From contig OZ242318.1 of the NCBI GenBank assembly GCA_965208105.1, forward strand, positions 4,000,001-4,064,000: a stretch of DNA of 64,000 nt, read 5' to 3'. The notes under the pieces are model-generated. The model did no database searches. It was not told where the DNA came from and was given only the letters and a program-made list of their open reading frames with translations. Source of the stretch: Candidatus Latescibacterota bacterium. Lineage in GTDB: Bacteria > Latescibacterota > UBA2968 > UBA8231. The translations under genes were made by a program, and so were the position numbers. The number at the start of each line of letters is the position of its first letter. Positions within the stretch are counted from its first letter, which is position 1. Shown piece after piece: positions 1-64,000 of this stretch.

Positions 1-863
1 GCGACCGCATCAAGACCGACCGCCGCGATGCTGTGTCTCTGGTGCGGCTTTTCCAACACGGCGAGTTGACCCCCGTGTGGGTGCCCGACGAAGCGCAGGA
101 GGCGATGCGCGATCTGGAGCGCTGCCGGGAAGACTTCAAGCACGCCGAGCGCCGCGTGCGCCAGCGGCTGAACAGCTTCTTGCAGCGCCACGGCCGGATC
201 TACTCCGGGCGCAGTCGCTGGACCCAAGCCCACTTTCGCTGGCTGCAGACCCAGCGCTTCGATCATCCGGCCCAGCAGATCGTCTTTCAGGAATACGTGG
301 ACGCGGTACAGGAAGCCCAAGGTCGGATCCAGGGGTTGGACCAGGCCCTGCAGCAGGCGCTGGAGGGATGGTCTTTGGAAGGGGAGACGCGGGCTATGAG
401 GGCGCTGCGCGGGGTAGACACGCTCACCGCGGTTACGACCCTGGCCGAGTTGGGGGACCTCACCCGCTTTGACTCGCCGCGCCAACTGATGGCCTTCGTC
501 GGTCTGGTCCCCAGCGAGCATTCCAGCGGCTCCCGCCAAAAGCGAGGGGCGATCACCAAGGCGGGCAACGCCCACGTGCGGCGCGTGCTGGTGGAAGCCG
601 CCTGGTGCTATCGCTTTCCCGCCCGCAAGACGGCCGCCTTGCAACGACGCGCCGAACAGACCGCACCCCCCATACAGGCCATCGCCTGGAAGGCACAGAA
701 ACGCCTGTGTGGGCGCTATCGACGGCTGAGTGGGCGAGGGATGCCGAAAAACAAAGTCTGCACCGCGATCGCGCGGGAGCTTTTGGGTTTCATCTGGGCC
801 ATCGCCTGGGAGCAGAAACGCCCCGGCCGCCTCGTGGCCAGGAGGCCTCGGATCGCCGCCTGA
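1..863 (+). CDS. IS110-family transposase/recombinase, 5'-truncated by the window edge
   Basis: Frame is open from base 3 (DRIKTDRRDA motif). C-terminal Transposase_20-type motifs: ELGDLTRFDSPRQLMAFVGLVPSEHSSG, ITKAGN..VRRVLVEAAW, TAIARELLGFIWA. Confidence 0.96.
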   Translation, partial: DRIKTDRRDAVSLVRLFQHGELTPVWVPDEAQEAMRDLERCREDFKHAERRVRQRLNSFLQRHGRIYSGRSRWTQAHFRWLQTQRFDHPAQQIVFQEYVDAVQEAQGRIQGLDQALQQALEGWSLEGETRAMRALRGVDTLTAVTTLAELGDLTRFDSPRQLMAFVGLVPSEHSSGSRQKRGAITKAGNAHVRRVLVEAAWCYRFPARKTAALQRRAEQTAPPIQAIAWKAQKRLCGRYRRLSGRGMPKNKVCTAIARELLGFIWAIAWEQKRPGRLVARRPRIAA

Positions 864-916
864 TAAGCTCATCGTCTCAGAAGCCGGCATAGGACCTTTG
901 CTCATGTAAATCGAAA

Positions 917-1086
917 CGGGACAGAAGGGACCGGTCAGGAGAATCCTCGAAGACACTATGAGGCGCCTATCAGGCTGACCCTCGACTCTAGATTGAGGCC
1001 GCTCCGCGACGCACCCAGGACAGGCGGTAACCAACCCGCGAATATCAGTCGGATCAACCGTCGCTACAGCGTCCCTTCTGTTCCCG
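917..1086 (+). ncRNA. Putative bridge/seek RNA of the IS110 element (3' non-coding region)
   Basis: Closing stem CGGGACAGAAGGGAC (917-931) pairs with GTCCCTTCTGTTCCCG (1071-1086). Internal segments match the target (GACACTA 952-958, CTAG 988-991) and the IS right-end junction (ATATCAGT 1042-1049 = 1152-1159). Confidence 0.75.
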
Positions 1087-1134
1087 AACAAACTCATGCA
1101 AAGATAACACCCGAAATGACCACCCCGGAGGGGG

Positions 1135-1140
1135 TTGACA
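1135..1140 (+). promoter_or_regulatory. Outward-facing -35 box (TTGACA) near the IS right end; probable circle-junction promoter half
   Basis: Perfect TTGACA about 17 nt from the inferred IS end. Junction promoters are established for IS110 circles. Confidence 0.55.
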
Positions 1141-1156
1141 ACCGTCAATACATATC

Positions 1157-1321
1157 AGTGTCCCGTCGCAGAAATATGTCGCCATTTTTCCGCCGATCCA
1201 TCCCGGCTCACGGCGTTGCCTTCACTCGCCGTACACCACTGGTACGACTCGCTCAGGCGCCTTGTGAGCCGGGCGCCTCGGCGGCCCAATTGGGTCAACC
1301 TATCTCTGCGACGGGACACTA
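1157..1321. mobile_element. MITE-like repeat, copy 1
   Basis: TIRs AGTGTCCCGTCGCAGAAATA / TATCTCTGCGACGGGACACT (19/20). Near-identical in reverse complement to 30770-30937. Confidence 0.88.
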
Positions 1322-1404
1322 ACTTCGAAGGTCAGCCTGAAGGGCGCCTCATAGTGCAGTCGAGGATTCTCCTGACCGGTCCCTTCTGTTCTCCTTCGAT
1401 CTAC

Positions 1405-1515
1405 ATGTTCAAGGTCCTATGCCTGGTTCTGATCGGCTTGATGGGCCGCGCCGAGGCCCGGGAAATCGTGGGTCGCAACGCAACCGCCGGCAAGTTGGTG
1501 GTCGAGGTTCCATAA
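1405..1515 (+). pseudogene. Signal-peptide-bearing N-terminal gene remnant
   Basis: MFKVLCLVLIGLMGRAEARE looks like a Sec signal peptide (A-E-A cleavage), but the frame stops after 36 aa. Confidence 0.35.
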
Positions 1516-1567
1516 ACGACCGGGTCTCACTGGTGATCTTTACACACTCCAACAAAGCAGGCAAACC

Positions 1568-2407
1568 ATGACTGAAGAAGAGTTGTACCTGTTCGATACG
1601 CTCGGTTTTCTCCGGGTGGAAAACGTGCTCGACGAGGAGACCGTTGCCCAAGCCCAAAGGGGGGCGCAGAAGATCGTTGACGACTGCGGGCACCTCCTGG
1701 AACAACCGCCGGGATCCGGCTACGGGGACAAGTACAAAAACGCGATTGTCCACGACAAGGTGTTGGAGCGGATCGCCTATTCGCCGGTCATGCTGGATTA
1801 CGCCTGCCACCTGACCAACAATATGCCGCGCCTCCTGGACGGCACCATGATGGTCCAGAATTCCGACCACGGGTTCCACAACTTCCATCTGCGCAAGGAT
1901 ATCCTCAGTGAAATGCACGAGGACGCCCCGCGCTTTTATACCGACGTGGTTCACCGCCGGATTTATTGTGACTGGGCCACCTTCTTCGTCTACCTGACCG
2001 ACGTGCGCCCGGGGGACGGGGGCCTGCTGGTGGTGCCCGGAGCCCACAGGGCCAGCTTCATCTATCCCCCCGAGCTGTTCTATGCGAAAGACGCCTATCC
2101 GGTGGACCCGGAAGAGCGTCAAAAACTGGGATTCATCAACGTCACCGCCAACGCGGGGGACATGATCATCATGCCGCTGCGCCTGAACCACGCGGCCCTG
2201 CCCTGGCTTCCGGTGGACCGGGACCGGATCTTGATGTTCTACACCTACCGGCCCCAGTTCTACTGCTCCGAGCCTACCGACCAATGGTTGGCCGCCGCCG
2301 CCGCCGCCGGCATCCAGCTGGATGCCGAGACCATCGAGCTGGCCTCGATGAAGGAGAAGGGAGAGCTGAAGGATATCGTCAAGAGCCACCTCGGCATCGA
2401 CGCATGA
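1568..2407 (+). CDS. Phytanoyl-CoA dioxygenase (PhyH)-family Fe/2OG dioxygenase
   Basis: LYLFDTLGFLRVENVL, VYLTDV..GDGGLLVVPGAH, AGDMIIM..RLNH motifs. Confidence 0.85.
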   Translation: MTEEELYLFDTLGFLRVENVLDEETVAQAQRGAQKIVDDCGHLLEQPPGSGYGDKYKNAIVHDKVLERIAYSPVMLDYACHLTNNMPRLLDGTMMVQNSDHGFHNFHLRKDILSEMHEDAPRFYTDVVHRRIYCDWATFFVYLTDVRPGDGGLLVVPGAHRASFIYPPELFYAKDAYPVDPEERQKLGFINVTANAGDMIIMPLRLNHAALPWLPVDRDRILMFYTYRPQFYCSEPTDQWLAAAAAAGIQLDAETIELASMKEKGELKDIVKSHLGIDA

Positions 2408-2706
2408 GCCGGACGAAGGGCCCTTGGATCTTTCCGCGCGCCTGTGACAGCCATCCCGGCAACCCCTGCTCCTCCCGCTTCCGTCCGGCGGTCAACCGCA
2501 GGTGGGCGGCCATCAAGAAACAGATGTCCGCTATCGACGCCGCCTTCCTGCTCCACGGCGGCGGCCTGACCCGCGACGGCGAGACGCGCAAATGCGAATT
2601 CCGGTGGCTTCGACGCACCTGTTCCGCTGAGCTGATCGTCAGACCGTGCCGTCTTCCAGATCGACCCGGGGACTCCCCCCAGCAACCACCTGCGGCGCCG
2701 GAATGA
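2404..2706 (+). pseudogene. Truncated, degenerate calcineurin-like metallophosphoesterase
   Basis: ATG overlaps the PhyH stop (ATGA). Has CDSH (DxH motif) and FLLHGGGLTRDG (GDL motif changed to GGL), then loses similarity. Confidence 0.6.
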
Positions 2707-4679
2707 AGCTGGAACCGAACCGGGATGAGACCCCTCGCATCACCCTGCGGGGGTTGGTTCTGGGCCTCCTGACCATTGCCGCCACCTTCTACTTTTACAT
2801 CGGCGAGATTCAGGGAACGGGGATGCTGGGCCATGCAGTGAGCTCCCAGCTTCCGGTGGTGGTGTACGTTCCCTTCGTCCTGTGGCTCTTCCTGAACGTA
2901 GTGGCGAAACATCTGTGTCCCCGGCTGGCGCTGCGCCGGGGGGAATTGCTGACCATCTTCGGGATGCTCTGGGTGGTGGGCACGATTCCGGGCTACGGCT
3001 GGATGGGGTACTGGGTGCTCACGCTGGCGGCGCCGGCGTTCTACGATTCCGCCGAAAATCAGTGGACTGAGATCCTTTTCGACTTCCTGCCCTGGCACGT
3101 CTTTCCCGACCCCTCGGCGCGGGTCATCGACACCTTCTGGCTCGGCCTGCCGGAAGGTGCGCCGGTGCCCTGGGACGGTTGGATCGGGGCGACGGGGCAG
3201 TGGTTGAGTGTTTCGGTGGCCATGGTTGGGTTCGGCCTCTGCATGGTTGTTCTGCTGCAAAGGCAATGGGAAGCCGGGGAGAAGTTGACCTTTCCCCTGG
3301 CGCAGCTCCCGTTGGACCTGACCGCCGGATTCGACGGCCCCCGCCGGATGCCGGCGATCTTCCACTCGCGTCTGTTCTGGATCGGATTCGCCGCTGTTTT
3401 CCTCCCCGTCCTGTACAACATCGCCACTTACTTCATGGCCGGCCTGCCGCGGATCGGCATCTACTGGGATCTCTACAACATCCGCCTGGGAGAGGGATTC
3501 CCGACTCTGCACTTTCGCATCATGCCGCTGGTGGTAGCGGTAACCTACCTCTGTCCCCTCGATATTCTGGCCAGCATGTTCCTCTTTCACCTCCTGGCGA
3601 TTCTCAAGGGGGCGGCCATGACGCGCATCGGCTTTACCGTCGGCACCTCCGGGGAGCCGCTGCATTGGAACGAGATCCTGCACCTGGAAAGTTATGGCGC
3701 CCTCATCTTCATTGGGCTCTGGACCATCTGGCTGGCCCGAGGGCATTTGCGCGCCGTCTGGCGGCAAGTGCGATCGGGCGCCGGCAGAGGTGCAGAGGTC
3801 TCCCGCTACCGCTGGGCGCTGTCCGGTTTGGCGATCAGCGGCGGCTATGTGCTGATCTGGATGGTGGCGATCGGCATTAGCCTGAAGGCGGCCCTGCTGA
3901 TTTTTTCCATAGCGGTCCTCACCTACCTGGTGGTAGTCAAACTGATCGCCGCAACCGGCTGCGCCTATCTGCTCACCGACCCCGGGCATATCAAGGGAAT
4001 CACCTTCGTAGACCAGCTGTTGGGCACCGCCCTCCTGTCCCCTCGCAGCTATGTCGGCTTCCGCCTGTTCAGCAGCACCACCTTTTTCGGCAACCTGCGC
4101 ATTCCTGCCTGGCCTTCCCTCCCCCACCTGCTGCGCATATTCTCCATGAAGCGACAACCGGGATGGATCACGGCACTGGTATTGGCCGCTTTCCCGGTGG
4201 GCTTTCTGGTGGCCGCATGGGCGACCCTGGAGATCGCCTACACCGAGCAGGCCCTGGTCTTCTTTTCCGACAGCGTCGCACCGGGATACAGCGAGACCGC
4301 GCGCAACCTGAACAACCCGAAAACATCCGATCTCGGACGGTGGCTCGTATTCCTCGCCGGCGTCGCGGAGTCGGCGGTGCTGGCCCTGTTGCGGGCGCGC
4401 TTCCACTGGTTTCCGTTGCACCCGCTCGGGGTCGCATTTCAGTACACCATCGTCGGCATCGTATTCTGGTTCAGCCTGTTTCTGGTTTGGGCGGTGAAGG
4501 TGTCGCTGTTGCGCTACGGAGGCAAAGCGGCCTACCTCGCCGGCAAGCCGTTCTTTTACGGCCTGGCGGTGGGGTACGTGAGCGGGATCATCCTCTCGGT
4601 CGGGGTCGACTTCATCTGGTTCCCCGCCGCCGGCCACAACGTCCATTCCTGGTTCGTCGAGATCAAGCCGTTGATCTAG
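2703..4679 (+). CDS. Polytopic membrane protein, DUF6785/DUF6784-like (putative transporter)
   Basis: Many TM segments. Motifs QW...EKLTFPLAQLP, RFHWFPLHPLG, LRYGG...KPFFYGL. Paralog at 22197-24185. Confidence 0.8.
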   Translation: MKLEPNRDETPRITLRGLVLGLLTIAATFYFYIGEIQGTGMLGHAVSSQLPVVVYVPFVLWLFLNVVAKHLCPRLALRRGELLTIFGMLWVVGTIPGYGWMGYWVLTLAAPAFYDSAENQWTEILFDFLPWHVFPDPSARVIDTFWLGLPEGAPVPWDGWIGATGQWLSVSVAMVGFGLCMVVLLQRQWEAGEKLTFPLAQLPLDLTAGFDGPRRMPAIFHSRLFWIGFAAVFLPVLYNIATYFMAGLPRIGIYWDLYNIRLGEGFPTLHFRIMPLVVAVTYLCPLDILASMFLFHLLAILKGAAMTRIGFTVGTSGEPLHWNEILHLESYGALIFIGLWTIWLARGHLRAVWRQVRSGAGRGAEVSRYRWALSGLAISGGYVLIWMVAIGISLKAALLIFSIAVLTYLVVVKLIAATGCAYLLTDPGHIKGITFVDQLLGTALLSPRSYVGFRLFSSTTFFGNLRIPAWPSLPHLLRIFSMKRQPGWITALVLAAFPVGFLVAAWATLEIAYTEQALVFFSDSVAPGYSETARNLNNPKTSDLGRWLVFLAGVAESAVLALLRARFHWFPLHPLGVAFQYTIVGIVFWFSLFLVWAVKVSLLRYGGKAAYLAGKPFFYGLAVGYVSGIILSVGVDFIWFPAAGHNVHSWFVEIKPLI

Positions 4680-4753
4680 TGTCGCTTTGCTGTTTAGTTT
4701 TGTTGCGGTTGAGTCAAGTGCAACGCCAAACGCCATATGGAGGTGGCGCCAAA

Positions 4754-5815
4754 ATGGATGAAAACAGATACCCACTGCGCGCCATACCCGGTTATTACGC
4801 CGACCACCCAGGGATCCAGATTGGGACCTATGTCGTCCCCGACAGCGGCGACGACGAGTTGCGGCTGTTGCGGCAACTGGGAGTCGACTGGGCCATGGTC
4901 ACCCCCTACGACCGGAACAAACAATCCCTATCCCACTATCGCGCCTTCAAGGAACGGCTTGCCGACCACGGCCTCAAGATCTACCGCATCCACAACGAAA
5001 GTGTGCACAACTCCCCCGAAATCACCTTGAATCTGCCCGGCCGCGATGAAAAGGTCGAAGAGTTCATTCAATTTATCCGCGACATCGCCGCAGTGGGCAT
5101 CTATTACAACACCTACGCCCACATGGCGAACGGCACATGGAATTCCGGCGTCACCACCGGTCGTGGCGGCGTCGAGGCCCGCCACTTTGACCTGAAGGAC
5201 GCCCGGGGCAGTTGGGACGGCGTAGCCTACGAGGGTCCGTTTTCCCACGGCCGGGAGTACAGCGAGGAGGAGATCTGGGACAATTACGAGTACTTCATCC
5301 GCAAGATCGCTCCCGTGGCCGAACAGGAGGGCGTCTATATCGGCATCCACCCCGACGACCCGCCCATCTATCCGCTGGGAGGCGTGCCCCGGTGTATCTT
5401 CGGTGGGTTCGAGGGGTACAAGCGGGCTTTGGAGATCGCCGACAGCCCAAACATCGGTGTCTGCTTGTGCGTCGGCTGCTGGTTGGAGGGGGGAGCGGAG
5501 GCGATGGGAGCCAGCGTCGAAGAGGCGATTCGGTTCTTCGGCGGTCAGGGCAAGTTGTTCAAGGTCCACTTTCGCAACGTCTCCAACCCGCTGCCGGAGC
5601 CGTGGCGGGAGACCTTTATCGACGACGGCTATTACGACATGTATCGGGTCATGCAGGCCCTGCGGGACGTGGGCTTCGACGGGTGCGTCATTCCGGATCA
5701 CATCCCGGCCATGGTGGGCGGCCCGAGCGTCGGACTGGCCTATTCCATCGCCTACCTGCGCGCACTCGTGCAGGCGGCCCAGGGCGAGCGCGGTGAGGCG
5801 GCGGAAAGGGCCTGA
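4754..5815 (+). CDS. uxuA: Mannonate dehydratase (UxuA)-family protein
   Basis: EEIWDNYEYFIRKIAPVAE, IHPDDPP, CLCVGCW, VHFRNV, IPDHIP motifs. GGAGG RBS upstream. Confidence 0.8.
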   Translation: MDENRYPLRAIPGYYADHPGIQIGTYVVPDSGDDELRLLRQLGVDWAMVTPYDRNKQSLSHYRAFKERLADHGLKIYRIHNESVHNSPEITLNLPGRDEKVEEFIQFIRDIAAVGIYYNTYAHMANGTWNSGVTTGRGGVEARHFDLKDARGSWDGVAYEGPFSHGREYSEEEIWDNYEYFIRKIAPVAEQEGVYIGIHPDDPPIYPLGGVPRCIFGGFEGYKRALEIADSPNIGVCLCVGCWLEGGAEAMGASVEEAIRFFGGQGKLFKVHFRNVSNPLPEPWRETFIDDGYYDMYRVMQALRDVGFDGCVIPDHIPAMVGGPSVGLAYSIAYLRALVQAAQGERGEAAERA

Positions 5816-5886
5816 TGCCGGAGCCGATGAAGGATTGGGACCGACCGCACTTCAAGCTCCTCGACGCCACACGGGGAGCTGGGACC

Positions 5887-7020
5887 CTAATCGTCCCAGC
5901 TCTTGATGAAGTCCTCCACCCCGAAGTTCTCCGGCATCTCGTAGAAGTGATACATCATCGCAGCGTTTTGAAACAGCGACTCGTACTGCTCCGTATCCGC
6001 CTTTAGGACGTCGTCCAGAGTTCCGAATCGATCCCATAGCTGATCCAACTCGTTTGCGGCGAAGCGAGCAGCAAGCTCCATAACCGCGTCGGTGCGTTGC
6101 CAATCGTCCGAATCCGAATCCTTGTACTTGCGAATCGTGTAGGCAATCTTCGATAACACGATCAAGGACGTCATTCGCGCCTGCTCACTCGGATGCAGCG
6201 TCTCGAACGCCTGCATGAACCCCACGCGGTCTTTCTTTATGATGGCCTTGTAGGTTGCAACGATCTCGTCCTGCCTTTGCGCATGCAGTTTCGCGAACTG
6301 TTTGCACTGTTCGGCACCTGGTGGCGAAAGATGTTCGATGAAATCAACGCCTAAGGGGTTTGCAAAGTAGTGGGTGAATCCCTTGTTCCCGAAAGCGTCG
6401 TATCCCATGATCAACGTGCGCCGCTTGGTCTCTCCGTTGGGCATCGAACTGTGGAGGCAGTTGTTGAGGTAAACCACCGCATCGCCGGCCTTCAACTCAA
6501 CCGTCATCGCTCCGGGCAATGGTACGACCCCCATTCGACGCTCGATCTTGCGCTCCTCGGCATTGTTCCGCCGCAGGTGGCTTCCCGGAATGAAATGCAG
6601 AAAGCTGTCGTCATAGAGAGGGACGTTCCACTGCAGGTAGCAGGGACCGTTGAGCTTGAGATCCTCCTGCAATCCATCCAGAGGAGCCATATCGATCGGG
6701 TGAATGTCGCGATGCCAGCCCGTTCCTGAAGCACATAGCACGAACATTCCCAGTGGGGTCACGGCGGGCACATCCATCAACTGTCGACTGAAGCCAAGGG
6801 TGCGCTCTTCGAAACAGAATTCAACCGCGTCGGCGGTCGACTCATCTACCCAATCGGTCATGGTGAACCGACTCTTCAGACAGGACTCCGGAGCCCGTTC
6901 GGCCATGAGATCGACGCTTTTACGCAGCTGTGGGAGTTCGTCGGGATGAATCAGGTCACGGACTAGGATATAACCCGACTCCATAAGCTGTGTTCTCTGT
7001 TTGTCGATGGTCGCCTTCAT
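5887..7020 (-). CDS. PhyH-family dioxygenase with C-terminal extension
   Basis: GYILVRDLI, WHRD (HxD), LQWNVPLYDDSFLHFIPGSH, LKAGDAVVYLNNCLH. Confidence 0.85.
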   Translation of the reverse strand: MKATIDKQRTQLMESGYILVRDLIHPDELPQLRKSVDLMAERAPESCLKSRFTMTDWVDESTADAVEFCFEERTLGFSRQLMDVPAVTPLGMFVLCASGTGWHRDIHPIDMAPLDGLQEDLKLNGPCYLQWNVPLYDDSFLHFIPGSHLRRNNAEERKIERRMGVVPLPGAMTVELKAGDAVVYLNNCLHSSMPNGETKRRTLIMGYDAFGNKGFTHYFANPLGVDFIEHLSPPGAEQCKQFAKLHAQRQDEIVATYKAIIKKDRVGFMQAFETLHPSEQARMTSLIVLSKIAYTIRKYKDSDSDDWQRTDAVMELAARFAANELDQLWDRFGTLDDVLKADTEQYESLFQNAAMMYHFYEMPENFGVEDFIKSWDD

Positions 7021-7085
7021 AGTTCCTCACTTCCCTCAGAGTTCCTGGCTGGTAAGTAGGATATTTCGCTGAGATGGCGCGCCAA

Positions 7086-7120
7086 GCCCTGGGGCCGGCG
7101 CAGGAGACGGTCGAGTAGGA
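7086..7120. repeat. Short dispersed repeat (31/35 identical to 11948-11982)
   Basis: GCCCTGGGGCCGGCGCAGGAGACGGTCGAGTAGGA vs GCCCTGCGGCCGGCGTAGGAGGCGGTCGAGGAGGA. Confidence 0.6.
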
Positions 7121-7237
7121 CCTCAGGCGGCGAGCTCGAACAGCGGCTGGGGGAGTGCCCTCGCCGGCGCCATCGACGGGGGCGGGCAGGCCTACCCTCT
7201 CCAGATAGAGAAGGATCAGAGGATTGGACCGAGGGCC

Positions 7238-8104
7238 CTATTCCTGTATGCCGATGCCGTTGGCGGCCGCGATGCGGCGGATGTTCGCGCTGGCGACGGG
7301 AATCTGCTCCATCGACAGATGCTCGATCAGGCCGTAGCCCTCGGGGTGAAGTGCGTCGAAGCGGCGGAGCATGAGCGCCAGGTCCAGTTCCCCCTCTCCG
7401 GGGATTTCCTGGTCGATGTGGAGAACCAGGCCGTCTGAAATCTTGAGATCCTTGAGGTGGGCGAGGGGCGCCAGAGGGCCGATGATGTCGAACAGGTGGT
7501 TGAGGAAGTCGGCGCTGTTGTAGACCTCGTGCAAACCTGGGAAGTGGTTGACGGCATCCATGACCAGTCGCAGGTTGTCGGAGCCGACGGCCTCGACTAC
7601 GTAGCGGCACTTCTCGGGAGGGTCCATGATGGAGACGACATGGGTCTCCAGCGCCAGGGTCACTCCCTCCAGCTCCGCCTTGCGCGCGATCGGCCTGAGC
7701 GTCTCGATCAGGCGCTCCCTGTTTTCGGGTAGATGGTTGTCCCGGTGCGGCATCCAGGGGCCGTTGGGGCTCATGCTGCCAGGCCGCAGCAGGAAGGTCT
7801 GCGCCTGGAGCTGGGCCGAGATCTCCGTGCCCCGGTTGATCTTCGCCGTCACCGCCTCTCTGACGGCGATGTCGGGGTGAAAGAGGCATTCGTCGTAGGT
7901 GATGGCGAACTGGGCCAGATCCAGATTCCGGGATGCCATGAACTCGTTGTAGCGTTCGCATTCCTGCGCGGTTACCTCGAATACCCGTTCGCCGTCGAAG
8001 TGGAACCCGAAACCGGTGAATTCCAGATCACGGATCGCCTCCATGTGCGCCGGAGTGAAGGTTCGGAAGTCGGCCGGCAGCATGCCGACGATGCCCAGTT
8101 TCAT
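7238..8104 (-). CDS. Sugar phosphate isomerase/epimerase (xylose-isomerase-like TIM barrel)
   Basis: VTLALETH, LVMDAVNH, AHLKD, PGEGELD, LIEH metal-binding pattern. Confidence 0.88.
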   Translation of the reverse strand: MKLGIVGMLPADFRTFTPAHMEAIRDLEFTGFGFHFDGERVFEVTAQECERYNEFMASRNLDLAQFAITYDECLFHPDIAVREAVTAKINRGTEISAQLQAQTFLLRPGSMSPNGPWMPHRDNHLPENRERLIETLRPIARKAELEGVTLALETHVVSIMDPPEKCRYVVEAVGSDNLRLVMDAVNHFPGLHEVYNSADFLNHLFDIIGPLAPLAHLKDLKISDGLVLHIDQEIPGEGELDLALMLRRFDALHPEGYGLIEHLSMEQIPVASANIRRIAAANGIGIQE

Positions 8105-8188
8105 GGTGTTCTCCGCGGTATCGGATGTGCGCCCATCAGCTCCCGGACAGGTCGTGCGTCATCAGGTGGTCGAACACGAACTTCTGCG

Positions 8189-9550
8189 TCAGTACGGAGC
8201 CGGTCCGTCACCGGACGGTATCATTGCCCTGAAATGGTCGCCAGTTTCTTGGCACCATTCCCGAAGATAGAATCGCATGCTCGCCAGCAGAGGCGCAAAG
8301 CGCGAGCTGGCCGCGAGATTCACCATCTCCCCCGGGTCTGCCCTCAAGTCGAATAGCTGCTCGCGATACCGGCCCCAGTCGTAGATGACATACTTGTACT
8401 GTCCATTGTAGACCGCCCGGCCGATCAGATTCTTGCCTCCGTGCTTACCCATCTGCATGCCCGGTTGATGGCGAGGAGCCCGGTCGACCTCAATCACCAG
8501 GTGTTCACGCCAGGAGGCGGGGACCATCGCGCTCGATCTTTCCTCTACCACGGGACGAAGTGAGCGGCCGCGCAGGCCTGCTGGCGGATCGATCGCGGCG
8601 TAGTCGCAGAAGGTCGGCATGAGGTCGAGTCCGGTATGGGCCGGCGCCGGTGAAACCATCGGCGCGAAACTTCCAGCCGCCTTCGGGGGTTTGACGATCA
8701 ACGGCACCTTCACCGCCTCTTCGTAGAGCACGAGCTTCTGCTTCAACTTGTGCGCCCCCTGGCCGTCGCCGTGGTCGCTGACGAAAACGACGAGCGTATC
8801 GTCGTAGAGCCCGCTGCCGCGAAGCCCCTCCACGACGATCCCGATATGGCTGTCGACCAATTCGATCAGCCGGAAGTACGCGCTGCGGTATCGCCTCCAC
8901 CAGTTGGGATCGTCGGTTTGATGATCTGTGGAGAAAGCGGATGGATGGGTCGCGGTAAAAGAACGGATGGCCTCCGGTTCGAACGGACCGATTTCGTAGT
9001 TGGCCGGCAGCACCGGGCAGTCGGGTATTTGGCGCTCCTCGATCCGCCCGAGGTAGGTATCCTGCTCGCGTGCCCACTGGCATATGTTGTGGGGATTGAT
9101 GAAGGAGGCGACGAGGAAGAATGGGGCGCTTCCCCTGCTCTGGCCGCGATCCAGGAGAAACTGGCGGCAGTGGGCGGCCATATCGGCGTCGAGGGCATCC
9201 GAAAGCGGTTCGAACCCGCATATCTCCTGTTCTTCGCTCAGCGCCAGGGAGCGATTGCCGGCGTAGTAGCAGTCGTAGCCGGACGCCGCCAGGATTCGTC
9301 CAAGCGTCGCTTCTGGATTCTCAATCTTGCCATCGGCGAACGATAATTCATGCGGAAGCGTGCCGGTGATGATGCTGTTGCGCGCCGGCGCGCACGACGG
9401 AGTGGCGCAGTACGCGCGCTCGAAGCGCACGCCATCCGCGGCAAGGCCGTCCATCATCGGTGTCGAAAGCTCGACATTCCCTGCGCAGCTCATGGTATTC
9501 GCCGACTGTTGGTCCGTGAAGATGAGCAGGATGTTCGGTCGTGAACTCAT
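8189..9550 (-). CDS. Formylglycine-dependent sulfatase (Cys-type)
   Basis: RPNILLIFTDQQ, CAPAR (CxPxR), NPH, SDHG, QLFDL..DPGEM.NLA. Start taken at MSSRPN. Confidence 0.92.
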   Translation of the reverse strand: MSSRPNILLIFTDQQSANTMSCAGNVELSTPMMDGLAADGVRFERAYCATPSCAPARNSIITGTLPHELSFADGKIENPEATLGRILAASGYDCYYAGNRSLALSEEQEICGFEPLSDALDADMAAHCRQFLLDRGQSRGSAPFFLVASFINPHNICQWAREQDTYLGRIEERQIPDCPVLPANYEIGPFEPEAIRSFTATHPSAFSTDHQTDDPNWWRRYRSAYFRLIELVDSHIGIVVEGLRGSGLYDDTLVVFVSDHGDGQGAHKLKQKLVLYEEAVKVPLIVKPPKAAGSFAPMVSPAPAHTGLDLMPTFCDYAAIDPPAGLRGRSLRPVVEERSSAMVPASWREHLVIEVDRAPRHQPGMQMGKHGGKNLIGRAVYNGQYKYVIYDWGRYREQLFDLRADPGEMVNLAASSRFAPLLASMRFYLREWCQETGDHFRAMIPSGDGPAPY

Positions 9551-9600
9551 AAAACCATTCCCAACAGAGGCATCAATGCGCAGTCCCCTGATTTTCATCG

Positions 9601-9910
9601 ATGGCTGACGTGAAACCCCGCGTCGCCATGACCGGCGCCGCCGGCAATGTTGGCACGACCCTGTGGCGTGCGTGGGAGGAAGAGGGCCGATACGAGCCGA
9701 CCCTGGCCGATCTGCAGCCGCTCTCCGTATCAGACACCCGATCAGTTCAATCCCGGCAGCTGGTGCGGCGCCATGCAAGGGATGGCGGTGATCGGCGGTC
9801 GACATCCTCGGATACAAACCGAAGGACAACATAATTCAGTCCCGCAGCCGCTTCAAGGATTGACCGGCATATCACAGCTGCGCCGGGCCCGGAGGATGGA
9901 GGAGCTGTGA
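9601..9910 (+). pseudogene. NAD-dependent epimerase/dehydratase N-terminal remnant
   Basis: RVAMTGAAGNVG Rossmann motif, then rapid loss of frame and similarity. Confidence 0.6.
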
Positions 9911-9987
9911 TCATCGACGCTCCAGTAGCCGATCCATTCGATTCCGGCATCCGCGGCCCTGCGGCCCAGTGCTGATCTACCGCCGAG

Positions 9988-10983
9988 CTATCTAATTCGG
10001 GATTGCGCACTCGAGCGCCAGAGGTCGGCGTTTGCGCCCAGTTTCTCTTTGACCTGACGGGTAATCTCGTCCAATGCCCGCAGCGTCCGGGCGTCCAGGA
10101 CCAATTCCGCCCCCCGTGCGTCCTCCCGCACTTCCTCGGGAGTGCGAGCGCCGGTAAGCAGGGCGGTTACGCCGGCTTGTTGGCTCACCCAGGCCAGCGC
10201 TACAGCGGCCATGGAGGTCTCCAGATCGCGGGCGATTGCGCCGATCCTTCGGAGGGCGGCAAAAACTTCGGTCTCACACCCCTCCTCACCGTGGCGGGCG
10301 CCCGCCCGTCCGCTGGCGAAGTGCCGGCTGATCGCCCGCGGCGCCGGTACCTGGGCGACGTTGGCGTAGCGGCCGGTGAGCAGCCCCTGGGCGAGCGGGG
10401 TGTAACAGATGATGCCGATGTCCCGCTCTATGCAATGGGCCTGGATCTCGAATTCGATGGCGCGGGTGAGGAGGCTGTAGGGCACCTGGTTCGCGGCGCA
10501 ATGGCCGACTTCCGCCAACGCGGCAAGATCCCGTGCCCCGAAATTGCAAACGCCGACGGCGCGAATCTTGCCCTGCCGCTTTAGCCTTTCGAAAGCGCTC
10601 AGGGTCTCCTCCAGAGGGGTCTCCCGGAAGGGCCAGTGGATCTGATAGAGATCGATGTAGTCGGTCTCCAGCTGCTGGAGGCTGCGGGCGCAGGCAGCCT
10701 CCACCTCGGCGGCGCTGCCCCCGCCATGGCTGCACTTTGTGGCGATGACGGCTTGGTGGCGACGACCTTTGAGAGCCCGGCCCAGCACGCGTTCGGAGTG
10801 GCCGCTTCCGTAGCCTTCGGCGGTGTCGAAGAAGTTCACTCCCTCGTCCAGGGCCGCGTGCACCGAAGCAATCGAATCCCGGTCGTCTTGCGGTCCCCAA
10901 TACTCGTCCCCGGCGAACGCCCAGCAACCCAGCGCGACCACCGAAACCTCCGTGCCGGTGTCTGCAAGTTTTCGGTATTCCAC
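9988..10983 (-). CDS. Aldo/keto reductase
   Basis: VSVVALGCW, NFFDTAEGYG, IATK, DYIDLYQIHWP, GKIRAVGVCN, YTPLAQGLLTG. GTG start with GAGG RBS. Confidence 0.93.
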   Translation of the reverse strand: MEYRKLADTGTEVSVVALGCWAFAGDEYWGPQDDRDSIASVHAALDEGVNFFDTAEGYGSGHSERVLGRALKGRRHQAVIATKCSHGGGSAAEVEAACARSLQQLETDYIDLYQIHWPFRETPLEETLSAFERLKRQGKIRAVGVCNFGARDLAALAEVGHCAANQVPYSLLTRAIEFEIQAHCIERDIGIICYTPLAQGLLTGRYANVAQVPAPRAISRHFASGRAGARHGEEGCETEVFAALRRIGAIARDLETSMAAVALAWVSQQAGVTALLTGARTPEEVREDARGAELVLDARTLRALDEITRQVKEKLGANADLWRSSAQSRIR

Positions 10984-11009
10984 GGACCTCTCATCCCTGT
11001 TTTGGGGAG

Positions 11010-11834
11010 CTACCCGCGCCGCTGCGCACGGCATCCCCGATGGCATCCACCGCTTGGGCTGCGCTTGCCGGTGACAGTATGGCGCGGAGAACGGCTTGGA
11101 CGCCGAAGGACCAGATTGTGCAGCAGGATCTCCTCCCGTCCTTCGCGGTTCGCCGTTGCCAACACGCTTCCGTCGCGATCGTAGACGACGCTGCCGCCGT
11201 TGCAGCGGTTGACCCAGGACATGCCGACGCGGTTGGCAACGAGCATGGGTGAATCCAGTTCGCGAGCCAGCGCTCCCAGTTCGCCAAGCTCGGGCATGGA
11301 ACGGCGGTTATTCGGATAGAACACGACCTCGGGATGAAGGTCCCGAGCGCGGGCGACACAGCGGGGCGCTTCCCCGTCGGAGCATATGAAACAAGTGGCG
11401 CGAACGCCGTCGACTTCGAACGCTTCGGGTCCGGTGCCCGGGTCGTAGCGCGCCCATTCGTTGCGGAATCCCCGATCGCTCGGCTCGGTCCAGATCCAGG
11501 TCTTGCGATAGCGATGGAGCAGACCTTGCGGTCCTGCGAAAACCTGCGAGATGAAATAGCGGTCGTTTTCGACCTCGGAGAGGCCGAATGAAATGATGCA
11601 GTCCAGCTCGCGCGCCAGTTTGGTGAAGGAGGCAGTGGATTCTCCTCCAGGGACCGTTTCAGCAAACCGATCGATGCGCTGGGAATAGTCGCTGATGGCG
11701 CTTTCGTGGAACAGGATCCACCGAGCCCCGGATTCTCGTGCCCGGCGGGCAAGCTCCACCATTTTGTCGCGATTTCCGGCAACATTCTCCGGCTTCGCGT
11801 CGAACTGCACCACCGCAACGCTTACGGACGGCAT
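11010..11834 (-). CDS. Carbon-nitrogen hydrolase (nitrilase superfamily)
   Basis: VAVVQF, FHE (Glu), YRKT (Lys), ICSD (Cys) catalytic triad, ANRVG. Confidence 0.9.
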   Translation of the reverse strand: MPSVSVAVVQFDAKPENVAGNRDKMVELARRARESGARWILFHESAISDYSQRIDRFAETVPGGESTASFTKLARELDCIISFGLSEVENDRYFISQVFAGPQGLLHRYRKTWIWTEPSDRGFRNEWARYDPGTGPEAFEVDGVRATCFICSDGEAPRCVARARDLHPEVVFYPNNRRSMPELGELGALARELDSPMLVANRVGMSWVNRCNGGSVVYDRDGSVLATANREGREEILLHNLVLRRPSRSPRHTVTGKRSPSGGCHRGCRAQRRG

Positions 11835-11996
11835 GATTTCGCTCACTGAGAATTAAAGGGGTCATCTGGAATTACTGTGGGTAGACCCCAGATCAGGAAG
11901 AATAAGAGGCGTTTTCTATCACCGTCAAGACCCTGAGAGTGCACCGGGCCCTGCGGCCGGCGTAGGAGGCGGTCGAGGAGGAACCAACAGCCCGTC

Positions 11997-12051
11997 GATC
12001 CATCCCTGCTCACGGCCCAATTGCGTCAAACTGTCTCTGCGACGGGACACT
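11997..12051. repeat. Internally deleted, one-ended fragment of the MITE family (copy 3)
   Basis: GATCCATCCCTGCTCACGGC joined directly to CCAATTGCGTCAAACTGTCTCTGCGACGGGACACT, matching two separated parts of copy 1. Confidence 0.75.
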
Positions 12052-12245
12052 GGCGCTTTTTGTATTCAAAATGGCGTTGTATGTTCGTTCTGAATGCGGT
12101 AAAATATCAAATAGGCCCATACTCGACACGCGTTCATCGCTCGCCTGTAAATAGACCGAAAGAGGTCGTGATCCGAGAAGCCTGGCCAGATCCCACCAAC
12201 CTCCCGTTCCCCAGCTCGACGATCTTGGGAAAGGAGTAACCATTG

Positions 12246-14036
12246 ATGCCAAACAAGATTTCCGACGCTTATCGACGGATCCAGCGCATGATTGCGGAAG
12301 AGGAGTGTGTAATCCTGGATGGCGGCGGTACCACGGAGTTGGAGCGCGTCGGGCTGAAGGACTATCGCATCAGCGATAAGGGGATGTGGGGAACCTGGAC
12401 CCTCTATCACGCCCCGTACGCAGCTCTCGAGGTTCATCGCCGCTACGTCGCCACCGGCTGTCATCTCATCTCGACCATGACCTGGTCGATTATCACTCCG
12501 CCGGAGAATGAAGCACGCCAAATGGTGGCGGATACAGCCCCTGGACACTGGATGGATGTGGCGCGGCTGGGCTTGAGGCTCCCTCGACAGGCGATTGACG
12601 AAAGTGGGAGAGCGGGGCAGTGTGCCGTGGCGTTCAGCATCAATGGCGACATAAATACGCCGCAACAACTGGATCGAATGCAGTTGCTCGCACGGGTGTT
12701 TGAAGAAACGCCTCCCGACCTGATCATTATGGAGACCATGTCGCTCATCCGCGATGAGCTGACCTTTCCGGCTGTGGAAATTGTGCTGCGGACAGGGGTT
12801 CCGGTCTGGCTCAGTTTTCGGCGTTGCCGCCATGGCGTTTGCGGCGTCTACGGCCAGCACTGGGGTGGACCGGAAGGCGACTTTTTCGGGCGGATGGCGA
12901 GCAAATTCGAAGAAATGGGCGTCGGCGCCCTGCTCATCAACTGCCTGCCGATAGACCATGTGCCGGGGATGGTCGCGTGGCTGCGCGATTTTACCGATAT
13001 GCCGCTCGGTGTCTATCCGAATCTGGGGCGTTATCTCGACCCCGGATGGCAGTTTGACGACCAGATCGACCCGCAAGGGTACGCAAGGCTTGCCGGCCAG
13101 TGGCGGGAAGAAGGGGCACAGATCATTGGTGGCTGTTGCGGCGTCACACCGGAACATATCGCCGCTGTGCGAGAGAAAATGGCGGGAACGAAGCCCGGTC
13201 GGAGGCATGGACGCACTGCTCCCCACATGGAAGCTGCGGTGAAGACTGAGACCCGTTCAGATCGAACATCGCACGCACTCCAGCCCTGGGTTGATGGGCA
13301 GGAGCGGATGCTGTACCCCTTGCCCTTTCCCGAAATCGTCTGTGATCCCGAGGTTTTTCGCCCGACGCAAGGCAGTTTCCTCGTCTGGAAGCATCTATTT
13401 CGATCCGGTGCGGGCAAAGGGAAACGATGTCTGGATGTGGGTTGCGGAACGGGGCTCTTAACGGTTCAACTGGCGTTGAATGGGGCTGAACGCGTTAAGG
13501 CGATCGACATCCAACGCGAAGCTGTGGCCAATACGATGACGAATAGTTTTCGGAACGGGGTTTCGGATCAGGTCAGTGGGGAGGCGGTTGATCTCTATAC
13601 CTATCTACCGCATGAGAAATACGACCTGGTAGTCGCAAGCCTGCATCAGATGCCGGTCGACCCGATGGGAGAGACAACCAGCCATCGTCCCGCAGATTTC
13701 TGGGGGCGAAACATGCTCGACCATCTGATTTCCCTCTTGCCCGATCTGCTCGAAGAGGGTGGAACTGCCTACCTGATGCAGATTTCCGCCCTGAGTCGGC
13801 TTCGCACAGCCGAGCTGCTGGAAGCGGCTGGATTCGACGGCACCGTGATTGATTTCAGCTTTTTTCAATTCAGTCCGGTGTTTTACCAGAATATTGGGCA
13901 AATCCGGCGCGTCGAAGAACTGTCGGACGCATACCATTTGGCTTTCGGTGACGACCAGGTAATGGTGATCTACCTGCTTGAAGTCGCGCATCGGAAATCG
14001 TCTGCAGAATTGGGCGATGTTCCAGGTAAAACTTGA
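12246..14036 (+). CDS. Homocysteine S-methyltransferase domain fused to a class I SAM-dependent methyltransferase
   Basis: N-terminal ILDGGGTTELE, LINC, GVYPN, IIGGCCG (Zn ligands). C-terminal CLDVGCGTG, AIDI, YDLVVA. AAGGAG RBS. Confidence 0.88.
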   Translation: MPNKISDAYRRIQRMIAEEECVILDGGGTTELERVGLKDYRISDKGMWGTWTLYHAPYAALEVHRRYVATGCHLISTMTWSIITPPENEARQMVADTAPGHWMDVARLGLRLPRQAIDESGRAGQCAVAFSINGDINTPQQLDRMQLLARVFEETPPDLIIMETMSLIRDELTFPAVEIVLRTGVPVWLSFRRCRHGVCGVYGQHWGGPEGDFFGRMASKFEEMGVGALLINCLPIDHVPGMVAWLRDFTDMPLGVYPNLGRYLDPGWQFDDQIDPQGYARLAGQWREEGAQIIGGCCGVTPEHIAAVREKMAGTKPGRRHGRTAPHMEAAVKTETRSDRTSHALQPWVDGQERMLYPLPFPEIVCDPEVFRPTQGSFLVWKHLFRSGAGKGKRCLDVGCGTGLLTVQLALNGAERVKAIDIQREAVANTMTNSFRNGVSDQVSGEAVDLYTYLPHEKYDLVVASLHQMPVDPMGETTSHRPADFWGRNMLDHLISLLPDLLEEGGTAYLMQISALSRLRTAELLEAAGFDGTVIDFSFFQFSPVFYQNIGQIRRVEELSDAYHLAFGDDQVMVIYLLEVAHRKSSAELGDVPGKT

Positions 14037-14088
14037 TGAGGCCCCCGGAATCCCGTATGGCATACAGGTCTGCAAGGAGAGAACCGCC

Positions 14089-14946
14089 ATGAAACAGATG
14101 CGGGAAATGGCCGTGGCTCTGGCCGCCGGGTTGCTTGCAGGGTCTGTGGAGGCGGGTGAGGAAATTGCGGTGGAGCTTCCTGGCGGGGCCACCATGGAGT
14201 TCGTGTGGATCGAGCCGGGCTCCTTCCTCATGGGCAGTCCTTTCGAAGCACCCGAATACCGATATGCTTCGGAGCGACCGCAGCACCCTGTGGCGATCAC
14301 CAAGGGGTTCTACCTGGGCAAGTACGAGATCACCCAGGCGCAATGGACGGCGGTCATGGGCCGCAATCCCAGCTATCGCCAGGGTCCCGATCGGCCGGTG
14401 GAGCTGGTCACTTGGGAGGCGGTGCAGGCCTTCGTGGGCCGGCTCAACGAGGCTGTGGACGACTCCGTCTATCGACTGCCCACCGAAGCCGAATGGGAAT
14501 TCGCGGCGCGGGCGGGCACGACGACGCGGTGGCCCTTCGGCGACGACGAGAGTCTGTTGGACGACCACGCGTGGTATGTGCGCAACAACGATCCGGAGGG
14601 GCCCAAGGAGGTGGGGCTCAAGCGGCCCAATCCCTGGGGGTTGCACGATATGCACGGCAATGTGTGGGAGTGGGTGGAGGACTGGCACGGTCCGTACAGC
14701 AGCGCCAGCCAGGTAGATCCCGCCGGCCCCGCCTCGGGCACCCACCGCGTCGTGCGCGGCGGTATTTTCAACGGCCACGGCCGGCACCTGCGCTCGGCCT
14801 TCCGCGGCTTGCTGGGGCCCCATTTGGGCCGCACCGGCATTGGCGCGCGTCTGGTCCTGGAAACCTCCCTCTCCGTCCGACGGGGATCGGAAGCCACGTC
14901 CTTGACTCGAGAAAGTTGGGGACGGATCAAGGCGGGCGAACGCTGA
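14089..14946 (+). CDS. Secreted FGE/SUMF1-domain protein (probably non-catalytic)
   Basis: Signal peptide, FYLGKYEITQAQW, YRLPTEAEWEFAAR, NPWGLHDMHGNVWEW, RVVRGG. No catalytic Cys pair. Ends in SWGRIK. Confidence 0.88.
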   Translation: MKQMREMAVALAAGLLAGSVEAGEEIAVELPGGATMEFVWIEPGSFLMGSPFEAPEYRYASERPQHPVAITKGFYLGKYEITQAQWTAVMGRNPSYRQGPDRPVELVTWEAVQAFVGRLNEAVDDSVYRLPTEAEWEFAARAGTTTRWPFGDDESLLDDHAWYVRNNDPEGPKEVGLKRPNPWGLHDMHGNVWEWVEDWHGPYSSASQVDPAGPASGTHRVVRGGIFNGHGRHLRSAFRGLLGPHLGRTGIGARLVLETSLSVRRGSEATSLTRESWGRIKAGER

Positions 14947-15050
14947 TCTACCGGTCCGCCGCGTTGATCGCGTTCCGGCTGTAGCATAGGTTTACGCGTT
15001 GAGCATCGCGCCACTTTCGGCGCATAACACGCGATCAGAAGGAAACGATC

Positions 15051-16358
15051 ATGCCCAACCGACCCAACATTCTTTTGATCTTCACCGACGAACAATCCGC
15101 CGACGCCATGAGCTGCGCTGGCAACGTCGAGATATCCACGCCAGCCATGGACCGCCTCGCGGCGGACGGCGTCCGCTTCGAGCGCGCCTATTGCGCCGCG
15201 CCGTCCTGCGCGCCGGCGCGCAACAGCCTCCACACCGGCCGGATGCCCCATCAGGTCGAATTCGGCGAGAATGGCAAGATCGCCAAACCGGAAGAGACCC
15301 TCGGCCGCATACTGGCCGGCGCTGGCTATGACTGCAATTACGCCGGCAACCGCGCTTTTTCGTTGAGCGAAGACCCCGGCATCTGCGGGTATCAGCCGCT
15401 CTCCCCCAAGGGGGACGCCATCACCGCCCAGCGCTCCGCCGAGTTCCTGCAAGAGCGCGGGCGCGGTCAGAACGACAACCCGTTCTTTCTGGTCTCATCC
15501 TTCATCAACCCGCACAACATCTATCAGTGGGCGCGGGACCAGGACACCTACCTCGGCGCTGTCGAAGATCGCCCCATCCACGAATGCCCGATCCTGCCGG
15601 CCAACCACCATATGGCCCCGTTCACGCCCCAATGCATCAAGGCGTATCTGGGTGGACATTCGCCGGCCTACCAGGCACCCCAACCGATTGACGATCCGAA
15701 CTGGTGGAGGCGCTACCGCAACGCCTACTTCCGCATGATCGAGATGGTGGATGCGCAGATCGGCATCGTGCTCGACTCCTTGCGTGATTCCGGACTGTAC
15801 GACGACACCCTCGTGCTCTTCATCAGCGACCACGGTGACTGCGCCGGCGCGCATCAGTGGCTGTGGAAGAATGTGCTCTACGAGGAAGCATTGAAGGTGC
15901 CGTTCATCCTGAAACCTCCTTCAGGCAGCGCGGCCGGCCTTTCCAGCGCCTTTGTTTCCACCGGGCTCGACATCCTGCCGACCTTCTGTGATTACGCCGA
16001 GGCCGATCTACCAGGTGGTTTGCAAGGCCGCTCCCTCCGGCCGTTGGTGGAGGGATCCAAAGATGCGGAGGAATCCTGGCGCAAGCAGCTGGTGGTGGTC
16101 ACGGACCGCCACGATTACGGCATGGTCGGACGCGCCGCGTTCGAGGGGAATACGAAATACGTGATCTACGAATGGGGCCGTTATCGCGAACAGCTGTTCG
16201 ACCTGGAAGCCGATCCCGGTGAGATGGTGAATGTCGCATCCAGTGCCCGGTTCACGCCCGACCTGGTCAGAATGCGATCCTTCCTGCGCGACTGGTGCGC
16301 CGAGACCGGAGATTATTTCAAGTCCGTTCCAAAAGGCGAGAACCCCGCGCCGTACTGA
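15051..16358 (+). CDS. Formylglycine-dependent sulfatase (Cys-type), close paralog of 8189-9550
   Basis: RPNILLIFTDEQ, CAPAR, SDHG, and the same C-terminal PAPY. Confidence 0.93.
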   Translation: MPNRPNILLIFTDEQSADAMSCAGNVEISTPAMDRLAADGVRFERAYCAAPSCAPARNSLHTGRMPHQVEFGENGKIAKPEETLGRILAGAGYDCNYAGNRAFSLSEDPGICGYQPLSPKGDAITAQRSAEFLQERGRGQNDNPFFLVSSFINPHNIYQWARDQDTYLGAVEDRPIHECPILPANHHMAPFTPQCIKAYLGGHSPAYQAPQPIDDPNWWRRYRNAYFRMIEMVDAQIGIVLDSLRDSGLYDDTLVLFISDHGDCAGAHQWLWKNVLYEEALKVPFILKPPSGSAAGLSSAFVSTGLDILPTFCDYAEADLPGGLQGRSLRPLVEGSKDAEESWRKQLVVVTDRHDYGMVGRAAFEGNTKYVIYEWGRYREQLFDLEADPGEMVNVASSARFTPDLVRMRSFLRDWCAETGDYFKSVPKGENPAPY

Positions 16359-16496
16359 GGTCAACTCGCGGCAGGCCGTCCGGGTCGCGGCGCTCCTGAG
16401 CGCGCGATGCCCCAAGGTCTCAGCGCCGAGCTGTCCGGCGACCTGCGGTGATCGGGACCGCCGCGATCGGTCGTCACCACGAGGGCAATCGCTGCG

Positions 16497-17717
16497 ATGT
16501 ACGGCCCGCACTGGACAGTCAATCGGTTTCCCAAAGTGACGCTCGAAACAACACTCCCGGAAGCAGCCGGCTTCTCCGCCGACCGACTCGAAGCCGCCGT
16601 AGACTACCTCCACACCGCCGTCGACCTCGGCGCCATCCCTCTGGTCGAAATCCTCGTCGCCCGCGGCTCTAAGATCGTCCTCCACGACCGCCGTCTGCAC
16701 CCCAGGATAGTTGCCCAGGGTTTCGAACTTACCGCCGACACCATCTTCGAAGTCGCCTCGGTCACCAAGCCGCTCTGCGGCTCCGTCGTCATGCGCCAGG
16801 TCGAGATGGGCTATCTCTCCCTGGACATCCCGGTGGCCGAATATCTCCCCGAGTTTGGCAAAGCCGGCAAGGGCTCGGTCACGGCGCGCCACCTGCTGTC
16901 CCATTCGTCCGGTTTGGGCGATCTGATCAACGGTCCGCACCCGGCGTCGACGGAAGAGCTGTTGGAGCGGATCTACGACCTGCCCCTGGGGTTCGAGCCG
17001 GGCACGCGATCGAGTTATTCCACGCTTGGCTTCGAGGTGGTGGCGGAGCTGGTGCGGCGGGTGAGCGGCAAGGAGCTGGCGGAGCTGGGGGACGAGCTGT
17101 TCAGGTCCCTGGGGATGGGGCAGACCCATTTCCGCGCCCGCGATGAGTTCGATTCGCCGCGGGAGTGGCGCGCCCATGCGCTGCCGCTGTTCGACCGGGA
17201 TTTGCGCGCCCATGCGGACCCGTTCGACGGGGAGATGGAGGACCATCCGCATTTCAACTACATCACGGGTGGGGGTCGCGGTTGTTCGAGCGCGATGGAT
17301 CTGGCGGTGTTTGCGCAGATGATGCTGAACAAGGGCAGCTATGGGGACACCCGGGTGCTGTCGCCCGCCTCGGTGGAGCGGATGGTGGAACCGCAGTTCG
17401 CCTGGTCGGATACGCCCGAGCACCGGACCCGTGCGGACCGCTACATGTACCTTAGCAAGGCGCTGGGGTGGATGGTCCGAGGGGATGCGTTTTTCTTTGG
17501 CGGCGATCTGATGAGTCCGCGGGCGTACTTTCACGGCGGCGCCTACGGATCGCGGGTGCTGATGGATCCGGAGTACGATCTGGCGTTGGTGTTTTTGACG
17601 AGTACGTGGCAGCATCCGGTGACCGGTGAGGAAGCGATCCAGGTGCCGGAGTACATGAACAGCTTTATCAAGATTCAGCAGGTGTTTGCGAATATGGTGT
17701 ACGGGGCGCTGTGTTGA
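16497..17717 (+). CDS. Serine hydrolase, beta-lactamase/class C esterase family
   Basis: IFEVASVTK (SxxK), LLSHSSG, FEPG..SSYS (Tyr), HGG. Confidence 0.88.
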   Translation: MYGPHWTVNRFPKVTLETTLPEAAGFSADRLEAAVDYLHTAVDLGAIPLVEILVARGSKIVLHDRRLHPRIVAQGFELTADTIFEVASVTKPLCGSVVMRQVEMGYLSLDIPVAEYLPEFGKAGKGSVTARHLLSHSSGLGDLINGPHPASTEELLERIYDLPLGFEPGTRSSYSTLGFEVVAELVRRVSGKELAELGDELFRSLGMGQTHFRARDEFDSPREWRAHALPLFDRDLRAHADPFDGEMEDHPHFNYITGGGRGCSSAMDLAVFAQMMLNKGSYGDTRVLSPASVERMVEPQFAWSDTPEHRTRADRYMYLSKALGWMVRGDAFFFGGDLMSPRAYFHGGAYGSRVLMDPEYDLALVFLTSTWQHPVTGEEAIQVPEYMNSFIKIQQVFANMVYGALC

Positions 17718-17802
17718 GGGACAGCCCCCGGGCATTCCCATCGCTCCGGTCCACTGGCTTTGCCTATGCTGCTTTTGGATCTGTGCCGACTGCCTACTCA
17801 CG

Positions 17803-17831
17803 TTGCCGATCACAGCACAATTTGATATAAT
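17803..17831 (+). promoter_or_regulatory. Sigma70-like promoter
   Basis: TTGCCG-17 bp-TATAAT with extended -10 TG. Confidence 0.6.
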
Positions 17832-17905
17832 TCTCCGTGAAACCCACCACACCGCTTCGGGCAGGCGGTCCCCTCACTGCCTCGGCCAGACATTGCAATC
17901 GCGGG

Positions 17906-19420
17906 ATGGGGATGTCGCGTTTCCGATTGGAAATAATCGTTTTCATCGCTGGGGCGGTAATAATGATATTCGAGCTCGTGGGTTCGCGTGTCATGGCGCC
18001 GTACCTTGGGAGTTCGCTCTACGTATGGACCAGCCTCATCGGGGTCATTCTGGGTAGTCTCAGTTTCGGATACTGGTACGGGGGACGGCTTGCTGACAGG
18101 CGGCCCGAGCACGCAGTCCTTTCAAAGATACTCTTCGCAGCCGCGATTCTTGTAGCGGCAGTTTCGTATTTCGATTACCTCACCTTGAAATTCGTGCGGG
18201 GCTTGCTACCCGACCTGCGCGCTGCCTCCTTCGCTGGTGCAGTTATTCTGTTTGCTCCCGCGAGTGTGCTCTTGGGAATGGTGGCGCCTTTTGCCGTGCG
18301 CCTGCGGTTGAGCGACATCGAAGAAACTGGCAAAGTTGTCGGCCGCCTGTACGCGATTTCCACGGTTGGAAGCATTAGCGGGACGTTTCTCGCCGGATTT
18401 TTTCTCATTGCCTTTTTCGGAACGACGCAAATCCTTTTGGTGCTGTCTGTTCTTCTGCTGGCAACGTCGTTTCTCGGGTTCAGAATAAAAAGGGTGGAGC
18501 CCCGGGTAGTAGCCGGCCTTCTTCTCTTAGTTGCGGTATCTTTCCGCGCATATCTACATCACAGCTCCGATACCGGGCGAATCGATATTGACACAGATTA
18601 TAACCGAGTGTGGATCGATGATGCAGTCTTGGGGGAATCGAAGCGACCGGCGCGCCTACTTCGAATCGATGGCCTATTCGCGCAAGCGGCGGTCTACCTC
18701 GACAATCTCAACGAACTGTATCCGAACTACACGCGATTTTACCGCCTCGCAGAACATTTTCGTCCGGACGCACGTGCTGCGCTGGCCATCGGCGGCGGCG
18801 GCTATACCTTTCCTCGGGACTATCTTCGGCGAAATGCAGATGTAGCGATTGACGCTGTGGAAATAGATCCGGAGCTTACGGAATTGTCGCGTCAATATTT
18901 CGCTCTCCGCGATCATCCGCGGATGAAGATTTATCACGAAGACGGCCGCATGTTCGTCGCCCGGACGAAGAAAGAGTACGATGTTGTGTTCTTGGATGCT
19001 TTTAACTCAGCAGCGACCATTCCGTTTCACCTTACAACGGTCGAATTTACCAGAGAGCTCGCGGGCCTGCTCGGGCCGGGCGGCGTTCTTATTACCAATG
19101 TCGTATCTGCGGTTGAAGGTGACCACGGACGGATGCTTCGCGCTTTGTATGCAGTGTACCAGAAGGTGTTCCCTCAGGTGCACCTGTTCCCGGTCGATAA
19201 TCCGAGCCAGGGTACAACGCCGCAGAGCGTAATAGTCGTTGCTATTAAATCGCCCGATTCGGTTGAGCTCAGCAGCGAGAATGAAGAATACCAGGGATAT
19301 CTCGCCAATCGATGGACGTCTGCGGTCACGGACGATGTTGCAGCATTTACAGATAATCATGCTCCCGTAGAGCAGTATTCGAAGGGCGTACTTCAGTACT
19401 ACTATAAGATGTGGTTTTGA
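17906..19420 (+). CDS. Membrane-domain-fused spermidine synthase-like methyltransferase
   Basis: N-terminal TMs (FELVGSRVMAPYLGSSLYVW, GRLYAISTVGSI.GTF). C-terminal IGGGG, VEIDP, EDGR, YDVVFLDAF, FHLTT.EF, TDNHAPVE. Confidence 0.88.
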   Translation: MGMSRFRLEIIVFIAGAVIMIFELVGSRVMAPYLGSSLYVWTSLIGVILGSLSFGYWYGGRLADRRPEHAVLSKILFAAAILVAAVSYFDYLTLKFVRGLLPDLRAASFAGAVILFAPASVLLGMVAPFAVRLRLSDIEETGKVVGRLYAISTVGSISGTFLAGFFLIAFFGTTQILLVLSVLLLATSFLGFRIKRVEPRVVAGLLLLVAVSFRAYLHHSSDTGRIDIDTDYNRVWIDDAVLGESKRPARLLRIDGLFAQAAVYLDNLNELYPNYTRFYRLAEHFRPDARAALAIGGGGYTFPRDYLRRNADVAIDAVEIDPELTELSRQYFALRDHPRMKIYHEDGRMFVARTKKEYDVVFLDAFNSAATIPFHLTTVEFTRELAGLLGPGGVLITNVVSAVEGDHGRMLRALYAVYQKVFPQVHLFPVDNPSQGTTPQSVIVVAIKSPDSVELSSENEEYQGYLANRWTSAVTDDVAAFTDNHAPVEQYSKGVLQYYYKMWF

Positions 19421-19791
19421 ATAAAAAGTTGAGCGTGAATACTTGCTTCAGCCTCCGAATGCGGCGGCGTTCAAAGGCGCCCGTTCGCGCTTCTGAGGCG
19501 ATCAGCTTTCCTCGCACTCGCCGCGTGCGCCTTTGGGCATGAAGGCGGGATAGTCGAGGAGCACGCTGCGCTTCCAAGGACGTACGCAACAGGACATGCC
19601 TTGCACCTTGTGCACGCCGGCGAGAACGAACTCACGAGCTACTTTGAGGTCGAGCTCGAGCAGCGCTCCACGTACCTGTGGACCAAGTTGACTCAGACGT
19701 TGTCGGTGGGAACGACAGAGTTGGAGTGAAGGAGGAGGAGCGGAAGAGCGGCCAGTTGGTGTTAGCTCCGGACTTTCTCGAGCACTAATAC

Positions 19792-19830
19792 AAAAAATAC
19801 AGGGGCAGATCGTTTCAATCTGCCCCTGTA
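19792..19830 (-). terminator. Intrinsic terminator
   Basis: 13-bp perfect stem TACAGGGGCAGAT/ATCTGCCCCTGTA followed by a U6 tract on the minus strand, just downstream of the 19856 stop. Confidence 0.85.
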
Positions 19831-19855
19831 CGGTTACGGATCGATCAGATCGGGA

Positions 19856-21802
19856 CTATTTCAGCAGGGTCATGGAGTGGGTAGCTGAAAAATCGCCGGC
19901 CTCCATCCGGTAGAAATAGGTCCCGCTGGACACGGCCTGACCGCTCTGATCGCGGCCCTCCCACACCGTCTTGTAGGCCCCCGCACTCAAGGTCTCTTCC
20001 ACAAGCTTCGCCACCTGCTGGCCCGCCGTGTTGTACACCTCGATCTTCACGAGCCCATCGGCACCGGACGGAACGGTGAACTCGATCGTGGTCGCGGGGT
20101 TGAACGGGTTGGGGTAGGCCTGGTTCAACGAGTAGCTGTCGGGCGTGCCCGCGCTTTCGACCTCTTCGACCACGGTCGCCCCAGCGCCCAGCCTGCGGCT
20201 CTGAATGTCGAAGGGCAAGTGCATCAGCATGCCCGGAGGAAACAAGTCACCAGAGTCGCTGAGTCTCCTGTGGCCATCCAGACCTATATTACCATTGACA
20301 TACAGGCCGTCCCACGGTCCCGGCTGGCCCGCATTCCTGCCCTCATAGGGCTGGCCGCCGGCTGTGGACCTGTTGTTCTGGACGAACCGGCACCACCACG
20401 AACCAGCCCTGTGAAACGGACCTTGGGTTTTGTTCAAAAAGACACGGAACATCCCGAAGCCATCCCGGGAATATCCGTCGAAGTTGTGGTCCAATATGCT
20501 GAACCTTGTAGAGGTCAAGGTGAGCTTCCCGCTCAGGTCGACCGCATGCCTGGCTGATGCGGCGAATATGCCATGCGGAAGTCCAAACTGCGCGGCCAGC
20601 TCATCGGGGATCACGTCGCCGTAAAAGTCGCCCGGGCCATTCGCCCAGATGGGATTCCCGTCGTGGTCGATCTTGACAAACCACTGGGCCCCATGTCCGT
20701 GCACGACGATCCCGCTCTCGTCAACCACCAACTGGTCCGGTCCCCGGAGGTTCTGTGTCATATTGCCGTTCTCATCAACTCCGAGCATTTGGTGGAACTC
20801 TGTTACGTCAAACTCCTGGAGGAAGGCGCCGCTGGTCTTGTCCCAGGTCTGGACCGAGGCCACCGGCGGGTCGGTTTTGCCTTGGTTCCCGGTATAGATT
20901 TTACCCCGCCAGATTTCAGCCCCGTTCAGACGGATATCCTCCTTGCGCTCAGGCCACGTGACACCATTCTCGCCCCAATCCGTGACCAGGTCCCACGTCT
21001 TGGCCGCGCGATTGATTCTCAGCTTCAAAATGGCCGGAGCCGGTTCAGGCCTCGTTATGACCGACCAAAAGATTTCCTCATCGTCGGGATCCGGACGGAT
21101 ACCGCCATTGGTTTTTTTCTCACCTTCCCAGGGGATGTTCTGGTAGAAGTTCCAGCGTTCCCAGGCATTGGGATCGGCAATGAGGTCCGTGCCAAACACT
21201 ACGCGCGCCACATTGCCAACCTCCAGACCGAACAACGGTTCGTCGACCTCCGTGGTCCAGTTCTCGGGAGGATCCTTGCGCATATCAATGACAGGGTCGA
21301 TGAAGCCCGTGCGAGCGACTGCTCCCATCAGCACAGCCTGATCGAGAGTGTTTATCCCGATCACGTCGAATTCGTAGTTGCCGGAGCCGACCGCATTACC
21401 TTGCCAATCCATGCCGTCCCAGGTTATCACGTTATTGCCCGCTTCCAGCACGGCTCCGGACTCATTCGGAACGACGTTCAGGAACAGGTCCTGCGGCTGA
21501 AAGCGGTTCACGGTGTTGTTGGGCCCGGTGAGTCCCGTCACGTTACTGCCGATCTCGTACACCCCGATCCACACCCTGGCGCGCTGGCTGAGGGTGACCG
21601 GAATGTCCACCGAGCCACTCCCGTTCCATGGCACGTCCGAGACGGATATGCGCAGGGGGTTCGGAGTCCCTGAGAGCTGGGGCTTTTCAAAAGTCTGTTC
21701 CTCGTCGGTCAACTCAGGGAAGGGATAGGCTGCGAATGTGGAGCCGCCGGCCACGAGGACTACGGCGAACGCGGCTGCCAACACAAATTGTAGTTTCTGC
21801 AT
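19856..21802 (-). CDS. Secreted protein with N-terminal FlgD-Ig-like and C-terminal T9SS-A/FlgD-like domains
   Basis: Signal peptide, ITWDGMDWQGNAVGSGNY, C-terminal SLNQAYPNPFNP..IEVYN.AGQ..WEGRDQSGQAVSSGTYFYRM. AGGAGG RBS. Confidence 0.85.
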   Translation of the reverse strand: MQKLQFVLAAAFAVVLVAGGSTFAAYPFPELTDEEQTFEKPQLSGTPNPLRISVSDVPWNGSGSVDIPVTLSQRARVWIGVYEIGSNVTGLTGPNNTVNRFQPQDLFLNVVPNESGAVLEAGNNVITWDGMDWQGNAVGSGNYEFDVIGINTLDQAVLMGAVARTGFIDPVIDMRKDPPENWTTEVDEPLFGLEVGNVARVVFGTDLIADPNAWERWNFYQNIPWEGEKKTNGGIRPDPDDEEIFWSVITRPEPAPAILKLRINRAAKTWDLVTDWGENGVTWPERKEDIRLNGAEIWRGKIYTGNQGKTDPPVASVQTWDKTSGAFLQEFDVTEFHQMLGVDENGNMTQNLRGPDQLVVDESGIVVHGHGAQWFVKIDHDGNPIWANGPGDFYGDVIPDELAAQFGLPHGIFAASARHAVDLSGKLTLTSTRFSILDHNFDGYSRDGFGMFRVFLNKTQGPFHRAGSWWCRFVQNNRSTAGGQPYEGRNAGQPGPWDGLYVNGNIGLDGHRRLSDSGDLFPPGMLMHLPFDIQSRRLGAGATVVEEVESAGTPDSYSLNQAYPNPFNPATTIEFTVPSGADGLVKIEVYNTAGQQVAKLVEETLSAGAYKTVWEGRDQSGQAVSSGTYFYRMEAGDFSATHSMTLLK

Positions 21803-21897
21803 GTCGGTTCCTCCTGATCTTTTGAGTACTGTCTGAAAATCAGCTTTCCACAACAATGAAGCACCTTGTGAAGACTCGAATCGGTACTGGCGACGTT

Positions 21898-21921
21898 TTA
21901 AACGCGCTGTCTACCCACCAT
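21898..21921 (-). other. Possible 7-codon upstream ORF (MVGRQRV*) in the riboswitch leader
   Basis: AAGGAGG Shine-Dalgarno 8 nt before ATG. Confidence 0.35.
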
Positions 21922-21970
21922 GGGCACCACCTCCTTCGGTCGACGCCAACAAAAGACCGCACCTACCTAT

Positions 21971-22090
21971 CTTCGGCAGTGCGGCTATCCTTAGGTGATC
22001 GGCATTCCCTCTCTACTCCCAACTCTACCCCGTCGGTCAGATGAGGACCGGTACCTTTGCGTCCTACGCTTTCACGTAGTTTGCCTTTGT
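21971..22090 (-). ncRNA. c-di-GMP-I (GEMM-I) riboswitch with enlarged P3 loop
   Basis: Minus strand reads AAAGGCAAA-CTACGT-GAAA-GCGTAG-GACGCAAAG-GTACCGGTCCT...AGGATAGCCGCACTGCCGAAG, matching the family consensus. Confidence 0.88.
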
Positions 22091-22108
22091 CAAGTTTGTC
22101 AAGTATAC

Positions 22109-22137
22109 ATTGTAGCTCCATTTTTAATGATTGTCAA
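22109..22137 (-). promoter_or_regulatory. Sigma70 promoter driving the riboswitch leader
   Basis: TTGACA-17 bp-TACAAT immediately upstream of the aptamer. Confidence 0.8.
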
Positions 22138-22196
22138 CATTTATTTGTAACGGTCAACTTTATTATTTGCACTGTCGTGACTGGCTGTCGAGGCCT

Positions 22197-24185
22197 TCAC
22201 TGCGGCCATCCGTGGACGTAATGTCCGGCGGTGGGAAACCAGACGAAATCGACTGCGGTGGATAGTATCACCCCCAGCACGTAGCCGATCCCCAATCCAT
22301 AGAAGAAGGGTTTTCCCGCCAGGTAGGCTCGAACTCCGCCGTAGTGCAGCAGGGTCAGTTTGATAAGCCAGACCGCGAAGATATTTGCTCCGTACCACCA
22401 GGTGGCATGGGTGTACTGGAAGATCAGACCGATGGGATGGATCGGAAACCAGTGAAACCTGGCGCGCAGGAAGGTGATGGACGCGGCCTCGAAAAAGCCG
22501 CTCCACCAGATGGCCCACTTGCCCCAGTGGGGCGTGATCGGATTTTCGAGCAGGTGGACGATCCCATCGTAGAAGAACACAGGGCTGCGGCTGCGGTCCG
22601 TACCGTCCGCATAGGAAAGCTCGAGGACCCCCCACACGGCCACGCCGAAGCCGACCACAAACGAGATGAAGACAGCGGACGTGACCCAGGCGGGTTGGAA
22701 CCTGAAGGAGAAGATCCGCAGGTGGTGGGCGATCGCCGGCCACGCTGGAATGCAGAACCCTCCGAAAAAAGCGTAACTGGTGAACATCTTGTACGGCACC
22801 AATTTCTCGGTCGACACGTAGACAGAGCCCATCAGCTCCAGGAAGAACGACTCCCCCTTCAGATAGGACCGGTTGGGATAGATGTAGGCGATGCCGCTGG
22901 CGGCCACCAGTTTTACCGCGACAAAGTACACCAGGGTCATCAGCGCAAAGCTCCCCAATGCCAGGGAGAGGCTCACCCCCAGATGCATGGCCCATGCGAT
23001 GACGTAGACCGCCGCCAGGACCATGCCGACCACGGCCAGGCGGTAGCTCCGGACCTCGCGGGGATCGCCCGCGCCGCTCTTCACCTGGCGCCACACCTGC
23101 CGCAGATAGCTGCGGGCGATCCAGATCGACCACAGCCCCACAAAGATTATAGCCCCGTTGCTCTCGGTGTGAAGGATCATCTGACTGTCGAGAAACTTCC
23201 ACCCGGAGAAGTCCAGGCTCGGAGTGCCGAAGCGCTTCATCAGCCCCAACTTGATAGTGGCGATCCAGTGGAAGAGCACCATGCTGCCCAGAATATCCAC
23301 CGGGCACAGGTAGATGACCATCATCATCAGCGGCATCAGGCGGATATATCCCACAATGAAACCGTCGCCGAGATTGTAGACATAGTGGGTCCAGAACAGG
23401 CCGATCGACGGCAGCCCCGTGATGAAATAGGTGCCAATGTTGTAGAGTTGGAGCAGAAACACCACGCCGAAACCGATCCAGAAGAGCCGTTTGTAGAAGA
23501 TGTCCGGAAAGCGGCGCTTGCTGTCGAAACCTTCGGTCACGTCTACGGGCAGTTGTGCCAGCGGAAAGGTAAGCTTTTCGGCGTCCTGCCATTGGCGCTG
23601 GAAAACCACTAGAAGACAGTAGCCGAACACCATCATGGCTACCGAGACTCCCATCCAGCTCGCGATCGGCTCCAGCCACCCGTCCCAGGGAATGGCCATG
23701 CCCTCGGGCAGGCCGTACCAGAAATAGTCGATCACCCGCGAGGTCGTGGGGGGCAGGACGTGCCAGGGCAGGTAGTCGAAGAAGCTCTCGGCCCAGCGAT
23801 TTTCAGCGTTGGCAAAATGGGCCGGGGTCGCCAGGATCGAGGCCAGGGACGGGATCCACACCGGAATTGCGGCCACCACCCAGGTCATGGAGAAGAGGGT
23901 CAGCATTTCACCCCGCCGCAGTGCCGTGCGCGGCCGAACGAGCTTGAGTGCCGCGTTGGCTACGAGCCAGAGTACGAAGGGCATGAACGCCGCGATGGGG
24001 TACTGCGATTGAACGTACCGACCTGAACCCTGGCGTTGGGCGATTAGAATGATGTAGAAGAACATCGCCGCAATGGTCAACACGCCCAGGACCACCGCGC
24101 GGAGGGTAATCAGGGGCGGGCCGGACCGAGCGGACCCCTTTATTTCTTCCGAAGTCTCCAACGCGGGCTGTCGCCTTCGAACCAT
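22197..24185 (-). CDS. Polytopic membrane protein, DUF6785/DUF6784-like (paralog of 2703-4679)
   Basis: QWQDAEKLTFPLAQLP, RFHWFPIHPIG, GKPFFYGL. Collinear with the first copy. Confidence 0.8.
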   Translation of the reverse strand: MVRRRQPALETSEEIKGSARSGPPLITLRAVVLGVLTIAAMFFYIILIAQRQGSGRYVQSQYPIAAFMPFVLWLVANAALKLVRPRTALRRGEMLTLFSMTWVVAAIPVWIPSLASILATPAHFANAENRWAESFFDYLPWHVLPPTTSRVIDYFWYGLPEGMAIPWDGWLEPIASWMGVSVAMMVFGYCLLVVFQRQWQDAEKLTFPLAQLPVDVTEGFDSKRRFPDIFYKRLFWIGFGVVFLLQLYNIGTYFITGLPSIGLFWTHYVYNLGDGFIVGYIRLMPLMMMVIYLCPVDILGSMVLFHWIATIKLGLMKRFGTPSLDFSGWKFLDSQMILHTESNGAIIFVGLWSIWIARSYLRQVWRQVKSGAGDPREVRSYRLAVVGMVLAAVYVIAWAMHLGVSLSLALGSFALMTLVYFVAVKLVAASGIAYIYPNRSYLKGESFFLELMGSVYVSTEKLVPYKMFTSYAFFGGFCIPAWPAIAHHLRIFSFRFQPAWVTSAVFISFVVGFGVAVWGVLELSYADGTDRSRSPVFFYDGIVHLLENPITPHWGKWAIWWSGFFEAASITFLRARFHWFPIHPIGLIFQYTHATWWYGANIFAVWLIKLTLLHYGGVRAYLAGKPFFYGLGIGYVLGVILSTAVDFVWFPTAGHYVHGWPQ

Positions 24186-24263
24186 GACGCGCAACTCAAG
24201 TTTGATTAATCCGGTTTGTGGACATTCTTGCAGGCCGGTTCATTGCCAGCTAAATTAGCGTTC

Positions 24264-25358
24264 ATGGCGATGCTACTTTCTGTAGTGATGATATGCTGCT
24301 TCCTGGGTTCTGCTCAATGCTCCAGGGAGTCGAACCAAAAAGGCTCCCACTACACCGGCAAGGGCCCACGCTTCGACCTCAAAACGGCCGCGGCGTACTA
24401 CGAACTCGGCAAAAGGCTCAACTCTCAGGGCGATGTTGCCGGCGCCCTGAGAGCCTTCCAGCAGGCCGTTCGTATGGATCCTGAGTACGCCCCTGGCTAC
24501 TACGGAGTGGGTACGATCTTCTACAACGGCCGCGAGTTCGATCGCGCCATCGAGGCGTATCGCCAGGCCATAAGCGTCGACCCCACCCACATCAATGCCC
24601 ATTACAACCTGGGGCACGCCCTTAAGGAAAAGGATGACCTGGACGGCGCAAAATGGGCCTTTCGCCAGACCATTCGCCTGGATCCAAAATTTACCCGCGC
24701 GCGCAACAGTCTGGGTTCAATTTTTCTCGAGCAGGGCCGCAAGGACAGCGCCGTGCATGAATTTCGGGAAGGGCTCCGCTACGATCCCGATAATGCCAGC
24801 CTCCACACAAACCTGGGTGTCGCGCTGTGGCAGGAGCGCGATCTGGACGGCGCGGCGGAGGTGCTGGGTGCAGCCATTCGCCTCGATTCCAACCATGGCA
24901 GGGCCCACTACGTGCTGGGCAACATCCTGAAAGAGCAGAACGACCTGGAGGGGGCTATTGTGCATTACCGTGCAGCCATCAGGCTGGCCCCCGCGCACTC
25001 CGCCAATGCCCACTACCACCTCGCCCTGGCACTTAGAAAGAAGGGAGAAGTAGACGAGGCAATCCGTAGCTTCCGCCACGTCGTCCGGCTCGATCCCGGT
25101 CACAGCCGCGCCTACAACAATCTGGCCGCGACCCTTTATCAGCAGGGGAACAGCAAGGCGGCAGCCCGCGAGTACCGACAAGCCATCCACATCAAGCCCG
25201 ATTTCGCCGGTGCCCGTCTTGGTCTGGCGACCATCCTCATAGAACAGGGAGAGAGGGACGCCGCCATAGAACAGTACCGCGAAATCGTTCGCACAGGCGA
25301 CGACCAATACCTGCAGGACATGAGCGCAAAGATCCTCCTCTCCCTGGGCGAGCTGTGA
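24264..25358 (+). CDS. TPR-repeat protein with N-terminal signal/anchor
   Basis: Tandem 34-aa repeats (A..NLG..L...G....A...FR.AI.LDP). Confidence 0.9.
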   Translation: MAMLLSVVMICCFLGSAQCSRESNQKGSHYTGKGPRFDLKTAAAYYELGKRLNSQGDVAGALRAFQQAVRMDPEYAPGYYGVGTIFYNGREFDRAIEAYRQAISVDPTHINAHYNLGHALKEKDDLDGAKWAFRQTIRLDPKFTRARNSLGSIFLEQGRKDSAVHEFREGLRYDPDNASLHTNLGVALWQERDLDGAAEVLGAAIRLDSNHGRAHYVLGNILKEQNDLEGAIVHYRAAIRLAPAHSANAHYHLALALRKKGEVDEAIRSFRHVVRLDPGHSRAYNNLAATLYQQGNSKAAAREYRQAIHIKPDFAGARLGLATILIEQGERDAAIEQYREIVRTGDDQYLQDMSAKILLSLGEL

Positions 25359-25529
25359 GTAAGTCTCAGGGCTTGGACTAACGGCGGGAATTTCCGTATA
25401 GGCTCTTATCCTTGGCAATATCGCCGGCTTCGTGGATCCTGATCGCTGTCATTATTCGTCCACGTTCCTGTGTCCGGGAACGCGGTCCCGAGTGCACTTC
25501 GGCCTGCGCACCTGGGCCTTAGGCTCACG

Positions 25530-28502
25530 CTAAAGCAGAGTGCCGAAATTGGGGAAACCTATGAGCGCTCTAACGAAGAACGACATCCCATCCAACCCCT
25601 CTGTTCGCCTCAGGCGATCGTCGAAGTTCGTCTCGTCGCGAACAAAACCGATTATCGTCGTTAGATCGTAGCCGAAAAAGCGCGACCGGTTGGTCACGGT
25701 GAAAATGGCCGTTCGTCGGTCATAACTCCCGGATGGGTGCGCACGGTCCTCCAGCCGATACGGCAATGGTCCAATGCCCTGTATTCCTGCACCCAGGGTC
25801 GTGCGGGGCAGCAGTGGATAGCTTAGTTGCACGATTGGGATCGTCTCGAACTCCCAGCGAATGGTCAGGTCCCGCTGCTGGTCGACGAAGCGCAGGAGCT
25901 GAAATTTGAATTTCGGCTGCACGCTCAACGCCCCCAGCCTCCATGTGTAATCCACCCGGCTGACCGTGGTCCAGTGATCCAACCGGCTACCTCGCTGGAA
26001 GAGTCCTCCGGGCAGGTGCCCGCCCTGCTGCCAGTTGAGCCGCAGGCGCAGCTTCTGCACTACATTGAAGGTCGACCAGGGCCGTAGTCTTCCTTCGAGG
26101 TATGTCTCGTTGACAAAACTATCCTTGTAGAACAGCGGATCCGCCCGCATCCGGCCCGGAAACGCCGGCAAATCGGTGAGGAGACCGCCACCGCGTACGT
26201 ATTGGGTGTGCAGAGTTCGAGTAAAATTGCGTCGCTCCACGATCGCGTTGTATGCATCCGGGATATCGTCCTGGACCCGGCGAAGGTGGTTCTCGAAAAA
26301 CAGACGTCGGACGCGATGAACCCCGTCTCTGCGGTAGATCAAAATCGCGTAGGTGGATTTGTTGCGCCCTGCGCCGGCGATCTCTTCAACCGCATATCGC
26401 CCGGCGGCCAGGGACCAGTGACGGCTTAAATCCATCTGCCCAAAGAGATGAAATCCGCGCTGGTCCGAGTCATACGGATAGTCGGGGTCCAGGTCGTCTT
26501 CGCGGTGATCGGGCTCATTGTTGTTGTTGCGATCCAGGCCGTAGACGTACTCGTTCGGCTCCACATAATACATCAGAAACGGCTCGTCATAGTCCGGTTG
26601 CAGGTTGTGGTTGCGGTTGGTATCGGGAATACCGTCGCCGTCCTCATCCTGGCTCAGATAGACCCCGTCCGGATCGACGCCGCGCGTGTCGTATATGGAG
26701 GAGGTGAGGATGTTGCCGATCCTCTTGTCGGGGAACCCGTCGCCATCCTCGTTGTCCTGTGACAGATCCCAGTAGATCGTATTGTTGACCACGCCATTTA
26801 TGGGGCTCAGGGGATGCAGGTCCCCTCCATCCGGCCGCAGGAAACTGCGCATCGAGGTCCGGTAGGTCGGGTTCATGGAGAAGTACTCGCCGCCCAGCCG
26901 CCAACGTCCGAACCATCGCGTCGCATTGATGAAATAGGCCGAGCCGCGATCGGCAAAGCGCGGACTCTCATCGAACAGGGGCTCCCCTGCCCTCTGCGCC
27001 GGATAGCGGGCGTAGAGGGCCGAGCGCGCGTACTCGCCGTTGATCTCCAGTCCCGCCAGTCGCAAGTTGAAATCCGTGCCGTAGATGAAGATTGCGGTGT
27101 TCTCACCCACCTTGAAGCGCACCGTTTTCAGGTTCGACATGTCCTGCACATTCCCTTCGGCGCGCTCGCCGGTGGCATAGAAGGTGCTATTGAATCGCCC
27201 CACATAGTCAGTGGCGTGCGGATTTGCCATGCTCAGGGTCGCCGTCTCCACCCGGTAATCATTGCCCACGACAGCCTCCACCTCTACTTCTTCGACGTGG
27301 TGTTCCTGCGACACGTCGAAGAGGTAGACCAGTTGGTCGTCTCCGTCAGCGCGCAGTACCGCCTCGGGTGATTCCAGTGCAAAATTTGCCACCAGTCCTT
27401 CGAGATTCGTCTGGTTGCTTACGTCGATCCCGTTGGCGTGATCCAGGCGGTAGAGATAGTCGGCAAACACTGGAATCTCGTCCCGACCCCGGAAGAAGAG
27501 AGGTTGTGGAATTACGCCGCCGCCCTTATAAGCGTAGTTGACCCTTTCGTAGCCGCTCGCAGCAAATTCTCCGGTCAGCCGTGAAAGCTTACCCACCTGG
27601 GATGGTACCCTGGCAATATGCCGTACGACCTGGGCTCGGATATCCGGCCGCACCTGGCCATTGATCACCAGCTGCACCTGCTGCACTACAGCACCGCCTC
27701 TGCCATCTGCAGGCGAGTCGTCCACAAAGCGCACAATGACCCACTCGATCAAAGGCTGGTCAGGCCGCAGCCGGCCCTTGAGACTGTTGCCCGGCTGCGT
27801 GCTATTGTACACATGCAGGTTCACTCCGTTGACACCCACGCGAAGCCCACCAACCTCAGTCTGCAAGCGGCCGCCCAGGAGGAGGCTGGAATCCTCGGCG
27901 AACTGGGTTTGCCACTGGTGCCACTGAGCGTTCGGCGAGACGTTGTGAGGTAAAGTGAAATGGGGCCTTTCGATGCGGGATGCCAGGGCGGTGAACTCTA
28001 GCTGGGGAAGGGCCCCATCCAGGCGCATTCCCTTGAAATCGGTCATCGACAGGGTCAGAGGCGTAAAGCGCGCCGTGAGCGCATCCCCTACCATTAGACT
28101 ATAGTTCCAACTACCGTACCCGTCATGCCCTACTGCGACGTACCCGAACACCTCGCTCCAGCTAAGCTCTTCTTTGAAGATCTGGCTTCCATAGTTTTGA
28201 CCATGCCTGCGGTGCTCAAGCCAGCTGTACAGGTCGTATCCCGTGGTGAGATACTCCCCGGTATGGCCATAGAAGGCCTTGGGAGTATCTTCATAGGGAG
28301 CTGTGTGGTTTGGGTAGTTTTCGAACGGTTGGAAAGCGTAGTTGCGGTAAGGCGGCAGGTTCCGCCGCAGAAAGGTCTGCGCCGGCTCAATTTCACGTAC
28401 GGATAAACGCGGCTGCTCCCCTGGGCTGCTCTCTGATTCGACGATCCAGGTTGCGAGCAGGAAGAGGCATCCCAAAATCGTACGGACCGGGAAAGGTGCC
28501 AT
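25530..28502 (-). CDS. Large exported/outer-membrane hypothetical protein with acidic Ca-binding-like repeats
   Basis: 990-aa ORF with signal-like N terminus, DNEDGDGFPD, DEDGDGIPDTNRNHN and DRNNNNEPD motifs, and beta-strand-like C-terminal region. Confidence 0.75.
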   Translation of the reverse strand: MAPFPVRTILGCLFLLATWIVESESSPGEQPRLSVREIEPAQTFLRRNLPPYRNYAFQPFENYPNHTAPYEDTPKAFYGHTGEYLTTGYDLYSWLEHRRHGQNYGSQIFKEELSWSEVFGYVAVGHDGYGSWNYSLMVGDALTARFTPLTLSMTDFKGMRLDGALPQLEFTALASRIERPHFTLPHNVSPNAQWHQWQTQFAEDSSLLLGGRLQTEVGGLRVGVNGVNLHVYNSTQPGNSLKGRLRPDQPLIEWVIVRFVDDSPADGRGGAVVQQVQLVINGQVRPDIRAQVVRHIARVPSQVGKLSRLTGEFAASGYERVNYAYKGGGVIPQPLFFRGRDEIPVFADYLYRLDHANGIDVSNQTNLEGLVANFALESPEAVLRADGDDQLVYLFDVSQEHHVEEVEVEAVVGNDYRVETATLSMANPHATDYVGRFNSTFYATGERAEGNVQDMSNLKTVRFKVGENTAIFIYGTDFNLRLAGLEINGEYARSALYARYPAQRAGEPLFDESPRFADRGSAYFINATRWFGRWRLGGEYFSMNPTYRTSMRSFLRPDGGDLHPLSPINGVVNNTIYWDLSQDNEDGDGFPDKRIGNILTSSIYDTRGVDPDGVYLSQDEDGDGIPDTNRNHNLQPDYDEPFLMYYVEPNEYVYGLDRNNNNEPDHREDDLDPDYPYDSDQRGFHLFGQMDLSRHWSLAAGRYAVEEIAGAGRNKSTYAILIYRRDGVHRVRRLFFENHLRRVQDDIPDAYNAIVERRNFTRTLHTQYVRGGGLLTDLPAFPGRMRADPLFYKDSFVNETYLEGRLRPWSTFNVVQKLRLRLNWQQGGHLPGGLFQRGSRLDHWTTVSRVDYTWRLGALSVQPKFKFQLLRFVDQQRDLTIRWEFETIPIVQLSYPLLPRTTLGAGIQGIGPLPYRLEDRAHPSGSYDRRTAIFTVTNRSRFFGYDLTTIIGFVRDETNFDDRLRRTEGLDGMSFFVRALIGFPNFGTLL

Positions 28503-28571
28503 AGTCCCAATCCTCTACAGGCGGAACCTCAGGTCCTGGCGAATGTATCCTGTGGCTTCTCCGGAAGAACT

Positions 28572-28603
28572 AAACGACCCTCGCCTATAAGGCGAGGGGT
28601 TTC
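28572..28603. repeat. Isolated palindrome resembling an IS200/IS605 end or REP-like hairpin
   Basis: AAACGA-CCCTCGCC-TATAA-GGCGAGGG-GTTTC. No transposase nearby. Confidence 0.35.
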
Positions 28604-28890
28604 CACCACCTCGAGCAAGAAACTAATGCAATTTGCAGCTTGTTGTTTTTCGAACTATCGATTCTGAGGCGGGCACCCTATGCGCGGATTCTTAAACGGC
28701 GAATATAGTGACCAGGGGTTGCATTGTCAACTCAGCTTGTCCGGTGCCATTCACGATAAGGATAGGGAATGTCCCACGCGGTGCCATGCATGGAAAAAGG
28801 CGCCACCACTACTTGACCGGCTGCGAAAAGGCCCTTAATAATTTCTGTGTTCCGACCTGAGCCGCGCCGGACCGCGACTGGACCGATCCG

Positions 28891-30384
28891 ATGGACCATC
28901 AACTCATAGAACCGCATAAACATCGCCAGCTGTTCGCGGACGACGCCGCCCTGGAGACGGGGGCCGGCGCCCAGAACCACGGGTGGGCTCGAACCATGCA
29001 CCGGCCCAAAAAGTGCGGGCCCGTGATCCGCCCCGACCGCGCGCGGGGCCAGCGCTCCCTGCAGAGCCGGAGCGCTCCCCAGTGGAACCCGGACAAGGGC
29101 ATCTGGGAATGGTGGTACTTTGGCGACCACGTCTACTACGCCACCTCCACCGACGGCGAAACCTGGGAGCGGCCGCCGCTTGGACGCTACGAGTGGAACG
29201 GCTCCAGGGACAACAACATTGCCGACGATCCGGAGGCGGGTGAACGGCAACGCCTGACACACGTCATTCGCGACGCGGCAGACCCCGACCCGCGCCGTCG
29301 CTACAAGGCCCTGTTCACCCGCCGGGCGGTGATCAACGCCAGCTCCCGTTTCCTGGCGACCTCGCCCGATGGTTTCGACTGGACTTTGCTGGACAGACCG
29401 CCCATTCCCAGCAGCGACGAATGCCACTTCACCTACGATGAGTTCGGCGCTCAATACCTGGCCATGGTGAAGCACGGCACCGAGTGGGGGCGCTCGGTAT
29501 TTCTCTCCACCAGCAAGGACTTCGAACAGTTCACCGATCCACAGCTCATCTTTCACTCGGACGAAATCGATCGCGAGAACTGCCGGCGGCGGGTCCGGAA
29601 GGTGGTGGAGAATCCGGCCTATATCACGCCGCCGATCGTCGATGAGATGGACTATATCGCCGAGGTCTACCAGATGGCGGTGATGCCGTACGAAGGATGC
29701 TACTTCGGATTTCCCGGCTTGTTCAATCCGTTTGGGGCGATCCCCCCGCCGGAGAAGAACTTCACGCGCATCAACCAGGTGGAGCTCGCCTTCTCCCGCG
29801 ACCTGTACCACTGGGACCGGGTGGCCAACCGGGCGCCGTTTATCGGCATCGAACCGTGGGACGGCGAGCGCTACGACACCAGCCAGGTGCTCTTGACCGG
29901 ACGGCCCGCGGTGCGGCCGGACCTGGGGGAGATCTGGATCTACTACAACGCCCTGCGCCTGCCCGGCGACCGGGAAAATTACCGGGAATATAACCGCAAT
30001 CGGGAACTCTTCCGGCTGAACGTGGATCCCGACCTCTTCGAGGACAGGGGCGCCCTGTCGCTGGCCAAACTGCGGCTGGACGGCTTTCTCTCTCTCGACG
30101 GCGGCGAGGCGGCGACCATCACGACCAAACCGTTTCTGCTGCGGGGAGAGGAGGTCTACCTCAACGTCGACGCCAAATGGGGGGCGGTCTACGCCGAGAT
30201 CGTCGACGGAGAGACCCTGAAGCGCTTTCCCGGCTTCACCATGATCGGGCAACCGGTCAGCGGCGACCACCTGCGCGCCCGAATCGTCTGGAACGGAGAC
30301 CGCGAGCGGGTCTTCGAGCGGCCGGTCCGCCTCATATTCGACCTGCACCAGGCCAGGCTTTATTCTTTCTGGCTGGAAAAGTGA
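28891..30384 (+). CDS. Beta-propeller glycoside-hydrolase-like protein (GH32/43/130-like fold)
   Basis: Asp-box repeats YATSTDGETW, ATSPDGFDW, STSKDFEQF, FSRDLYHW. C-terminal LRLDGF and LYSFW. Confidence 0.72.
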   Translation: MDHQLIEPHKHRQLFADDAALETGAGAQNHGWARTMHRPKKCGPVIRPDRARGQRSLQSRSAPQWNPDKGIWEWWYFGDHVYYATSTDGETWERPPLGRYEWNGSRDNNIADDPEAGERQRLTHVIRDAADPDPRRRYKALFTRRAVINASSRFLATSPDGFDWTLLDRPPIPSSDECHFTYDEFGAQYLAMVKHGTEWGRSVFLSTSKDFEQFTDPQLIFHSDEIDRENCRRRVRKVVENPAYITPPIVDEMDYIAEVYQMAVMPYEGCYFGFPGLFNPFGAIPPPEKNFTRINQVELAFSRDLYHWDRVANRAPFIGIEPWDGERYDTSQVLLTGRPAVRPDLGEIWIYYNALRLPGDRENYREYNRNRELFRLNVDPDLFEDRGALSLAKLRLDGFLSLDGGEAATITTKPFLLRGEEVYLNVDAKWGAVYAEIVDGETLKRFPGFTMIGQPVSGDHLRARIVWNGDRERVFERPVRLIFDLHQARLYSFWLEK

Positions 30385-30552
30385 TACGAGCGCAGGGGAA
30401 CGGGTGATTCGAGCTCGGATTGCGGATCTTCCCGGCCGGCGGCGGGACCGGCGGTGAAGGCGATTCTTCCGTCGAAGACCAGCGGTACCGTTTCGAACCG
30501 GAGCATCGGAAGTGGTGCAGGCAGCGACTCAAGTGCTTGAAATAGCGTCAGA

Positions 30553-30595
30553 TAACACAAGCCCCCGAAGAACACGTCCTCGGAGGCTTGTGTTA
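30553..30595. terminator. Hairpin between the convergent hydrolase gene and tRNA-Met
   Basis: TAACACAAGCC.CCGA ... TCGG.GGCTTGTGTTA inverted repeat. Confidence 0.6.
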
Positions 30596-30630
30596 AATAA
30601 CTGACCGCCTGGAGTTCGCGGCTGATCTTC

Positions 30631-30707
30631 TGGTAGCGGTGGAGGGACTCGAACCCCCGACACGTGGATTATGATTCCACTGCTCTAACCAGCTGAGCTA
30701 CACCGCC
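30631..30707 (-). tRNA. tRNA-Met(CAT), elongator type
   Basis: GGCGGTGTAGCTCAGCTGGTTAGAGCAGTGGAATCATAATCCACGTGTCGGGGGTTCGAGTCCCTCCACCGCTACCA. No initiator features. Ile2(CAU) not fully excluded. Confidence 0.93.
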
Positions 30708-30728
30708 AAACCCAATTCCTCTTGGCAA

Positions 30729-30757
30729 AAGCTAGTTCCAAGGATGATTCCTGTCAA
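30729..30757 (-). promoter_or_regulatory. Sigma70 promoter of tRNA-Met
   Basis: TTGACA-17 bp-TAGCTT. Confidence 0.65.
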
Positions 30758-30769
30758 CAAAATCCCCGC

Positions 30770-30937
30770 CTAGTGTCCCGTCGCAGAGATAGGTTGACGA
30801 AATTAGGCCGCCGAGGCGGCAGGCTCACAAGGCGCCTGAGCGAGTCGTACCAGTAGTGTACGGCGAGTGAAGGCAACGCCGTGAGCCGGAATGGATCGGC
30901 GGAATAATGGTGACATATTTCTGCGGCGGGACACTAG
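30770..30937. mobile_element. MITE-like repeat, copy 2 (intact, CTAG at both ends)
   Basis: CTAGTGTCCCGTCGCAGAGATA ... TATTTCTGCGGCGGGACACTAG (20/22). Reverse complement of copy 1. Confidence 0.9.
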
Positions 30938-33834
30938 AACCCAAATATGTCCTCCAGGTCCAACTCGACGATGCTCCCGTGTCGGGCCAGGTCCTCCAGG
31001 TCGATCTTGCTCCTGTCTCCCACGATGGAAATCAGCCGGGGGCGGTTCCGGATATGGTCGCGGTGGAATCCCAGCATCGCTTCCAGCGAAGATCGCTGAA
31101 GTTCCTCGAAGCGCTTGGCACGCGGGTCGATCGGGACCTCCTGGCGCTCCCAGGTGCGCACCGCGCCCAGGACCTGGCGAAACCCGAGGCGAGAGGTGCG
31201 GTAGTCGTTTAGCAGGGCTTGCCGGGCGGCCTCGAAGCGCTCTTCGGAGACCGGGGGGTGATCGAGGAGGTCGAGAAAAACCTCCACGGCCTCCATGGTC
31301 TTGTCCGCCTGGCAGCCTACGACTCCGACCATGAGGCCGGGCTCCGCCTTGCGCTTGCCGTGAAGGTAGCGCGCTCCGGCAGAGTAGGCCAGGGCGCGCG
31401 CTTCGCGAAGTTCCTGAAATACCACTCCGGCCATGCCGCCCGCAAAGTACTCGTTGTAGAGTTGTATGAACGGGCGCAGACCCTCCTCGTAGGGACCGTC
31501 TCCGGATTCGATCCGCACCAGGGCCTGGGCCATCTCCTTGTCGAAGAAATAGGTTTCGTTTGCCGCGGGCAGGCGGGTATTCAGGACCTGGTAGGGAGGA
31601 GGCGGTTGCAATTCTCCTTCCATCCTGTAACTCTGTTCAAGGTGGTCGAGGAGCTCGTTCAGGGTCAGGGACCCGGTATAGCTCAGGGCGTGCTCGAAGG
31701 TCAGAAGGCCGCCGATCAACCGGTGGAGTTCCTGCCCGCGCAGCTCCTGAAGTTCAGCATTGGAGAGGATGCGGCGGAAGTAGGACTGATCGCCCCAGCG
31801 GTTGAACTGGTAGAGTGCCCGGCTGATGGTGCGATTGTCCTTTCGGGCGTCGGCTCGTTCCTTGAGGATGATGCTGACCAGTTCTTCGAATACAGCCTCC
31901 TCGGCCGCCGGCCGCTGCAGGAATTCCATCAGCAGGGCGAGAGAAGCTCCAAAGTTTTCGTCGAGCCCGGCGATGGTGACGGTCGTTTCGTGGTCGCCGA
32001 CATGGATGCTGAAATCCGTGCCGAGCTTGTACCATTCCTTCTTGAGCTCATCGGGGCTGAGGCGATCGGTGCCTGATTTGTCGAGATACTTTCTCGCCAC
32101 GTTCAAGCGCCGCTCGGCCAGGGAGCCCACGTCAACTGAAATTTTGAAGGAAAAGAGGTCGTTGAGGGGATTTTCGGCGTAGTAGACTTTTATGCCGGGA
32201 CGCAACTCTCTGATCTCGTAGTCGCGGCCGGGAACAACGAAAACAGGCTCGATTTCCTGGTAGGGCATGCGGATGAGGGAATCGAAGAATGCCGACTGCC
32301 GGGCGGGATCGATCTCGATTTTGTCGAGTGGCGGCTTTTCGATGTCGGGCAGGTCGGGCTTTCCGTCGCGGCGGTAGCCGGCGACGTAACCATCGCCGAA
32401 GTATCTTCTGGCGGCGAGGACGATGTCCTGCTTCTCGAGTTTTTCCATGCGTTGCAGCGCCCCAACGGCATGTTTCCAATCCTCGTGCGAGAGGAAGGCA
32501 TCGCGCATGAGGCCGACCCGGGAATCATTGCCTTCGAGCTTTTTCTTCTGATTCTTCTTGAAGTCGGTGATGATGGCCGGGATGATCCAGTCGTCGAACC
32601 GCCCTTCTTTGATGAGCTCGATCTGCTCGATCAAGAGCTCTTCGACTTCCCCCAAGCTCTGGCCTTCCTTGGGAACCCCCCACAAGTACTGGGCGCCGTA
32701 GTCGTTGTGTAACCACGGGTAGGAACCGGCCTGGCGAACCTTTTGCCGCTGGTTGAGGTTGAGGTTGATGAGCCCGGCCACGGAATTGTCCAGGATCATG
32801 TCGAGGACCTGCAGGGTCTCGGCGTCCTTGTCATTCCCCGGCGCGGTGCGGAAGGCCAGAAGAACGTATTCCTCTCCTTCGTAGAACACCTCCACCCGCT
32901 CCACCTGCTCGATTCTGTCTTCGTTCCACCTTCTTTCCCCGGGCAATTCTCCCTCTCTCCAGATGGAGAACTCGGCGTCGATGAGATCGATGGTCTTCTC
33001 GATGTCGATGTCGCCGGAGATGAGAATGGCCATGTTGTTGGGAACATAGTAGCTGCGGTAAAACTCGTACATTCTCTCCAGGGAGGGGTTTTTGAGGTGC
33101 TCGACCGAGCCCAGGGTAGCGTTCCTGTAGGGATGGACCTTGTAAAGTCGTTCGGCCACGGCCGTGCGAATCACCCTCCCCTTGTTGTCCATGGACCGGT
33201 TCTTTTCCTCGTAGACGGTTTCCAACTCGGTTTGAAACAGTCGGAAGACCGGGTTGGAGAAGCGCTCGGCCTCGATTCTTGCCCACTGGGCCAGGCGGTT
33301 TGCCGGAAGGTCCACCTTGTAGACGGTTTCCTCCTTCCAGGTGTGGGCATTGAGACCTTTGGCGCCCATGGCGGCGTAGAGTCTGTCGATCTCGTTGGGG
33401 ATGGCGTATTCGGCCGCGAGCTGGGCTTCCGCATTGATCAAGCTGTAGATCTCCCGGCGTTTTTCGGGATCGCTCTGGGCATAATGTTCTTCGTAGAGGG
33501 CGACGATGCGGTCCAGGTGCGGCCTTTCGCGCTCGTAGTCCAGGACGCCGAGATTGTCCGTGCCCTTGAAAAGCATGTGCTCCAGGTAATGGGCGATGCC
33601 GGTGGCTTCCGGCGGGTCGTGTTTGCTTCCGGCGCGGACGGCGATTTCGGCGTAGAAACGCGGCTCCTCGCGGTTTTCGCTGAGGTATGCGAGGAGACCG
33701 TTGTCGAGTTCGAATATGTGGACCTGCATGGGATCGGCCGGGTCCGGGCCCTGCACCAGTCTGTAGTCGGCATTGAGGGGCAGGGCGCATATCAGCAGGA
33801 AAAGTGAATAACAGGAAATCCAGCAGTCTTTCAT
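30934..33834 (-). CDS. M16 (insulinase-family) zinc metallopeptidase, exported
   Basis: Signal peptide, VRAGSKHDP..TGIAHYLEHMLFKGT (HxxEH), LNAHT, ELREARALAYSA. Confidence 0.93.
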   Translation of the reverse strand: MKDCWISCYSLFLLICALPLNADYRLVQGPDPADPMQVHIFELDNGLLAYLSENREEPRFYAEIAVRAGSKHDPPEATGIAHYLEHMLFKGTDNLGVLDYERERPHLDRIVALYEEHYAQSDPEKRREIYSLINAEAQLAAEYAIPNEIDRLYAAMGAKGLNAHTWKEETVYKVDLPANRLAQWARIEAERFSNPVFRLFQTELETVYEEKNRSMDNKGRVIRTAVAERLYKVHPYRNATLGSVEHLKNPSLERMYEFYRSYYVPNNMAILISGDIDIEKTIDLIDAEFSIWREGELPGERRWNEDRIEQVERVEVFYEGEEYVLLAFRTAPGNDKDAETLQVLDMILDNSVAGLINLNLNQRQKVRQAGSYPWLHNDYGAQYLWGVPKEGQSLGEVEELLIEQIELIKEGRFDDWIIPAIITDFKKNQKKKLEGNDSRVGLMRDAFLSHEDWKHAVGALQRMEKLEKQDIVLAARRYFGDGYVAGYRRDGKPDLPDIEKPPLDKIEIDPARQSAFFDSLIRMPYQEIEPVFVVPGRDYEIRELRPGIKVYYAENPLNDLFSFKISVDVGSLAERRLNVARKYLDKSGTDRLSPDELKKEWYKLGTDFSIHVGDHETTVTIAGLDENFGASLALLMEFLQRPAAEEAVFEELVSIILKERADARKDNRTISRALYQFNRWGDQSYFRRILSNAELQELRGQELHRLIGGLLTFEHALSYTGSLTLNELLDHLEQSYRMEGELQPPPPYQVLNTRLPAANETYFFDKEMAQALVRIESGDGPYEEGLRPFIQLYNEYFAGGMAGVVFQELREARALAYSAGARYLHGKRKAEPGLMVGVVGCQADKTMEAVEVFLDLLDHPPVSEERFEAARQALLNDYRTSRLGFRQVLGAVRTWERQEVPIDPRAKRFEELQRSSLEAMLGFHRDHIRNRPRLISIVGDRSKIDLEDLARHGSIVELDLEDIFGF

Positions 33835-34185
33835 GGAAAAAGTCCTTTGGAGTCGGGCAGAGGGTCCGTAGGGCGCCTGGTTGCAGGGGTGCCTCGAGAA
33901 ATGAAAAAGAAGGGAACAAGGATGTCAAATTTTCAGCGGGTCCGGACCTCGGAGGCGTGCACGGTGACATTTTCCGCGGCATGGGGAGAGAATCGGTCCG
34001 GCCGGATTCATCCACCGCGGCGGAAGATGGAGCGGGAGATAACTGGTTCAGTCGAATCGGCAGCCCCGGGTCCTTGCCCCTGCGAGGAGAGATTCTGCAA
34101 CCGGCACGGAATTTGATTGACCAGAGGGGTCAGGACCTCATCGGAATGGAGTTCGGCCGGGTTTCAAGTTCGGAGGTGTAACAGG

Positions 34186-34941
34186 ATGTTCACACTAGGG
34201 AATAATGTGAGGCGGCTGGGGGCGGCTCTGCTGGATTTCGTCTACCCTCTGCACTGTCAGGGATGCGAGAGGCCACTGGAACCATCGGACGTGGATCTTT
34301 GCACGAGGTGCTGGATGGAAATTCTCAGCGCGGCCAGCGGCTCCGGCACGCACTGTAGCCGTTGTGGCTGCCCGCTGGAAAACTCCGAGGCTTCATGTGG
34401 CCATTGCGCCGAATGGGAGCCGGAATTTGAGCGCGCGCTGATACTCGGGCCTTTCGAAGGGGCTCTGCAGCGCGCCGTTCACGCGAGCAAGTTCAAACAG
34501 CAGAGAAAGTTGGGGCGGGAATTGGGACGCCGCCTGGGACAGTCGGCCGCGCTGATCCGGGAATTGCGGCAGGTGGATTTGCTGGTCCCCGTACCCCTGC
34601 ACCCGGCGCGGCAGCGGGAGCGGGGCTACAACCAGAGCCTGTGCATCGCCCAGGGCCTGGGGGAGGTCCTGGACCTGCCCGTGCGCGACAGGCTGCTGCT
34701 GCGCCGGCTCAATACGCGGCAACAGGCCAAACTGGACTCGGAAGCCAGGCGCCGGAACCTGTGCGGTGCATTCGAGGTTATCGAGGAATTGCCTCCCCAT
34801 GAGTGTATCGGGGTCGTAGACGACGTGATCACCTCCGGATCGACCCTCAATGCGTGTGCACGGGCCCTCAACCTCGCTGGCGCCCACCGCATCCGGGCCA
34901 TCGCCCTGGCCAGCCCTCCTCGAGCTCAGGGGAATAGATAG
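34186..34941 (+). CDS. comF: ComF-family protein (double zinc ribbon + PRTase)
   Basis: CxxC pairs, VPVPLH..RQRERGYNQS, VVDDVITSGST. Confidence 0.9.
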   Translation: MFTLGNNVRRLGAALLDFVYPLHCQGCERPLEPSDVDLCTRCWMEILSAASGSGTHCSRCGCPLENSEASCGHCAEWEPEFERALILGPFEGALQRAVHASKFKQQRKLGRELGRRLGQSAALIRELRQVDLLVPVPLHPARQRERGYNQSLCIAQGLGEVLDLPVRDRLLLRRLNTRQQAKLDSEARRRNLCGAFEVIEELPPHECIGVVDDVITSGSTLNACARALNLAGAHRIRAIALASPPRAQGNR

Positions 34942-35080
34942 GTCTGCCGACAACTCTGCCAACCAGGTTCCATTCACTTGATCTAATTTACGCCTCACAT
35001 TAAGTTTATGTCTCAATATCCTCATTGAATACAAGCGAGACTCCGCAAAGCGTTCCCAGGGCAAGGGAACATGGCAAGGA

Positions 35081-36142
35081 ATGGACCGTATGAACAAAAT
35101 GACTGTCGGCATCTTGACCGGAGGCGGGGACTGTCCCGGGTTGAACGCCGTGATCCGCGCGGCTGTGCGCAAAGGCATCGTGGTCTACGGAGACCGCTTC
35201 AGGGGGGTGCTGAAGGGCTGGAAGGGGATGATGGAGGGCTTGTGGGAGCCATTGGGGTTGGAGGAGATTTCCGGGATTTTGCCCAAGGGTGGAACGATCC
35301 TTGGAACTTCCCGGACCAATCCCTTCAAGGACCCGGATGGCGGAGATATCGTCGTGGAGAACATGAAGCGCATGAAGCTGGACGCCCTGATCGCCATCGG
35401 CGGTGACGATACCCTCAACGTGGCGCACAAGTTGGACGCCATGGGGATGCCCGTGGTAGGAGTGCCCAAGACCATCGACAACGATATCAACCAGACGGAT
35501 TACACCTTTGGCTTCGATACGGCCGTCAATATCGTCACCGAAGCCATCGACCGCATTCATACCACGGCCGAGTCACACAACCGGGTAATGATAATCGAGG
35601 TGATGGGCCGTCACAGCGGGTGGATTGCCACCTACGCCGGCATAGCCGGCGGTGCCGATATGCTGCTCATTCCCGAGCAGCAGTACTCGGTCGATGAGAT
35701 AGTCGGCAGCATCAAGAAGCGCCACAAGCGCGGCAAGGATTTCAGCATCGTCGTTGTGGCCGAGGGTGTCGAGATCGACCTGGCCGGCGAGGGAGAGAAG
35801 AAGTCGGTGGTTTCCGAAACCATAACGGACGAATTCGGCAATGTGAAATTGGGCGGGGTGGGCCACCTCGTAGCCACGGAAATCGAAGAACGCACCGGTT
35901 ACGAGACCCGGGTGACGGTCCTGGGCCATCTGCAGCGCGGAGGTACTCCCTCCGCTTTCGACAGAGTCCTGGGGACGCGCTTCGGCATTGCCGCAATCGA
36001 CCTCGTGCATCGCCAGGACTACGGCAAGATGGTAAGTCTGCAGGGCAACGAGGTCGTCGCCGTTCCGATAGGTGATGCCATCGGGGATCTGAAGATGGTG
36101 AGCGACGATCTTTTCGATATAGCCACGGTATTTTTCGGATGA
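35081..36142 (+). CDS. pfkA: 6-phosphofructokinase (group III, probably PPi-dependent)
   Basis: LTGGGDCPGLN, GGTILGTSR, GGDDT, PKTIDND, EVMGRHSGW, LGHLQRGG. Confidence 0.95.
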   Translation: MDRMNKMTVGILTGGGDCPGLNAVIRAAVRKGIVVYGDRFRGVLKGWKGMMEGLWEPLGLEEISGILPKGGTILGTSRTNPFKDPDGGDIVVENMKRMKLDALIAIGGDDTLNVAHKLDAMGMPVVGVPKTIDNDINQTDYTFGFDTAVNIVTEAIDRIHTTAESHNRVMIIEVMGRHSGWIATYAGIAGGADMLLIPEQQYSVDEIVGSIKKRHKRGKDFSIVVVAEGVEIDLAGEGEKKSVVSETITDEFGNVKLGGVGHLVATEIEERTGYETRVTVLGHLQRGGTPSAFDRVLGTRFGIAAIDLVHRQDYGKMVSLQGNEVVAVPIGDAIGDLKMVSDDLFDIATVFFG

Positions 36143-36154
36143 AAAGGTGAGAAA

Positions 36155-37354
36155 ATAGCCAGGCATACCGTCAGAGACGTCGATGTGGCCGGCAGGAAGG
36201 TGCTGGTGCGGGTGGACTTCAACGTGCCGCTGACCGACGGGGGAAAGGTCCTGGACGATACCCGCCTGCAAGCCTCCCTTGGCACCTTGAAGTTTTTGCT
36301 GGAACGTGGTGCCGCCCTCATTCTGATGTCGCACCTGGGACGCCCCAGGGGCAGAAGGGTAGCCCACATGTCGTTGCGGCCGGTGGCCGCCCGCCTGGGC
36401 CGCATGCTGGGCCGCCCCGTGCAACTGGCGGAGGACTGCGTCGGCCCCGATGTGGAGCGACGGGCCCGGGCCCTCGAACCCGGGCAGATTCTCCTTCTTG
36501 AAAATGTGCGGTTCCATCCTGAAGAGGAGGCCAACGATCCCCGGTTTGCCGGCCGGCTGGCGGCTTTGGGCGAGATCTACATCAACGATGCCTTTGGTGC
36601 GGCACACCGCGCCCACGCTTCCACGGAAGGAATCGCCCACCATCTTCCCGTGGCTGTGAGCGGGTTGTTGATGGAGAAGGAGATCCATTACCTGGATGAG
36701 GTCGTGAAGTCGCCGCGGAGGCCGTTGGTGGCCATCCTGGGCGGCGCCAAAGTGTCGAGCAAGATCAAGGTCATAGAAAACCTCCTTGGATTGGTGGATG
36801 AGCTGCTCATCGGCGGAGCAATGTCCTACACCTTTCTGAAGGCCACTGGATCGGAGGTGGGCGTCTCACTTCTGGAGGAGGATCAAATCGGGACCGCCGG
36901 ACAGTTGCTCAGGGAGGCGGCGGCCAAAGGGGTAGAGATGCTCTTGCCCCTGGATTACGTGGTGGCATCCAGCTTCTCGGCGACCGCTTCGACCCGGGTG
37001 GTAGAGCGAACCGCCATACCACCCGGCTGGCAAGGTATGGATATCGGCGCCAGGTCCTGCCAACTCTACGCCGCCAGGATCAGGGCTGCTCGGACAGTGG
37101 TTTGGAATGGACCCATGGGCGTGTTCGAGATGGCGCCCTTTGCCGCGGGAACGAGGGCGATAGCAAAGGCTCTGGCCGCGGCTGCGGACCAGGGATCGAC
37201 CGCGATCCTTGGCGGCGGAGACACGGCGGCGGCTGTCTCCCAGGTGGGTTTGGGGCACAAGATGACCCACATCTCCACCGGCGGAGGAGCCGCCCTTGAG
37301 TGCATGGGTGGCGGGGTCCTGCCCGGGGTGGCGGCGCTGTCGGAGGGGATGTGA
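36155..37354 (+). CDS. pgk: Phosphoglycerate kinase (apparent ATA start)
   Basis: VLVRVDFNVP, SHLGRP, LLENVRF, NDAFGAAHRAHAS, GGAKV, WNGPMG, HISTGGG. Confidence 0.96.
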   Translation: MARHTVRDVDVAGRKVLVRVDFNVPLTDGGKVLDDTRLQASLGTLKFLLERGAALILMSHLGRPRGRRVAHMSLRPVAARLGRMLGRPVQLAEDCVGPDVERRARALEPGQILLLENVRFHPEEEANDPRFAGRLAALGEIYINDAFGAAHRAHASTEGIAHHLPVAVSGLLMEKEIHYLDEVVKSPRRPLVAILGGAKVSSKIKVIENLLGLVDELLIGGAMSYTFLKATGSEVGVSLLEEDQIGTAGQLLREAAAKGVEMLLPLDYVVASSFSATASTRVVERTAIPPGWQGMDIGARSCQLYAARIRAARTVVWNGPMGVFEMAPFAAGTRAIAKALAAAADQGSTAILGGGDTAAAVSQVGLGHKMTHISTGGGAALECMGGGVLPGVAALSEGM

Positions 37355-37357
37355 ACC

Positions 37358-38116
37358 ATGCGCAGACCAATAGTTGCTGCAAATTGGAAAATGCACAACA
37401 CACCGGTGCGCGCCGGAGAATTAGCCGCCGGGCTCAGACCTCTGGTTTCCCCTTTGTGCGCGGACCGGGAGGTGGTCCTGTGCCCGCCGTTTACAAGCCT
37501 GCAGGCCGTGCGCGCTGCTCTGCAGGGCAGTCCCATTGCCTTGGGGGCACAGAACATGCACTGGGCGACGGAAGGGGCATATACCGGAGAGGTGTCGGCG
37601 GAGATGATCTTGACCAGTGGATGCACTTACGTTATATTAGGCCACTCCGAGCGCCGCCAGTATTTCGGCGAGACTTGCGCAACGGTCAACCGCAAGGTTA
37701 TCGCTGCTTTCCAAGCCGGTTTGACCCCTATAGTCTGCGTTGGCGAGAGCCTTGAACAACGCAACTCGGGGCTAATGGAGGATGTGGTGCTGGGGCAAGC
37801 CGAAGCGGCACTGAAGGGCGTTTCTGCAGAGGATGCCCGCAGGCTGGTGTTGGCCTACGAGCCTTTATGGGCGATTGGGACGGGCGAGACTGCCACCGCC
37901 GCGCAAGCGGAGGCTGCTCACACCTCGATTCGCGCCTTCCTGGCCGCGGCCTTTGCAGCAGAGGTTGCCGCGCAGGTCCGCATCCTTTACGGCGGCAGTG
38001 TGAAGCCCGAAAATGCGGCGGATCTCTTTTCCCGCGAAGAAATCGACGGCGGCCTGATCGGAGGCGCATCACTGAGGGCAAAGGATTTCACTGCAATCGC
38101 AGGAGCTACAGTCTAG
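37358..38116 (+). CDS. tpiA: Triosephosphate isomerase
   Basis: ANWKM, GHSERR, AYEPLWAIGTG, YGGSV, LIGGAS. Confidence 0.97.
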   Translation: MRRPIVAANWKMHNTPVRAGELAAGLRPLVSPLCADREVVLCPPFTSLQAVRAALQGSPIALGAQNMHWATEGAYTGEVSAEMILTSGCTYVILGHSERRQYFGETCATVNRKVIAAFQAGLTPIVCVGESLEQRNSGLMEDVVLGQAEAALKGVSAEDARRLVLAYEPLWAIGTGETATAAQAEAAHTSIRAFLAAAFAAEVAAQVRILYGGSVKPENAADLFSREEIDGGLIGGASLRAKDFTAIAGATV

Positions 38117-38117
38117 C

Positions 38118-38513
38118 ATGGTGGTATTTCTGACCATTTTTCACGTCTTAATCTGCCTCCTTCTGGTCGCGGCCGTTCTGATGCAGTCGGGAAAGGGAGG
38201 CGGGCTCGCCGGTTCCATTGGCGGCGGCCTGAGTTCTACTTCAGTGCTGGGCGGCCGCTCGGCTTCCACCTTCCTCACCAAGGCCACGGCGGTACTGGCG
38301 ACTGCGTTCATGTTGATCTGTATCGTTCAGGCAATCACCTACGACACCTCGGGCGAGATGCCCACTTCTGCTAGTGAGCGCATGCTGGAGGAAGGTGGCT
38401 CACCCATGGAGCCGGCGGCGTTGTTCAACGAAACCGACGGGCTCCCCTTGAGGGAGTCGGGTCAAGAGGAAACGAACTCGGGCCAGAGTTCGGAGGCCGA
38501 ACAAGCACCCTGA
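38118..38513 (+). CDS. secG: Preprotein translocase subunit SecG
   Basis: Two TMs, VLMQSGKGGGL, FLTKAT. Conserved tpiA-secG-tRNA-Leu order. Confidence 0.93.
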   Translation: MVVFLTIFHVLICLLLVAAVLMQSGKGGGLAGSIGGGLSSTSVLGGRSASTFLTKATAVLATAFMLICIVQAITYDTSGEMPTSASERMLEEGGSPMEPAALFNETDGLPLRESGQEETNSGQSSEAEQAP

Positions 38514-38532
38514 GAATCTTTCACTCCTTACT

Positions 38533-38617
38533 GCCGAAGTGGTGAAACTGGTAGACACGCTGTCTTGAGGGGGCAGTGCCTCCGGGCGTCGGGGTTCGAG
38601 TCCCCGCTTCGGCACCA
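38533..38617 (+). tRNA. tRNA-Leu(GAG)
   Basis: GCCGAAGTGGTGAAACTGGTAGACACG...TTGAGGG...long variable arm...GGTTCGAGTCC...CTTCGGCACCA. Confidence 0.95.
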
Positions 38618-38750
38618 TTTTTCTTTTTCCCAATTATTCCCCCAGCATTTAAGTAAAGTCCCCTTCCGACAGCCTGGGCGAGCGAGGCTTTTGTTCAGGG
38701 GGCGGTCTTTTCCCTGCCGTATCCATGCAGTACCATGAGATGGCTGAAGG

Positions 38751-38963
38751 TCAGCAGTTTCTTTGCAGTATGCCCTCCAGTTCTTCGACAATCTCTTTAT
38801 AGGTCCGATGGGCATTTGGGGCTGGGAGGTAGAAGACGATCTCATGTTCCAGGCTGTCCCCGTCCTGGGCGTAATAAGTCACTTTCGCCATTATTGATTT
38901 CAATTTCTTGACATAGAATGATTCGACCTTGGTTTTGGTCGGCAAGAACTCGAATTTAGCCAT
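38751..38963 (-). CDS. Small hypothetical protein in AT-rich patch
   Basis: 70-aa ATG ORF, co-oriented with neighbouring small ORFs. No recognisable motif. Confidence 0.4.
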   Translation of the reverse strand: MAKFEFLPTKTKVESFYVKKLKSIMAKVTYYAQDGDSLEHEIVFYLPAPNAHRTYKEIVEELEGILQRNC

Positions 38964-39189
38964 TAGGTTTTCTTCGATTTCAGGAGCTGCCTGTCGAAGT
39001 TAAATTTTCTTCAATCCTATCCGGAGTCATTGGAATCTGCTCTTCAGTGGTGAATTCCTTGTCCGGCAAAATCTTCTCCATCCAAATTGTAGCCCCTTGA
39101 AACCCGGCGCTAGTCTTCCCACCAAGAAGACTGTCCTCACGCGCCGTTCCATGTAGTTTCAAGGGGCTCTAAATTTTAAACTATCTGGA

Positions 39190-39402
39190 TCAGTTGGAGG
39201 TTTCTTGAGAGGAAGCCATGGGCTCCAGGTCCTTCTTTTTTCGGGGGAACCCGCGTTTCCACTCTCTAATGGATGCGAGTATCCCGGTAAATCCGCCGAA
39301 ACACAATACCAGGAGGAAAAGAAGAATCGCCGCCACCACGATCAGCAGAATAGCGGCGAGGAAATCCCAGAAGGCGGATTCTGGTATGGGCACCCCAGTC
39401 AT
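39190..39402 (-). CDS. Small single-TM hypothetical protein
   Basis: Long hydrophobic stretch followed by a basic tail. Confidence 0.45.
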   Translation of the reverse strand: MTGVPIPESAFWDFLAAILLIVVAAILLFLLVLCFGGFTGILASIREWKRGFPRKKKDLEPMASSQETSN

Positions 39403-39597
39403 GCTTCCAATCCCCTGTTAAACATTTATTTCCCTTGGGCACGCCTGCTGGACCCAGCCCAATGGGGAAATTAGAATCCTCCTCCCTACCTCTGGTTCTC
39501 CACTCAAATCCTGAGACCCGCGGCCCGGTCCCCAACAGAGAGACCGAGCCAACTTCCCCGTGCAGGTCCCAGGAACAAAATCATCCAGGTCGAAAAT

Positions 39598-39747
39598 CCA
39601 GAGTAATCGGCCATGGCAAAGGAATCGCCAATTCTATTCTTCGGTAACCGGCCGGACCAAAGCGGGTATTGCCGCTGTCGAAGGCATCCCGGAACGGGAA
39701 GAAATCCTCCAAGTTAAAAATGCCATCGTCATTGAAGTCGATCTCCG
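39598..39747 (-). pseudogene. Degenerate dockerin/EF-hand-like repeat remnant
   Basis: Minus strand reads EIDFNDDGIFNLEDFFPFRDAFDSGNTRF, then a frameshifted second repeat (RIEL/DSFAMADYSG). Confidence 0.55.
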
Positions 39748-40308
39748 CTGTGGAGTTGGGACAGGAGTTTCGTGGATTTCAGTATTGGCGGTTTGATTGT
39801 CTTGAACGAATTCATCCGCGTTTCCCTTTGTTCAGTGTATAATATAGAACATTAAAGTGAAAATAAATTGAAGATTTGCCTTTGTTTGGTGATATTTCAG
39901 TGGAAAATTATTCGGCCATCTGCTTTTTTCGAATCCAAGGCAACTCGGAAGACGCTAACGGACAAAACAAACCACACCTTCCGGGGGCGCCGTGGAGAAT
40001 GCTACCAGCGCTATGCTGGGCCTAGTCGGGGTGGAACTTGGACCGCGACCGCACCAGAGATCTGACGGCCGGAGAAGATCATCTCCAAGTAGTTGTGTGG
40101 GGTGTATGCTCCCTATTCCTCTGAACAACCTAAAGGTGAAAAACCGGTGAGATTTATTTTTATTTGGTGGTGTTTTGGCGTACATTGGTTCCGCTGCCTA
40201 TTTTGTTGTGTCCGGTTCAAGTGAGGGGAGGCCAAGTCTGCCTCAAAATCTCCTTCAGGTGATGGGACTCCCGAGAGAGGCTGATCCCCGAAAACCAGGA
40301 GAAGGGAA

Positions 40309-42699
40309 TTGAGATCGGCTGAGGAACTCCAACGAGAAAACGGCGCGTTGCGGGAGCGCCTGGCCCGATTGATCGAGGTCAGCCTGCGCATCAACGAAAG
40401 CCTTGGTTTCGAAACGGTGGTGCAGGGCGTTCTGGACTCCACCCGATCGCTGACGGGGGCCCGGTATGGGGTGATTAGGATGGTCGACGATTCGGGACAG
40501 ACGGAGAGCTTCCTTTCCTCGGGGATGACCGCGGAGGAGGCGGGTCGACTGTGGGGCCAGCCCGACGGAATGCGCCTTTTCGACTACCTCGGCAGCCTTT
40601 CCGCCCCGCTTCGGCTGCGGGACCTTTTGGGCCATCTCTCCTCCAAGGGCTTTCCCGGCCTTTCACTGCCCGAGGAGGCGGGCTCGGAGGTCCCATATCT
40701 CGCCGCGCCGATACTCCACCAAAGCAGGCGAGTGGGAAACATCTTTCTGGCCGGCAAGCAAGGGGGAGAAGAATTCATCCAGGAAGATGAGGAGACTCTG
40801 GTCCTGTTCGCTTCGCAGGCCGCGCTGGTTTTGTCCAACGCCCGCAGATACCGCGACGAGCAGCGGGCCCGCACCGATCTGGAGACCCTGATCGACACCT
40901 CTCCGGTGGGCGTGATCGTCTGGGACGCGAGGACGGGAGTTCCGGTTTCGTTCAACCGGGAAGCCCGAAGGATCGCCGACGGTTTGCGCAATCCGGAGCA
41001 ATCGCCCGAGGAATTCCTCCAGGTCCTGACCTTTCGGCGAGGAGACGGCCGGGAAGTCTCCCTGGAACAGGTCTCCTTAGCCCAGGCGCTGAGCGAATGC
41101 GAGACGGTGCGGGTCGAGGAGATCGTCCTGCGGGTGCCCGACGGACGGTCGGTCACGGTTCTGCTCAATGCGACGCCGATCCGCTCGGAGGAGAACGGGG
41201 AGGTGGAGTCGGTGGTGATGACCCTGCAGGACATGACCTCTCTGATGGAGGTGGAACGGCTGCGGGCCGAGTTTCTCGCGATGGTGAGCCACGAGTTGCG
41301 CGCCCCTCTGACCTCCATCAAGGGATCCACGGCCACGGTGTTGGGCGACACCTCCGCCCTGAGCGTCGCCGAGATGGTTCAGTTCTTTCGCATCATCAAC
41401 CATCAGGCCGACCACATGAGCAGCCTGATCAAGGACCTGTTGGACCTTGCCCGCATCGGGAACGGCGCCTTGCAGGTCAATCCCGAGCCGGCTTCCGTGG
41501 ACAGCCTGGTGGACCAGGCCCGCAACACCTTCTTGAGCGGGGGCACATCGGGCGACGTTCGCATAGAGTTGGCGGCCGACCTTCCCCGGGTGATGGCCGA
41601 CCGGGGGCGTATCGTCCAGGTTTTGGGAAACTTGCTGTCCAACGCCTTCCGTCATTCTCCTAAATGGGGGTCACCCATCCTGGTATCGGCGGTATTGGAG
41701 GAGTTTTACGTGGCGATATCCGTTACGGACCGGGGCCGGGGAGTTTCAGCCGAGCAGCTGCCGCACCTGTTCCGGAAGTTTCCCCGCCTGGACGGGGAAG
41801 ACGGGGAGGGGAAAGGGGGGAAGGGCCTGGGCCTGGCCATCTGCAAAGGCATCGTGGAGTCCCACGGGGGCCGAATCTGGGCCGAAAGCGAAGGGGAGGG
41901 CCGGGGGACGCGCATCACCTTCACCCTCCCCACCGTCGAGGAGGCCGCAATGGCCGCTTCGGCGGCATCGGAGCCGGGCTTCGCCCGCCCTCAGCAGAGC
42001 GGAAAGAAGCCAGCCCCCATCCTGGTGGTGGACGACGACCCGCAGACCCTGCTGAGCGTTCGGGGCGCCTTGTCGAAGGCCGGCTACGTAACTATTGCAA
42101 CGGGAGATCCGGCGGAGGTGCCCCGCCTCCTGAAGGAGCACCGCCCCAACCTGGTGTTGCTGGACCTCGTTCTTCCGGAGGTCGACGGCATCGAGCTGAT
42201 GCGGGAGATTTTCGAAATGGCCGCCGTTCCGGTCCTCTTCCTTTCCGCTTATGGCCAGGACGAGGTGATTGCCCGGGCCTTCGACGCCGGGGCGGCCGAC
42301 TACGTGGTCAAGCCCTTCTCGCCGACCGAATTGACCGCCCGAATCCGGGCAATCCTGCGCCGGGGGGCCGCACCCTTCCGAGCCGAGCCGTCCGAACCCT
42401 GTGTACTGGGAGATTTGACCATCGACTACGTGGACCGGAGGGTGACCGTGGGTGGACGGCGGGTGCGATTGACCGACACCGAGTACCGGCTGCTGGTGGA
42501 GCTTTCGGTCCATCTGGGAAGGGTAGTGACCTACGAGGAGCTCCTGGAGCGGGTCTGGGGTGGGAAGACCCTGGGCGACCTGCGGCCGCTGCGCTCCACG
42601 GTGAAGAGCATCCGCCGCAAGCTGGGGGATGGCGCAAAGACCCCCGCCTACCTCTTCAACGAGTCTCGCGTCGGCTATCGCCTGGGAAGCGTGGAATAG
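40309..42699 (+). CDS. Soluble hybrid sensor kinase-response regulator: GAF-PAS-HisKA-HATPase-REC-OmpR-type wHTH
   Basis: MVSHELRAPLTSI (H box), NLLSNA, D.G.G, GLGLAI, ILVVDDD, LLDL, DYVVKPF, LTDTEYRLL..ELLERVWG..IRRKL..VGYR. Confidence 0.92.
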   Translation: MRSAEELQRENGALRERLARLIEVSLRINESLGFETVVQGVLDSTRSLTGARYGVIRMVDDSGQTESFLSSGMTAEEAGRLWGQPDGMRLFDYLGSLSAPLRLRDLLGHLSSKGFPGLSLPEEAGSEVPYLAAPILHQSRRVGNIFLAGKQGGEEFIQEDEETLVLFASQAALVLSNARRYRDEQRARTDLETLIDTSPVGVIVWDARTGVPVSFNREARRIADGLRNPEQSPEEFLQVLTFRRGDGREVSLEQVSLAQALSECETVRVEEIVLRVPDGRSVTVLLNATPIRSEENGEVESVVMTLQDMTSLMEVERLRAEFLAMVSHELRAPLTSIKGSTATVLGDTSALSVAEMVQFFRIINHQADHMSSLIKDLLDLARIGNGALQVNPEPASVDSLVDQARNTFLSGGTSGDVRIELAADLPRVMADRGRIVQVLGNLLSNAFRHSPKWGSPILVSAVLEEFYVAISVTDRGRGVSAEQLPHLFRKFPRLDGEDGEGKGGKGLGLAICKGIVESHGGRIWAESEGEGRGTRITFTLPTVEEAAMAASAASEPGFARPQQSGKKPAPILVVDDDPQTLLSVRGALSKAGYVTIATGDPAEVPRLLKEHRPNLVLLDLVLPEVDGIELMREIFEMAAVPVLFLSAYGQDEVIARAFDAGAADYVVKPFSPTELTARIRAILRRGAAPFRAEPSEPCVLGDLTIDYVDRRVTVGGRRVRLTDTEYRLLVELSVHLGRVVTYEELLERVWGGKTLGDLRPLRSTVKSIRRKLGDGAKTPAYLFNESRVGYRLGSVE

Positions 42700-42738
42700 G
42701 AAAAGTTCCGGGTCGTGCAGGTGGGAGAGACGGCCACG

Positions 42739-43689
42739 TCAGTATCCACAGCGCTCAGCGGCCCTGAAGAACGGTTCGGAGACGGCGGAGGCGCCGTGAT
42801 AGGTCATATCGCTGGCCATGTAGTGGACGCAGATAAGGCGGGCCCCGTTCTCCATTGCGACAACCATTCCGTCCTCTATGTCACGGGGGTCCTCCATCGA
42901 GCCGCTGCCCACTACCCTGCCGAGGCAGACACCGCGCTGTGAAGCGGCGCGGAACAGATCGTTGATGGCGTCTTCGATCTCGGGGATGTCTCCTTCCCGG
43001 AGGATGGCGTCGAACGGGCCGACGAAGCCACAGGCTTTGTTCCTGCCCTGGGCGGCCATCAGATCCAGGATGCGGTCGCGCAAACCCAGGTCGAGGATAT
43101 ACTCGGCCGTCTCGAACTGGATCCAGCCCTGGGTCTCGGTTTCGGTGCTGCGAAGAGAACCGGGGGTGAACATCATGGTGCGGTCGCCGGTGCGGACCGG
43201 GTAGCCTCCGCGGTCCTCCGCCCCGGCCTGTCCGGGGATGGGAAAATTTATGGCGCGGAAATAGCTCTCGGCTTCTTCGTAGGTTGTTCCATATGGCCGC
43301 ATTGTAGCGCGCGCTCCCAACTGAAAGGCATCGCCGTGCTGGCTGCGCGCTTCGCGGTGCAGGCGCTGAATGGGCAGCAGCCCCAGACTCGCCTCGGCGA
43401 AGTTTTGTTCCCTTCCGTACCACCCCTCCCACTGCCCGTGCTCTCCGTCGTTGACAATCCAGGTGAATCCCGCCTTCGCCCATGCGTGGGCTTCACTCCG
43501 GCGGAATCCGTGCCAGGGTATGTCGTTGAAGATCCCGAGAAGCGGCGGGATATCTGCAAAGGACTCGGCACGGTCCAGAATTTCCTTCAGGGAATTGCGG
43601 GCGGGATTCAGGGCATGGGCATGGGCGCGGCGGGCGAACTCCTCGGCCTTCAACGGCCGGTTTCCCCCGATCGCTTCAATGGCATTCAC
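42739..43689 (-). CDS. HpcH/HpaI aldolase-like protein (divergent)
   Basis: AGFTWIVNDGEH, GWIQFET, FVGPFD. GTG start with GGAGG RBS. Confidence 0.7.
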   Translation of the reverse strand: MNAIEAIGGNRPLKAEEFARRAHAHALNPARNSLKEILDRAESFADIPPLLGIFNDIPWHGFRRSEAHAWAKAGFTWIVNDGEHGQWEGWYGREQNFAEASLGLLPIQRLHREARSQHGDAFQLGARATMRPYGTTYEEAESYFRAINFPIPGQAGAEDRGGYPVRTGDRTMMFTPGSLRSTETETQGWIQFETAEYILDLGLRDRILDLMAAQGRNKACGFVGPFDAILREGDIPEIEDAINDLFRAASQRGVCLGRVVGSGSMEDPRDIEDGMVVAMENGARLICVHYMASDMTYHGASAVSEPFFRAAERCGY

Positions 43690-44423
43690 GTATTTTCCTC
43701 CGTCGTTTTTTCCCCCATGGGATGCGGGCACTGCTTGCGTAGAATGCACGAGTTACAAAGAGGCTTGGCCTTGCAGAATGTGGTGGCGTGTTTTACCAGC
43801 AGGGCGTGGTATTCGTTGAAAAGGACAGGGTCGGCAGGCAGTGCCTGAACAAACCGGGACTGCAACTCTGCATTGCTTATGGATAGGTCGACAAGACCCA
43901 GGCGGGCACAGATCCTCCGCGTGTAGGAGTCCACCACGAAAGTCGGGTATTGGGCGGCGTAGAGCAGGATGGAGTCTGCGGTCTCCGGCCCGATTCCATT
44001 CAGGGCGAGCAGTTCCTGGCGCAATGCTTCCAGCGGGCGTTTGAGCAGGGAGGCGGTATCGCCATGGTGCTCCAGAATGTATTGCGAAATCAGATGAAGC
44101 CTGCGCGCTTTTTGGTTGAAGTACCCCGCGGGCCGTATGAGCCGTGCCAGCTCTGCTCGGTCCAGGTTGGACAGGGGAACCAGGTCCAGCACCTGCCGCG
44201 AGCAAAGTGCGTGGAGGGCCTGCTCGACGTTGTGCCAGGCCGTGTTCTGGGTGAGGACGGCGCCGACGACGATCTCCCATTGCTCGCGGGAGCTCAGGGA
44301 CCGCGTGCCCTCTCCCGGATAGTAGCGCGGCCGGGTCTCACCCGACGGCGTAGTCGGCCACCAGCCCTGGGGGCCGAAATACTGGTAGAGTCTGTCGTAA
44401 AGAAGGCGCAATGGCTGTTGCAC
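43686..44423 (-). CDS. Endonuclease III-like HhH-GPD DNA glycosylase with 4Fe-4S motif
   Basis: GAVLTQNTAW, LLALNGIGPETADSILLYA, VVDSY, CKAKPLCNSCILRKQC. Confidence 0.9.
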   Translation of the reverse strand: MQQPLRLLYDRLYQYFGPQGWWPTTPSGETRPRYYPGEGTRSLSSREQWEIVVGAVLTQNTAWHNVEQALHALCSRQVLDLVPLSNLDRAELARLIRPAGYFNQKARRLHLISQYILEHHGDTASLLKRPLEALRQELLALNGIGPETADSILLYAAQYPTFVVDSYTRRICARLGLVDLSISNAELQSRFVQALPADPVLFNEYHALLVKHATTFCKAKPLCNSCILRKQCPHPMGEKTTEENT

Positions 44424-44612
44424 GGGTCCGTCCGGCTGCCGGAAATTTCCAGAGGTTGAGAAGATGGGCCAATGGGAGCGAAGGGGCAAGAATGGGGATT
44501 CCCGGACCGGGCATTCGGGCTGGATGGGGGAGATCGCAATACTTAGATTCACCGGCACCTGAGCCGAAGGGCGGAACCACCCTGGACCTTCCAAAAAACT
44601 GGAGAATCCCAA

Positions 44613-45749
44613 ATGACATCGAGAAAGACCTATCGCGCCGCTGCCATCGGCCGCACCGGCGGCGGCGGATATGGGCACGGGTTGCACAAAGCGTTCCGGG
44701 AACTGGATAACGTCGAGTTCGTGGCTCTCGCCGACGAGGACGAAGGGGGCCGTTGCGAGGCCCGGGAGGAAACGGGGGTGCCGAAGGCCTACTCGGACTA
44801 CCGGGAAATGCTGCGCCGGGAGCGCCCCGATATCGTCAGCGTGGGACCGCGCTGGACGGACTGTCATCTCGAGATGGTCCTGGCCTCCCTCGAGACGGGG
44901 GCGCACGTGTACTGCGAAAAGCCCATGACCGCCGACCTGGAGGAGGGCGACCAGATTGTCAGCATGGCCGCCGCCGCGGGCAGGAAGGTGGCCGTAGCGC
45001 ATCAGGGCGTCTACCTGGGCGGCACGCGCAGGGTGAAGCAGGTGTTGGAGGAAGGCCGCATCGGCCGTCTGCAGGCCATCTACGCCCATGGCAAGCAGGA
45101 CTCGCGCGGCGGCGGGGAGGACATGATCGTCCTGGGCACCCATCTCTTCAATACCATGCGGTTCTTCGCCGGCGACGTCGCCTGGATGTCAGCCCATGTA
45201 ACCGTCGGCGGCCGGGCTATCGAACCTGGCGACGTCCGGGACCCCACAGAGCCCGTGGGCCCCGTTGCCGGCGATTGCGTCAACAGCTACTTCGCCTTCG
45301 AGAATGGCGTGTCGGGTTTTTTCGATTCGCGCAGGGATCAGCCCGGCCGCGGCAGGAACTTCGGCATGGAGATCGTCGGGAGCGAGGGGCGCATCGCCCT
45401 CAAGGGCGGCAGCGGCAGCGACATCATGATCTATCCCTACCCGGCTTTCGAGGCATCTTCCAGGGAGCAGGAATGGCAGGCGCTCGATGGAGTGCAGCAG
45501 CAGGACCTGCAGGCTGACGGCAACACCGCGGCCGTCGCCGATTTGATCGAGGCCATCGAAACAGACCGGGAGCCCGTCTCCAGCGCCCGCAGCGCGGTTG
45601 CCGCCCTGGAAATGATTCTGGGGTCTTACGAAGCGCAGATCACCGGGGGTCGGGTGGCGCTCCCCATGCAGCGGCGCCATCCTTTGATCGCCTGGAAGGA
45701 AGGATTCTATGACCGCCGGGGCGGTCCCGCACGAGATCATACCCAGTAA
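44613..45749 (+). CDS. Gfo/Idh/MocA-family oxidoreductase
   Basis: DYREML..ERPDIVSV, HVYCEKP, LGTH. Confidence 0.9.
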   Translation: MTSRKTYRAAAIGRTGGGGYGHGLHKAFRELDNVEFVALADEDEGGRCEAREETGVPKAYSDYREMLRRERPDIVSVGPRWTDCHLEMVLASLETGAHVYCEKPMTADLEEGDQIVSMAAAAGRKVAVAHQGVYLGGTRRVKQVLEEGRIGRLQAIYAHGKQDSRGGGEDMIVLGTHLFNTMRFFAGDVAWMSAHVTVGGRAIEPGDVRDPTEPVGPVAGDCVNSYFAFENGVSGFFDSRRDQPGRGRNFGMEIVGSEGRIALKGGSGSDIMIYPYPAFEASSREQEWQALDGVQQQDLQADGNTAAVADLIEAIETDREPVSSARSAVAALEMILGSYEAQITGGRVALPMQRRHPLIAWKEGFYDRRGGPARDHTQ

Positions 45750-47148
45750 CAATCTGCCTCCGCCGCAGTACCGGGATTTGCCCGAGCCCCCTTCTTCATG
45801 GAGGCGGCTGGTGGGGCCCAGCATTCTGCTCCTGGGACTATCCATCGGCAGTGGAGAGTTCGTGCTTTGGCCCTACATCACCTACAAGTTCGGGTTCGTG
45901 GTGTTCTGGGCATGCATGGTCGGGGTTACGACCCAGTTTTTCATAAACATGGAGATCGAGCGCTGGACCCTGGCCACCGGGGAGACGGCGGTGACCGGGT
46001 TCTGCCGGCTTTGGAAGCACTGGGCCTGGATCTTCCTGCTGTGCAACGTGATTCCCTGGATGTGGCCAGGCTGGGCTTCGGGAGCGGCCACCTTGTTCAC
46101 CTGGGAGGTCGGCGGCGGGGAGACGGTGCGGGTGGTCTTCGCCGTGGGCAGCCTGATCGCGGTGGGCCTTGCCCTGTCCCTGGGACCGGTGGTCTACAAC
46201 ACGGTCGAGCGCATCCAGATGGTCCTCGTCACCGTGGTGCTCCTCTTCCTGCTGGTCATTTTTTTCCTGGTTGTAGAACCGGGCCACATCATCGATATGG
46301 TCAAAGGGATAGCCTCGGTAGGGCACATTCCCGCGGACATGGAGCTGCCGCTGCTCCTGGGAGCTATTGCATTCGCCGGGGCTGGGGGCACGATGAATCT
46401 GGCTCAAAGCGGGTTTGTCCGCGACAAGGGATATGCCATGGGACGCTACGTCGGCCGGCTCACCAGCCCCCTGACGGGCAAGGAGGAGCCTGTTGCCGAC
46501 GTCGGATTCCACTTCGAGCTCAGCGAAGAGAACATGAGCCGCTGGCAGGGCTGGTGGAAGGCGGCCAACCGGGAGCACTTTGTCTCCTTCTATCTGCTCT
46601 CGGCACTTTCCCTCATGATGCTCGCGCTGATTTCCTACAGCGTGGCTCGACAGACGCCCGGCCTCGAAAGCGGACTGGGTTTCATCCGCGCCGAGGGCGA
46701 ATTCATGAACCAGCACTACGGGGCGGTGGTGCAACACCTGTTTCACTGGATGGGAATCGTAATCCTGCTGACAACCGAGTTGGGATTGCTCGACGCCTGC
46801 GCGCGGATCTCCACCGACATAATCAAGGTCAACTGGTTGCGCGACAGCCCCCGCTGGAGCGAAAGCCGGATATACTTCGCGGCCCTGTGGGCGCAGATCG
46901 CCTTTGGCTGCCTGATCATGCTGACTGACTTCAATCAGCCGCTGGTCCTGTTGGTTTTCAGCGCTTCGCTCAACGGCGGAGTGATGCTGCTCTATGCCGT
47001 GCTGCTGCTGTGGATGAACAACAGGGTCCTGCACAACAAGCTGGCCATGCACAAAGTCCGCTTCGTGGTTCTCGTGTGGGCCTGCTCGTTCTTCGGCTAT
47101 TTCACCATAGTCACGCTGAAAAACCAATTGCCCAGATTGTGGCAATAA
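45709..47148 (+). CDS. Nramp-like (APC superfamily) transporter
   Basis: VGPSILLLGLSIGSGEFVLWP, ERWTLATGE, about 11 TMs. Confidence 0.8.
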   Translation: MTAGAVPHEIIPSNNLPPPQYRDLPEPPSSWRRLVGPSILLLGLSIGSGEFVLWPYITYKFGFVVFWACMVGVTTQFFINMEIERWTLATGETAVTGFCRLWKHWAWIFLLCNVIPWMWPGWASGAATLFTWEVGGGETVRVVFAVGSLIAVGLALSLGPVVYNTVERIQMVLVTVVLLFLLVIFFLVVEPGHIIDMVKGIASVGHIPADMELPLLLGAIAFAGAGGTMNLAQSGFVRDKGYAMGRYVGRLTSPLTGKEEPVADVGFHFELSEENMSRWQGWWKAANREHFVSFYLLSALSLMMLALISYSVARQTPGLESGLGFIRAEGEFMNQHYGAVVQHLFHWMGIVILLTTELGLLDACARISTDIIKVNWLRDSPRWSESRIYFAALWAQIAFGCLIMLTDFNQPLVLLVFSASLNGGVMLLYAVLLLWMNNRVLHNKLAMHKVRFVVLVWACSFFGYFTIVTLKNQLPRLWQ

Positions 47149-47163
47149 GGAGGGAAGATTCTC

Positions 47164-48180
47164 ATGGGACTCAGAATGGGCTTTGCGCTCGTGGTGATCG
47201 GGGCACACGCTTTTGTCTCTCTCGGCTGCCAGAGCGCAGCCCTGCGCTCGGCCAAGCTCTACCAGCAGCAGGGGAATTGGGAGCTCGCCCTGGAGCAGCT
47301 AAAGCTCGCCGTGGCTGAAAATCCCCAGGACCATGAAGCCCATTTCCTCCTGGGGGAAGCCCATGCCCGCACAGGCGATTACGAAAATATGAACGCGGCT
47401 TTCGACAGGGCCCTGGAGCTGAGCGCCCGCTGGCAGGAGAAGGTGAAAAATGAGAGAAGACGGGTCTGGGTGGAGCACTACAACAGGGGAATCACCGCCC
47501 TGCAGGAGGAGGACTTCGCGGCCGCGTCGATGGAATACGAGAAAGCCACCGTCATCGATCCCACCGAACCGGATGCATTCAACAATCTGGCCTTCGCCTA
47601 CTTCAAGATGGACAGGATGGACGATTGCATCGCCGCCTACCTGAAGGCGCTGGAACTCACCCCGGAGAACACGGAGCTTCTGACCAATATTGGTATTTTC
47701 TACTCCAACAAGGGAGAGTTCGACGAGGCGGTCGCCTACCTCGAGCGGGGGTTGAACCTGGGCGGGGAGACCGCGAATCTGCTCAGGACCCTGGGCGACG
47801 CCTATGCCGGCCTTGAGAAAAATGACCAGGCGCTGGGGGTCTACGCCAGGGCCATGGAGCTGAATCCCGACGATCCCCGCCTGCTGGTCCGCGTGGGCAG
47901 GACACACTGGATCTCAGGTGACTACGATCAGGCCGAGAAATACTACACCCGCGCCCTGAACCTGGACCCCGATGATACCGAGACCCTCTACGACCTGGCC
48001 GCGACCTATGTCAAGATGGAAAAGATGGAGGACGCCCGCCCTGTGCTCGAGAAGCTGGTCGAGATGGACCCTGGGAACGGAGATGGCTGGTATTGGCTGG
48101 GTTACGTCTATGCCCACCTGGATATGGCCGAGGAGAGCGAGGGCGCCTTTGCAAAGGCCGAGAAGCTGAAAGCCCGGTAG
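47164..48180 (+). CDS. TPR-repeat lipoprotein
   Basis: Lipobox SLGC followed by tandem TPRs. Confidence 0.88.
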   Translation: MGLRMGFALVVIGAHAFVSLGCQSAALRSAKLYQQQGNWELALEQLKLAVAENPQDHEAHFLLGEAHARTGDYENMNAAFDRALELSARWQEKVKNERRRVWVEHYNRGITALQEEDFAAASMEYEKATVIDPTEPDAFNNLAFAYFKMDRMDDCIAAYLKALELTPENTELLTNIGIFYSNKGEFDEAVAYLERGLNLGGETANLLRTLGDAYAGLEKNDQALGVYARAMELNPDDPRLLVRVGRTHWISGDYDQAEKYYTRALNLDPDDTETLYDLAATYVKMEKMEDARPVLEKLVEMDPGNGDGWYWLGYVYAHLDMAEESEGAFAKAEKLKAR

Positions 48181-48187
48181 TCCCCTC

Positions 48188-49183
48188 TCAACCCTTCAAC
48201 AGCCGCCGGGCCGCTTCCCTGCCCCTGACCCCGCAGCGTACCAGCTGGTTGGAAAATCCTTCCACCGTGAAATAGGAGACCAGATCGCCTCCGAAGCCGC
48301 GCTTGAAAAGGGCTATGGAGGGAATGTTGGCGCCGCCGAAATCGAATTTTCCACAAGTGGTTTGGGCCAGGAAGCGCCAGTAGAGCAGGGAGGCTGAGCC
48401 GGAGGAAGCATAGGCGGGATTCTGACCGGCGACCCAGGCGTAGGCCGTGTCGAAGCCCTTGACGAAGACGACGATGGAGGCCGCTTCGCCGGCGGCAGAC
48501 TCCACCACGAAGGCCTCGGCCAGATTCTTCCCGAGAACGCCCTGGGCGAATCGCTCGACCAGGGCCGGGTCCACGGGCGCCTTCTCGTCCTGCCGGGCGT
48601 AGACCGAGGTGTATTGACGCCGGAGCAGATCCATATCGTCGGTTGCACGAAAATGGAACCCCGCCCTCTCCGCCTTCCGAATCACGGTTCGCGTCCGGCG
48701 TTCCAGGCGTTCCCAGATGCTGTCGAGATCGGGGAAGGACAGTTGGTAGGTATAGCGCACGCCTGCCTCCCAGCCCGCCCAGGTGAAAGGCCGCACATCC
48801 TGGATGGACGGGGCGTGAATCAGGCGGACGTGGCCGTAGCTGCGGGTCAGGTGGTCTGCCAGAACCCGCGCGGCGCGGTTCCACTCGGCTTCAACTTTTG
48901 CAGGTCCCTTGCTCGGAACGGGGGCGCAAAGCAGGCCTCCATGGGGGCTGAGCACGGGTGTGCTCAGCTGCCTTATGCGGCCGCGGCGGTTTTCCAGTCC
49001 GGAGATTCCTGCAATCAGCCGGCCGTTCTTGTAGCAGCCGTAGCAGCGCACCTCGCCTCCCGCCGCATCCTGAGCGCAGTCGAGCCAGGAGCGGGTGGAA
49101 AAAATGGAGCCTCCTGCCAGGCGGACAAAACCATCCCAGGCGGCGGAATCTGTTACTTCAAGAATTTCGTAGGAGTCGGACAT
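48188..49183 (-). CDS. GNAT/FemAB-like acyltransferase
   Basis: WDGFV..SIFSTRSWL, IRKAERAG, FDFGGANIPSIALFKRGFGG. Confidence 0.8.
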   Translation of the reverse strand: MSDSYEILEVTDSAAWDGFVRLAGGSIFSTRSWLDCAQDAAGGEVRCYGCYKNGRLIAGISGLENRRGRIRQLSTPVLSPHGGLLCAPVPSKGPAKVEAEWNRAARVLADHLTRSYGHVRLIHAPSIQDVRPFTWAGWEAGVRYTYQLSFPDLDSIWERLERRTRTVIRKAERAGFHFRATDDMDLLRRQYTSVYARQDEKAPVDPALVERFAQGVLGKNLAEAFVVESAAGEAASIVVFVKGFDTAYAWVAGQNPAYASSGSASLLYWRFLAQTTCGKFDFGGANIPSIALFKRGFGGDLVSYFTVEGFSNQLVRCGVRGREAARRLLKG

Positions 49184-49405
49184 GGTGGGCGGAACCTGTA
49201 AGGCGAGCGCGCGCAGGTCCAGCGGATCTCCCTCGCGGCGGCCGGCACATTGGATTTCACCTTGATATAACCATAGTCAATTCGCATTTCAAGCGCATTC
49301 CCGGCGCCTCCGAATCAAGGCCGAATGCGCATCCCGGACCCCAAGCCCGCGAATTGCACTCCGCTGCAACACGCCGCGAGGCCAGGCCCGACCTTGTATT
49401 GTCTA

Positions 49406-49434
49406 TTGACATCTTCTGATTCAACTCCTATATT
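49406..49434 (+). promoter_or_regulatory. Sigma70 promoter of the ilv-leu leader
   Basis: TTGACA-17 bp-TATATT. Confidence 0.7.
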
Positions 49435-49486
49435 ATCAAAGCCGAATAACAATCATAACTACTTGACGTTTTTAGAGTTGTCTCTT

Positions 49487-49627
49487 ATGCAGGCGAAGCG
49501 GACAGGCACCTTTCAACCCATTCCCCCGGAGATTCTCCGCGTCCGCCTCTCGGAACTTCCGCACATCTTGCCTCTTGGATTGGCACTGCCGCTAATCATC
49601 CTTCTTACCCTGGTTTTGCTCAGCTAG
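49487..49627 (+). CDS. Putative Leu/Ile/Val-rich leader (attenuator) peptide
   Basis: The last 20 residues ILPLGLALPLIILLTLVLLS contain 10 Leu, 3 Ile and 1 Val. Lies between the promoter and ilvC. Confidence 0.65.
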   Translation: MQAKRTGTFQPIPPEILRVRLSELPHILPLGLALPLIILLTLVLLS

Positions 49628-49698
49628 GGCTTCGTTTCATTTTCTTTCAGCGCACAACTCAAGAATGCAAACGAAGCCTCTGAAGAAACTTCAAAGGC
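49628..49698 (+). promoter_or_regulatory. Overlapping alternative hairpins (attenuator-like)
   Basis: GGCTTCGTTT (49628-37) pairs with AAACGAAGCC (49669-78), which overlaps the hairpin GCCT.TGAAG-AAA-CTTCA.AGGC (49676-98). Confidence 0.5.
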
Positions 49699-49764
49699 CG
49701 CGGGCTGATTTTGCCAATGCCATTTCTCAAATCACCATTCTAAACGACAGGAGATAGACCTGCC

Positions 49765-50757
49765 ATGCAGATGTACTATGACGACGACGCCAATCTGGAA
49801 CTTCTCGGCGATAAAACCGTGGCGGTTATCGGCTACGGCAGCCAAGGCCACGCCCACGCGCTGAACCTGAAGGAAAGCGGCGTCCGCGTGGTTGTGGGTC
49901 TCCGCCAGGGCAGCTCCAGCCGTGAGGACGCAGAGAAGGAGGGACTGGAGGTTTTGGATATTGCAGCAGCGGCAGCTGAGGGCGACATCGTCATGATTCT
50001 TATAAACGATGAGGTCCAACGCCGGGTCTACGAGGCGGATATCAAGCCCCACCTCAAAGCCGGCGACGCGCTGGCCTTTGCTCACGGATTCAACATTCAT
50101 TTTCAGCAGATCGTGCCGCCGGCCAATGTGGACGTGTTCATGGTGGCCCCCAAGGGACCGGGCCACCTGGTGCGGCGGGTCTACGAGCAGGGAGGTGGAG
50201 TGCCTGCGCTGCTGGCGGTATACCAGGACGCCAGCGGAAGGGCGCACGAGGTCGGTCTGGCCTATGCAAAAGGCATCGGCGCGGGCAGGGCCGGCGTGAT
50301 AGCGACCACCTTTCGCGAGGAGACGGAGACCGACCTCTTCGGCGAGCAGGCCGTCCTCTGCGGTGGCGTCAGCGAGCTGATACACGCCGGATTCGACACC
50401 CTGGTGGATGCGGGGTACCAGCCTGAAATCGCCTATTTCGAGTGTCTCCACGAGGTCAAGCTGATCGTCGATCTGATCTACGAGGGGGGTATCGCCAATA
50501 TGCGCTCCTCCATTTCGGACACCGCCGAGTTCGGCGACCTCACTCGCGGCAAGCGGATCATTACAGATGAGACACGGCAGGCCATGAAGGCAATTCTGGA
50601 TGAGGTCCAGACCGGGCAATTCGCCAGGGAATGGCTGCAGGAAAACGAGGTGGGTCGCCCGGTCTACAACGCGCGCAAGCGGCAGGACCAGGAGCACCTT
50701 GTCGAAGAGGTCGGCGCAAAGCTGCGCGGCATGATGAGCTGGCTGGACAAGCGGTAA
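49765..50757 (+). CDS. ilvC: Ketol-acid reductoisomerase
   Basis: [46 protein letters not shown]. Confidence 0.98.
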
Positions 50758-50789
50758 CATCGGGATTCTCGAGAAAGGGGGTGAGACAG

Positions 50790-50906
50790 ATGGAACCTGG
50801 CCTCAATGACGCCCAGGAAAAGAACGAACTCGAGCTTAGCCGGCAGGTGGAACTGCATGCCGGAGGGTTCCATCTGCCCGTGGATTTTCCAGTCCGGCGC
50901 CAGTGA
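50790..50906 (+). CDS. Possible 38-aa small protein between ilvC and leuA
   Basis: GGGGGTGA RBS before ATG. The stop overlaps a GTG in the leuA frame (GTGA). Confidence 0.4.
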   Translation: MEPGLNDAQEKNELELSRQVELHAGGFHLPVDFPVRRQ

Positions 50907-50917
50907 GAGAACGACCA

Positions 50918-52462
50918 ATGACTGCGACAACGGAGAAAGACAGGGTCATCATTTTCGACACCACCCTGCGCGATGCCGAGCAGACCCCGGGAGCTTCCTT
51001 GACGGTCAGGGAAAAGCTGGAAGTAGCCCAGCAACTGGCACGGCTGCAGGTCGATGTAATCGAAGCAGGATTCCCGGTGTCGTCCAACGAGGACTTCGAA
51101 GCAGTGCGCCGAATCGGCCAGGAGGTCGAAGGTCCGGTAATCTGCGGCCTTGCCCGCGCCGTGCCAAAGGATGTGGAGCGCGCCGGCGCCGCCCTCGGGG
51201 ACGCGCCAAGGCCCAGGATCCACACCTTTATCGGCACATCGGATATTCACCTGGCGGGGCAACTGCGCAAGGGCAGGGAAGAGGTGCTGAAGATGGCTGT
51301 GGCGGCTGTAGAGCAGGCCAGATCCTACTGCGGAGACGTTGAGTTTTCGCCCATGGACGCCGCCCGCACCGAGCCCGGATACCTCAACGAGATCATCGAG
51401 GCGACGATTGCCGCGGGAGCGATGACAATCAATATCCCGGATACGGTCGGCTATGCCGTTCCCGAGGAGTTCGGGGGTCTGATAGCCCAGATTCTCGCCC
51501 GCGTTCCCGACAGCAGCGAGGCCGTCATCAGCGTTCACTGCCACGACGATCTGGGCATGGCGGTCGTCAACACCCTGGCCGCCATCAAGAACGGGGCGCG
51601 TCAAGCCGAGTGCACCATCAACGGCCTCGGTGAGAGGGCGGGCAATGCGGCGCTCGAGGAAATCGTCATGGCCCTCAGGACGCGCCAGGATTACTTCGGT
51701 TTCGACACGGCCGTGATCACCGAGGAAATCGTACCCACCAGCCGGCTCGTGAGTCGCCTGATGGGGATCCCCGTGCAACCGAACAAGGCCATCGTCGGGA
51801 CCAACGCCTTTGCCCACAGCTCGGGAATCCACCAGGACGGGGTGCTCAAGGAGCGCAGTACCTTCGAGATCATGGAGCCGAAGGACGTTGGGCTGGAGGA
51901 CACCGAGATCGTGCTGACGGCGCGCTCGGGCCGCGCCGCCCTGCGCCATCGGCTGAAGGTTCTGGGTTACGAACTTGAGCAGGAGGAGCTGGACAGGGTC
52001 TACGATACCTTCCTGGCTCTGGCCGACAAGAAAAAGGAGATCTTCGACGAGGATCTGATCGAGATCGTCGGCGGCTCGGAGGAGGCAGCCGCTTACTTCG
52101 AGCTCCAGTATCTGCATTCGGTCAGCGGCACCGGCACGGTGCCCTCGGCAACGGTGCGCATGCGCATCGGGGAAGAGACGGTCCAGCAATCTTCCTGGGG
52201 AGACGGTCCGGTGGATGCGGCCTATGCCGCCATTGGCGTGGCCTGCGGCACCGATGCCCGCCTGGACGACTACGCCATCCGCGCCATCACCTCCGGCAGT
52301 CAGGCGCTGGGAGAGGTGACGGTTCACCTGTCGCAAAACGGGGAGAAGGCCAGGGGACGGGGTGTTTCAACCGATGTCATCGAGGCCAGCGCCAGAGCTT
52401 ACGTAGACGCGCTGAACCGCCTGGCCGCCAAGAGTACCAAGGAAGCACATCAGACCGTGTAG
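50918..52462 (+). CDS. leuA: 2-isopropylmalate synthase
   Basis: IFDTTLRD.EQ, SVHCHDDLG, INGLGERAGNA, HSSGIHQDG, C-terminal regulatory domain. Alternative GTG start at 50903. Confidence 0.97.
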   Translation: MTATTEKDRVIIFDTTLRDAEQTPGASLTVREKLEVAQQLARLQVDVIEAGFPVSSNEDFEAVRRIGQEVEGPVICGLARAVPKDVERAGAALGDAPRPRIHTFIGTSDIHLAGQLRKGREEVLKMAVAAVEQARSYCGDVEFSPMDAARTEPGYLNEIIEATIAAGAMTINIPDTVGYAVPEEFGGLIAQILARVPDSSEAVISVHCHDDLGMAVVNTLAAIKNGARQAECTINGLGERAGNAALEEIVMALRTRQDYFGFDTAVITEEIVPTSRLVSRLMGIPVQPNKAIVGTNAFAHSSGIHQDGVLKERSTFEIMEPKDVGLEDTEIVLTARSGRAALRHRLKVLGYELEQEELDRVYDTFLALADKKKEIFDEDLIEIVGGSEEAAAYFELQYLHSVSGTGTVPSATVRMRIGEETVQQSSWGDGPVDAAYAAIGVACGTDARLDDYAIRAITSGSQALGEVTVHLSQNGEKARGRGVSTDVIEASARAYVDALNRLAAKSTKEAHQTV

Positions 52463-52474
52463 AGGAGATTGGAG

Positions 52475-53872
52475 ATGGGAAGAACCCTATTGCAGAAGGT
52501 CTGGGAGGCGCATACCGTGCGCCAGTTGCCCTCGGGGCAGACCCAGTTGTTCGTCGGCCTCCATCTGGTTCACGAGGTGACCAGTCCCCAGGCCTTTGAA
52601 ATGCTGCGGGATCGCGGCCTCACCGTGCGCTTTCCCGAGCGGACCTTCGCTACGGTGGATCACATCGTGCCCACAGACCTTACCCGCCGGCCATTTGACG
52701 ACGACCTGGCCGAGGAGATGATGGACGCGATAGAGAAAAACGCGGCCGAGTTCGAGGTCCCGCTCTTCAACGTCGGAGACCAGCGTCAGGGGGTGGTTCA
52801 CGTTATCGGTCCGGAGCTGGGACTGACACAGCCGGGGATGACCATTGCCTGCGGCGACAGCCACACTTCGACGCACGGAGCCTTCGGCGCGGTTGCATTC
52901 GGGATCGGCACCAGCCAGGTCCGCGACGTGCTCGCCACCCAGTGTCTGGCCATGGATCCCCTCAAGGTGCGGCGGATCGAGATCGGCGGCAACTTGAGCG
53001 CGGGGGTCTACGCCAAGGACGTCATCCTGCACATTATCGGGCGCCTGGGGGTGAAGGGGGGCGTGGGCTACGGCTACGAGTACGGCGGCCGGGTCATCGA
53101 GGCCCTGACCATGGAGGAGCGGATGACCGTGTGCAACATGTCCATCGAGGGCGGTGCCCGGGTCGGCTACGTGAATCCGGACCGGACGACCTTCGAATAC
53201 CTCAGGGGGCGTCCCCACTCGCCGAGGGAGTTCGAGGAGGCGGTAGCCTGGTGGAAAGGCATGGCCTCGGACCTGGACGCCGAGTACGACGACGTGGTGC
53301 GCCTGAAAGGGGAGGACATAGGCCCTACCGTCACCTGGGGGATCACCCCGGGCCAGTCGGTTGGCGTCGACCATGCCCTTCCCTCCCTCTCGGCCTTTAC
53401 CGAAGCCGATCGCTCCGGCGTCGAGGAGGCCCTGTCCTATATGGATTTCGAGCCCGGCCAGAAGATCGCCGGAACCAGGGTGGACGTCGCGTTCATCGGC
53501 TCGTGTACCAACGGCCGGCTCTCCGACCTGCGCGAGGCAGCCAGGGTCGTCCGAGGGCGCAAGGTCGCTCCCTGGGTCAGGGCTCTCGTGGTGCCCGGCT
53601 CACAGCAGGTACGGGCGGCCGCAGAGGCCGAAGGTCTGCACGAGCTCTTCTCGGAGGCGGGGTTCCAGTGGCGGGACGCCGGATGCTCGATGTGCCTGGC
53701 GATGAACCCAGACAAACTGCAGGGCCGCGAGCTCTGCGCCTCGTCGTCCAACCGCAACTTCAAGGGCCGCCAGGGCAGTCCAACCGGCCGCACCCTGCTG
53801 ATGAGTCCGGCGATGGTCGCCGCCGCGGCGGTGACCGGCGAGGTGGCGGACGTGCGCGAGCTGGTGGAGTAG
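52475..53872 (+). CDS. leuC: 3-isopropylmalate dehydratase large subunit
   Basis: [49 protein letters not shown]. Confidence 0.98.
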
Positions 53873-53954
53873 AGGGCGGTCGCCTGGCTTCGTTCGCAGC
53901 GGGCCGTCAGGAAAGCGCCGGTCAGCAAGACCAGACAACGGCCAGTGAATAGCA

Positions 53955-54989
53955 ATGCACCACGTCGATGAATTGCCTGCCTTTCCCGAGGGGTGGTATT
54001 TCGTAGCCACCCGGGAGAACATCCTCCGAGAGAAACTGATCGGGAAGAGATGGCTGGGTGAGGAAATCGTCGCCTGGTGCGACGAGGCGGGCCGCGTCTG
54101 CGTGGCGGACGCGGTATGTCCGCACCTGGGCTCCTACCTGGGGCCGGAGGTGGGCGGCCAGGTATGCGAGGGTCGCCTGGTCTGTCCGTTCCACGGGTTC
54201 GAGTTCGATACGACCGGCCAATGCGTCGCGACTCCGAATGCACCGGCGCCCAGAGCCGCTAAACTGAAGGTATACGAGACCAGGGTTATCCTGGGCCTGG
54301 TCTTCGCCTGGTTCGGGAGCGGAGGCCGGCCCCCACATTGGGAGCTTCCAGGCGCCCCGCCCACCGGCGAGGAGTGGGGCGGGATGGGATACCGGACCCT
54401 GCGGTTCCGCGGCCATCCCCAGGAAACAGCAGAGAATTCGGTGGACCTGGGACACCTGCGCTACGTACACGGCTACGACAATGTGAACCCGGTGGGCTCG
54501 GTAACGGTGGAAGGTGCCTACCTGAGGAGTTGCTTCGACTTCAAACGCGTTCGCAGGATCCTGGGTGTAAAGGACCTCGTGTACGAAATTTCGGCCGTGA
54601 CCCACGTCCATGGACTGGGCTACTCTTTCGTCGAAATCCACGAGAAGACCATCGGTATGAATGCCAGGCTGTGGGTGCTTCCCACACCGGTTGACGGCAC
54701 CCTCCTCGACTTTGTCCTGGTAAGCCAGATGCGGGAAATCCCCAGGCCCCGCAGGTTCATCACGGGTCTGGGGTTCGTTCCCGGGAAGCTGCGCCAGAAA
54801 TTGATGAATCACATTATGCTTTCACAGCAAAAGCGGGATGTGCTGCAGGATGTGGTGATCTGGGAACGGAAGCGGTATCGGACTCCCCCCCGGCTGTGTG
54901 CGGCCGACGGCCCCATAGGGAAGTACCGCCGCTATTGCCGGCAGTTCTATTCCGAACGCTCCGAAGACCCGCCGGAGGCAGCCGACTAG
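53955..54989 (+). CDS. Rieske non-heme iron oxygenase, Neverland/DAF-36 (sterol 7-desaturase) or KshA-like
   Basis: FPEGWY, CPHLG...CPFHG Rieske ligands, ENSVDLGHLRYVH Fe motif, QDVVIWERKRY, DGPIGKYRRYCRQFY. Confidence 0.85.
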   Translation: MHHVDELPAFPEGWYFVATRENILREKLIGKRWLGEEIVAWCDEAGRVCVADAVCPHLGSYLGPEVGGQVCEGRLVCPFHGFEFDTTGQCVATPNAPAPRAAKLKVYETRVILGLVFAWFGSGGRPPHWELPGAPPTGEEWGGMGYRTLRFRGHPQETAENSVDLGHLRYVHGYDNVNPVGSVTVEGAYLRSCFDFKRVRRILGVKDLVYEISAVTHVHGLGYSFVEIHEKTIGMNARLWVLPTPVDGTLLDFVLVSQMREIPRPRRFITGLGFVPGKLRQKLMNHIMLSQQKRDVLQDVVIWERKRYRTPPRLCAADGPIGKYRRYCRQFYSERSEDPPEAAD

Positions 54990-55081
54990 GCCGCAGACGG
55001 GAAGGCCGGGAGGAAAGCCGCGGCAAATCGCCATTATCGGCGGGGGCGTATCAGGGCTTGGGCCGCGTGAGCCCCGAACCA

Positions 55082-56125
55082 TCACCCGGCCTGAAGAGGC
55101 TTACGAGCCAGGAAACAGTACAGCGGCGTAAAGATACCCGCCTTGCCACCCGCGATATAAGCCTCCGCGGTCCGGTCCAGGAGTCGGACGACTTCCGCGG
55201 AGCCCTTCGGAAAGAGCCGCAGTACTTCAGCCAGCTTCAATCCTGCGATGACCGCTTTACGGCCCCACGGAAGCCTGTGCAAGGCGTTCCCAACCGTCCC
55301 ATGGCGACTCTCCATGGGTTGATACCAAGGTGTGGAGGGTCCTTCCTGGATGTCCCGGTCCATCCCTTCCATGACTTGGAATCCCGCGGCTTCGAGCGCG
55401 TGATTCACTTCCCCGAAGGTGGCGATTTCCTTCAGCGCAATGCCGTGCATGAGATCCTCCTCGATGGCCCGGTGCCGGTCGTCCTTCGGATCGAACTTGC
55501 CCGTCAGACACATTTCCTGCCCCCAGAACAGGGCACCGGGTTTCAGCACGCGGAATATCTCCTCGAAGGCGCGTTGCTTGTCCGGCGCATGGCACGTTGA
55601 CTCTATGGCATAACCCCCATCGAAAGTGTCGTCCTCGATGGCGCTCATGTCCATGAAGCTGCACCTCTCGAAATCGACCATGTGATCAAGCCCCGCCTCG
55701 GCGTTCAACCTTTTCGCCTCTTCCAACTGGATCTCATTGATGTTGATTCCCACGACCCTGACACCGGCCTCACGGACGACGCGGCGCATGGGGGCTCCGA
55801 CTCCACAACCAACGTCGACCACCGTCATACCCTGTTGCAGCTCCAACTTGGAAATCATCACCCGCTGATGCCGGACCTTGGACTCCTCCAGACTCTCATG
55901 AGGCGTGAGGGGCGCGAAGTGCAGGGACTGGCCCCAGCCCCACACCATGAACTTGCTGCAAAGGTCGTAATAGTCTTTCACTGTTTCCGAGTGATCGTAC
56001 CCGCCCGCGCCACCGGGCTCCAGCGCCGCCCGGTCGAGCCAGCCGTCGAAGTGCTGCACTCGACGTGCAACGCCCGATGCCCGGTACGCATCTCTCAGCT
56101 CTCTCGACAGTTTGCCCAGCCGCAT
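55082..56125 (-). CDS. Sterol C-24 methyltransferase-like (ERG6/SMT) protein
   Basis: YYD..WGWGQSLHFAP (region I), VDVGCGVGAPMR, YAIESTCHAP, RVLKPG, C-terminal GGKAGIFTPLYCFLARKP (Sterol_MT_C-like). Confidence 0.88.
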   Translation of the reverse strand: MRLGKLSRELRDAYRASGVARRVQHFDGWLDRAALEPGGAGGYDHSETVKDYYDLCSKFMVWGWGQSLHFAPLTPHESLEESKVRHQRVMISKLELQQGMTVVDVGCGVGAPMRRVVREAGVRVVGININEIQLEEAKRLNAEAGLDHMVDFERCSFMDMSAIEDDTFDGGYAIESTCHAPDKQRAFEEIFRVLKPGALFWGQEMCLTGKFDPKDDRHRAIEEDLMHGIALKEIATFGEVNHALEAAGFQVMEGMDRDIQEGPSTPWYQPMESRHGTVGNALHRLPWGRKAVIAGLKLAEVLRLFPKGSAEVVRLLDRTAEAYIAGGKAGIFTPLYCFLARKPLQAG

Positions 56126-56165
56126 TTCGTGGTGTTTCCCCCTGGCTCCACGGGGAGCCAAGTCG

Positions 56166-58199
56166 TCAGGCGGACAGCTCCCGCCGCTGCTCGGTGATGC
56201 GGAACTTCAGCTTCTTGCTCGGTTTCAGCGACGGAAACGGACTGAAACGGAGCTTGTGCTTGTACTTCGCCGGCGACACCTCAATCGTGAAGTAGTGCGC
56301 CAGCATCAGCAAGTTGGCCGCCAGGTGCAGCTCCATCCACCGGGTGCCGAGGCACTTGTGCGTGCCCAGCCCGTACGGGGCGTACCCGGGGTTGCGATGC
56401 TCATGGCGCGGCGGCAGGTAGCGGTCGATGTCGAACTTGTAGGGGTCGGGAAAGACCTCGCTCATGTAATGCGTTGCGGTCATGGCGATGTGGATCCGTT
56501 CCCCCATGGGCAGCTCGCAATTCTCGACCACGCAGGTATTCATCACGTTCCGAATGGAAAGGGAGACGATCGGGTACAGGCGCATGCACTCCATGAGGAA
56601 GCGGTGCGTCACGTCGATGTTGGCGGGGGTGAAGTCCTCTCTCTCGGGGTCGCCCTTGGCGAACAGGGCATCTGCTTCGGCCTGGATCCTGGCGTAGAGG
56701 TCGGGCTGCGACGCCATGGCGTAGATTACGAGGCTGAACATATCGCCGAGGTACACGCTGGCAATCAAGGCCGCGGAGAAGGCGAAGCGCAGGTTGGACT
56801 CCGGGAGAAACTGCGGGTCGCTCGCGTGCAGGCTGAGGTAATCGTCCACCAGGTCCCGCGGGCTGTCCGCCCGTTGGGCGGGGGTATGGACGCCCTGGAC
56901 CCGCTGCATCAGCGTGTCCAGGGCTTTCGCCCGGCGTCTCATGCCCGGGGTGTTCAGCGTGAATCTGGGCAGGAGCCTGGCCACGTGCACGCTGAGGGCC
57001 CGCAATTTGTAGGCCATCAGGTCGTCCATGAGGTCCTGGGTATCGACGCCGATGAACAGTGGCGAGAGCTGGGCGTTCACCATCGCCCTGCACATGGACG
57101 TGGCGCGGTAGGAGTCCCCGACCGTCAGGCTCGCAAGGTACTCGCGCCCCAGATTGTAGAGCTGGTCCAGCTGCCCTCCCAGCCTCCCGCCGGAATAGGC
57201 CGGCGACAGGGACTTGCGAAGCCGGAAGTGATCGGCGCCGTCCAGGGCGGGCAGGACGCCGGAGGCGCCGTAGACCTTCTCGAAGTCGCTGAAATAGTCC
57301 CTGGCTCTCAGGTACATGCGCCCGCGCTTGTGCACCCAGCGGTTCGCTTCGGGTCCGGCCAGGAAAACCATGGGTTTGGAGAAAGGAGGGCGGATCTGGA
57401 ACACCGGGCCGTACTCCTCCGCAAGGTTCCCGAAGAGCGCGTTCAGGTTGCCGTCTCGAACATGCGGGTTCAGCAGCAGCCTGGACAGCGAAACCGTCGG
57501 AATCTTCCTGGCAAGGGCAGGGCGTTGAAGGGCCGGGCCGGCGAGGTTCTGAGAGACCGCAGCGGCCAGGGAGCGGCCGATCAGGTCCATCCTGCAGATG
57601 AACTCGATGCGCTCCTCCGCCTCGTCGTCGAGCTGGAATATGAAACGGAATACGTCGCAGGTATTGACGAGGCAGATGATGATGACATCTCTCGGATCGG
57701 GAATCTCGTCGGTGAAGATGACCCTGCTGATACGGGTCCTTATGAACTGGCCCTCAGTGCCCTCCTCCGACGTTCCGGACAGTTCCCCATGCCGGACGGC
57801 AGGAGCCAGTGTCCAGAATTCGCCGTCGTGGTATTCCAGGATGTTCAGGCCAACCAGGCGGTCCAGAACCGAATCGATGATCGACTCCGCACGGGGAGCG
57901 AGCCGTTCGATCCAGTACTGGGCGTTGTGTTGCCTTGGTGCGTCCGCGATTTCCTTGAGGATGGGGTCCAGGGCGGGGTTGCCGGTTTCTGTCGCGTCCA
58001 CGAGGAACAGGGACTCCATGTCCGTGTCGATGCGGGATCTGAGCGAAAGCTCCGCGAGCACGGCGCCGGCCACGGCGCAGTTCAGGTGCCAGCCGGGTAC
58101 CTGGTGAAAGTAGCCGGTCTCCTCGTTGAGGAGCATCAGGATGAGTTCTTGAGTCAAAGTCAGCGGTTGGGTCGTCAAATCCTCGGTAGTATCAGCCAT
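56166..58199 (-). CDS. GPP34/GOLPH3-like domain fused to cytochrome P450
   Basis: N-terminal LTLTQELILMLLNEETG..AGAVLAELSLRSRI..TGNPALDPIL. C-terminal ECMRLYP (ExxR), FDIDRY, PYGLGTHKCLG heme motif. GGAGG RBS. Confidence 0.88.
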   Translation of the reverse strand: MADTTEDLTTQPLTLTQELILMLLNEETGYFHQVPGWHLNCAVAGAVLAELSLRSRIDTDMESLFLVDATETGNPALDPILKEIADAPRQHNAQYWIERLAPRAESIIDSVLDRLVGLNILEYHDGEFWTLAPAVRHGELSGTSEEGTEGQFIRTRISRVIFTDEIPDPRDVIIICLVNTCDVFRFIFQLDDEAEERIEFICRMDLIGRSLAAAVSQNLAGPALQRPALARKIPTVSLSRLLLNPHVRDGNLNALFGNLAEEYGPVFQIRPPFSKPMVFLAGPEANRWVHKRGRMYLRARDYFSDFEKVYGASGVLPALDGADHFRLRKSLSPAYSGGRLGGQLDQLYNLGREYLASLTVGDSYRATSMCRAMVNAQLSPLFIGVDTQDLMDDLMAYKLRALSVHVARLLPRFTLNTPGMRRRAKALDTLMQRVQGVHTPAQRADSPRDLVDDYLSLHASDPQFLPESNLRFAFSAALIASVYLGDMFSLVIYAMASQPDLYARIQAEADALFAKGDPEREDFTPANIDVTHRFLMECMRLYPIVSLSIRNVMNTCVVENCELPMGERIHIAMTATHYMSEVFPDPYKFDIDRYLPPRHEHRNPGYAPYGLGTHKCLGTRWMELHLAANLLMLAHYFTIEVSPAKYKHKLRFSPFPSLKPSKKLKFRITEQRRELSA

Positions 58200-58230
58200 C
58201 GGTTTCTGCCTCCCTGCATCATGAAGTGCA

Positions 58231-61200
58231 TTACGCGGTACCGGCGCCGGAACGGCGCCGCGAAGCAATCAGACGCAGATGGATGGTGTAAAGCGCGGGA
58301 ACGACCATCATAAGTATAGCCGTGGTAATGAGAATGCCGCAACCGAGCGAGGCGGCGAAGGGGATCAGGAACTGGGCCTGGATGGCGCGTTCCAGAATAA
58401 GGGGCGTGAAGCCGAGGAACGTGGTCAGGGAAGTGAGCATGATCGGACGAAAGCGCCCCTTGGCGCCCTCCACGATCGCCTTCCTTGCCGAGGCGCCTTC
58501 CCCGATTTTCTGATCGATGAAATCGATCATGACCAGGGAATCGTTCACGACCACCCCACTCAGGCCGAAGATACCCATGAAGGATACGGCACTCAGGGCT
58601 ACTCCCAGGACCCAGTGACCCAGGATCACTCCGATGAACCCGAAGGGGATGACGGCCATGATGATGAACGGCTTGGTATAGGATCGGAGGGGGATGGCCA
58701 GAAGGGCAAAGATCATGATCAGGGCAATCGCGAACCCGCGGTACAGCGCATCCAGGGATTCGAGCTGCTGCTGTTGTTCCCCTCCGAAGCTGTATGTCAG
58801 GTCCGGGTGCAGGGCGGTCAGATCCGCGAGGATCGAATTGGCCAGGATGTCGTTGGCTGCGTCGCCTGAAATCACCGAAGCATCCACGTCCGCAGTGACC
58901 GTGACGACGCGCTGGCCGTCCTTGCGTCGAATGGCCGGCGGCGACACTCCCGGGTTCAGGGAGGCCACACTCATGACCGGGACCTCGGCCCCGCCCGGCG
59001 TGCGGACCAGATAGCTTTCGACATCGGTGATCGAATCCCGCTCGTCTTCGGGCAGGCGCACGTAGACCCGGACCTCTTCCCGGCCGCGCTGCACCCGAAC
59101 GGCCTCTGCGCCGAAGAACGCCGCCCGCGCCTGCCCCGCCAGCTCCTCGAGCGTCAGGCCGAGGGTTCGCGCTTCCGGCCGCAGCTCCAGTTGCACCTCC
59201 GGGATGCCCGGGGCGTGGTCCGAACGTATGTCGTAGACGCCTCCCACCCCGCGGAGTCCATCGACCACGGAGTCTGCAATCCGGGCAAGGCGCTCCGGGT
59301 CCGGATGCGACAACACGGCCTCCACCGGGTTGCCCAGGTCGAAGACCTCGCCGCTGAATGTGATGCCGCGTACGTAGGGCAGCACGCCCACTTCCTCCCG
59401 CCATGCCTGCACGACCTCTCCGGTGGAGATTTCTCTCTGTTGGGCGCCCAGAAGTTTGAACTCGATGGTGGCGATGTTGGCTTGCGGATTGAGGGTCGGC
59501 TCCGGATTGAGCCCGCCCTCGAGTCTCGATCCCTGTCCGACGGTCACCGTTACGCCGGTCAGCAGCGGTGGCGCGTCCCCGGGCCGGCCGCGCGAGAGTC
59601 GTTCGATGACCCGGTGGCCTGCGGCCTCCAGTTCCTGCGCCACCTCGTACGTCCTCGGAGCGGTCGCCCCGTCGGGCATCTCCAGGACGACCGTCGCGAT
59701 ATCCCCCTCCACGTCAGCGGCCAGCGTGGTAGGAACGATCCCCGCGGGCAACAGGGAGATGCTCAGCACGAGCATTCCCACGGCCGCCGCCATGGTCACC
59801 CCGGGCTGGTCGGTGGCGAACCGCAGGGCGCGGTCCAGAGGCCCTTGCACGAACCTGTTCAGCAGCGCGTCAACGCGCCCCTGGAGCCGCGCGAAGAACC
59901 GGTCGAAGGCATTGGCCGGCACCCACTCCGGGCCGTGCAGGTGGGAAAGGTGGTTGGGCAGCACCAGCAGCGATTCGACCAGGGAAACCAGCAGCATGGC
60001 GATCATGATGATCGGCAGGGCCCGCCATACGTCACCGACGCCACCCGGGATGAACAGCAACGGGACGAAGGCCACTACCGACGTGAGGACTGCGAACGTC
60101 AACGGCACCTTGATCCGCCGCACGCCGCGGATCGCGGCCGTGACCCCTGGTGTTCCCCGCTTGCGTTCGTATCGAATGTGCTCGGCCACGACGATGGCGT
60201 CGTCGACGACGATCCCTATGGCGAGGACGAAGGAGAACAGGCTGATGGTGTTGATCGCCACGTCGAATGCCATCATGATGGCGAGGGCGCCGATACCCGA
60301 AACGGCGAGGCCCACGGCGACCCAGAGCGCGAGTCTTATTTCAAGGAACAGGCTGAGTGCGATCAGCACCAGCAACAGGCCCAGGATCCCGTTCTTGAGG
60401 AGAAGATCGGCGCGTTCCTCATAGACCTGGGATTCGTCGTTCCACATGGTGACGCCCACGCCGTCCGGCAGGGCCGGGATCACCTCCTCCGCCAGGTGCT
60501 CGCGGACGGTGGTGGCCACGTCCATCACCTGCTCGCCTTCGGCCCGGTAGACCTCGACGAAGACGGCGGGATGGTTCTGATGCCGGACGATCAGGTCGGC
60601 TTCCTGGAAACCGTCGCGGACCTCGGCGATATCTCCAAGGCGCAGGACCGTGCCGTCACGGCCGCTGAGAAGGACGATCTCCTCGAAGTCCTGCTGGTCG
60701 TAGTTCTGGCCGAGGGTGCGGACCCTCACCTGGGATTCCCGGGTATCGATGCTGCCAGCGGACAGTTCCAGGGAACTCCGGCGAATCGTGTGGGCGATGT
60801 CGGTGAGCGTGAGTCCGAGGGCTCTCAGCCGGTGCAGGGGAACCTCGATGGAGATCTCGTATCTCCGGACACCGCTGACCTCGACCTGGGAGACGGAGGG
60901 AAGCGTGGTGAGGTCGTCCTCGATCTGGTAGGCCAGTTCCTTCAGCGCGCGCTCGGAGACGTCGCCGTAAACGATGAGCCGCATCATGCTCTGGCGGTTG
61001 GTCATCTCCCGGAACCGCGGACGTTCGGCGCCGGCCGGGAAGAACTGTATGCGATTGACAGCAGATTCGATATCATCCAGCGCCCGTGCCATGTCCGTAT
61101 CGAAATCCATTTGAACCCGCACGGAGGCCATGCCCGGGGCTGCTACGGACTTGACAGCCTTCACGTCATCCAGCCCGCTGACCTGGTCCTCGATCTTGAC

Positions 61201-61425
61201 GACGATCGACTCCTCGATCTCCTCCGGTGTGGCGCCGGGATAGGCCATCGAGACTTCGATATGGTAGAAAGGGGTGGTGGGCCAGGCTTCCCGCTCGATA
61301 CTGGTCAGCGACACCAGCCCTGCGGCGATGATGGCCCACATCAGCAGATTGGCGGCTACGCCATTCCCTGCCATGTAGGCGATGGGGCCGGCTGGTTCGC
61401 TGTGATTGCCGTTGTCTGTACTCAT
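58231..61425 (-). CDS. RND-family efflux permease (AcrB/AcrD/AcrF-like)
   Basis: YPGATPEEIEESIV, GIVVDDAIVVAE, GVVVNDSLV, RFRPIMLTSLTT. Confidence 0.95.
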   Translation of the reverse strand: MSTDNGNHSEPAGPIAYMAGNGVAANLLMWAIIAAGLVSLTSIEREAWPTTPFYHIEVSMAYPGATPEEIEESIVVKIEDQVSGLDDVKAVKSVAAPGMASVRVQMDFDTDMARALDDIESAVNRIQFFPAGAERPRFREMTNRQSMMRLIVYGDVSERALKELAYQIEDDLTTLPSVSQVEVSGVRRYEISIEVPLHRLRALGLTLTDIAHTIRRSSLELSAGSIDTRESQVRVRTLGQNYDQQDFEEIVLLSGRDGTVLRLGDIAEVRDGFQEADLIVRHQNHPAVFVEVYRAEGEQVMDVATTVREHLAEEVIPALPDGVGVTMWNDESQVYEERADLLLKNGILGLLLVLIALSLFLEIRLALWVAVGLAVSGIGALAIMMAFDVAINTISLFSFVLAIGIVVDDAIVVAEHIRYERKRGTPGVTAAIRGVRRIKVPLTFAVLTSVVAFVPLLFIPGGVGDVWRALPIIMIAMLLVSLVESLLVLPNHLSHLHGPEWVPANAFDRFFARLQGRVDALLNRFVQGPLDRALRFATDQPGVTMAAAVGMLVLSISLLPAGIVPTTLAADVEGDIATVVLEMPDGATAPRTYEVAQELEAAGHRVIERLSRGRPGDAPPLLTGVTVTVGQGSRLEGGLNPEPTLNPQANIATIEFKLLGAQQREISTGEVVQAWREEVGVLPYVRGITFSGEVFDLGNPVEAVLSHPDPERLARIADSVVDGLRGVGGVYDIRSDHAPGIPEVQLELRPEARTLGLTLEELAGQARAAFFGAEAVRVQRGREEVRVYVRLPEDERDSITDVESYLVRTPGGAEVPVMSVASLNPGVSPPAIRRKDGQRVVTVTADVDASVISGDAANDILANSILADLTALHPDLTYSFGGEQQQQLESLDALYRGFAIALIMIFALLAIPLRSYTKPFIIMAVIPFGFIGVILGHWVLGVALSAVSFMGIFGLSGVVVNDSLVMIDFIDQKIGEGASARKAIVEGAKGRFRPIMLTSLTTFLGFTPLILERAIQAQFLIPFAASLGCGILITTAILMMVVPALYTIHLRLIASRRRSGAGTA

Positions 61426-62636
61426 GGTGTGGAGTCGATTTCTGTCTGGACCCGCATGCCTTCGGTGGCAAACAGGATCCCACCGGTGATCACCGCCCCG
61501 CCGCTTTCGAGATTACCGGTCACGATTACCCGATCGTCGGCGCGCTGCAGCACCCGTACCGGAACGATACTCACCGCCCCGGCTTCATCCACCAGCCATA
61601 CCACGTTCCCCGGGCGCAATGCTGCTCGAGGCACCTTGAAGTAGCTGTCCAGTGCAACGCCTTCGATCTCCACCTCCACGAAGGCGCCCACCAGCAACGG
61701 CGGGATGCCGCCGGAGCCACCGGAACGGGCCGCCGGGCCGCTAGCGGAAAACGGGTTCGGAACGCGCACGATCACGTCGATGGTGCGGGTTTGCTGGTCG
61801 AGGGATGCCTCGGCCCGGTCGACGTAGCCATCCCGGGCATGACTCCCGCCGCCGTATCGGGTGACCACCCGGGCTGCCACGCGCCGGTCCCCATCGCCGG
61901 GCTTGAGTTCCCAAAGCCCCGGGATCAGGTCGGCGTCGGCATCGGACAAGGGCACGACCACTTCGACGGCATCCGCGGCGAAAAGTTTCCCGACCGGCTG
62001 GCCGGAGGTGACGATTCGTCCCACTTCGGCGGATTCTTCGCGCACGAAGCCGGCGAAGGGGACGGTTACCCTGGTTCTGTGAAGGGCGAGATTGGCCTCG
62101 GCGAGGCGGGCTTCTTCGCGCTTCAGCGCGGCACGGGCGGCCTTTAACTGGGGCTCCCTCAGCGTGAGGGGACTGGCTGGTGGCGGAGAATCCCCACCCT
62201 CATGCCGCTGGGAGTAGAGCTCGTACTGATCGCGGGCGATGGCCGCTCGTTCCTCCTCTTCGAGCAGGGCCACACGTCGTGCGGCGAGATTGGCCTCGGC
62301 CTCCATCACCCGGTAGCGATAGTCCGCCTCTTCGATGCGAAAAACCGCCTGGCCCGCCTCCACCCGGCCGCCGCTCTGGAATCCCGGATCCACCCAGACG
62401 ATTTTGCCGCCCACTTGCGGTGCGACATCGATCTCGGCGCCTGGCCTTACGGTTCCGGCCCCGGATACGGGTATGGGGCCGGAACCGGCGCTGACCAGAC
62501 CGGTCTGCGCGAACGGCGTTTGGGGCGGCGGATCGGTGCGGGCCGGCTCGGGGGCCAGCGAGACCAGAAAAGCCGCCAGGGCCGCGGAGACCACGATAAT
62601 GGCGCCGGCTAAAATAAAGCTGAGAATGCGGGACAT
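61422..62636 (-). CDS. RND periplasmic adaptor (MFP) subunit
   Basis: N-terminal TM, VAPQVGGKIV, VPFAGFV lipoyl motifs, LDQQTRT, VPRAAL. Stop overlaps the permease start. Confidence 0.93.
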   Translation of the reverse strand: MSRILSFILAGAIIVVSAALAAFLVSLAPEPARTDPPPQTPFAQTGLVSAGSGPIPVSGAGTVRPGAEIDVAPQVGGKIVWVDPGFQSGGRVEAGQAVFRIEEADYRYRVMEAEANLAARRVALLEEEERAAIARDQYELYSQRHEGGDSPPPASPLTLREPQLKAARAALKREEARLAEANLALHRTRVTVPFAGFVREESAEVGRIVTSGQPVGKLFAADAVEVVVPLSDADADLIPGLWELKPGDGDRRVAARVVTRYGGGSHARDGYVDRAEASLDQQTRTIDVIVRVPNPFSASGPAARSGGSGGIPPLLVGAFVEVEIEGVALDSYFKVPRAALRPGNVVWLVDEAGAVSIVPVRVLQRADDRVIVTGNLESGGAVITGGILFATEGMRVQTEIDSTP

Positions 62637-62642
62637 GGCGAT

Positions 62643-64000
62643 TTACTCCGTGGAGGTCGGAAGAAACTGGGTGGGGGCGGCGTTGTCCTGCCGGACGGAC
62701 CTTCTGTCGTGGGCCGTCCACGAGCCTCCCAGGGCCCGGTGCAGTGCAAGGCGGGCGAAACCCAGGTCGCGGTTTGCCGCCGCCTGCACCGATTGCGCGA
62801 TCAGGAAGGATTGCGAGGCTTCGAGGAAAGCCTCGTAATCCCCCACTCCCGCAGCATAGCGAAGCTCCTGAAGGTCGGATTCAGCTTTGGCTTCCCGCGC
62901 GATTGAAGCCAGCAGGGAATGACGGCGCCGGCTGGCCTCCAGTCCTGTGAGAGCGGTCTCAACCTCGTTGACCGCGGTCACCACCGAACGTCCGAAGGCC
63001 GCCGCCGTTTCGTTCAGCCTGGCTTCTGCGAGTGCCACGTTGCCGCGCAGCCGCCCACCCTGGAATACCGGCCCGAGCAGGTTCATGCTGAGGTTTCGGA
63101 ACCACTGATCCGGGTCGAACCACTCGCCCGAGTCGGTGCTCTGGAGGCCAATGGAACCTTGCAGGGACAATCTTGGGAGCAGATCCGCGCGGCGGGCGCC
63201 AACGGTGAATCTGGCAGCTGTCACCCGCTGCCATGCCGCGCCGACGTCGGGCCGCTGCACCAGGAGATCGGCCGGGATACCAGTGGGGACAGGCTGGAGA
63301 ACGGAAGATGCAGCCAGGGAACTGGGAAGCGAATCTGCGATGTGTTGGCGGTGACCTCCCATAAGCACCCAGAGCCGCCCTTCGGCATCCGCCCGCAGAG
63401 ATTCGACCTGCGGCAGCCTGGCCTGGGCGTCGCGCAGGCCCCGGCGCGCCAGACGCAGACCGCGCGCATCGATGAGCCCGCGATCGTAGCGAGATTCGGC
63501 CAGCGACTCCAGCTGTTGAAAGATCTCCACGATTTTCTCTGCGAGTCTCTGTTGATGGCGCAGGCTTACGATCTCCAGGTAAGTCCGCACGGTTTCGGCC
63601 ATCACCCCCATTCGGGCATTCAGGTAGTCCCACTCCGAGGCCAGCCGTGCCGCTCCAGCCGCGGCGGCGTCGTTGCGATTGCGGCCCCAGAAGTCGAGTT
63701 CGTAGGCGAATTCCACGTCGGCGTTGTAGGCAGTCAGGCCGAGCCGGTCGGGAAGAACGATGCCGGATGCGCTTTCGGAGTCCGAACCCAACCCCAATTC
63801 GTCCAGTTGCGCTCCGATTCCTGCATTCGTTGGCGCATTGAAGTCGTTGACGCCGACAGTCGACTGAATCGACGGAAACGCCGGAGCTTTGGCGATGCGT
63901 TCCCTCGCCCTGGCCTGATTGACCCGGGCGACCGCCTCGTCCAGGTCGAAGTTCGAAAATATCACCTCCTCGATTACCTGGTCGAGGACTGGGTCGGCGA
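62643..64000 (-). CDS. TolC/NodT-family outer membrane efflux factor (5' end beyond the window)
   Basis: NFDL..AVARV, YELDFWGR, PADLLVQRPDV, LHRALGGSW. Confidence 0.93.
   Translation of the reverse strand, partial: ADPVLDQVIEEVIFSNFDLDEAVARVNQARARERIAKAPAFPSIQSTVGVNDFNAPTNAGIGAQLDELGLGSDSESASGIVLPDRLGLTAYNADVEFAYELDFWGRNRNDAAAAGAARLASEWDYLNARMGVMAETVRTYLEIVSLRHQQRLAEKIVEIFQQLESLAESRYDRGLIDARGLRLARRGLRDAQARLPQVESLRADAEGRLWVLMGGHRQHIADSLPSSLAASSVLQPVPTGIPADLLVQRPDVGAAWQRVTAARFTVGARRADLLPRLSLQGSIGLQSTDSGEWFDPDQWFRNLSMNLLGPVFQGGRLRGNVALAEARLNETAAAFGRSVVTAVNEVETALTGLEASRRRHSLLASIAREAKAESDLQELRYAAGVGDYEAFLEASQSFLIAQSVQAAANRDLGFARLALHRALGGSWTAHDRRSVRQDNAAPTQFLPTSTE

Follow-up and report, generated by a model that had tools for sequence, protein, structure and literature searches.

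IS4321 and IS5075 reportedly have as their target the terminal inverted repeats that bound Tn21-family transposons, an observation attributed to Partridge and Hall in 2003, and their target is said to lie inside the 38-bp repeats of these large transposons, not at a MITE tip together with its duplication. For IS1111 of Coxiella burnetii, 20 of 21 copies were found in QMITE2 (Wachter et al. 2018, PMC5896051). That element and the one described here are both of the IS1111 type, and both sit almost only in a resident MITE that serves as a multi-copy landing site. They differ in where the site lies: in QMITE2 it is a GTAG palindrome inside the MITE, 10 to 20 bp from the end, whereas ours straddles the MITE boundary. 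The excerpts of the Coxiella paper available to us give no guide reading; the transposase here is 379 aa long.

Guide RNAs of IS1111-type elements, termed seekRNAs, were described for ISEc11, ISPa11, and ISKpn4 (Siddiquee et al. 2024, PMC11187229). According to the available parts of that report, these elements carry their non-coding region downstream of the transposase gene and have 7-bp and 3-bp extensions, as does ours. Both also have the same guide order, a complement of the top strand lying 5′ of a match to the bottom strand with an overlap at the insertion point, and in both, natural retargeting is seen among relatives. Unlike the RNA predicted here, those seekRNAs were shown by co-purification and reprogramming; the targets of the three elements, given as a linear 12-mer, REP sequences, and attC sites, also differ from ours. 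The bridge RNA of IS621 (Durrant et al. 2024, PMC11208160) has, like the RNA described below, a target loop and a donor loop with a shared core dinucleotide, AG being CT on the other strand, and 93% of IS1111 elements were predicted to carry a bridge RNA in the right end. In contrast, IS621 has its RNA in the left end, with the guides in the opposite order to this element's (PMC11208160, in the sections available). Protein similarity to IS621 is low (8wt6, E value 2.2e-5) and confined to the C-terminal domain.

A link between an IS110-family element and a short non-autonomous element with solo copies elsewhere is known from ISPpu9 and MITEPpu9 (PMC12288879), and this arrangement resembles ours. 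As far as the accessible text of that paper goes, MITEPpu9 bears end boxes like those of an IS, and the ISPpu9 enzyme is proposed to move it, whereas here the MITE is the target, has unrelated ends, and is flanked by its own TA. In a limited literature search, we found no report of an IS110/IS1111 target composed of a MITE tip and its duplication.

Anatomy and class of the element

The window, by which we mean the whole 64,000-nucleotide stretch analyzed, corresponds to positions 4000001 to 4064000 of a single 4.85-Mb contig with 61.6% G+C. It starts inside a transposase gene, the C-terminal 287 codons of which occupy positions 1 to 863 (+ strand), with the stop at 863; the product belongs to the DEDD transposases of the IS110 family. 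The gene start lies 277 nt upstream of the window, at position 2224 of locus L001 (+ strand), and the left end of the element, AGACCTT, is at L001 2109, equivalent to window position −391. The element thus runs from L001 2109 to window position 1156 and measures 1548 bp, with a leader of 115 nt 5′ of the open reading frame (ORF).

Its 379-aa transposase matches PF01548 (5.6e-13; DEDD, RuvC-like, N-terminal) and PF02371 (1.7e-22; C-terminal) and scores 263 bits against NF033542, "IS110 family RNA-guided transposase," for which the cutoff is 140. IS1111 elements are described as having subterminal repeats of about 11 to 13 bp, 7-bp and 3-bp extensions, a non-coding region downstream of the transposase gene, the C-terminal motif GL-P----S(t)G, and transposases of 330 to 350 aa (PMC11187229, in the parts available). 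The element follows this layout closely. The translation contains the motif as GLVPSEHSSG, and the non-coding region that follows the gene (864 to 1156, + strand) is 293 nt long, against 115 nt on the 5′ side, extends to the right end, and is conserved in all 12 copies of the element in this genome. At the left end, the 7-bp extension AGACCTT is followed by the subterminal repeat ATGTATTGACGG; at the right end, the repeat CCGTCAATACAT (1142 to 1153, + strand) is followed by the 3-bp extension ATC, which ends at 1156. The two repeats are 12 bp long and match perfectly in 12 of 12 copies. Only AG is repeated at both junctions, and no target duplication is left once one copy of AG is assigned to the element. 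The transposase exceeds the quoted length range, which is descriptive and has no strict force. Taken together, the sequence features identify an active-looking, IS1111-type member of the IS110 family. A circle-junction promoter is convincing in relatives (TTGACA, 17 nt, CATAAT) but not here, where a TTGACA −35-like box is present at 1135 to 1140 (+ strand) and the spacer is 2 nt longer.

The predicted guide RNA

The first-pass annotation had described the 3′ non-coding region as enclosed by a stem, with bounds of 917 and 1086. A minimum-free-energy fold combined with covariation agrees, within a few nucleotides. The predicted bridge/seekRNA core occupies 918 to 1084 (+ strand), and its outer helix, P1 (918-931/1071-1084), encloses two arms. 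The remaining helices, all on the + strand, are P2 (938-941/1002-1005), P3 (945-948/995-998), P4 (960-963/980-983), P5 (1006-1011/1059-1064), and P6 (1024-1027/1036-1039). The fold energy taken alone is unremarkable, with a z-score of −1.3. In Rfam, the non-coding region matched no family at E values up to 10; the six matches returned are at chance level and unrelated.

The fold is carried by comparison with relatives. We used the best 80 of 235 confirmed matches, whose transposases are 56 to 85% identical. From these, 53 elements could be delimited by their ends; the other 28 of 81 loci lack recognizable ends or enough flank. An alignment of 38 distinct core sequences, called A1, from which L058, L063, and L076 were left out for length, was analyzed with RNAalifold. 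Of the 35 pairs in the consensus, 19 show compensatory changes. The share of cells that pair is 93.9%, compared to 35 to 45% when the partners are slid; none of 500 shuffles reaches the observed covariation score. Across the same best 80 of 235 relatives, the stems are conserved or compensated and four loop strands vary. The covariance analysis proposed in the first-pass annotation thus supports a non-coding RNA fold, and we consider it supported that the region encodes a bispecific bridge/seekRNA, a molecule predicted here from its gene.

Contigs from three RNA libraries cover parts of the transposase gene and non-coding region in 27 of 30 bins (X15), 13 bins (X16), and 15 bins (X18); such contigs show neither transcription nor RNA ends. 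Among the contigs of four sequencing runs aligned to the locus, none contains a circle junction of the element.

Reading the guides

Three motifs had been pointed out inside the stem, and we find all of them there: GACACTA at 952 to 958, CTAG at 988 to 991, and ATATCAG at 1042 to 1048. In the fold, they fall into two loops. The loop of arm 1, between P3 and P4, reads as the target loop. Its 5′ strand holds the right-target guide AGACACUA (951 to 958, + strand), whose GACACUA is complementary to the top strand T/AGTGTC (a slash marks the insertion point). On its 3′ strand lies the left-target guide ACUCUAGA (985 to 992, + strand), composed of ACUCU, the core AG, and A, and having the same sense as the left flank; CUCUAGA (986 to 992) matches the left flank (T)CT, AG, and A, the first base of the left end. 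Pairing with the target is short, 7 nt on the right and 2 to 3 nt plus the core on the left. Among the 12 copies in this genome, the left-target guide matches the CT in all 12 and the T at −3 in 4.

The loop of arm 2 reads as the donor loop. AUAUC plus the core AG (1042 to 1048, + strand) on its 3′ strand forms the left-donor guide, with the same sense as the right end ATATC plus AG. A tentative right-donor guide, CCAGGAC (1015 to 1021, + strand), occupies the 5′ strand and is complementary to the left end GACCTT at 4 of 7 positions. The earlier proposal of target and donor guides around a CT/AG core is therefore supported for the target loop and the left-donor guide, which can be read in this way. 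We also considered GGACA in the donor loop as a complement of TGTCC in the MITE; this reading was set aside because relative L002 keeps GGACA with a different target.

How much weight can matches of this length bear? By our own arithmetic, a single strand of 293 nt should contain a given 7-mer about 0.02 times and CTAG about 1.1 times. The caution in the first-pass annotation that such matches might be fortuitous is thus justified for CTAG, which by itself is at chance level, and not for the other two motifs, each of which is individually unlikely. We regard the matches as above chance because they lie on opposite sides of conserved loops and because the loops covary with the flanks across the family.

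This covariation was measured on 45 distinct insertions among the 53 delimited relatives, again drawn from the best 80 of 235; the target-guide comparison took in only elements with at least 10 nt of right flank and at least 6 nt of left flank. The strand homologous to 950 to 958 predicts right-flank positions 3 to 8 in 200 of 270 cases. The permutation mean was 84 and the maximum was 118, and 0 of 10,000 permutations did as well. Likewise, the strand homologous to 985 to 989 equals the last five left-flank bases at 132 of 225 positions (permutation mean, 79; maximum, 101; 0 of 10,000 as good). Three elements, L035, L041, and L053, fit only with a register shift of one base and were scored as mismatches. 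Guide positions therefore change with the target among homologues, as had been anticipated, and it follows from this family-wide covariation that the loop specifies (T)CT/AG-TGTC for this element. One relative among the best 80 of 235, L003, shares this element's right-target guide and yet is inserted at TCT/AGGTGTTCC, with 1 of 6 positions matching; its transposase gene is truncated.

The donor loop was compared with the element ends in the same best 80 of 235 relatives. The left-donor guide agrees with the right end at 104 of 105 positions, and the variants ATAAC (L008) and ATACC (L020) follow their own right ends. For the other donor guide, which had been predicted to match the left end, the outcome is mixed: 100 of 147 positions agree across the family (permutation mean, 89.5; 1 of 10,000 as good), but the guide is only weakly readable in our element, at the 4 positions given above. 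In L063, the left end is AGAG, and CUCU stands at the position of the right-donor guide.

A Bryobacterales relative (L028 to L034) has a U opposite the core G in its right-target guide (UGGCUGUUA); its right junction is AG in five of six copies and AA in one.

The target MITE and the insertions in this genome

At the right junction, CCGTCAATACAT-ATC stops at 1156 and is followed by AG (1157 to 1158) and TGTCCCGTCGCAGA. The first-pass annotation had this end meeting a MITE exactly at the AG, and the junction reads so, at 1156/1157. MITE copy 1 (1157 to 1321, no strand assigned) consists of the A of its left TA at 1157, a body, GTGTCCCGTCGCAGA...TCTGCGACGGGACAC, at 1158 to 1319, and a right TA at 1320 to 1321; the AG at 1157 to 1158 is the core dinucleotide also found at the left end of the element. 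Copy 2 (30770 to 30937, no strand assigned) is unoccupied and, as reported earlier, intact at the target, with CTAGTGTCCC at both ends. The other side of the insertion had only been predicted, since the window begins within the element. In the upstream DNA, the left flank ...cctcggtCT stands immediately before AGACCTT-ATGTATTGACGG. Because it ends in CT directly before AGACCTT, removal of the element restores CT/AGTGTCCC, the expected sequence.

The target is indeed a multi-copy MITE. It is about 165 bp long and TA-flanked, with terminal inverted repeats of 23 nt, and in being short, multi-copy, and bounded by inverted repeats and TA, it qualifies as a MITE. The genome contains 198 MITE-repeat ends, defined by no more than two mismatches to GTGTCCCGTCGCAGA, and 81 complete MITEs of 150 to 175 bp. 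TA is present on both sides in 42 of the 81, and CTA...TAG is present in 31. Outward from the tip, the flanking bases favor A (172 of 198), T (161), and C (149), and the fourth base out is random. The simplest reading of these flanks would be a TA duplication in a CTAG-like site. A mechanical ORF list gives only frames of 109 and 54 aa over the 165-bp unit.

When the 198 ends were paired in a search for an autonomous parent, no element of 0.4 to 3 kb emerged, save two neighboring MITEs. A resident IS630-family element of 1166 bp, with nine full copies (for example, 2041413 to 2042578), sits in CTAG with TA, and its transposase is split over two frames; as a candidate source of the MITE, it shares this kind of site, and its repeats, GTGCTCTGTTAA, have only GTG in common with the MITE. 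Two of its copies (392927 and 756789) are inserted at the TA beside a MITE tip. A 97-nt repeat found in about 17 places (for example, genome positions 852 to 948) is 87 to 88% identical to the MITE interior (window 1190 to 1286). It lacks the tips of the MITE and could represent a second family of related repeats.

A BLAST search of the locus against the genome returned 12 copies of the element. The 379-aa frame is intact in 10 of them, and five encode an identical protein. Each left flank is unique, and all 12 end in CT before AGACCTT. A MITE tip follows the right end in 10 copies, always as CT/AGTGTCCC, with AGTGTCCCGTCGCAGA... after ATC; seven of these are at one terminal inverted repeat and three at the other, and the right end of the element faces the MITE in all 10. 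All 12 copies read CT/AG...ATC/AGTG, that is, one site and one orientation, as is usual for IS1111. The two copies outside MITEs have the near-cognate right flanks AGTGTTGT and AGTGGTCG, also given as AGTGTTGTGTCC and AGTGGTCGCTGC. Mapping of all copies, suggested in the first-pass annotation as a way to reveal unrelated targets, therefore places 10 of 12 at MITE tips and the other two at near-cognate sequences. Two diverged copies, with right ends at genome positions 2703344 and 2924965, have CCAUAG in the left-target guide, yet their own left flank is CT.

The copy at genome position 3964970 (3964970 to 3966520), one of the two outside MITEs, does not count as a clean near-cognate site. To its left is a nitrilase-like ORF's stop codon, and to its right is the interior of a truncated IS630-family element; because the two flanks are not contiguous, only the right one is informative. 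That they are not original neighbors points to a deletion or recombination at the element. Elsewhere, at 3931331 to 3931643, a decayed 3′ fragment of the element, about 92% identical, covers the stretch between the donor loop and the right end, both included. This fragment adjoins a degenerate MITE and has neither target loop nor transposase gene.

Proposed mechanism and alternatives

Very probably, this is an IS1111-type element whose bispecific guide RNA is set to the roughly 8 bp CT/AGTGTC around an AG core. The 5′ strand of the target loop, AGACACUA, would pair with the top strand T/AG-TGTC, and the 3′ strand, CUCU-AG-A, would pair with the bottom strand of (T)CT-AG. The donor loop would read the element's own ends, with AUAUC-AG for the right end and a weaker AGGAC for the left. 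We expect the RNA to be made and to be bound by the transposase, and recombination would proceed through a circular intermediate. In this genome, the 8-mer CTAGTGTC would arise almost only when the TA-duplicating MITE of about 165 bp enters a CTAG-like site, the core AG combining the A of the TA duplication with the MITE's first G. Since the 8-mer arises there, the element would insert between the T and the A of a MITE tip, on either side of the MITE, and point its right end at the MITE.

The distribution of this 8-mer bears directly on the MITE bias. Of the eight bases of CTAGTGTC, one is a host C, two are the MITE's TA duplication, and five are the first bases of the MITE, GTGTC. The genome has 87 free copies, of which 74 are MITE tips and 13 lie outside MITEs. 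Adding the 10 tips already occupied brings the perfect sites to 97, 84 of them MITE tips; no copy of the element occupies any of the 13 perfect sites outside MITEs. One of the latter lies in the window at 4676 to 4685 (CTAGTGTCGC), outside any MITE. The bias is accounted for by the 8-mer alone because 74 of 87 free sites are MITE tips. Under equal use of the 97 sites, the probability that all 10 perfect-site copies fall in MITEs is about 0.24 by our own arithmetic, and recognition beyond the 8-mer is therefore neither supported nor opposed.

These counts invite a more modest account, in which RNA guidance is right and the link to the MITE is a by-product of an abundant 8-mer, with no adaptation or benefit. 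MITE tips make up 85% of the free perfect sites, so 10 of 12 copies need no extra preference, and the element is also found at two non-MITE sites. We nonetheless consider this account unlikely, since in at least three other genomes the relatives are directed at tips of MITEs that differ from this one but are likewise TA-flanked and multi-copy, a repeated retargeting that is hard to see as an accident, and since most of the family (best 80 of 235) retains the target T/AG, in which TA is the duplication made by the MITE.

Among the best 80 of 235 relatives, 44 distinct insertions were compared. In 8 of them (L001, L005, L013, L020, L021, L025, L032, and L067), a short element with inverted repeats starts at the right flank and closes with TA; as a control, 13-mers from a point 30 nt deeper gave 2. 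Some of these relatives, from other phyla, sit at the tips of other TA-flanked MITEs. The tip pattern TAGGAG(C/G)CTGTCG(A/G) matches the L021 genome 264 times and the L005 genome 27 times, the matches often being paired at a spacing of about 153 nt, and TAGCGCAGGGCTCG has 51 matches in the genome of L067; controls read backwards gave 0 in all three. Tip matches number only 2 and 3 in the genomes of L013 and L020, and there are none for a second pattern in that of L032. From the multi-copy tips in the L021, L005, and L067 genomes, we conclude that at least three other MITE families are used likewise by relatives. It is possible, if short of probable, that this is a habit of the clade: IS1111-like elements with ends AGACAT.../...ATATC and target T/AG may have had their right-target guides repeatedly reset, in different phyla, to the tips of the TA-duplicating MITE that happens to be plentiful in a given host, and may live as parasites on the junction of TA and tip. 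The suggestion in the first-pass annotation that MITE tips act as a safe haven, that is, as harmless landing sites, may hold; the MITE bias itself needs no more than the 8-mer.

A second alternative is that the element and the MITE form one composite or modular unit, in which the IS110-type enzyme carries the MITE along as a hitchhiker, an idea put forward for ISPpu9 and MITEPpu9; their adjacency would then reflect co-transposition in place of targeting. ISPpu9 offers a precedent, as a small module lying downstream of its transposase gene moves both together with that gene and on its own (PMC12288879, in the excerpts available), and similarity to our locus continues through the MITE in 9 of 11 other copies. 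Against this, the MITE stands in both orientations beside the element, seven and three times; most of the 81 complete MITEs lack the element, and 74 cognate tips are free; the MITE ends, GTGTCCCGTCGCAGA, are unlike those of the element, and the MITE is flanked by its own TA; and two copies of the element have no MITE. Alleles lacking the element are also informative. In sequencing run X16, one contig joins L001 2108 to 3657, skipping exactly 1548 bp with a 2-base overlap, and this IS-free allele of the same locus keeps the MITE tip. It is moderate evidence because the shorter side is only 24 nt. In run X5, one contig with a shorter side of 58 nt joins 2107 to 3823 with three other letters between, and both the element and the MITE are absent. 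A composite unit is thus highly improbable. Just as improbable is the idea that the guide matches are chance and the transposase protein itself recognizes the MITE inverted repeat: the matches are only 4 to 7 nt long, CTAG is expected about once in 293 nt, and the RNA is known here from sequence alone, but the loops covary with the flanks over 45 insertions at many different targets (0 of 10,000 permutations; best 80 of 235), the stems are kept by compensatory changes while the loops vary, and RNA guidance was demonstrated experimentally for ISEc11, ISPa11, and ISKpn4 (PMC11187229, in the parts available).

With RNA guidance as the preferred reading, the locus is a clean but expected case of RNA-guided transposition. 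Targeting of MITEs by insertion sequences and seekRNA/bridge RNA guidance are both already known, and the current picture of IS110/IS1111 biology is unchanged. What the locus offers is a fully readable natural guide of the IS1111 type whose target is known and abundant and for which free sites exist in the same genome. Its relatives (best 80 of 235) supply a comparative set for guide rules, with 45 insertions and about 40 distinct RNAs from a little-studied clade with 379-aa transposases. Within this clade, again among the best 80 of 235, right-target guides are long (7 to 9 nt) and left-target guides are short (2 to 5 nt), and for engineering, these elements are candidate orthologues with short, asymmetric target requirements. 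The locus also illustrates that a target can be a composite made by the insertion of another transposon, in this case a host base, a TA duplication, and a repeat tip.

A nested relic

Beyond MITE copy 1 lies part of a related guide-RNA region, decayed and lacking a transposase. Its first half (1322 to 1432, − strand) is 85% identical to 877 to 985 of the active element, and its second half is found on the − strand to the left of the element, at about 2040 to 2107 of L001. In an alignment, the two halves are continuous once the MITE and the element are removed, and the A1 profile finds them separately, with E values of 4.8e-10 and 0.031. The order of events was relic, then MITE, then insertion of the element into the tip of that MITE. 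The relic's guides, CUGCACUA and AAGUUAGAC, differ from those of the active element.

The MITE had entered the TA of the relic's own left-target guide, which reads GU-UA-GAC against CU-CUAG-AU in the active element. Because a left-target guide must contain a copy of a CTAG-like or TTAG-like site, the guide gene would itself be a landing site for the MITE that it hunts. Such a reciprocal effect is possible, the relic being the one case here. In a gammaproteobacterial relative (L022 and L023), about 77 nt of the element's own last bases, including a second right end, are repeated after its end, and the MITE tip AGGAGGCTGTCGG follows only after this repeat.

Follow-up and report, generated by a model that had tools for sequence, protein, structure and literature searches.

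Steroid gene clusters that combine ERG24, CYP51 and OSC with SdmA/B and sterol methyltransferase (SMT) genes have been described in symbionts of Ircinia and Melophlus (Kelly et al. 2022, PMC9531527; msb locus, PMC7074536). They share habitat, phyla and horizontal spread with the module described here and are physically adjacent to it in some genomes, but they are de novo pathways, whereas the module contains no cyclase, mostly occurs apart from them, has Rieske and P450 genes of different clades and a non-canonical SMT, and adds a transporter. Bacterial SMTs of sponge symbionts belong to the same fold family as the module methyltransferase, a homologue of which ('Nitrospira sp., coral reef 2 of 2', IMG 2682229270) figures as one among many in the published SMT studies (Brown et al. 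2023, PMC10070321; Brown & Welander 2025 preprint, 10.64898/2025.12.19.695621). In the accessible portions of these two sources, the active SMTs have a canonical Region I, in contrast to the rebuilt one of the enzyme studied here, and no description is given of the clade or of the Rieske, P450 and pump genes that accompany it. The same fusion of a GPP34 domain to a P450, GPP34_L, has been reported from sponge symbionts only, is expressed in Aplysina, and was interpreted as a phagocytosis-modulating effector (Ferreira et al. 2025, PMC11706023), whereas we read it as an enzyme within a lipid operon; the words 'sterol', 'methyltransferase' and 'efflux' are absent from the main text of that paper. 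The GPP34-P450 fusion and one methyltransferase orthologue have already been published separately, and our literature search found no paper on the module as one unit. An earlier note on this DNA knew of no characterised locus of this composition, a statement that these two published parts qualify.

The window is a 64,000-nt stretch of a Candidatus Latescibacterota genome. An ORF check together with Pfam and TIGRFAM-type profiles confirmed that the six ORFs of the locus (Table 1) are intact, with the order and strands that had been claimed. The minus-strand genes are separated by 6, -4, 31 and 40 nt, with the adaptor gene (MFP) overlapping the RND start by 4 nt and the GPP34-P450 gene lying 31 nt from the RND gene and 40 nt from the SMT gene; the convergent gap between the Rieske and methyltransferase genes is 92 nt. 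The likely start of the methyltransferase is ATG 56125, its ORF being open to 56161, and that of the P450 is ATG 58199 (ORF 56166-58268), as in the database protein P0001. The outer-membrane factor (OMF) starts at about 64,187, outside the window. A promoter and terminator scan of 53,500-56,300 gave signals at chance level.

Table 1. Coordinates of the module genes and of the shared island in the window.
Feature	Position	Strand	Domain or evidence
Rieske non-heme iron oxygenase, KshA/Neverland-like, 344 aa	53955..54989	+	PF00355 + PF19298 (KshA_C)
Non-canonical sterol-methyltransferase homologue, 347 aa	55082..56125	-	Methyltransf_11 PF08241 + Sterol_MT_C PF08498
GPP34-cytochrome P450 fusion, 677 aa	56166..58199	-	GPP34 PF05719 + p450 PF00067
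AcrB-family RND transporter, 1064 aa	58231..61425	-	ACR_tran PF00873, E 4e-161
Periplasmic adaptor (MFP, HlyD-type), 404 aa	61422..62636	-	TIGR01730 above cut-off
Outer-membrane efflux lipoprotein (NodT/TolC type, OEP)	62643..64000, 5' end beyond window	-	TIGR01845 above cut-off
Island common to other sponge-type bacteria	53965..64000 (to about 64,180)	.	blastn coverage edges

We compared 80 loci that carry close relatives of the methyltransferase and come from records with the labels of 11 phyla. Blastn similarity to these loci was limited to an island of 10.2 kb (window 53,965 to about 64,180) and was nil across the ilvC-leuA-leuC flank; leuC borders the island on one side, and on the other, past the window, lie a binding protein, an acyltransferase and a SUP-type polyketide cluster, the latter 3-17 kb past the island in the genome holding the window (G000). 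The GPP34-P450 was present in 76/80 loci, the Rieske gene in 69/80, and an AcrB-type or MMPL-type transporter in 68/80. Gene order varied, with several arrangements, and conservation between phyla was very high, at 72-93% identity. A metagenome search anchored on the Rieske gene found at least one partner gene in 27 of 33 close loci compared with 0 of 47 distant ones (28 of the 47 being shorter than 8 kb); the methyltransferase was nearby in only nine of the 33, a sign of loose composition, and two genomes (G046 and G057) carry the Rieske, the RND and a 52-53% identical P450 without the methyltransferase. Distribution among relatives is patchy: 6 of 61 related genomes carry the complete set of four core genes. 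In a genome of the same genus (G001), MFP, RND, P450 and SMT are all missing from the same site; pump, P450 and methyltransferase were lost jointly, as a unit. Close homologues come from sponge-type records, and sponge metagenomes contain module DNA. Contigs of relatives also covered the genes in three metatranscriptome libraries, which we left out as evidence, given shares of 0.06-0.10 and the fact that a contig is no proof of transcription. Across phyla the genes co-occur and are rearranged, and they travel together in sponge-type bacteria, in support of the module proposed earlier; it is common and not peculiar to the window genome.

The methyltransferase had been named a sterol C-24 methyltransferase. 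PF08241 and PF08498 both match above cut-off (Sterol_MT_C E 6.6e-16), but the protein keeps only 22 of the 25 residues common to functional SMTs (set from Brown & Welander 2025, positions mapped by offsets from the paper's motifs), with T78S, F89L and G132A changed. L89 and M81 occur in 82/82 module SMTs, compared with F89 in 19/19 canonical SMTs; the loss of F89 and Y81 is clade-wide, and D79 and E82 are nearly all lost. The SAM site is intact, the sterol-binding Region I is rebuilt, and the catalytic residues named in the literature for C-methylation (H90, D125, E195) are all kept. Identity to canonical SMTs is 35-44%, and the module SMTs form their own clade (SH-aLRT 100, in a quick tree without an outgroup or eukaryotic SMTs). 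In place of the Gly249 with Phe81 or Phe83 of propylating (24-isopropyl) SMTs, the protein has Ile249, Met81 and Trp83. A solved-structure search returned generic natural-product methyltransferases only.

The orthologue at locus L042, 80% identical to the window protein, was matched by its 70,077-bp contig and gene order to 'Nitrospira 2 of 2' in the accessible text of Brown et al. It departs from four residues held in all functional SMTs and, by deduction from that text, was inactive on desmosterol and 24-methylenecholesterol in the published assays, a negative result that could also reflect poor expression; a search of the supplements for protein motifs or an activity table found neither. 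The canonical SMT beside it makes (epi)codisterol, a Delta25 sterol. Judged by its sequence, the window methyltransferase appears to be a non-standard enzyme and not a standard C-24 one; the former name gives way to the three changed residues, the separate clade and the deduced inactivity of the orthologue on standard substrates.

The Rieske oxygenase has in common with KshA and Neverland/DAF-36 the Rieske plus KshA_C architecture and the metal ligands (CxH and CxxH for the cluster, two His and one Asp for the iron), and these motifs are conserved across aligned orthologues. Its closest solved relatives are KshA (E 2e-22); the alignment to KshA is only partial and of low identity, and no KshB or steroid-degradation genes recur beside the module Rieske. 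The SdmA profile NF052579 gave 29 bits against a cut-off of 600, and identity to the SdmA-like gene of L042 is 25% over 187 aa. Atlas clusters called 'cholesterol 7-desaturase' were among the nearest, the names being automatic and the clusters bacterial. Hydropathy indicated no membrane anchor. The enzyme appears steroid-oxygenase-like, and these comparisons did not assign it to Neverland in preference to KshA.

The fusion protein contains a cytochrome P450 fold with intact heme cysteine motif and ExxR. Throughout the clade, however, the I-helix is one residue short and without the acid-threonine pair, a motif kept in 69 of 106 aligned relatives and present as AGLDT in the bacterial relatives. 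An AlphaFold model of the P450 domain (106 sequences) reached pLDDT 97, with Foldseek TM of about 0.8 to many P450s; a fold of the full-length fusion from 37 close homologues reached pLDDT 54 and was discarded. CYP51 came first in sequence and fold searches, with P450 BM3 and CYP184A1 (one entry oleate-bound) beside it, and Foldseek could not tell CYP51 from the fatty-acid P450 BM3, which scored alike. Fold, heme cysteine and ExxR are shared with CYP51 and CYP120-like bacterial P450s, from which the module P450 differs in its 20-22% identity, its I-helix and its N-terminal GPP34 domain; the 21% identity and the I-helix deletion set it apart from CYP51 and from conventional monooxygenase P450s. 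An atlas search with the P450 domain gave generic bacterial P450 clusters only, ten distant relatives carried only the names 'cytochrome P450' or, automatically, 'P450 120', and no C-22 desaturase (CYP61/CYP710) was among the best matches. From these comparisons and models the P450 does not appear assignable to a sterol family, and the shortened I-helix may point to new chemistry. The earlier count of three independent sterol-type enzymes is an overstatement, in view of both this P450 and the Rieske enzyme that could not be assigned between Neverland and KshA. The protein has no N-terminal hydrophobic segment, and its GPP34 domain has alanine where the GOLPH3/Vps74 'LRG' motif has an arginine (weak alignment, E 0.02), the residue that binds PI4P in those proteins.

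In the window genome, RND, MFP and OMF genes are adjacent and co-oriented, as in a tripartite pump. Among the 80 loci, RND was found in 49 (full-length copies 69-94% identical), MFP in 22 and OMF in 14, all three together in only 14; an MMPL protein was present in 19 loci, with no overlap with the RND loci. The pump had been called dedicated; by these counts the tripartite pump is not the conserved core. The RND superfamily unites it with the sterol and hopanoid transporters BstA, HpnN and MmpL and with AcrAB-TolC pumps; unlike BstA, HpnN and MmpL, the window pump is of the AcrB family, and it falls far below the curated cut-offs of named families, HpnN included. Two MMPL partners were checked; both have a sterol-sensing domain, and they score far below the BstA cut-off.

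We then examined the sterol context of the carrier genomes. The window genome (93.9% complete) gave no PF13243 or PF08491 match, so no cyclase or squalene epoxidase was found, extending to the genome what had been claimed for the window. Judged jointly by cyclase, epoxidase, CYP51 and ERG24, it carries no CSG/msb-type cluster for making sterols de novo, nor was a further intact P450 found in it; a probe for sterol catabolism gave a single KshA_C gene, the window Rieske, and two GMC oxidoreductases. Of 50 carrier genomes, 15 have any cyclase and seven an epoxidase-cyclase-sized ORF (none in 43), and 30 have no second SMT that could provide a Delta25 substrate. Some genomes place the module right beside the complete sterol pathway. 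At L041 and L042 it directly follows a run of CYP51, ERG24, SdmA, SdmB and canonical SMT; at L039 its neighbours are CYP51 and ERG24 together with a canonical SMT and an epoxidase-cyclase-sized gene. The window does not hold the whole module. A flavoenzyme (G000 1,997,984-1,999,369) is its fifth member and an ERG4/24-like reductase (G000 965,273-966,412) probably its sixth, both encoded elsewhere in the window genome. The reductase adjoins the module at L049, L058 and L078, with an orthologue in 25/50 carriers. The flavoenzyme, not found in 10/50 carriers, has as nearest solved relatives LkcE and a 'putative aminooxidase' that is presumably a fatty-acid isomerase. Among the shared neighbours we recognised no reductase or ferredoxin that recurs and could serve the two oxygenases.

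Collectively, we consider it probable that the module remodels and transports external sterols by non-standard methylation, and that it is shared horizontally for this role among sponge (and coral) symbionts. An external substrate is proposed because the window genome lacks cyclase and epoxidase and only 15/50 carriers have a cyclase; non-standard methylation is proposed because L89 and M81 are clade-wide and the L042 orthologue is, by deduction, inactive. A sterol supplied by the host, by its food or by sterol-making symbionts nearby would enter the inner membrane. The Rieske enzyme would oxidise or desaturate the ring system, and the P450 and the LkcE-like flavoenzyme would introduce or shift a double bond in the side chain, or else oxygenate it. 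The variant methyltransferase would then transfer the SAM methyl group to a non-Delta24 substrate, most plausibly a Delta25 terminal alkene, giving a C-26 extension; the ERG4/24-like reductase may saturate the product, and RND, MFP and TolC, or MMPL in other carriers, would deliver it to the outer membrane or export it from the cell. The GPP34 domain would be the membrane- or partner-docking part of a cytoplasmic P450 and not a secreted effector. These substrates and products are predicted ones, and a P450 fold as near to BM3 as to CYP51, together with the flavoenzyme relatives, also fits non-sterol lipids. Further points against this reading are the loose composition of the module, the carriers that show no flavoenzyme or no second SMT, and the lack of a recognised redox partner for the oxygenases.

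Tailoring and export of such a lipid (fatty acid, SUP product, ether lipid or other terpenoid) by a repurposed SMT fold is a possible but rather unlikely alternative. The LkcE-like flavoenzyme and the ranking of BM3 and CYP184A1 alongside CYP51 agree with it, a non-sterol substrate would be one explanation for the rebuilt Region I, and the SUP cluster near the island in the window genome decays together with it in G001. However, supB-like genes were found in only 29/50 carriers, 26 of which have them at a distance from the module; the module adjoins sterol genes in Nitrospira-type loci and has recruited sterol-sensing MMPL and ERG4/24-like genes, and its Rieske is steroid-oxygenase-like. A SUP cluster lies within 45 kb of the methyltransferase in three of 50 other carriers, and an obligate SUP-polyketide link was rejected as a general rule. 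Detoxification, in which steroidal or terpenoid compounds that defend the host would undergo oxidation and methylation (possibly on oxygen) and be expelled by the pump, is improbable: the AcrB-type pump with TolC, the patchy presence and loss in the sister genome, and the sponge-type origin of close homologues would suit it, but the very high identity between phyla, the retained C-methylation residues, the MMPL lipid transporters that replace the pump in 19 loci and the linkage to biosynthetic sterol clusters argue against it.

The literal earlier reading, in which a standard C-24 methylase acts with a C-7 desaturase and with either a C-22 desaturase or an ordinary sterol hydroxylase to give ergosterol-like products, seems very unlikely. 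It can draw on the Sterol_MT_C match with 22/25 key residues, the automatic 7-desaturase names and the top rank of CYP51; against it stand the clade-wide loss of F89 and Y81 with the near-complete one of D79 and E82, the inactivity deduced for the L042 orthologue from the accessible text, and a P450 that has lost its motif amid AGLDT-type bacterial relatives. Least credible of all is a role of the GPP34-P450 as a secreted effector that binds PI4P and blocks phagocytosis, its neighbours being incidental, as the reported restriction of the fusion to sponge symbionts and its expression in Aplysina might suggest (Ferreira et al. 2025, PMC11706023). There is a genuine GPP34 domain (PF05719), but the gene is closely spaced with the RND and SMT genes and co-travels in nearly all of the 80 loci, and the protein has neither an N-terminal hydrophobic segment nor, in the weak alignment, the LRG arginine. 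RND pumps, moreover, do not export proteins.

Within the favoured reading of sterol remodelling, a narrower version can be put forward only tentatively, namely that the variant methyltransferase is the sought C-26 side-chain-extending enzyme behind aplysterol-type sterols. It is likewise a speculative extension that, with a P450 of unconventional chemistry, the flavin isomerase/desaturase, the reductase and the transporter, bacteria of about eleven phyla make aplysterol-type 26-methyl sterols from those of the host or the community and return them. Our literature search for a C-26 methylating enzyme found none, and whether host or bacteria make the 24-isopropyl and 26-methyl side-chain alkylations of steranes is stated to be unresolved in the accessible part of PMC12541326. 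The module offers a conserved, expressible candidate for the C-26 question, with a rebuilt sterol pocket and partner enzymes. If this reading is true, the precursors of the 26-methylstigmastane 'sponge' biomarker would be microbiome products, and the role of the GPP34-P450 would be that of a sterol enzyme, not of an effector. A large class of sponge-metagenome genes annotated as 'SMT/ERG6' ought to be left out when C-24 methylases are tallied, and the symbiont-specific GPP34-P450 family gains a biochemical context unlike the published interpretation. The module bears on the origin of the odd sterols that serve as sponge fossil markers.

All six open reading frames of the earlier note were recovered, in the order and on the strands described, by a Pfam/profile search of the window. 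With ATG 58199 and ATG 56125 as the likely starts of the GPP34-P450 and methyltransferase genes, the minus-strand spacings are 6, -4, 31 and 40 nt, and the OMF start lies beyond the window edge, at about 64,187. The island is flanked on the left by ilvC, leuA and leuC; outside the window on the right, a binding protein and an acyltransferase gene separate it from a polyketide cluster, which we take to be a SUP cluster by its gene order. In the available part of PMC4245539, supA is described as a widespread sponge-specific PKS. Records that hold the nearest relatives of the methyltransferase bear Latescibacterota or Gemmatimonadota labels, and the module DNA is present in sponge metagenomes; the window's organism is therefore very probably a sponge symbiont.

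Features of the window, of the genome that holds it (G000) and of the same-genus sister genome (G001); L numbers denote contig stretches
Feature	Position	Strand	Remarks
Rieske + KshA_C oxygenase	53955-54989 (window)	+	converges on five minus-strand genes
OMF, MFP, AcrB-type RND, GPP34-P450, Sterol_MT_C-bearing methyltransferase	window	-	
Homocysteine S-methyltransferase domain fused to class I methyltransferase domain	12243-14036 (window)	+	
SUP-type cluster: permease, hydrolase, PPTase, ACP, 3,400-aa polyketide synthase	L001:7744-20000 and beyond = G000:C1:4,067,744-4,081,846		just right of window
Stand-alone ERG4/ERG24-like sterol reductase	L094:1498-2637 = G000:C1:965,273-966,412		
Flavoenzyme	L132:621-2886 (G000:C1 about 1,997,100-1,999,370)		away from island, directly upstream of another SAM methyltransferase-like ORF (sequence inspection)
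Short stand-alone GPP34 gene	G000:C1:3,350,811-3,351,467		37% identical to fused domain; surrounded by anti-sigma-type regulatory genes, close to SUP permease paralogue
Short P450 C-terminal remnant	G000:C1:2,117,356-2,117,559		broken by stops
Second isoprenoid-lipid locus	L221:2399-11029 (G000:C1:4,568,398-4,577,028)		
G001 equivalent site	L133:3100-16500		after leuC, same-genus genome

In the genome collection, 551 stretches encode a relative of the methyltransferase, and we used the best 80 of these (72–93% identity), which bear 11 phylum labels in their record titles. In flanks of up to 10 kb around the methyltransferase, GPP34 was found in 76 of the 80 loci, the P450 domain in 75, Rieske in 69, RND in 49, MFP in 22 and OMF in 14, counts that take in some P450 paralogues of 42–46% identity; gene orders and orientations were many. 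Two MMPL-type families, representatives of both of which have a sterol-sensing domain, are encoded in another 10 and 9 loci, all of which lack an AcrB-type pump, so that one transporter or the other accompanies 68/80. RND genes without an adjacent MFP or OMF were seen in many Gemmatimonadota and Acidobacteriota loci (L032, L047, L057, L058, L059, L079, L080, L084). An alternative layout of outer-membrane beta-barrel, MMPL, TPR protein and GPP34-P450 (42–46% identity; 70% in L053) was observed in L034, L036, L037, L053, L056 and L090.

In an independent metagenome search anchored on the Rieske gene, 27 of the 33 close loci contained at least one partner (P450 in 14, SMT in 9, flavoenzyme in 10, RND in 7, MMPL in 12) and in 0/47 distant loci, 28 of which are shorter than 8 kb. 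The gene-neighbourhood check proposed in the earlier note has been run on both sets, and GPP34-P450, SMT, Rieske and transporter genes recur together. DNA similarity to related loci is limited to window positions 53,965 to about 64,180. In a set of 61 genomes, many of them incomplete, made up of G000 plus 60 relatives, orthologues of the methyltransferase, Rieske, P450 and RND genes were present in 8, 13, 7 and 8, respectively, and all four together in 6. In a quick SMT tree, Acidobacteriota sequences are nested among Gemmatimonadota ones (SH-aLRT 99), a pattern consistent with horizontal transfer, the phylum labels being submitter-given.

Two further enzymes accompany the module. An LkcE-like flavin oxidoreductase was found in 34/80 loci, in 40 of 50 carrier genomes (from 50 of the 80 loci, picked for long contigs and spread) and in 4 of the 61 genomes, every one a Rieske carrier; the G000 copy, at 1,997,984, has 83% identity. 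An ERG4/24-like reductase adjoins the module in L049, L058 and L078 and is present at at least 70% identity in 25/50 carriers, to which the G000 gene is 70–87% identical; it is distinct from ERG24 in the de novo cluster, to which it has only 35–37% identity.

The label of sterol C-24 methyltransferase given previously had to be dropped. METHYLTRANSFERASE cannot be counted as a standard C-24 enzyme, since it retains only 22 of the 25 residues common to all functional SMTs according to the available part of the Brown & Welander preprint (10.64898/2025.12.19.695621), the changes being T78S, F89L and G132A. L89 and M81 are found in 82/82 members of its clade (support 100 in the quick tree, branch of 1.02 changes per site), and F89, T78 and E82 in 19/19 canonical SMTs from the same genomes. 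The gene order of the Nitrospira-type locus L042 agrees with gene numbers 9278 to 9270 of 'Nitrospira sp., coral reef' in the portion of Brown et al. (PMC10070321) at hand; its variant SMT, 80% identical to the window protein, is thus their tested '2 of 2'. Because this protein differs at four of the 25 residues and its canonical neighbour keeps all 25, it would, by deduction, be one of those that showed no activity towards desmosterol and 24-methylenecholesterol in the published assays. The SAM-binding and catalytic residues of the variant methyltransferase are intact, which makes another substrate likelier than decay.

The boldest reading, and an improbable one, is C-26 extension by the variant methyltransferase. 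Older feeding studies reportedly identified Delta25 sterols such as (epi)codisterol as precursors of C-26-extended sponge sterols. '1 of 2', the canonical neighbour in the Nitrospira contig, makes (epi)codisterol. The module lies on L147, L171 and L141, whose contig prefixes are assigned in PMC10070321 to the aplysterol sponge Aplysina aerophoba and the petrosterol sponge Petrosia ficiformis. Since the module is likewise on Sarcotragus contigs (L159, L168) and in the coral-reef genome, host sterol chemistry does not decide the matter.

Of the description 'Neverland-like Rieske oxygenase', the oxygenase part stood, all metal ligands being present; the protein could not be placed with Neverland, and KshA is the closest solved structure. 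SdmA identity was ruled out by profile score and comparison with an SdmA-like gene. The GPP34-P450 keeps the heme cysteine and ExxR, and its I-helix is one residue short, without the acid-threonine pair; the I-helix motif is kept in 69/106 aligned relatives, none of these above 36% identity. The predicted P450 model (pLDDT 97) fits bacterial CYP51, BM3 and CYP184A1 equally well, with 14–21% identity. Together with the altered I-helix, this makes conventional hydroxylation doubtful, and the P450 might catalyse a substrate-assisted oxidation, a desaturation or an isomerisation. The available text of Ferreira et al. (PMC11706023) reports the fusion from sponge symbionts only, proposes a PI4P-binding effector and makes no mention of sterols. 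From operon context, the absence of a signal segment and a missing LRG arginine in the GPP34 domain (weak alignment), we argue for a probable enzyme rather than an effector. GPP34-P450-sized database proteins (P0127–P0268) form many clusters below 50% identity, and most of the distant ones retain an ordinary I-helix; two GPP34 matches were found in P0196, and in P0254 and P0257 the P450 is fused to cNMP-binding domains.

The suggested whole-genome search for sterol synthesis genes revealed neither cyclase nor squalene epoxidase, nor a second intact P450, in G000 (93.9% complete), which has one squalene/phytoene synthase. At L221 in this genome, where no cyclase turned up, genes for an MpaB/Lcp-like oxygenase, an MMPL protein with a sterol-sensing domain and a LolA-like protein converge on squalene/phytoene synthase and IspH. 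Among the 50 carriers, for which completeness is not given, 15 have a cyclase, 7 an epoxidase-cyclase fusion-sized ORF, and 30 only the module SMT-like gene. The module can adjoin a de novo sterol cluster in genomes having one, as in L042 (CYP51, ERG24, SdmA, SdmB, canonical SMT, flavoenzyme, outer-membrane protein, Rieske, variant SMT, GPP34-P450).

At the G001 site, Rieske is broken, a frameshifted OMF lies directly beside it, and MFP, RND, P450 and methyltransferase are all deleted; supA is cut to about 1.6 kb and the SUP permease is frameshifted. Given 12% contamination, the frameshifts may be assembly errors, and the deletions are harder to explain that way. The pump was lost along with the enzymes, and cells can do without the module. 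This joint decay with the SUP cluster, and the presence in three further carriers of SUP at a distance of 13–18 kb from OMF, are the main support for a rival reading in which the module tailors and exports a non-sterol lipid (fatty acid, SUP polyketide product, ether lipid or other terpenoid) instead of a sterol. However, 26 of the 29 carriers with a supB-like gene have it far off or on another contig.

We found no paper on the module as one unit in the open-access literature, in which its parts are published separately (PMC10070321, PMC11706023, PMC9531527 and PMC7074536, each as far as available). The genes make up a genuine, mobile unit for lipid modification and transport, and its predicted function is most probably to act on external sterols, with non-standard methylation.

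Follow-up and report, generated by a model that had tools for sequence, protein, structure and literature searches.

Sterol methyltransferases (SMTs) are known from fungi (Erg6) and plants (SMT1 and SMT2), and bacterial SMTs have been published as well (PMC10070321), as the first-pass annotation of the locus described here had stated. The canonical C-24 enzymes of sponge symbionts, among them the propylating Ap_sym_SMT and Chl_SMT (PMC10070321; bioRxiv 10.64898/2025.12.19.695621), share with our protein of interest, P0001, the two domains, the SAM motif and the essential residues, and fungal and plant SMTs share with it the family and its fold-defining motifs. Two further described systems resemble parts of this locus. 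GPP34_L, a fusion of a GPP34 domain and a cytochrome P450, is described as restricted to sponge symbionts, with a proposed role in the modulation of phagocytosis (PMC11706023); it has the same architecture as P0339, the neighbour of our gene, and the main text of that paper gives no match for "sterol" or "methyltransferase". The nematode C4-methyltransferase STRM-1 (PMC6997595) offers a precedent for a remodelled region I, a new regiochemistry and a pathway with a Rieske desaturase; it is far more diverged than P0001 (21% identity to Erg6) and needs 3-oxo substrates.

The window, that is, the whole stretch of 64,000 nucleotides analysed from Candidatus Latescibacterota bacterium (GCA_965208105.1, contig OZ242318.1, positions 4,000,001 to 4,064,000), carries on its minus strand, at 55082-56125, the gene of P0001, a divergent SMT-family methyltransferase according to its motifs, Pfam domains, tree position and residue alignment. 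Translation of this frame gives 347 aa with no internal stops; the ATG at 56125 lines up with the starts of homologs, and an alternative TTG further upstream would give 359 aa. In comparison with orthologs, dN/dS was 0.13-0.32 in 15 of 15 cases, so P0001 is under purifying selection. The gene is real and intact, the open frame and these ratios ruling out a pseudogene or decay. Eukaryotic contamination was likewise ruled out by overlaps within the operon, bacterial flanks, bacterial orthologs at 93% and GC content, which is 0.61 in the SMT gene and 0.60-0.66 in the leu and TPR genes. Scans for promoters and terminators at the locus performed no better than chance.

The SMT signature regions and C-terminal tail that had been noticed from the sequence were indeed found in the 347-aa frame, as MVWGWGQSLHF, DVGCGVGAPMR, IESTCHAP and GGKAGIFTPLYCFLARKP. 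In Pfam the frame matched Methyltransf_11 at E 4e-18 and Sterol_MT_C at E 6e-16 (58.7 bits, where the cut-off is 21.7), the latter being the sole match to this profile in the whole genome. Identity is 34% to a fungal Erg6 (Cladosporium; 336 aa), 42% to one canonical bacterial SMT (299 aa) and about 36-44% to the canonical copies in the loci that we fetched. A sequence search of the PDB returned no solved SMT structure; the best matches were methyltransferases at E 1e-22 only, covering the core domain.

We placed P0001 in a quick PMSF tree of 74 chosen rows with fungal, plant and bacterial SMTs, rooted on three plasmid methyltransferases, one of which has a very long branch. P0001 and its relatives sit inside the SMTs (SH-aLRT 97 against the three bacterial outgroups; the tree holds no tocopherol methyltransferase), separate from the canonical bacterial, fungal and plant rows. 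Family membership was thus borne out, and the Sterol_MT_C domain together with this placement argues against a methyltransferase of the tocopherol or RebM type. In this tree the clade forms one group (SH-aLRT 99, or 100 when three deeper relatives, P0122, P0124 and P0126, at 41-55% identity are included, on a stem of 0.89 changes per site). Its nearest relatives are bacterial, the closest orthologs being Latescibacterota MAGs, and the label "eukaryote-type" given to the gene in the first-pass annotation was therefore overstated. Judged from its sequence, P0001 is an intact SMT-family enzyme on a separate branch and not a canonical C-24 SMT.

A protein search gave 1,911 matches, the best 120 of which were 78-95% identical to P0001. 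Scanning genomes yielded at least 551 confirmed stretches, of which the best 80, at 72-93% identity, were analysed; they come from Latescibacterota, Gemmatimonadota, Chloroflexota, Nitrospirota, Nitrospinota, Acidobacteriota, Rhodothermota, Binatota, Actinomycetota and Pseudomonadota. Within Latescibacterota, 25 of 168 genomes have a clade copy. Inside the clade, rows from Rhodothermales and Acidobacteriota are nested among Longimicrobiales, Latescibacterota appear in two places and monophyly of Chloroflexota is marginally rejected (p-AU 0.035), a topology that fits transfer of the gene across phyla. A metagenome scan, not exhaustive because it was queried with the motifs of a 49% relative, gave 63 matches under 10 accession prefixes; 25 of them carry prefixes of A. 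aerophoba, P. ficiformis or S. foetidus, listed as sponge metagenomes by Brown et al. (PMC10070321). The clade appears to spread horizontally among sponge-symbiont bacteria. Viral contigs held no clade relative and plasmids only distant methyltransferases (at most 34% identity among the best 25 of 60 matches), and a phage or plasmid vector was set aside on these results. A 477-aa clade SMT, P0063, has an additional KshA_C match and may be an SMT-Rieske fusion or a read-through; it stands for nine member sequences.

For the residue comparison, the yeast numbering of the clade was fixed by motif anchors and the spacing given in bioRxiv 10.64898/2025.12.19.695621. The residues essential in the yeast SMT, H90, D125, G129, P133 and E195, are each present in 201 of 201 clade sequences, including P0001, which matches 22 of the 25 residues that the same preprint finds common to all active SMTs and departs at T78S, F89L and G132A. 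The SAM motif, W85, H90 and F91 are conserved in P0001, and the region I signature Y81-E-Y-G-W-G86 is replaced by MVWGWG. Compared with fungal and plant SMTs, Y81-E82-Y83 of region I has thus become M-V-W and the Y/W pair of region IV has become Q/M, in a gene that is bacterial and mobile; compared with canonical bacterial SMTs, P0001 lacks T78, F89, G132, F81/F83 and G249, lies on a long separate branch and has different gene partners. Its signature (S78/M81/V82/W83/L89, Q223/M225, I249) is largely that of the whole clade: M81, L89, Q223 and M225 are invariant (201/201 each), position 249 is I in 199 sequences and V in two, V82 occurs in 193 of 201 and S or N at position 78 in 187 of 201. These fixed changes (M81, L89, Q223, M225, I249) were mostly missing from the variants originally listed for this gene. 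Among those that were listed, GAPM reflects a minority state (A132 in 34 of 201 sequences, G in 166), and IESTCHAP does not distinguish the protein, since IES-T/M in region III is found in canonical bacterial SMTs too.

Positions 81 and 249 adjoin the sterol side chain in models of other SMTs (bioRxiv 10.64898/2025.12.19.695621), and the clade-wide Y81M, E82V, F89L, Y223Q, W225M and I249 together predict a rebuilt substrate pocket. The first-pass annotation had supposed that the changes in region I might alter the substrate or the number of methylation rounds. A shift of substrate is probable. Gly249 is needed for propylation, which further calls for Phe81 and/or Phe83, and a G249I mutant of a propylating SMT made only C28 sterols, no C29 or C30; with I249, M81 and W83, extra rounds are unlikely for P0001, and propylation was set aside on the same residues.

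A tested relative bears directly on the proposed C-24 activity. The SMT of a 70,077-bp Nitrospira locus, L029, belongs to the same clade and is 81% identical to P0001. The locus reads CYP51, ERG24, SdmA, SdmB, SMT, FAD oxidoreductase, outer-membrane protein, Rieske, SMT, an order that matches ids 278 to 270, so its clade copy corresponds to "Nitrospira sp., coral reef 2 of 2" (IMG gene 2682229270) of Brown et al. 2023 (PMC10070321). In that study, 12 of 14 environmental SMTs were active and the legend of Fig. 3 mentions that some clustered SMTs were inactive (PMC10070321); supplements 1, 2 and 4 of PMC10070321 and bioRxiv 10.1101/2022.05.16.491679 gave no direct statement of which SMTs were inactive. 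The L029 protein departs at four of the 25 active-SMT positions (T78S, F89L, D189N and L341M) and for this reason cannot belong to the active set, provided that the authors' alignment included it. From the text of the paper and these residues we deduce that it is very likely inactive on both desmosterol and 24-methylenecholesterol, which speaks against naming P0001 a C-24 methyltransferase, as had been done. This negative result is weaker than it appears. N189 occurs in two and M341 in 18 of 201 clade sequences, so the inactivity may be private to this copy, and four other SMTs that have every conserved residue showed no activity in the tests either (bioRxiv 10.64898/2025.12.19.695621), so the assay may miss active enzymes. 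The Nitrospira copy resembles P0001 in its clade and in its Rieske and GPP34-P450 neighbours. It differs in that it adjoins a complete gene cluster for de novo sterol synthesis, canonical SMT included, where the cassette of P0001 uses an AcrB-type pump and lies in a genome in which neither an OSC nor a canonical SMT was found, and in bearing D189N and L341M, where P0001 has G132A instead. The numbering of an A. aerophoba "2 of 2" enzyme (9 SMT, 11 SMT, 12 SMO-OSC) fits the layout of another locus, L026, which is suggestive only.

In the window, P0001 lies downstream of four genes on the same strand, in the order outer-membrane factor, adaptor, RND permease and GPP34-P450. They encode an outer-membrane efflux factor of the NodT/TolC type (62643-64000, minus strand, its start just past the window edge), an RND periplasmic adaptor of the MFP type (61422-62636, minus; 404 aa, its stop overlapping the RND start), an AcrB/RND permease (58231-61425, minus; 1064 aa) and the GPP34-P450 fusion P0339 (56166-58199, minus; 677 aa, heme Cys motif intact). 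A Rieske [2Fe-2S] and KshA_C oxygenase (53955-54989, plus; 344 aa) faces the SMT gene convergently; it has its Rieske and mononuclear-iron motifs, is the genome's only KshA_C match and finds its best PDB matches in KshA structures (E 2e-22). The best PDB matches of P0339 are CYP51 and CYP120, at E 1e-17 only. The I-helix of P450s normally bears an acid-alcohol pair; in P0339 it reads ASVYLGD, in which the pair is absent, as it is in the five commonest I-helix variants (49 of 65 close homologs), and a conserved Tyr stands at its position. This Tyr, and the lack of any recognisable ferredoxin or reductase among the recurrent cassette neighbours, suggest that the chemistry of the fusion may be unusual.

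The cassette, some small genes and a PKS locus form an island of about 31 kb between leuC (window 52469-53872) and leuD (G000:C1:4085307-4085906; L167:14307-14906). In the one congener examined (G107) the same island has decayed: a Rieske remnant and the outer-membrane factor are kept, RND, P450 and SMT are gone and the PKS is shortened to 463 aa. The island PKS has 3,420 aa arranged as KS-AT-DH-MT-ER-KR-ACP-KS-AT (L167:573-10832, minus; L155:7494-9115, minus), with a phosphopantetheinyl transferase and an alpha/beta hydrolase as neighbours, and we take it to be similar to the Sup PKS ubiquitous in sponges.

The same partners recur across phyla, in shuffled gene order. Within 10 kb of the clade gene in the best 80 of at least 551 loci, GPP34 was found in 76, P450 in 75 (the fusion being taken as present in 76) and Rieske in 69; a transporter was found in 68, of AcrB type in 49 and MMPL type in 19, never together, and one MMPL protein matches the Pfam Sterol-sensing profile (E 5e-14). 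In 11 of the 80 loci the same 10-kb range includes a further gene of the sterol pathway, namely a canonical SMT, CYP51, ERG4/24 or SdmAB. In Latescibacterota, 24 of the 25 genomes carrying the clade SMT have a P450 match of at least 77%. Linkage was looser in the 63 more diverse metagenome loci (GPP34 in 33, Rieske in 19; GPP34 in 28 of the 43 loci of at least 9 kb), where some clade copies stand alone. Contigs from four of four metatranscriptome runs covered parts of the cassette; such contigs cannot show transcription and, being mostly below 95% identity, come from relatives. All seven loci fetched for one P450 subtype proved to be RND-P450-Rieske cassettes without the SMT, their SMT slot being empty or filled by an FAD enzyme or an SDR, and we therefore regard the SMT as an optional tailoring step on an oxidation-and-export core.

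In the source genome (93.9% complete, one contig) we found no triterpene cyclase or OSC, squalene epoxidase, CYP51, SdmAB or canonical SMT, that is, no gene cluster for de novo sterol synthesis; with OSC and canonical SMT missing, the cell probably imports any sterol on which the enzyme acts. Elsewhere the genome does encode a squalene/phytoene synthase and an ERG4/24-family protein. Among the 80 clade genomes, a canonical SMT was detected in 23, any cyclase in 24 and an OSC-type cyclase in 10, the clade gene lying within about 13 kb of the latter in four of those 10; put the other way, 57 of these genomes, MAGs that can be incomplete, showed no canonical SMT and 70 no OSC-type cyclase. The substrate would usually have to come from outside the cell. 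Scattered over the source genome are a lone ERG4/ERG24-family reductase (L151:5277-6413), a short stand-alone GPP34 gene (L153:5812-6465) and a second lipid locus (L171:5399-14029; G000:C1 about 4568400-4577000) with an MpaB/Lcp-type oxygenase, an MMPL transporter, a LolA-like protein, IspH and a squalene/phytoene synthase, in a genome with no detected cyclase. An unlinked FAD oxidoreductase (G000:C1:1997984-1999369; L152:4985-6370), near an IS110 transposase, is 77-86% identical to a gene of 37 of the 80 cassettes and has LkcE and 2b9w as PDB relatives. We take 2b9w to be the structure of a fatty-acid double-bond isomerase.

Our preferred reading, to which we give a little less than an even chance, is that P0001 methylates a sterol side-chain olefin other than the C-24 ones used by ERG6, SMT1 and SMT2. 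In its favour, the catalytic residues are kept, the side-chain pocket is changed and canonical paralogs are retained alongside. In such a pathway, sterols of the host or the community would enter the cell and be oxidised, desaturated or isomerised by the Rieske, P450 and FAD enzymes, the SMT-like enzyme would add a methyl group via the usual SAM/carbocation route and the pump would export the methylated product. The aromatics lost in the clade may point away from carbocation chemistry.

The leading case within this reading, circumstantial and by itself less likely than not, is that the clade is the missing C-26 SMT and converts a terminal C-25(26) olefin to 26-methyl sterols. The neighbouring Nitrospira enzyme, "coral reef 1 of 2", made (epi)codisterol, which its authors name as a substrate for still-unknown 26-SMTs (Brown et al., PMC10070321), and in Nitrospira-type genomes the adjoining canonical SMT could provide it directly. 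Elsewhere the C-25 olefin would need another source, given the 57 and 70 of 80 genomes without canonical SMT and OSC-type cyclase. Aplysterol, a 26-methyl sterol, and a 24,26-dimethyl sterol are reported from A. aerophoba and P. ficiformis. Nine of the 63 metagenome matches come from Sarcotragus, and the clade is also common in symbionts named for Ircinia and Rhopaloeides; we know of no major 26-methyl sterols in any of these three sponges. For one Sarcotragus species, the table of Brown et al. lists only C28 and C29 sterols and names no major sterol (PMC10070321). A literature search, with subscription journals outside its scope, found no paper describing a 26-SMT or the SMT-GPP34-P450-Rieske cassette.

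The clade nevertheless offers a concrete candidate for a C-26-methylating enzyme, a named target in the debate on sponge biomarkers. If the C-26 version were true, symbionts rather than the sponge would extend side chains into precursors of aplysterol-type sterols and 26-methylstigmastane, a mobile cassette shared across phyla and made up of the Rieske oxygenase, the atypical GPP34-P450, the FAD isomerase-like enzyme and the exporter would remodel host sterols, a bacterial enzyme would stand behind a key Neoproterozoic animal biomarker, and the GPP34-P450 "symbiosis factor" would act in steroid tailoring. The clade genes, ERG6/SMT homologs by similarity, should not count as evidence of bacterial C-24 alkylation, and the enrichment of SMT1/ERG6 reported for sponge microbiomes (PMC9531527) may in part reflect them. 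The cassette links the sponge-symbiont-only GPP34-P450 fusion, one subtype of which travels here with an SMT-like gene, to steroid chemistry and export, unlike the phagocytosis reading of PMC11706023, and suggests that symbionts without sterol synthesis may still edit host sterols.

The strongest alternative keeps C-24 as the site: P0001 would methylate C-24 only of a sterol whose nucleus the cassette has already modified, for example into a 5,7-diene or by hydroxylation; equally, the tested ortholog may have failed for technical or private reasons. We consider this improbable, yet a serious contender. In its favour are the retention of 22 of 25 conserved residues and of all five yeast-essential ones, the rare D189N and L341M of the tested ortholog, and the authors' own remark that SMTs found inactive might act on different substrates; in a sequence atlas, the Rieske protein has among its neighbours clusters auto-named "cholesterol 7-desaturase", a lead only. 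It sits poorly with the clustering of changes at 81 and 249, beside the side chain in the preprint models, and with the canonical SMT kept by 23 of 80 genomes, which suggests different jobs for the two enzymes.

Methylation away from the side chain, either at C-4 of 3-oxo sterols, as by STRM-1, or on the oxygen of a hydroxyl that the P450 or the Rieske enzyme has introduced and that would thus be capped ahead of export, seems to us decidedly unlikely. STRM-1 is indeed an SMT relative that has lost the region I aromatics and shares a pathway with DAF-36, a Rieske enzyme (PMC6997595), and some cassettes without the SMT hold a 3beta-HSD-like SDR in its slot. However, P0001 retains W85, H90 and F91, and its identity to a fungal Erg6 is 34%, against 21% between STRM-1 and yeast Erg6, and an SDR occurs in only one of the 80 clade loci, as the SdmB of a sterol cluster; the 74-row tree contained no 4-SMT sequence. 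Least probable, and in our view very doubtful, is a non-steroid lipid substrate, for instance an ether lipid or branched fatty acid from the Sup-like PKS, for an enzyme recruited from the sterol family: most clade genomes lack an OSC, leuC and leuD enclose the 3,420-aa PKS as well as the cassette and the FAD partner resembles LkcE and 2b9w, but the PKS is not among the recognisable recurrent neighbours, several phyla repeatedly have sterol genes beside the clade gene, and the Sterol_MT_C domain and the KshA-type partner are kept.

Several loci show variants of these arrangements. Two sister cassettes (L163:10380-11405 and L164:10578-11684) combine a more distant GPP34-P450 (54-60%) with a 3beta-HSD-like SDR in the SMT slot, and two cassettes without the SMT (L161:2566-6731 and L162:11758-16369) have an AMP-binding enzyme, a flavin halogenase of the CmlS type and an SDR on their flanks. 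In L022, L046, L037 and L058, a second, canonical-like SMT paralog group adjoins the clade gene, with at most two copies per locus, some with Gly249; its hosts are Nitrospinota-like and Thermodesulfobacteriota MAGs, in which the OSC is sometimes far away or absent.
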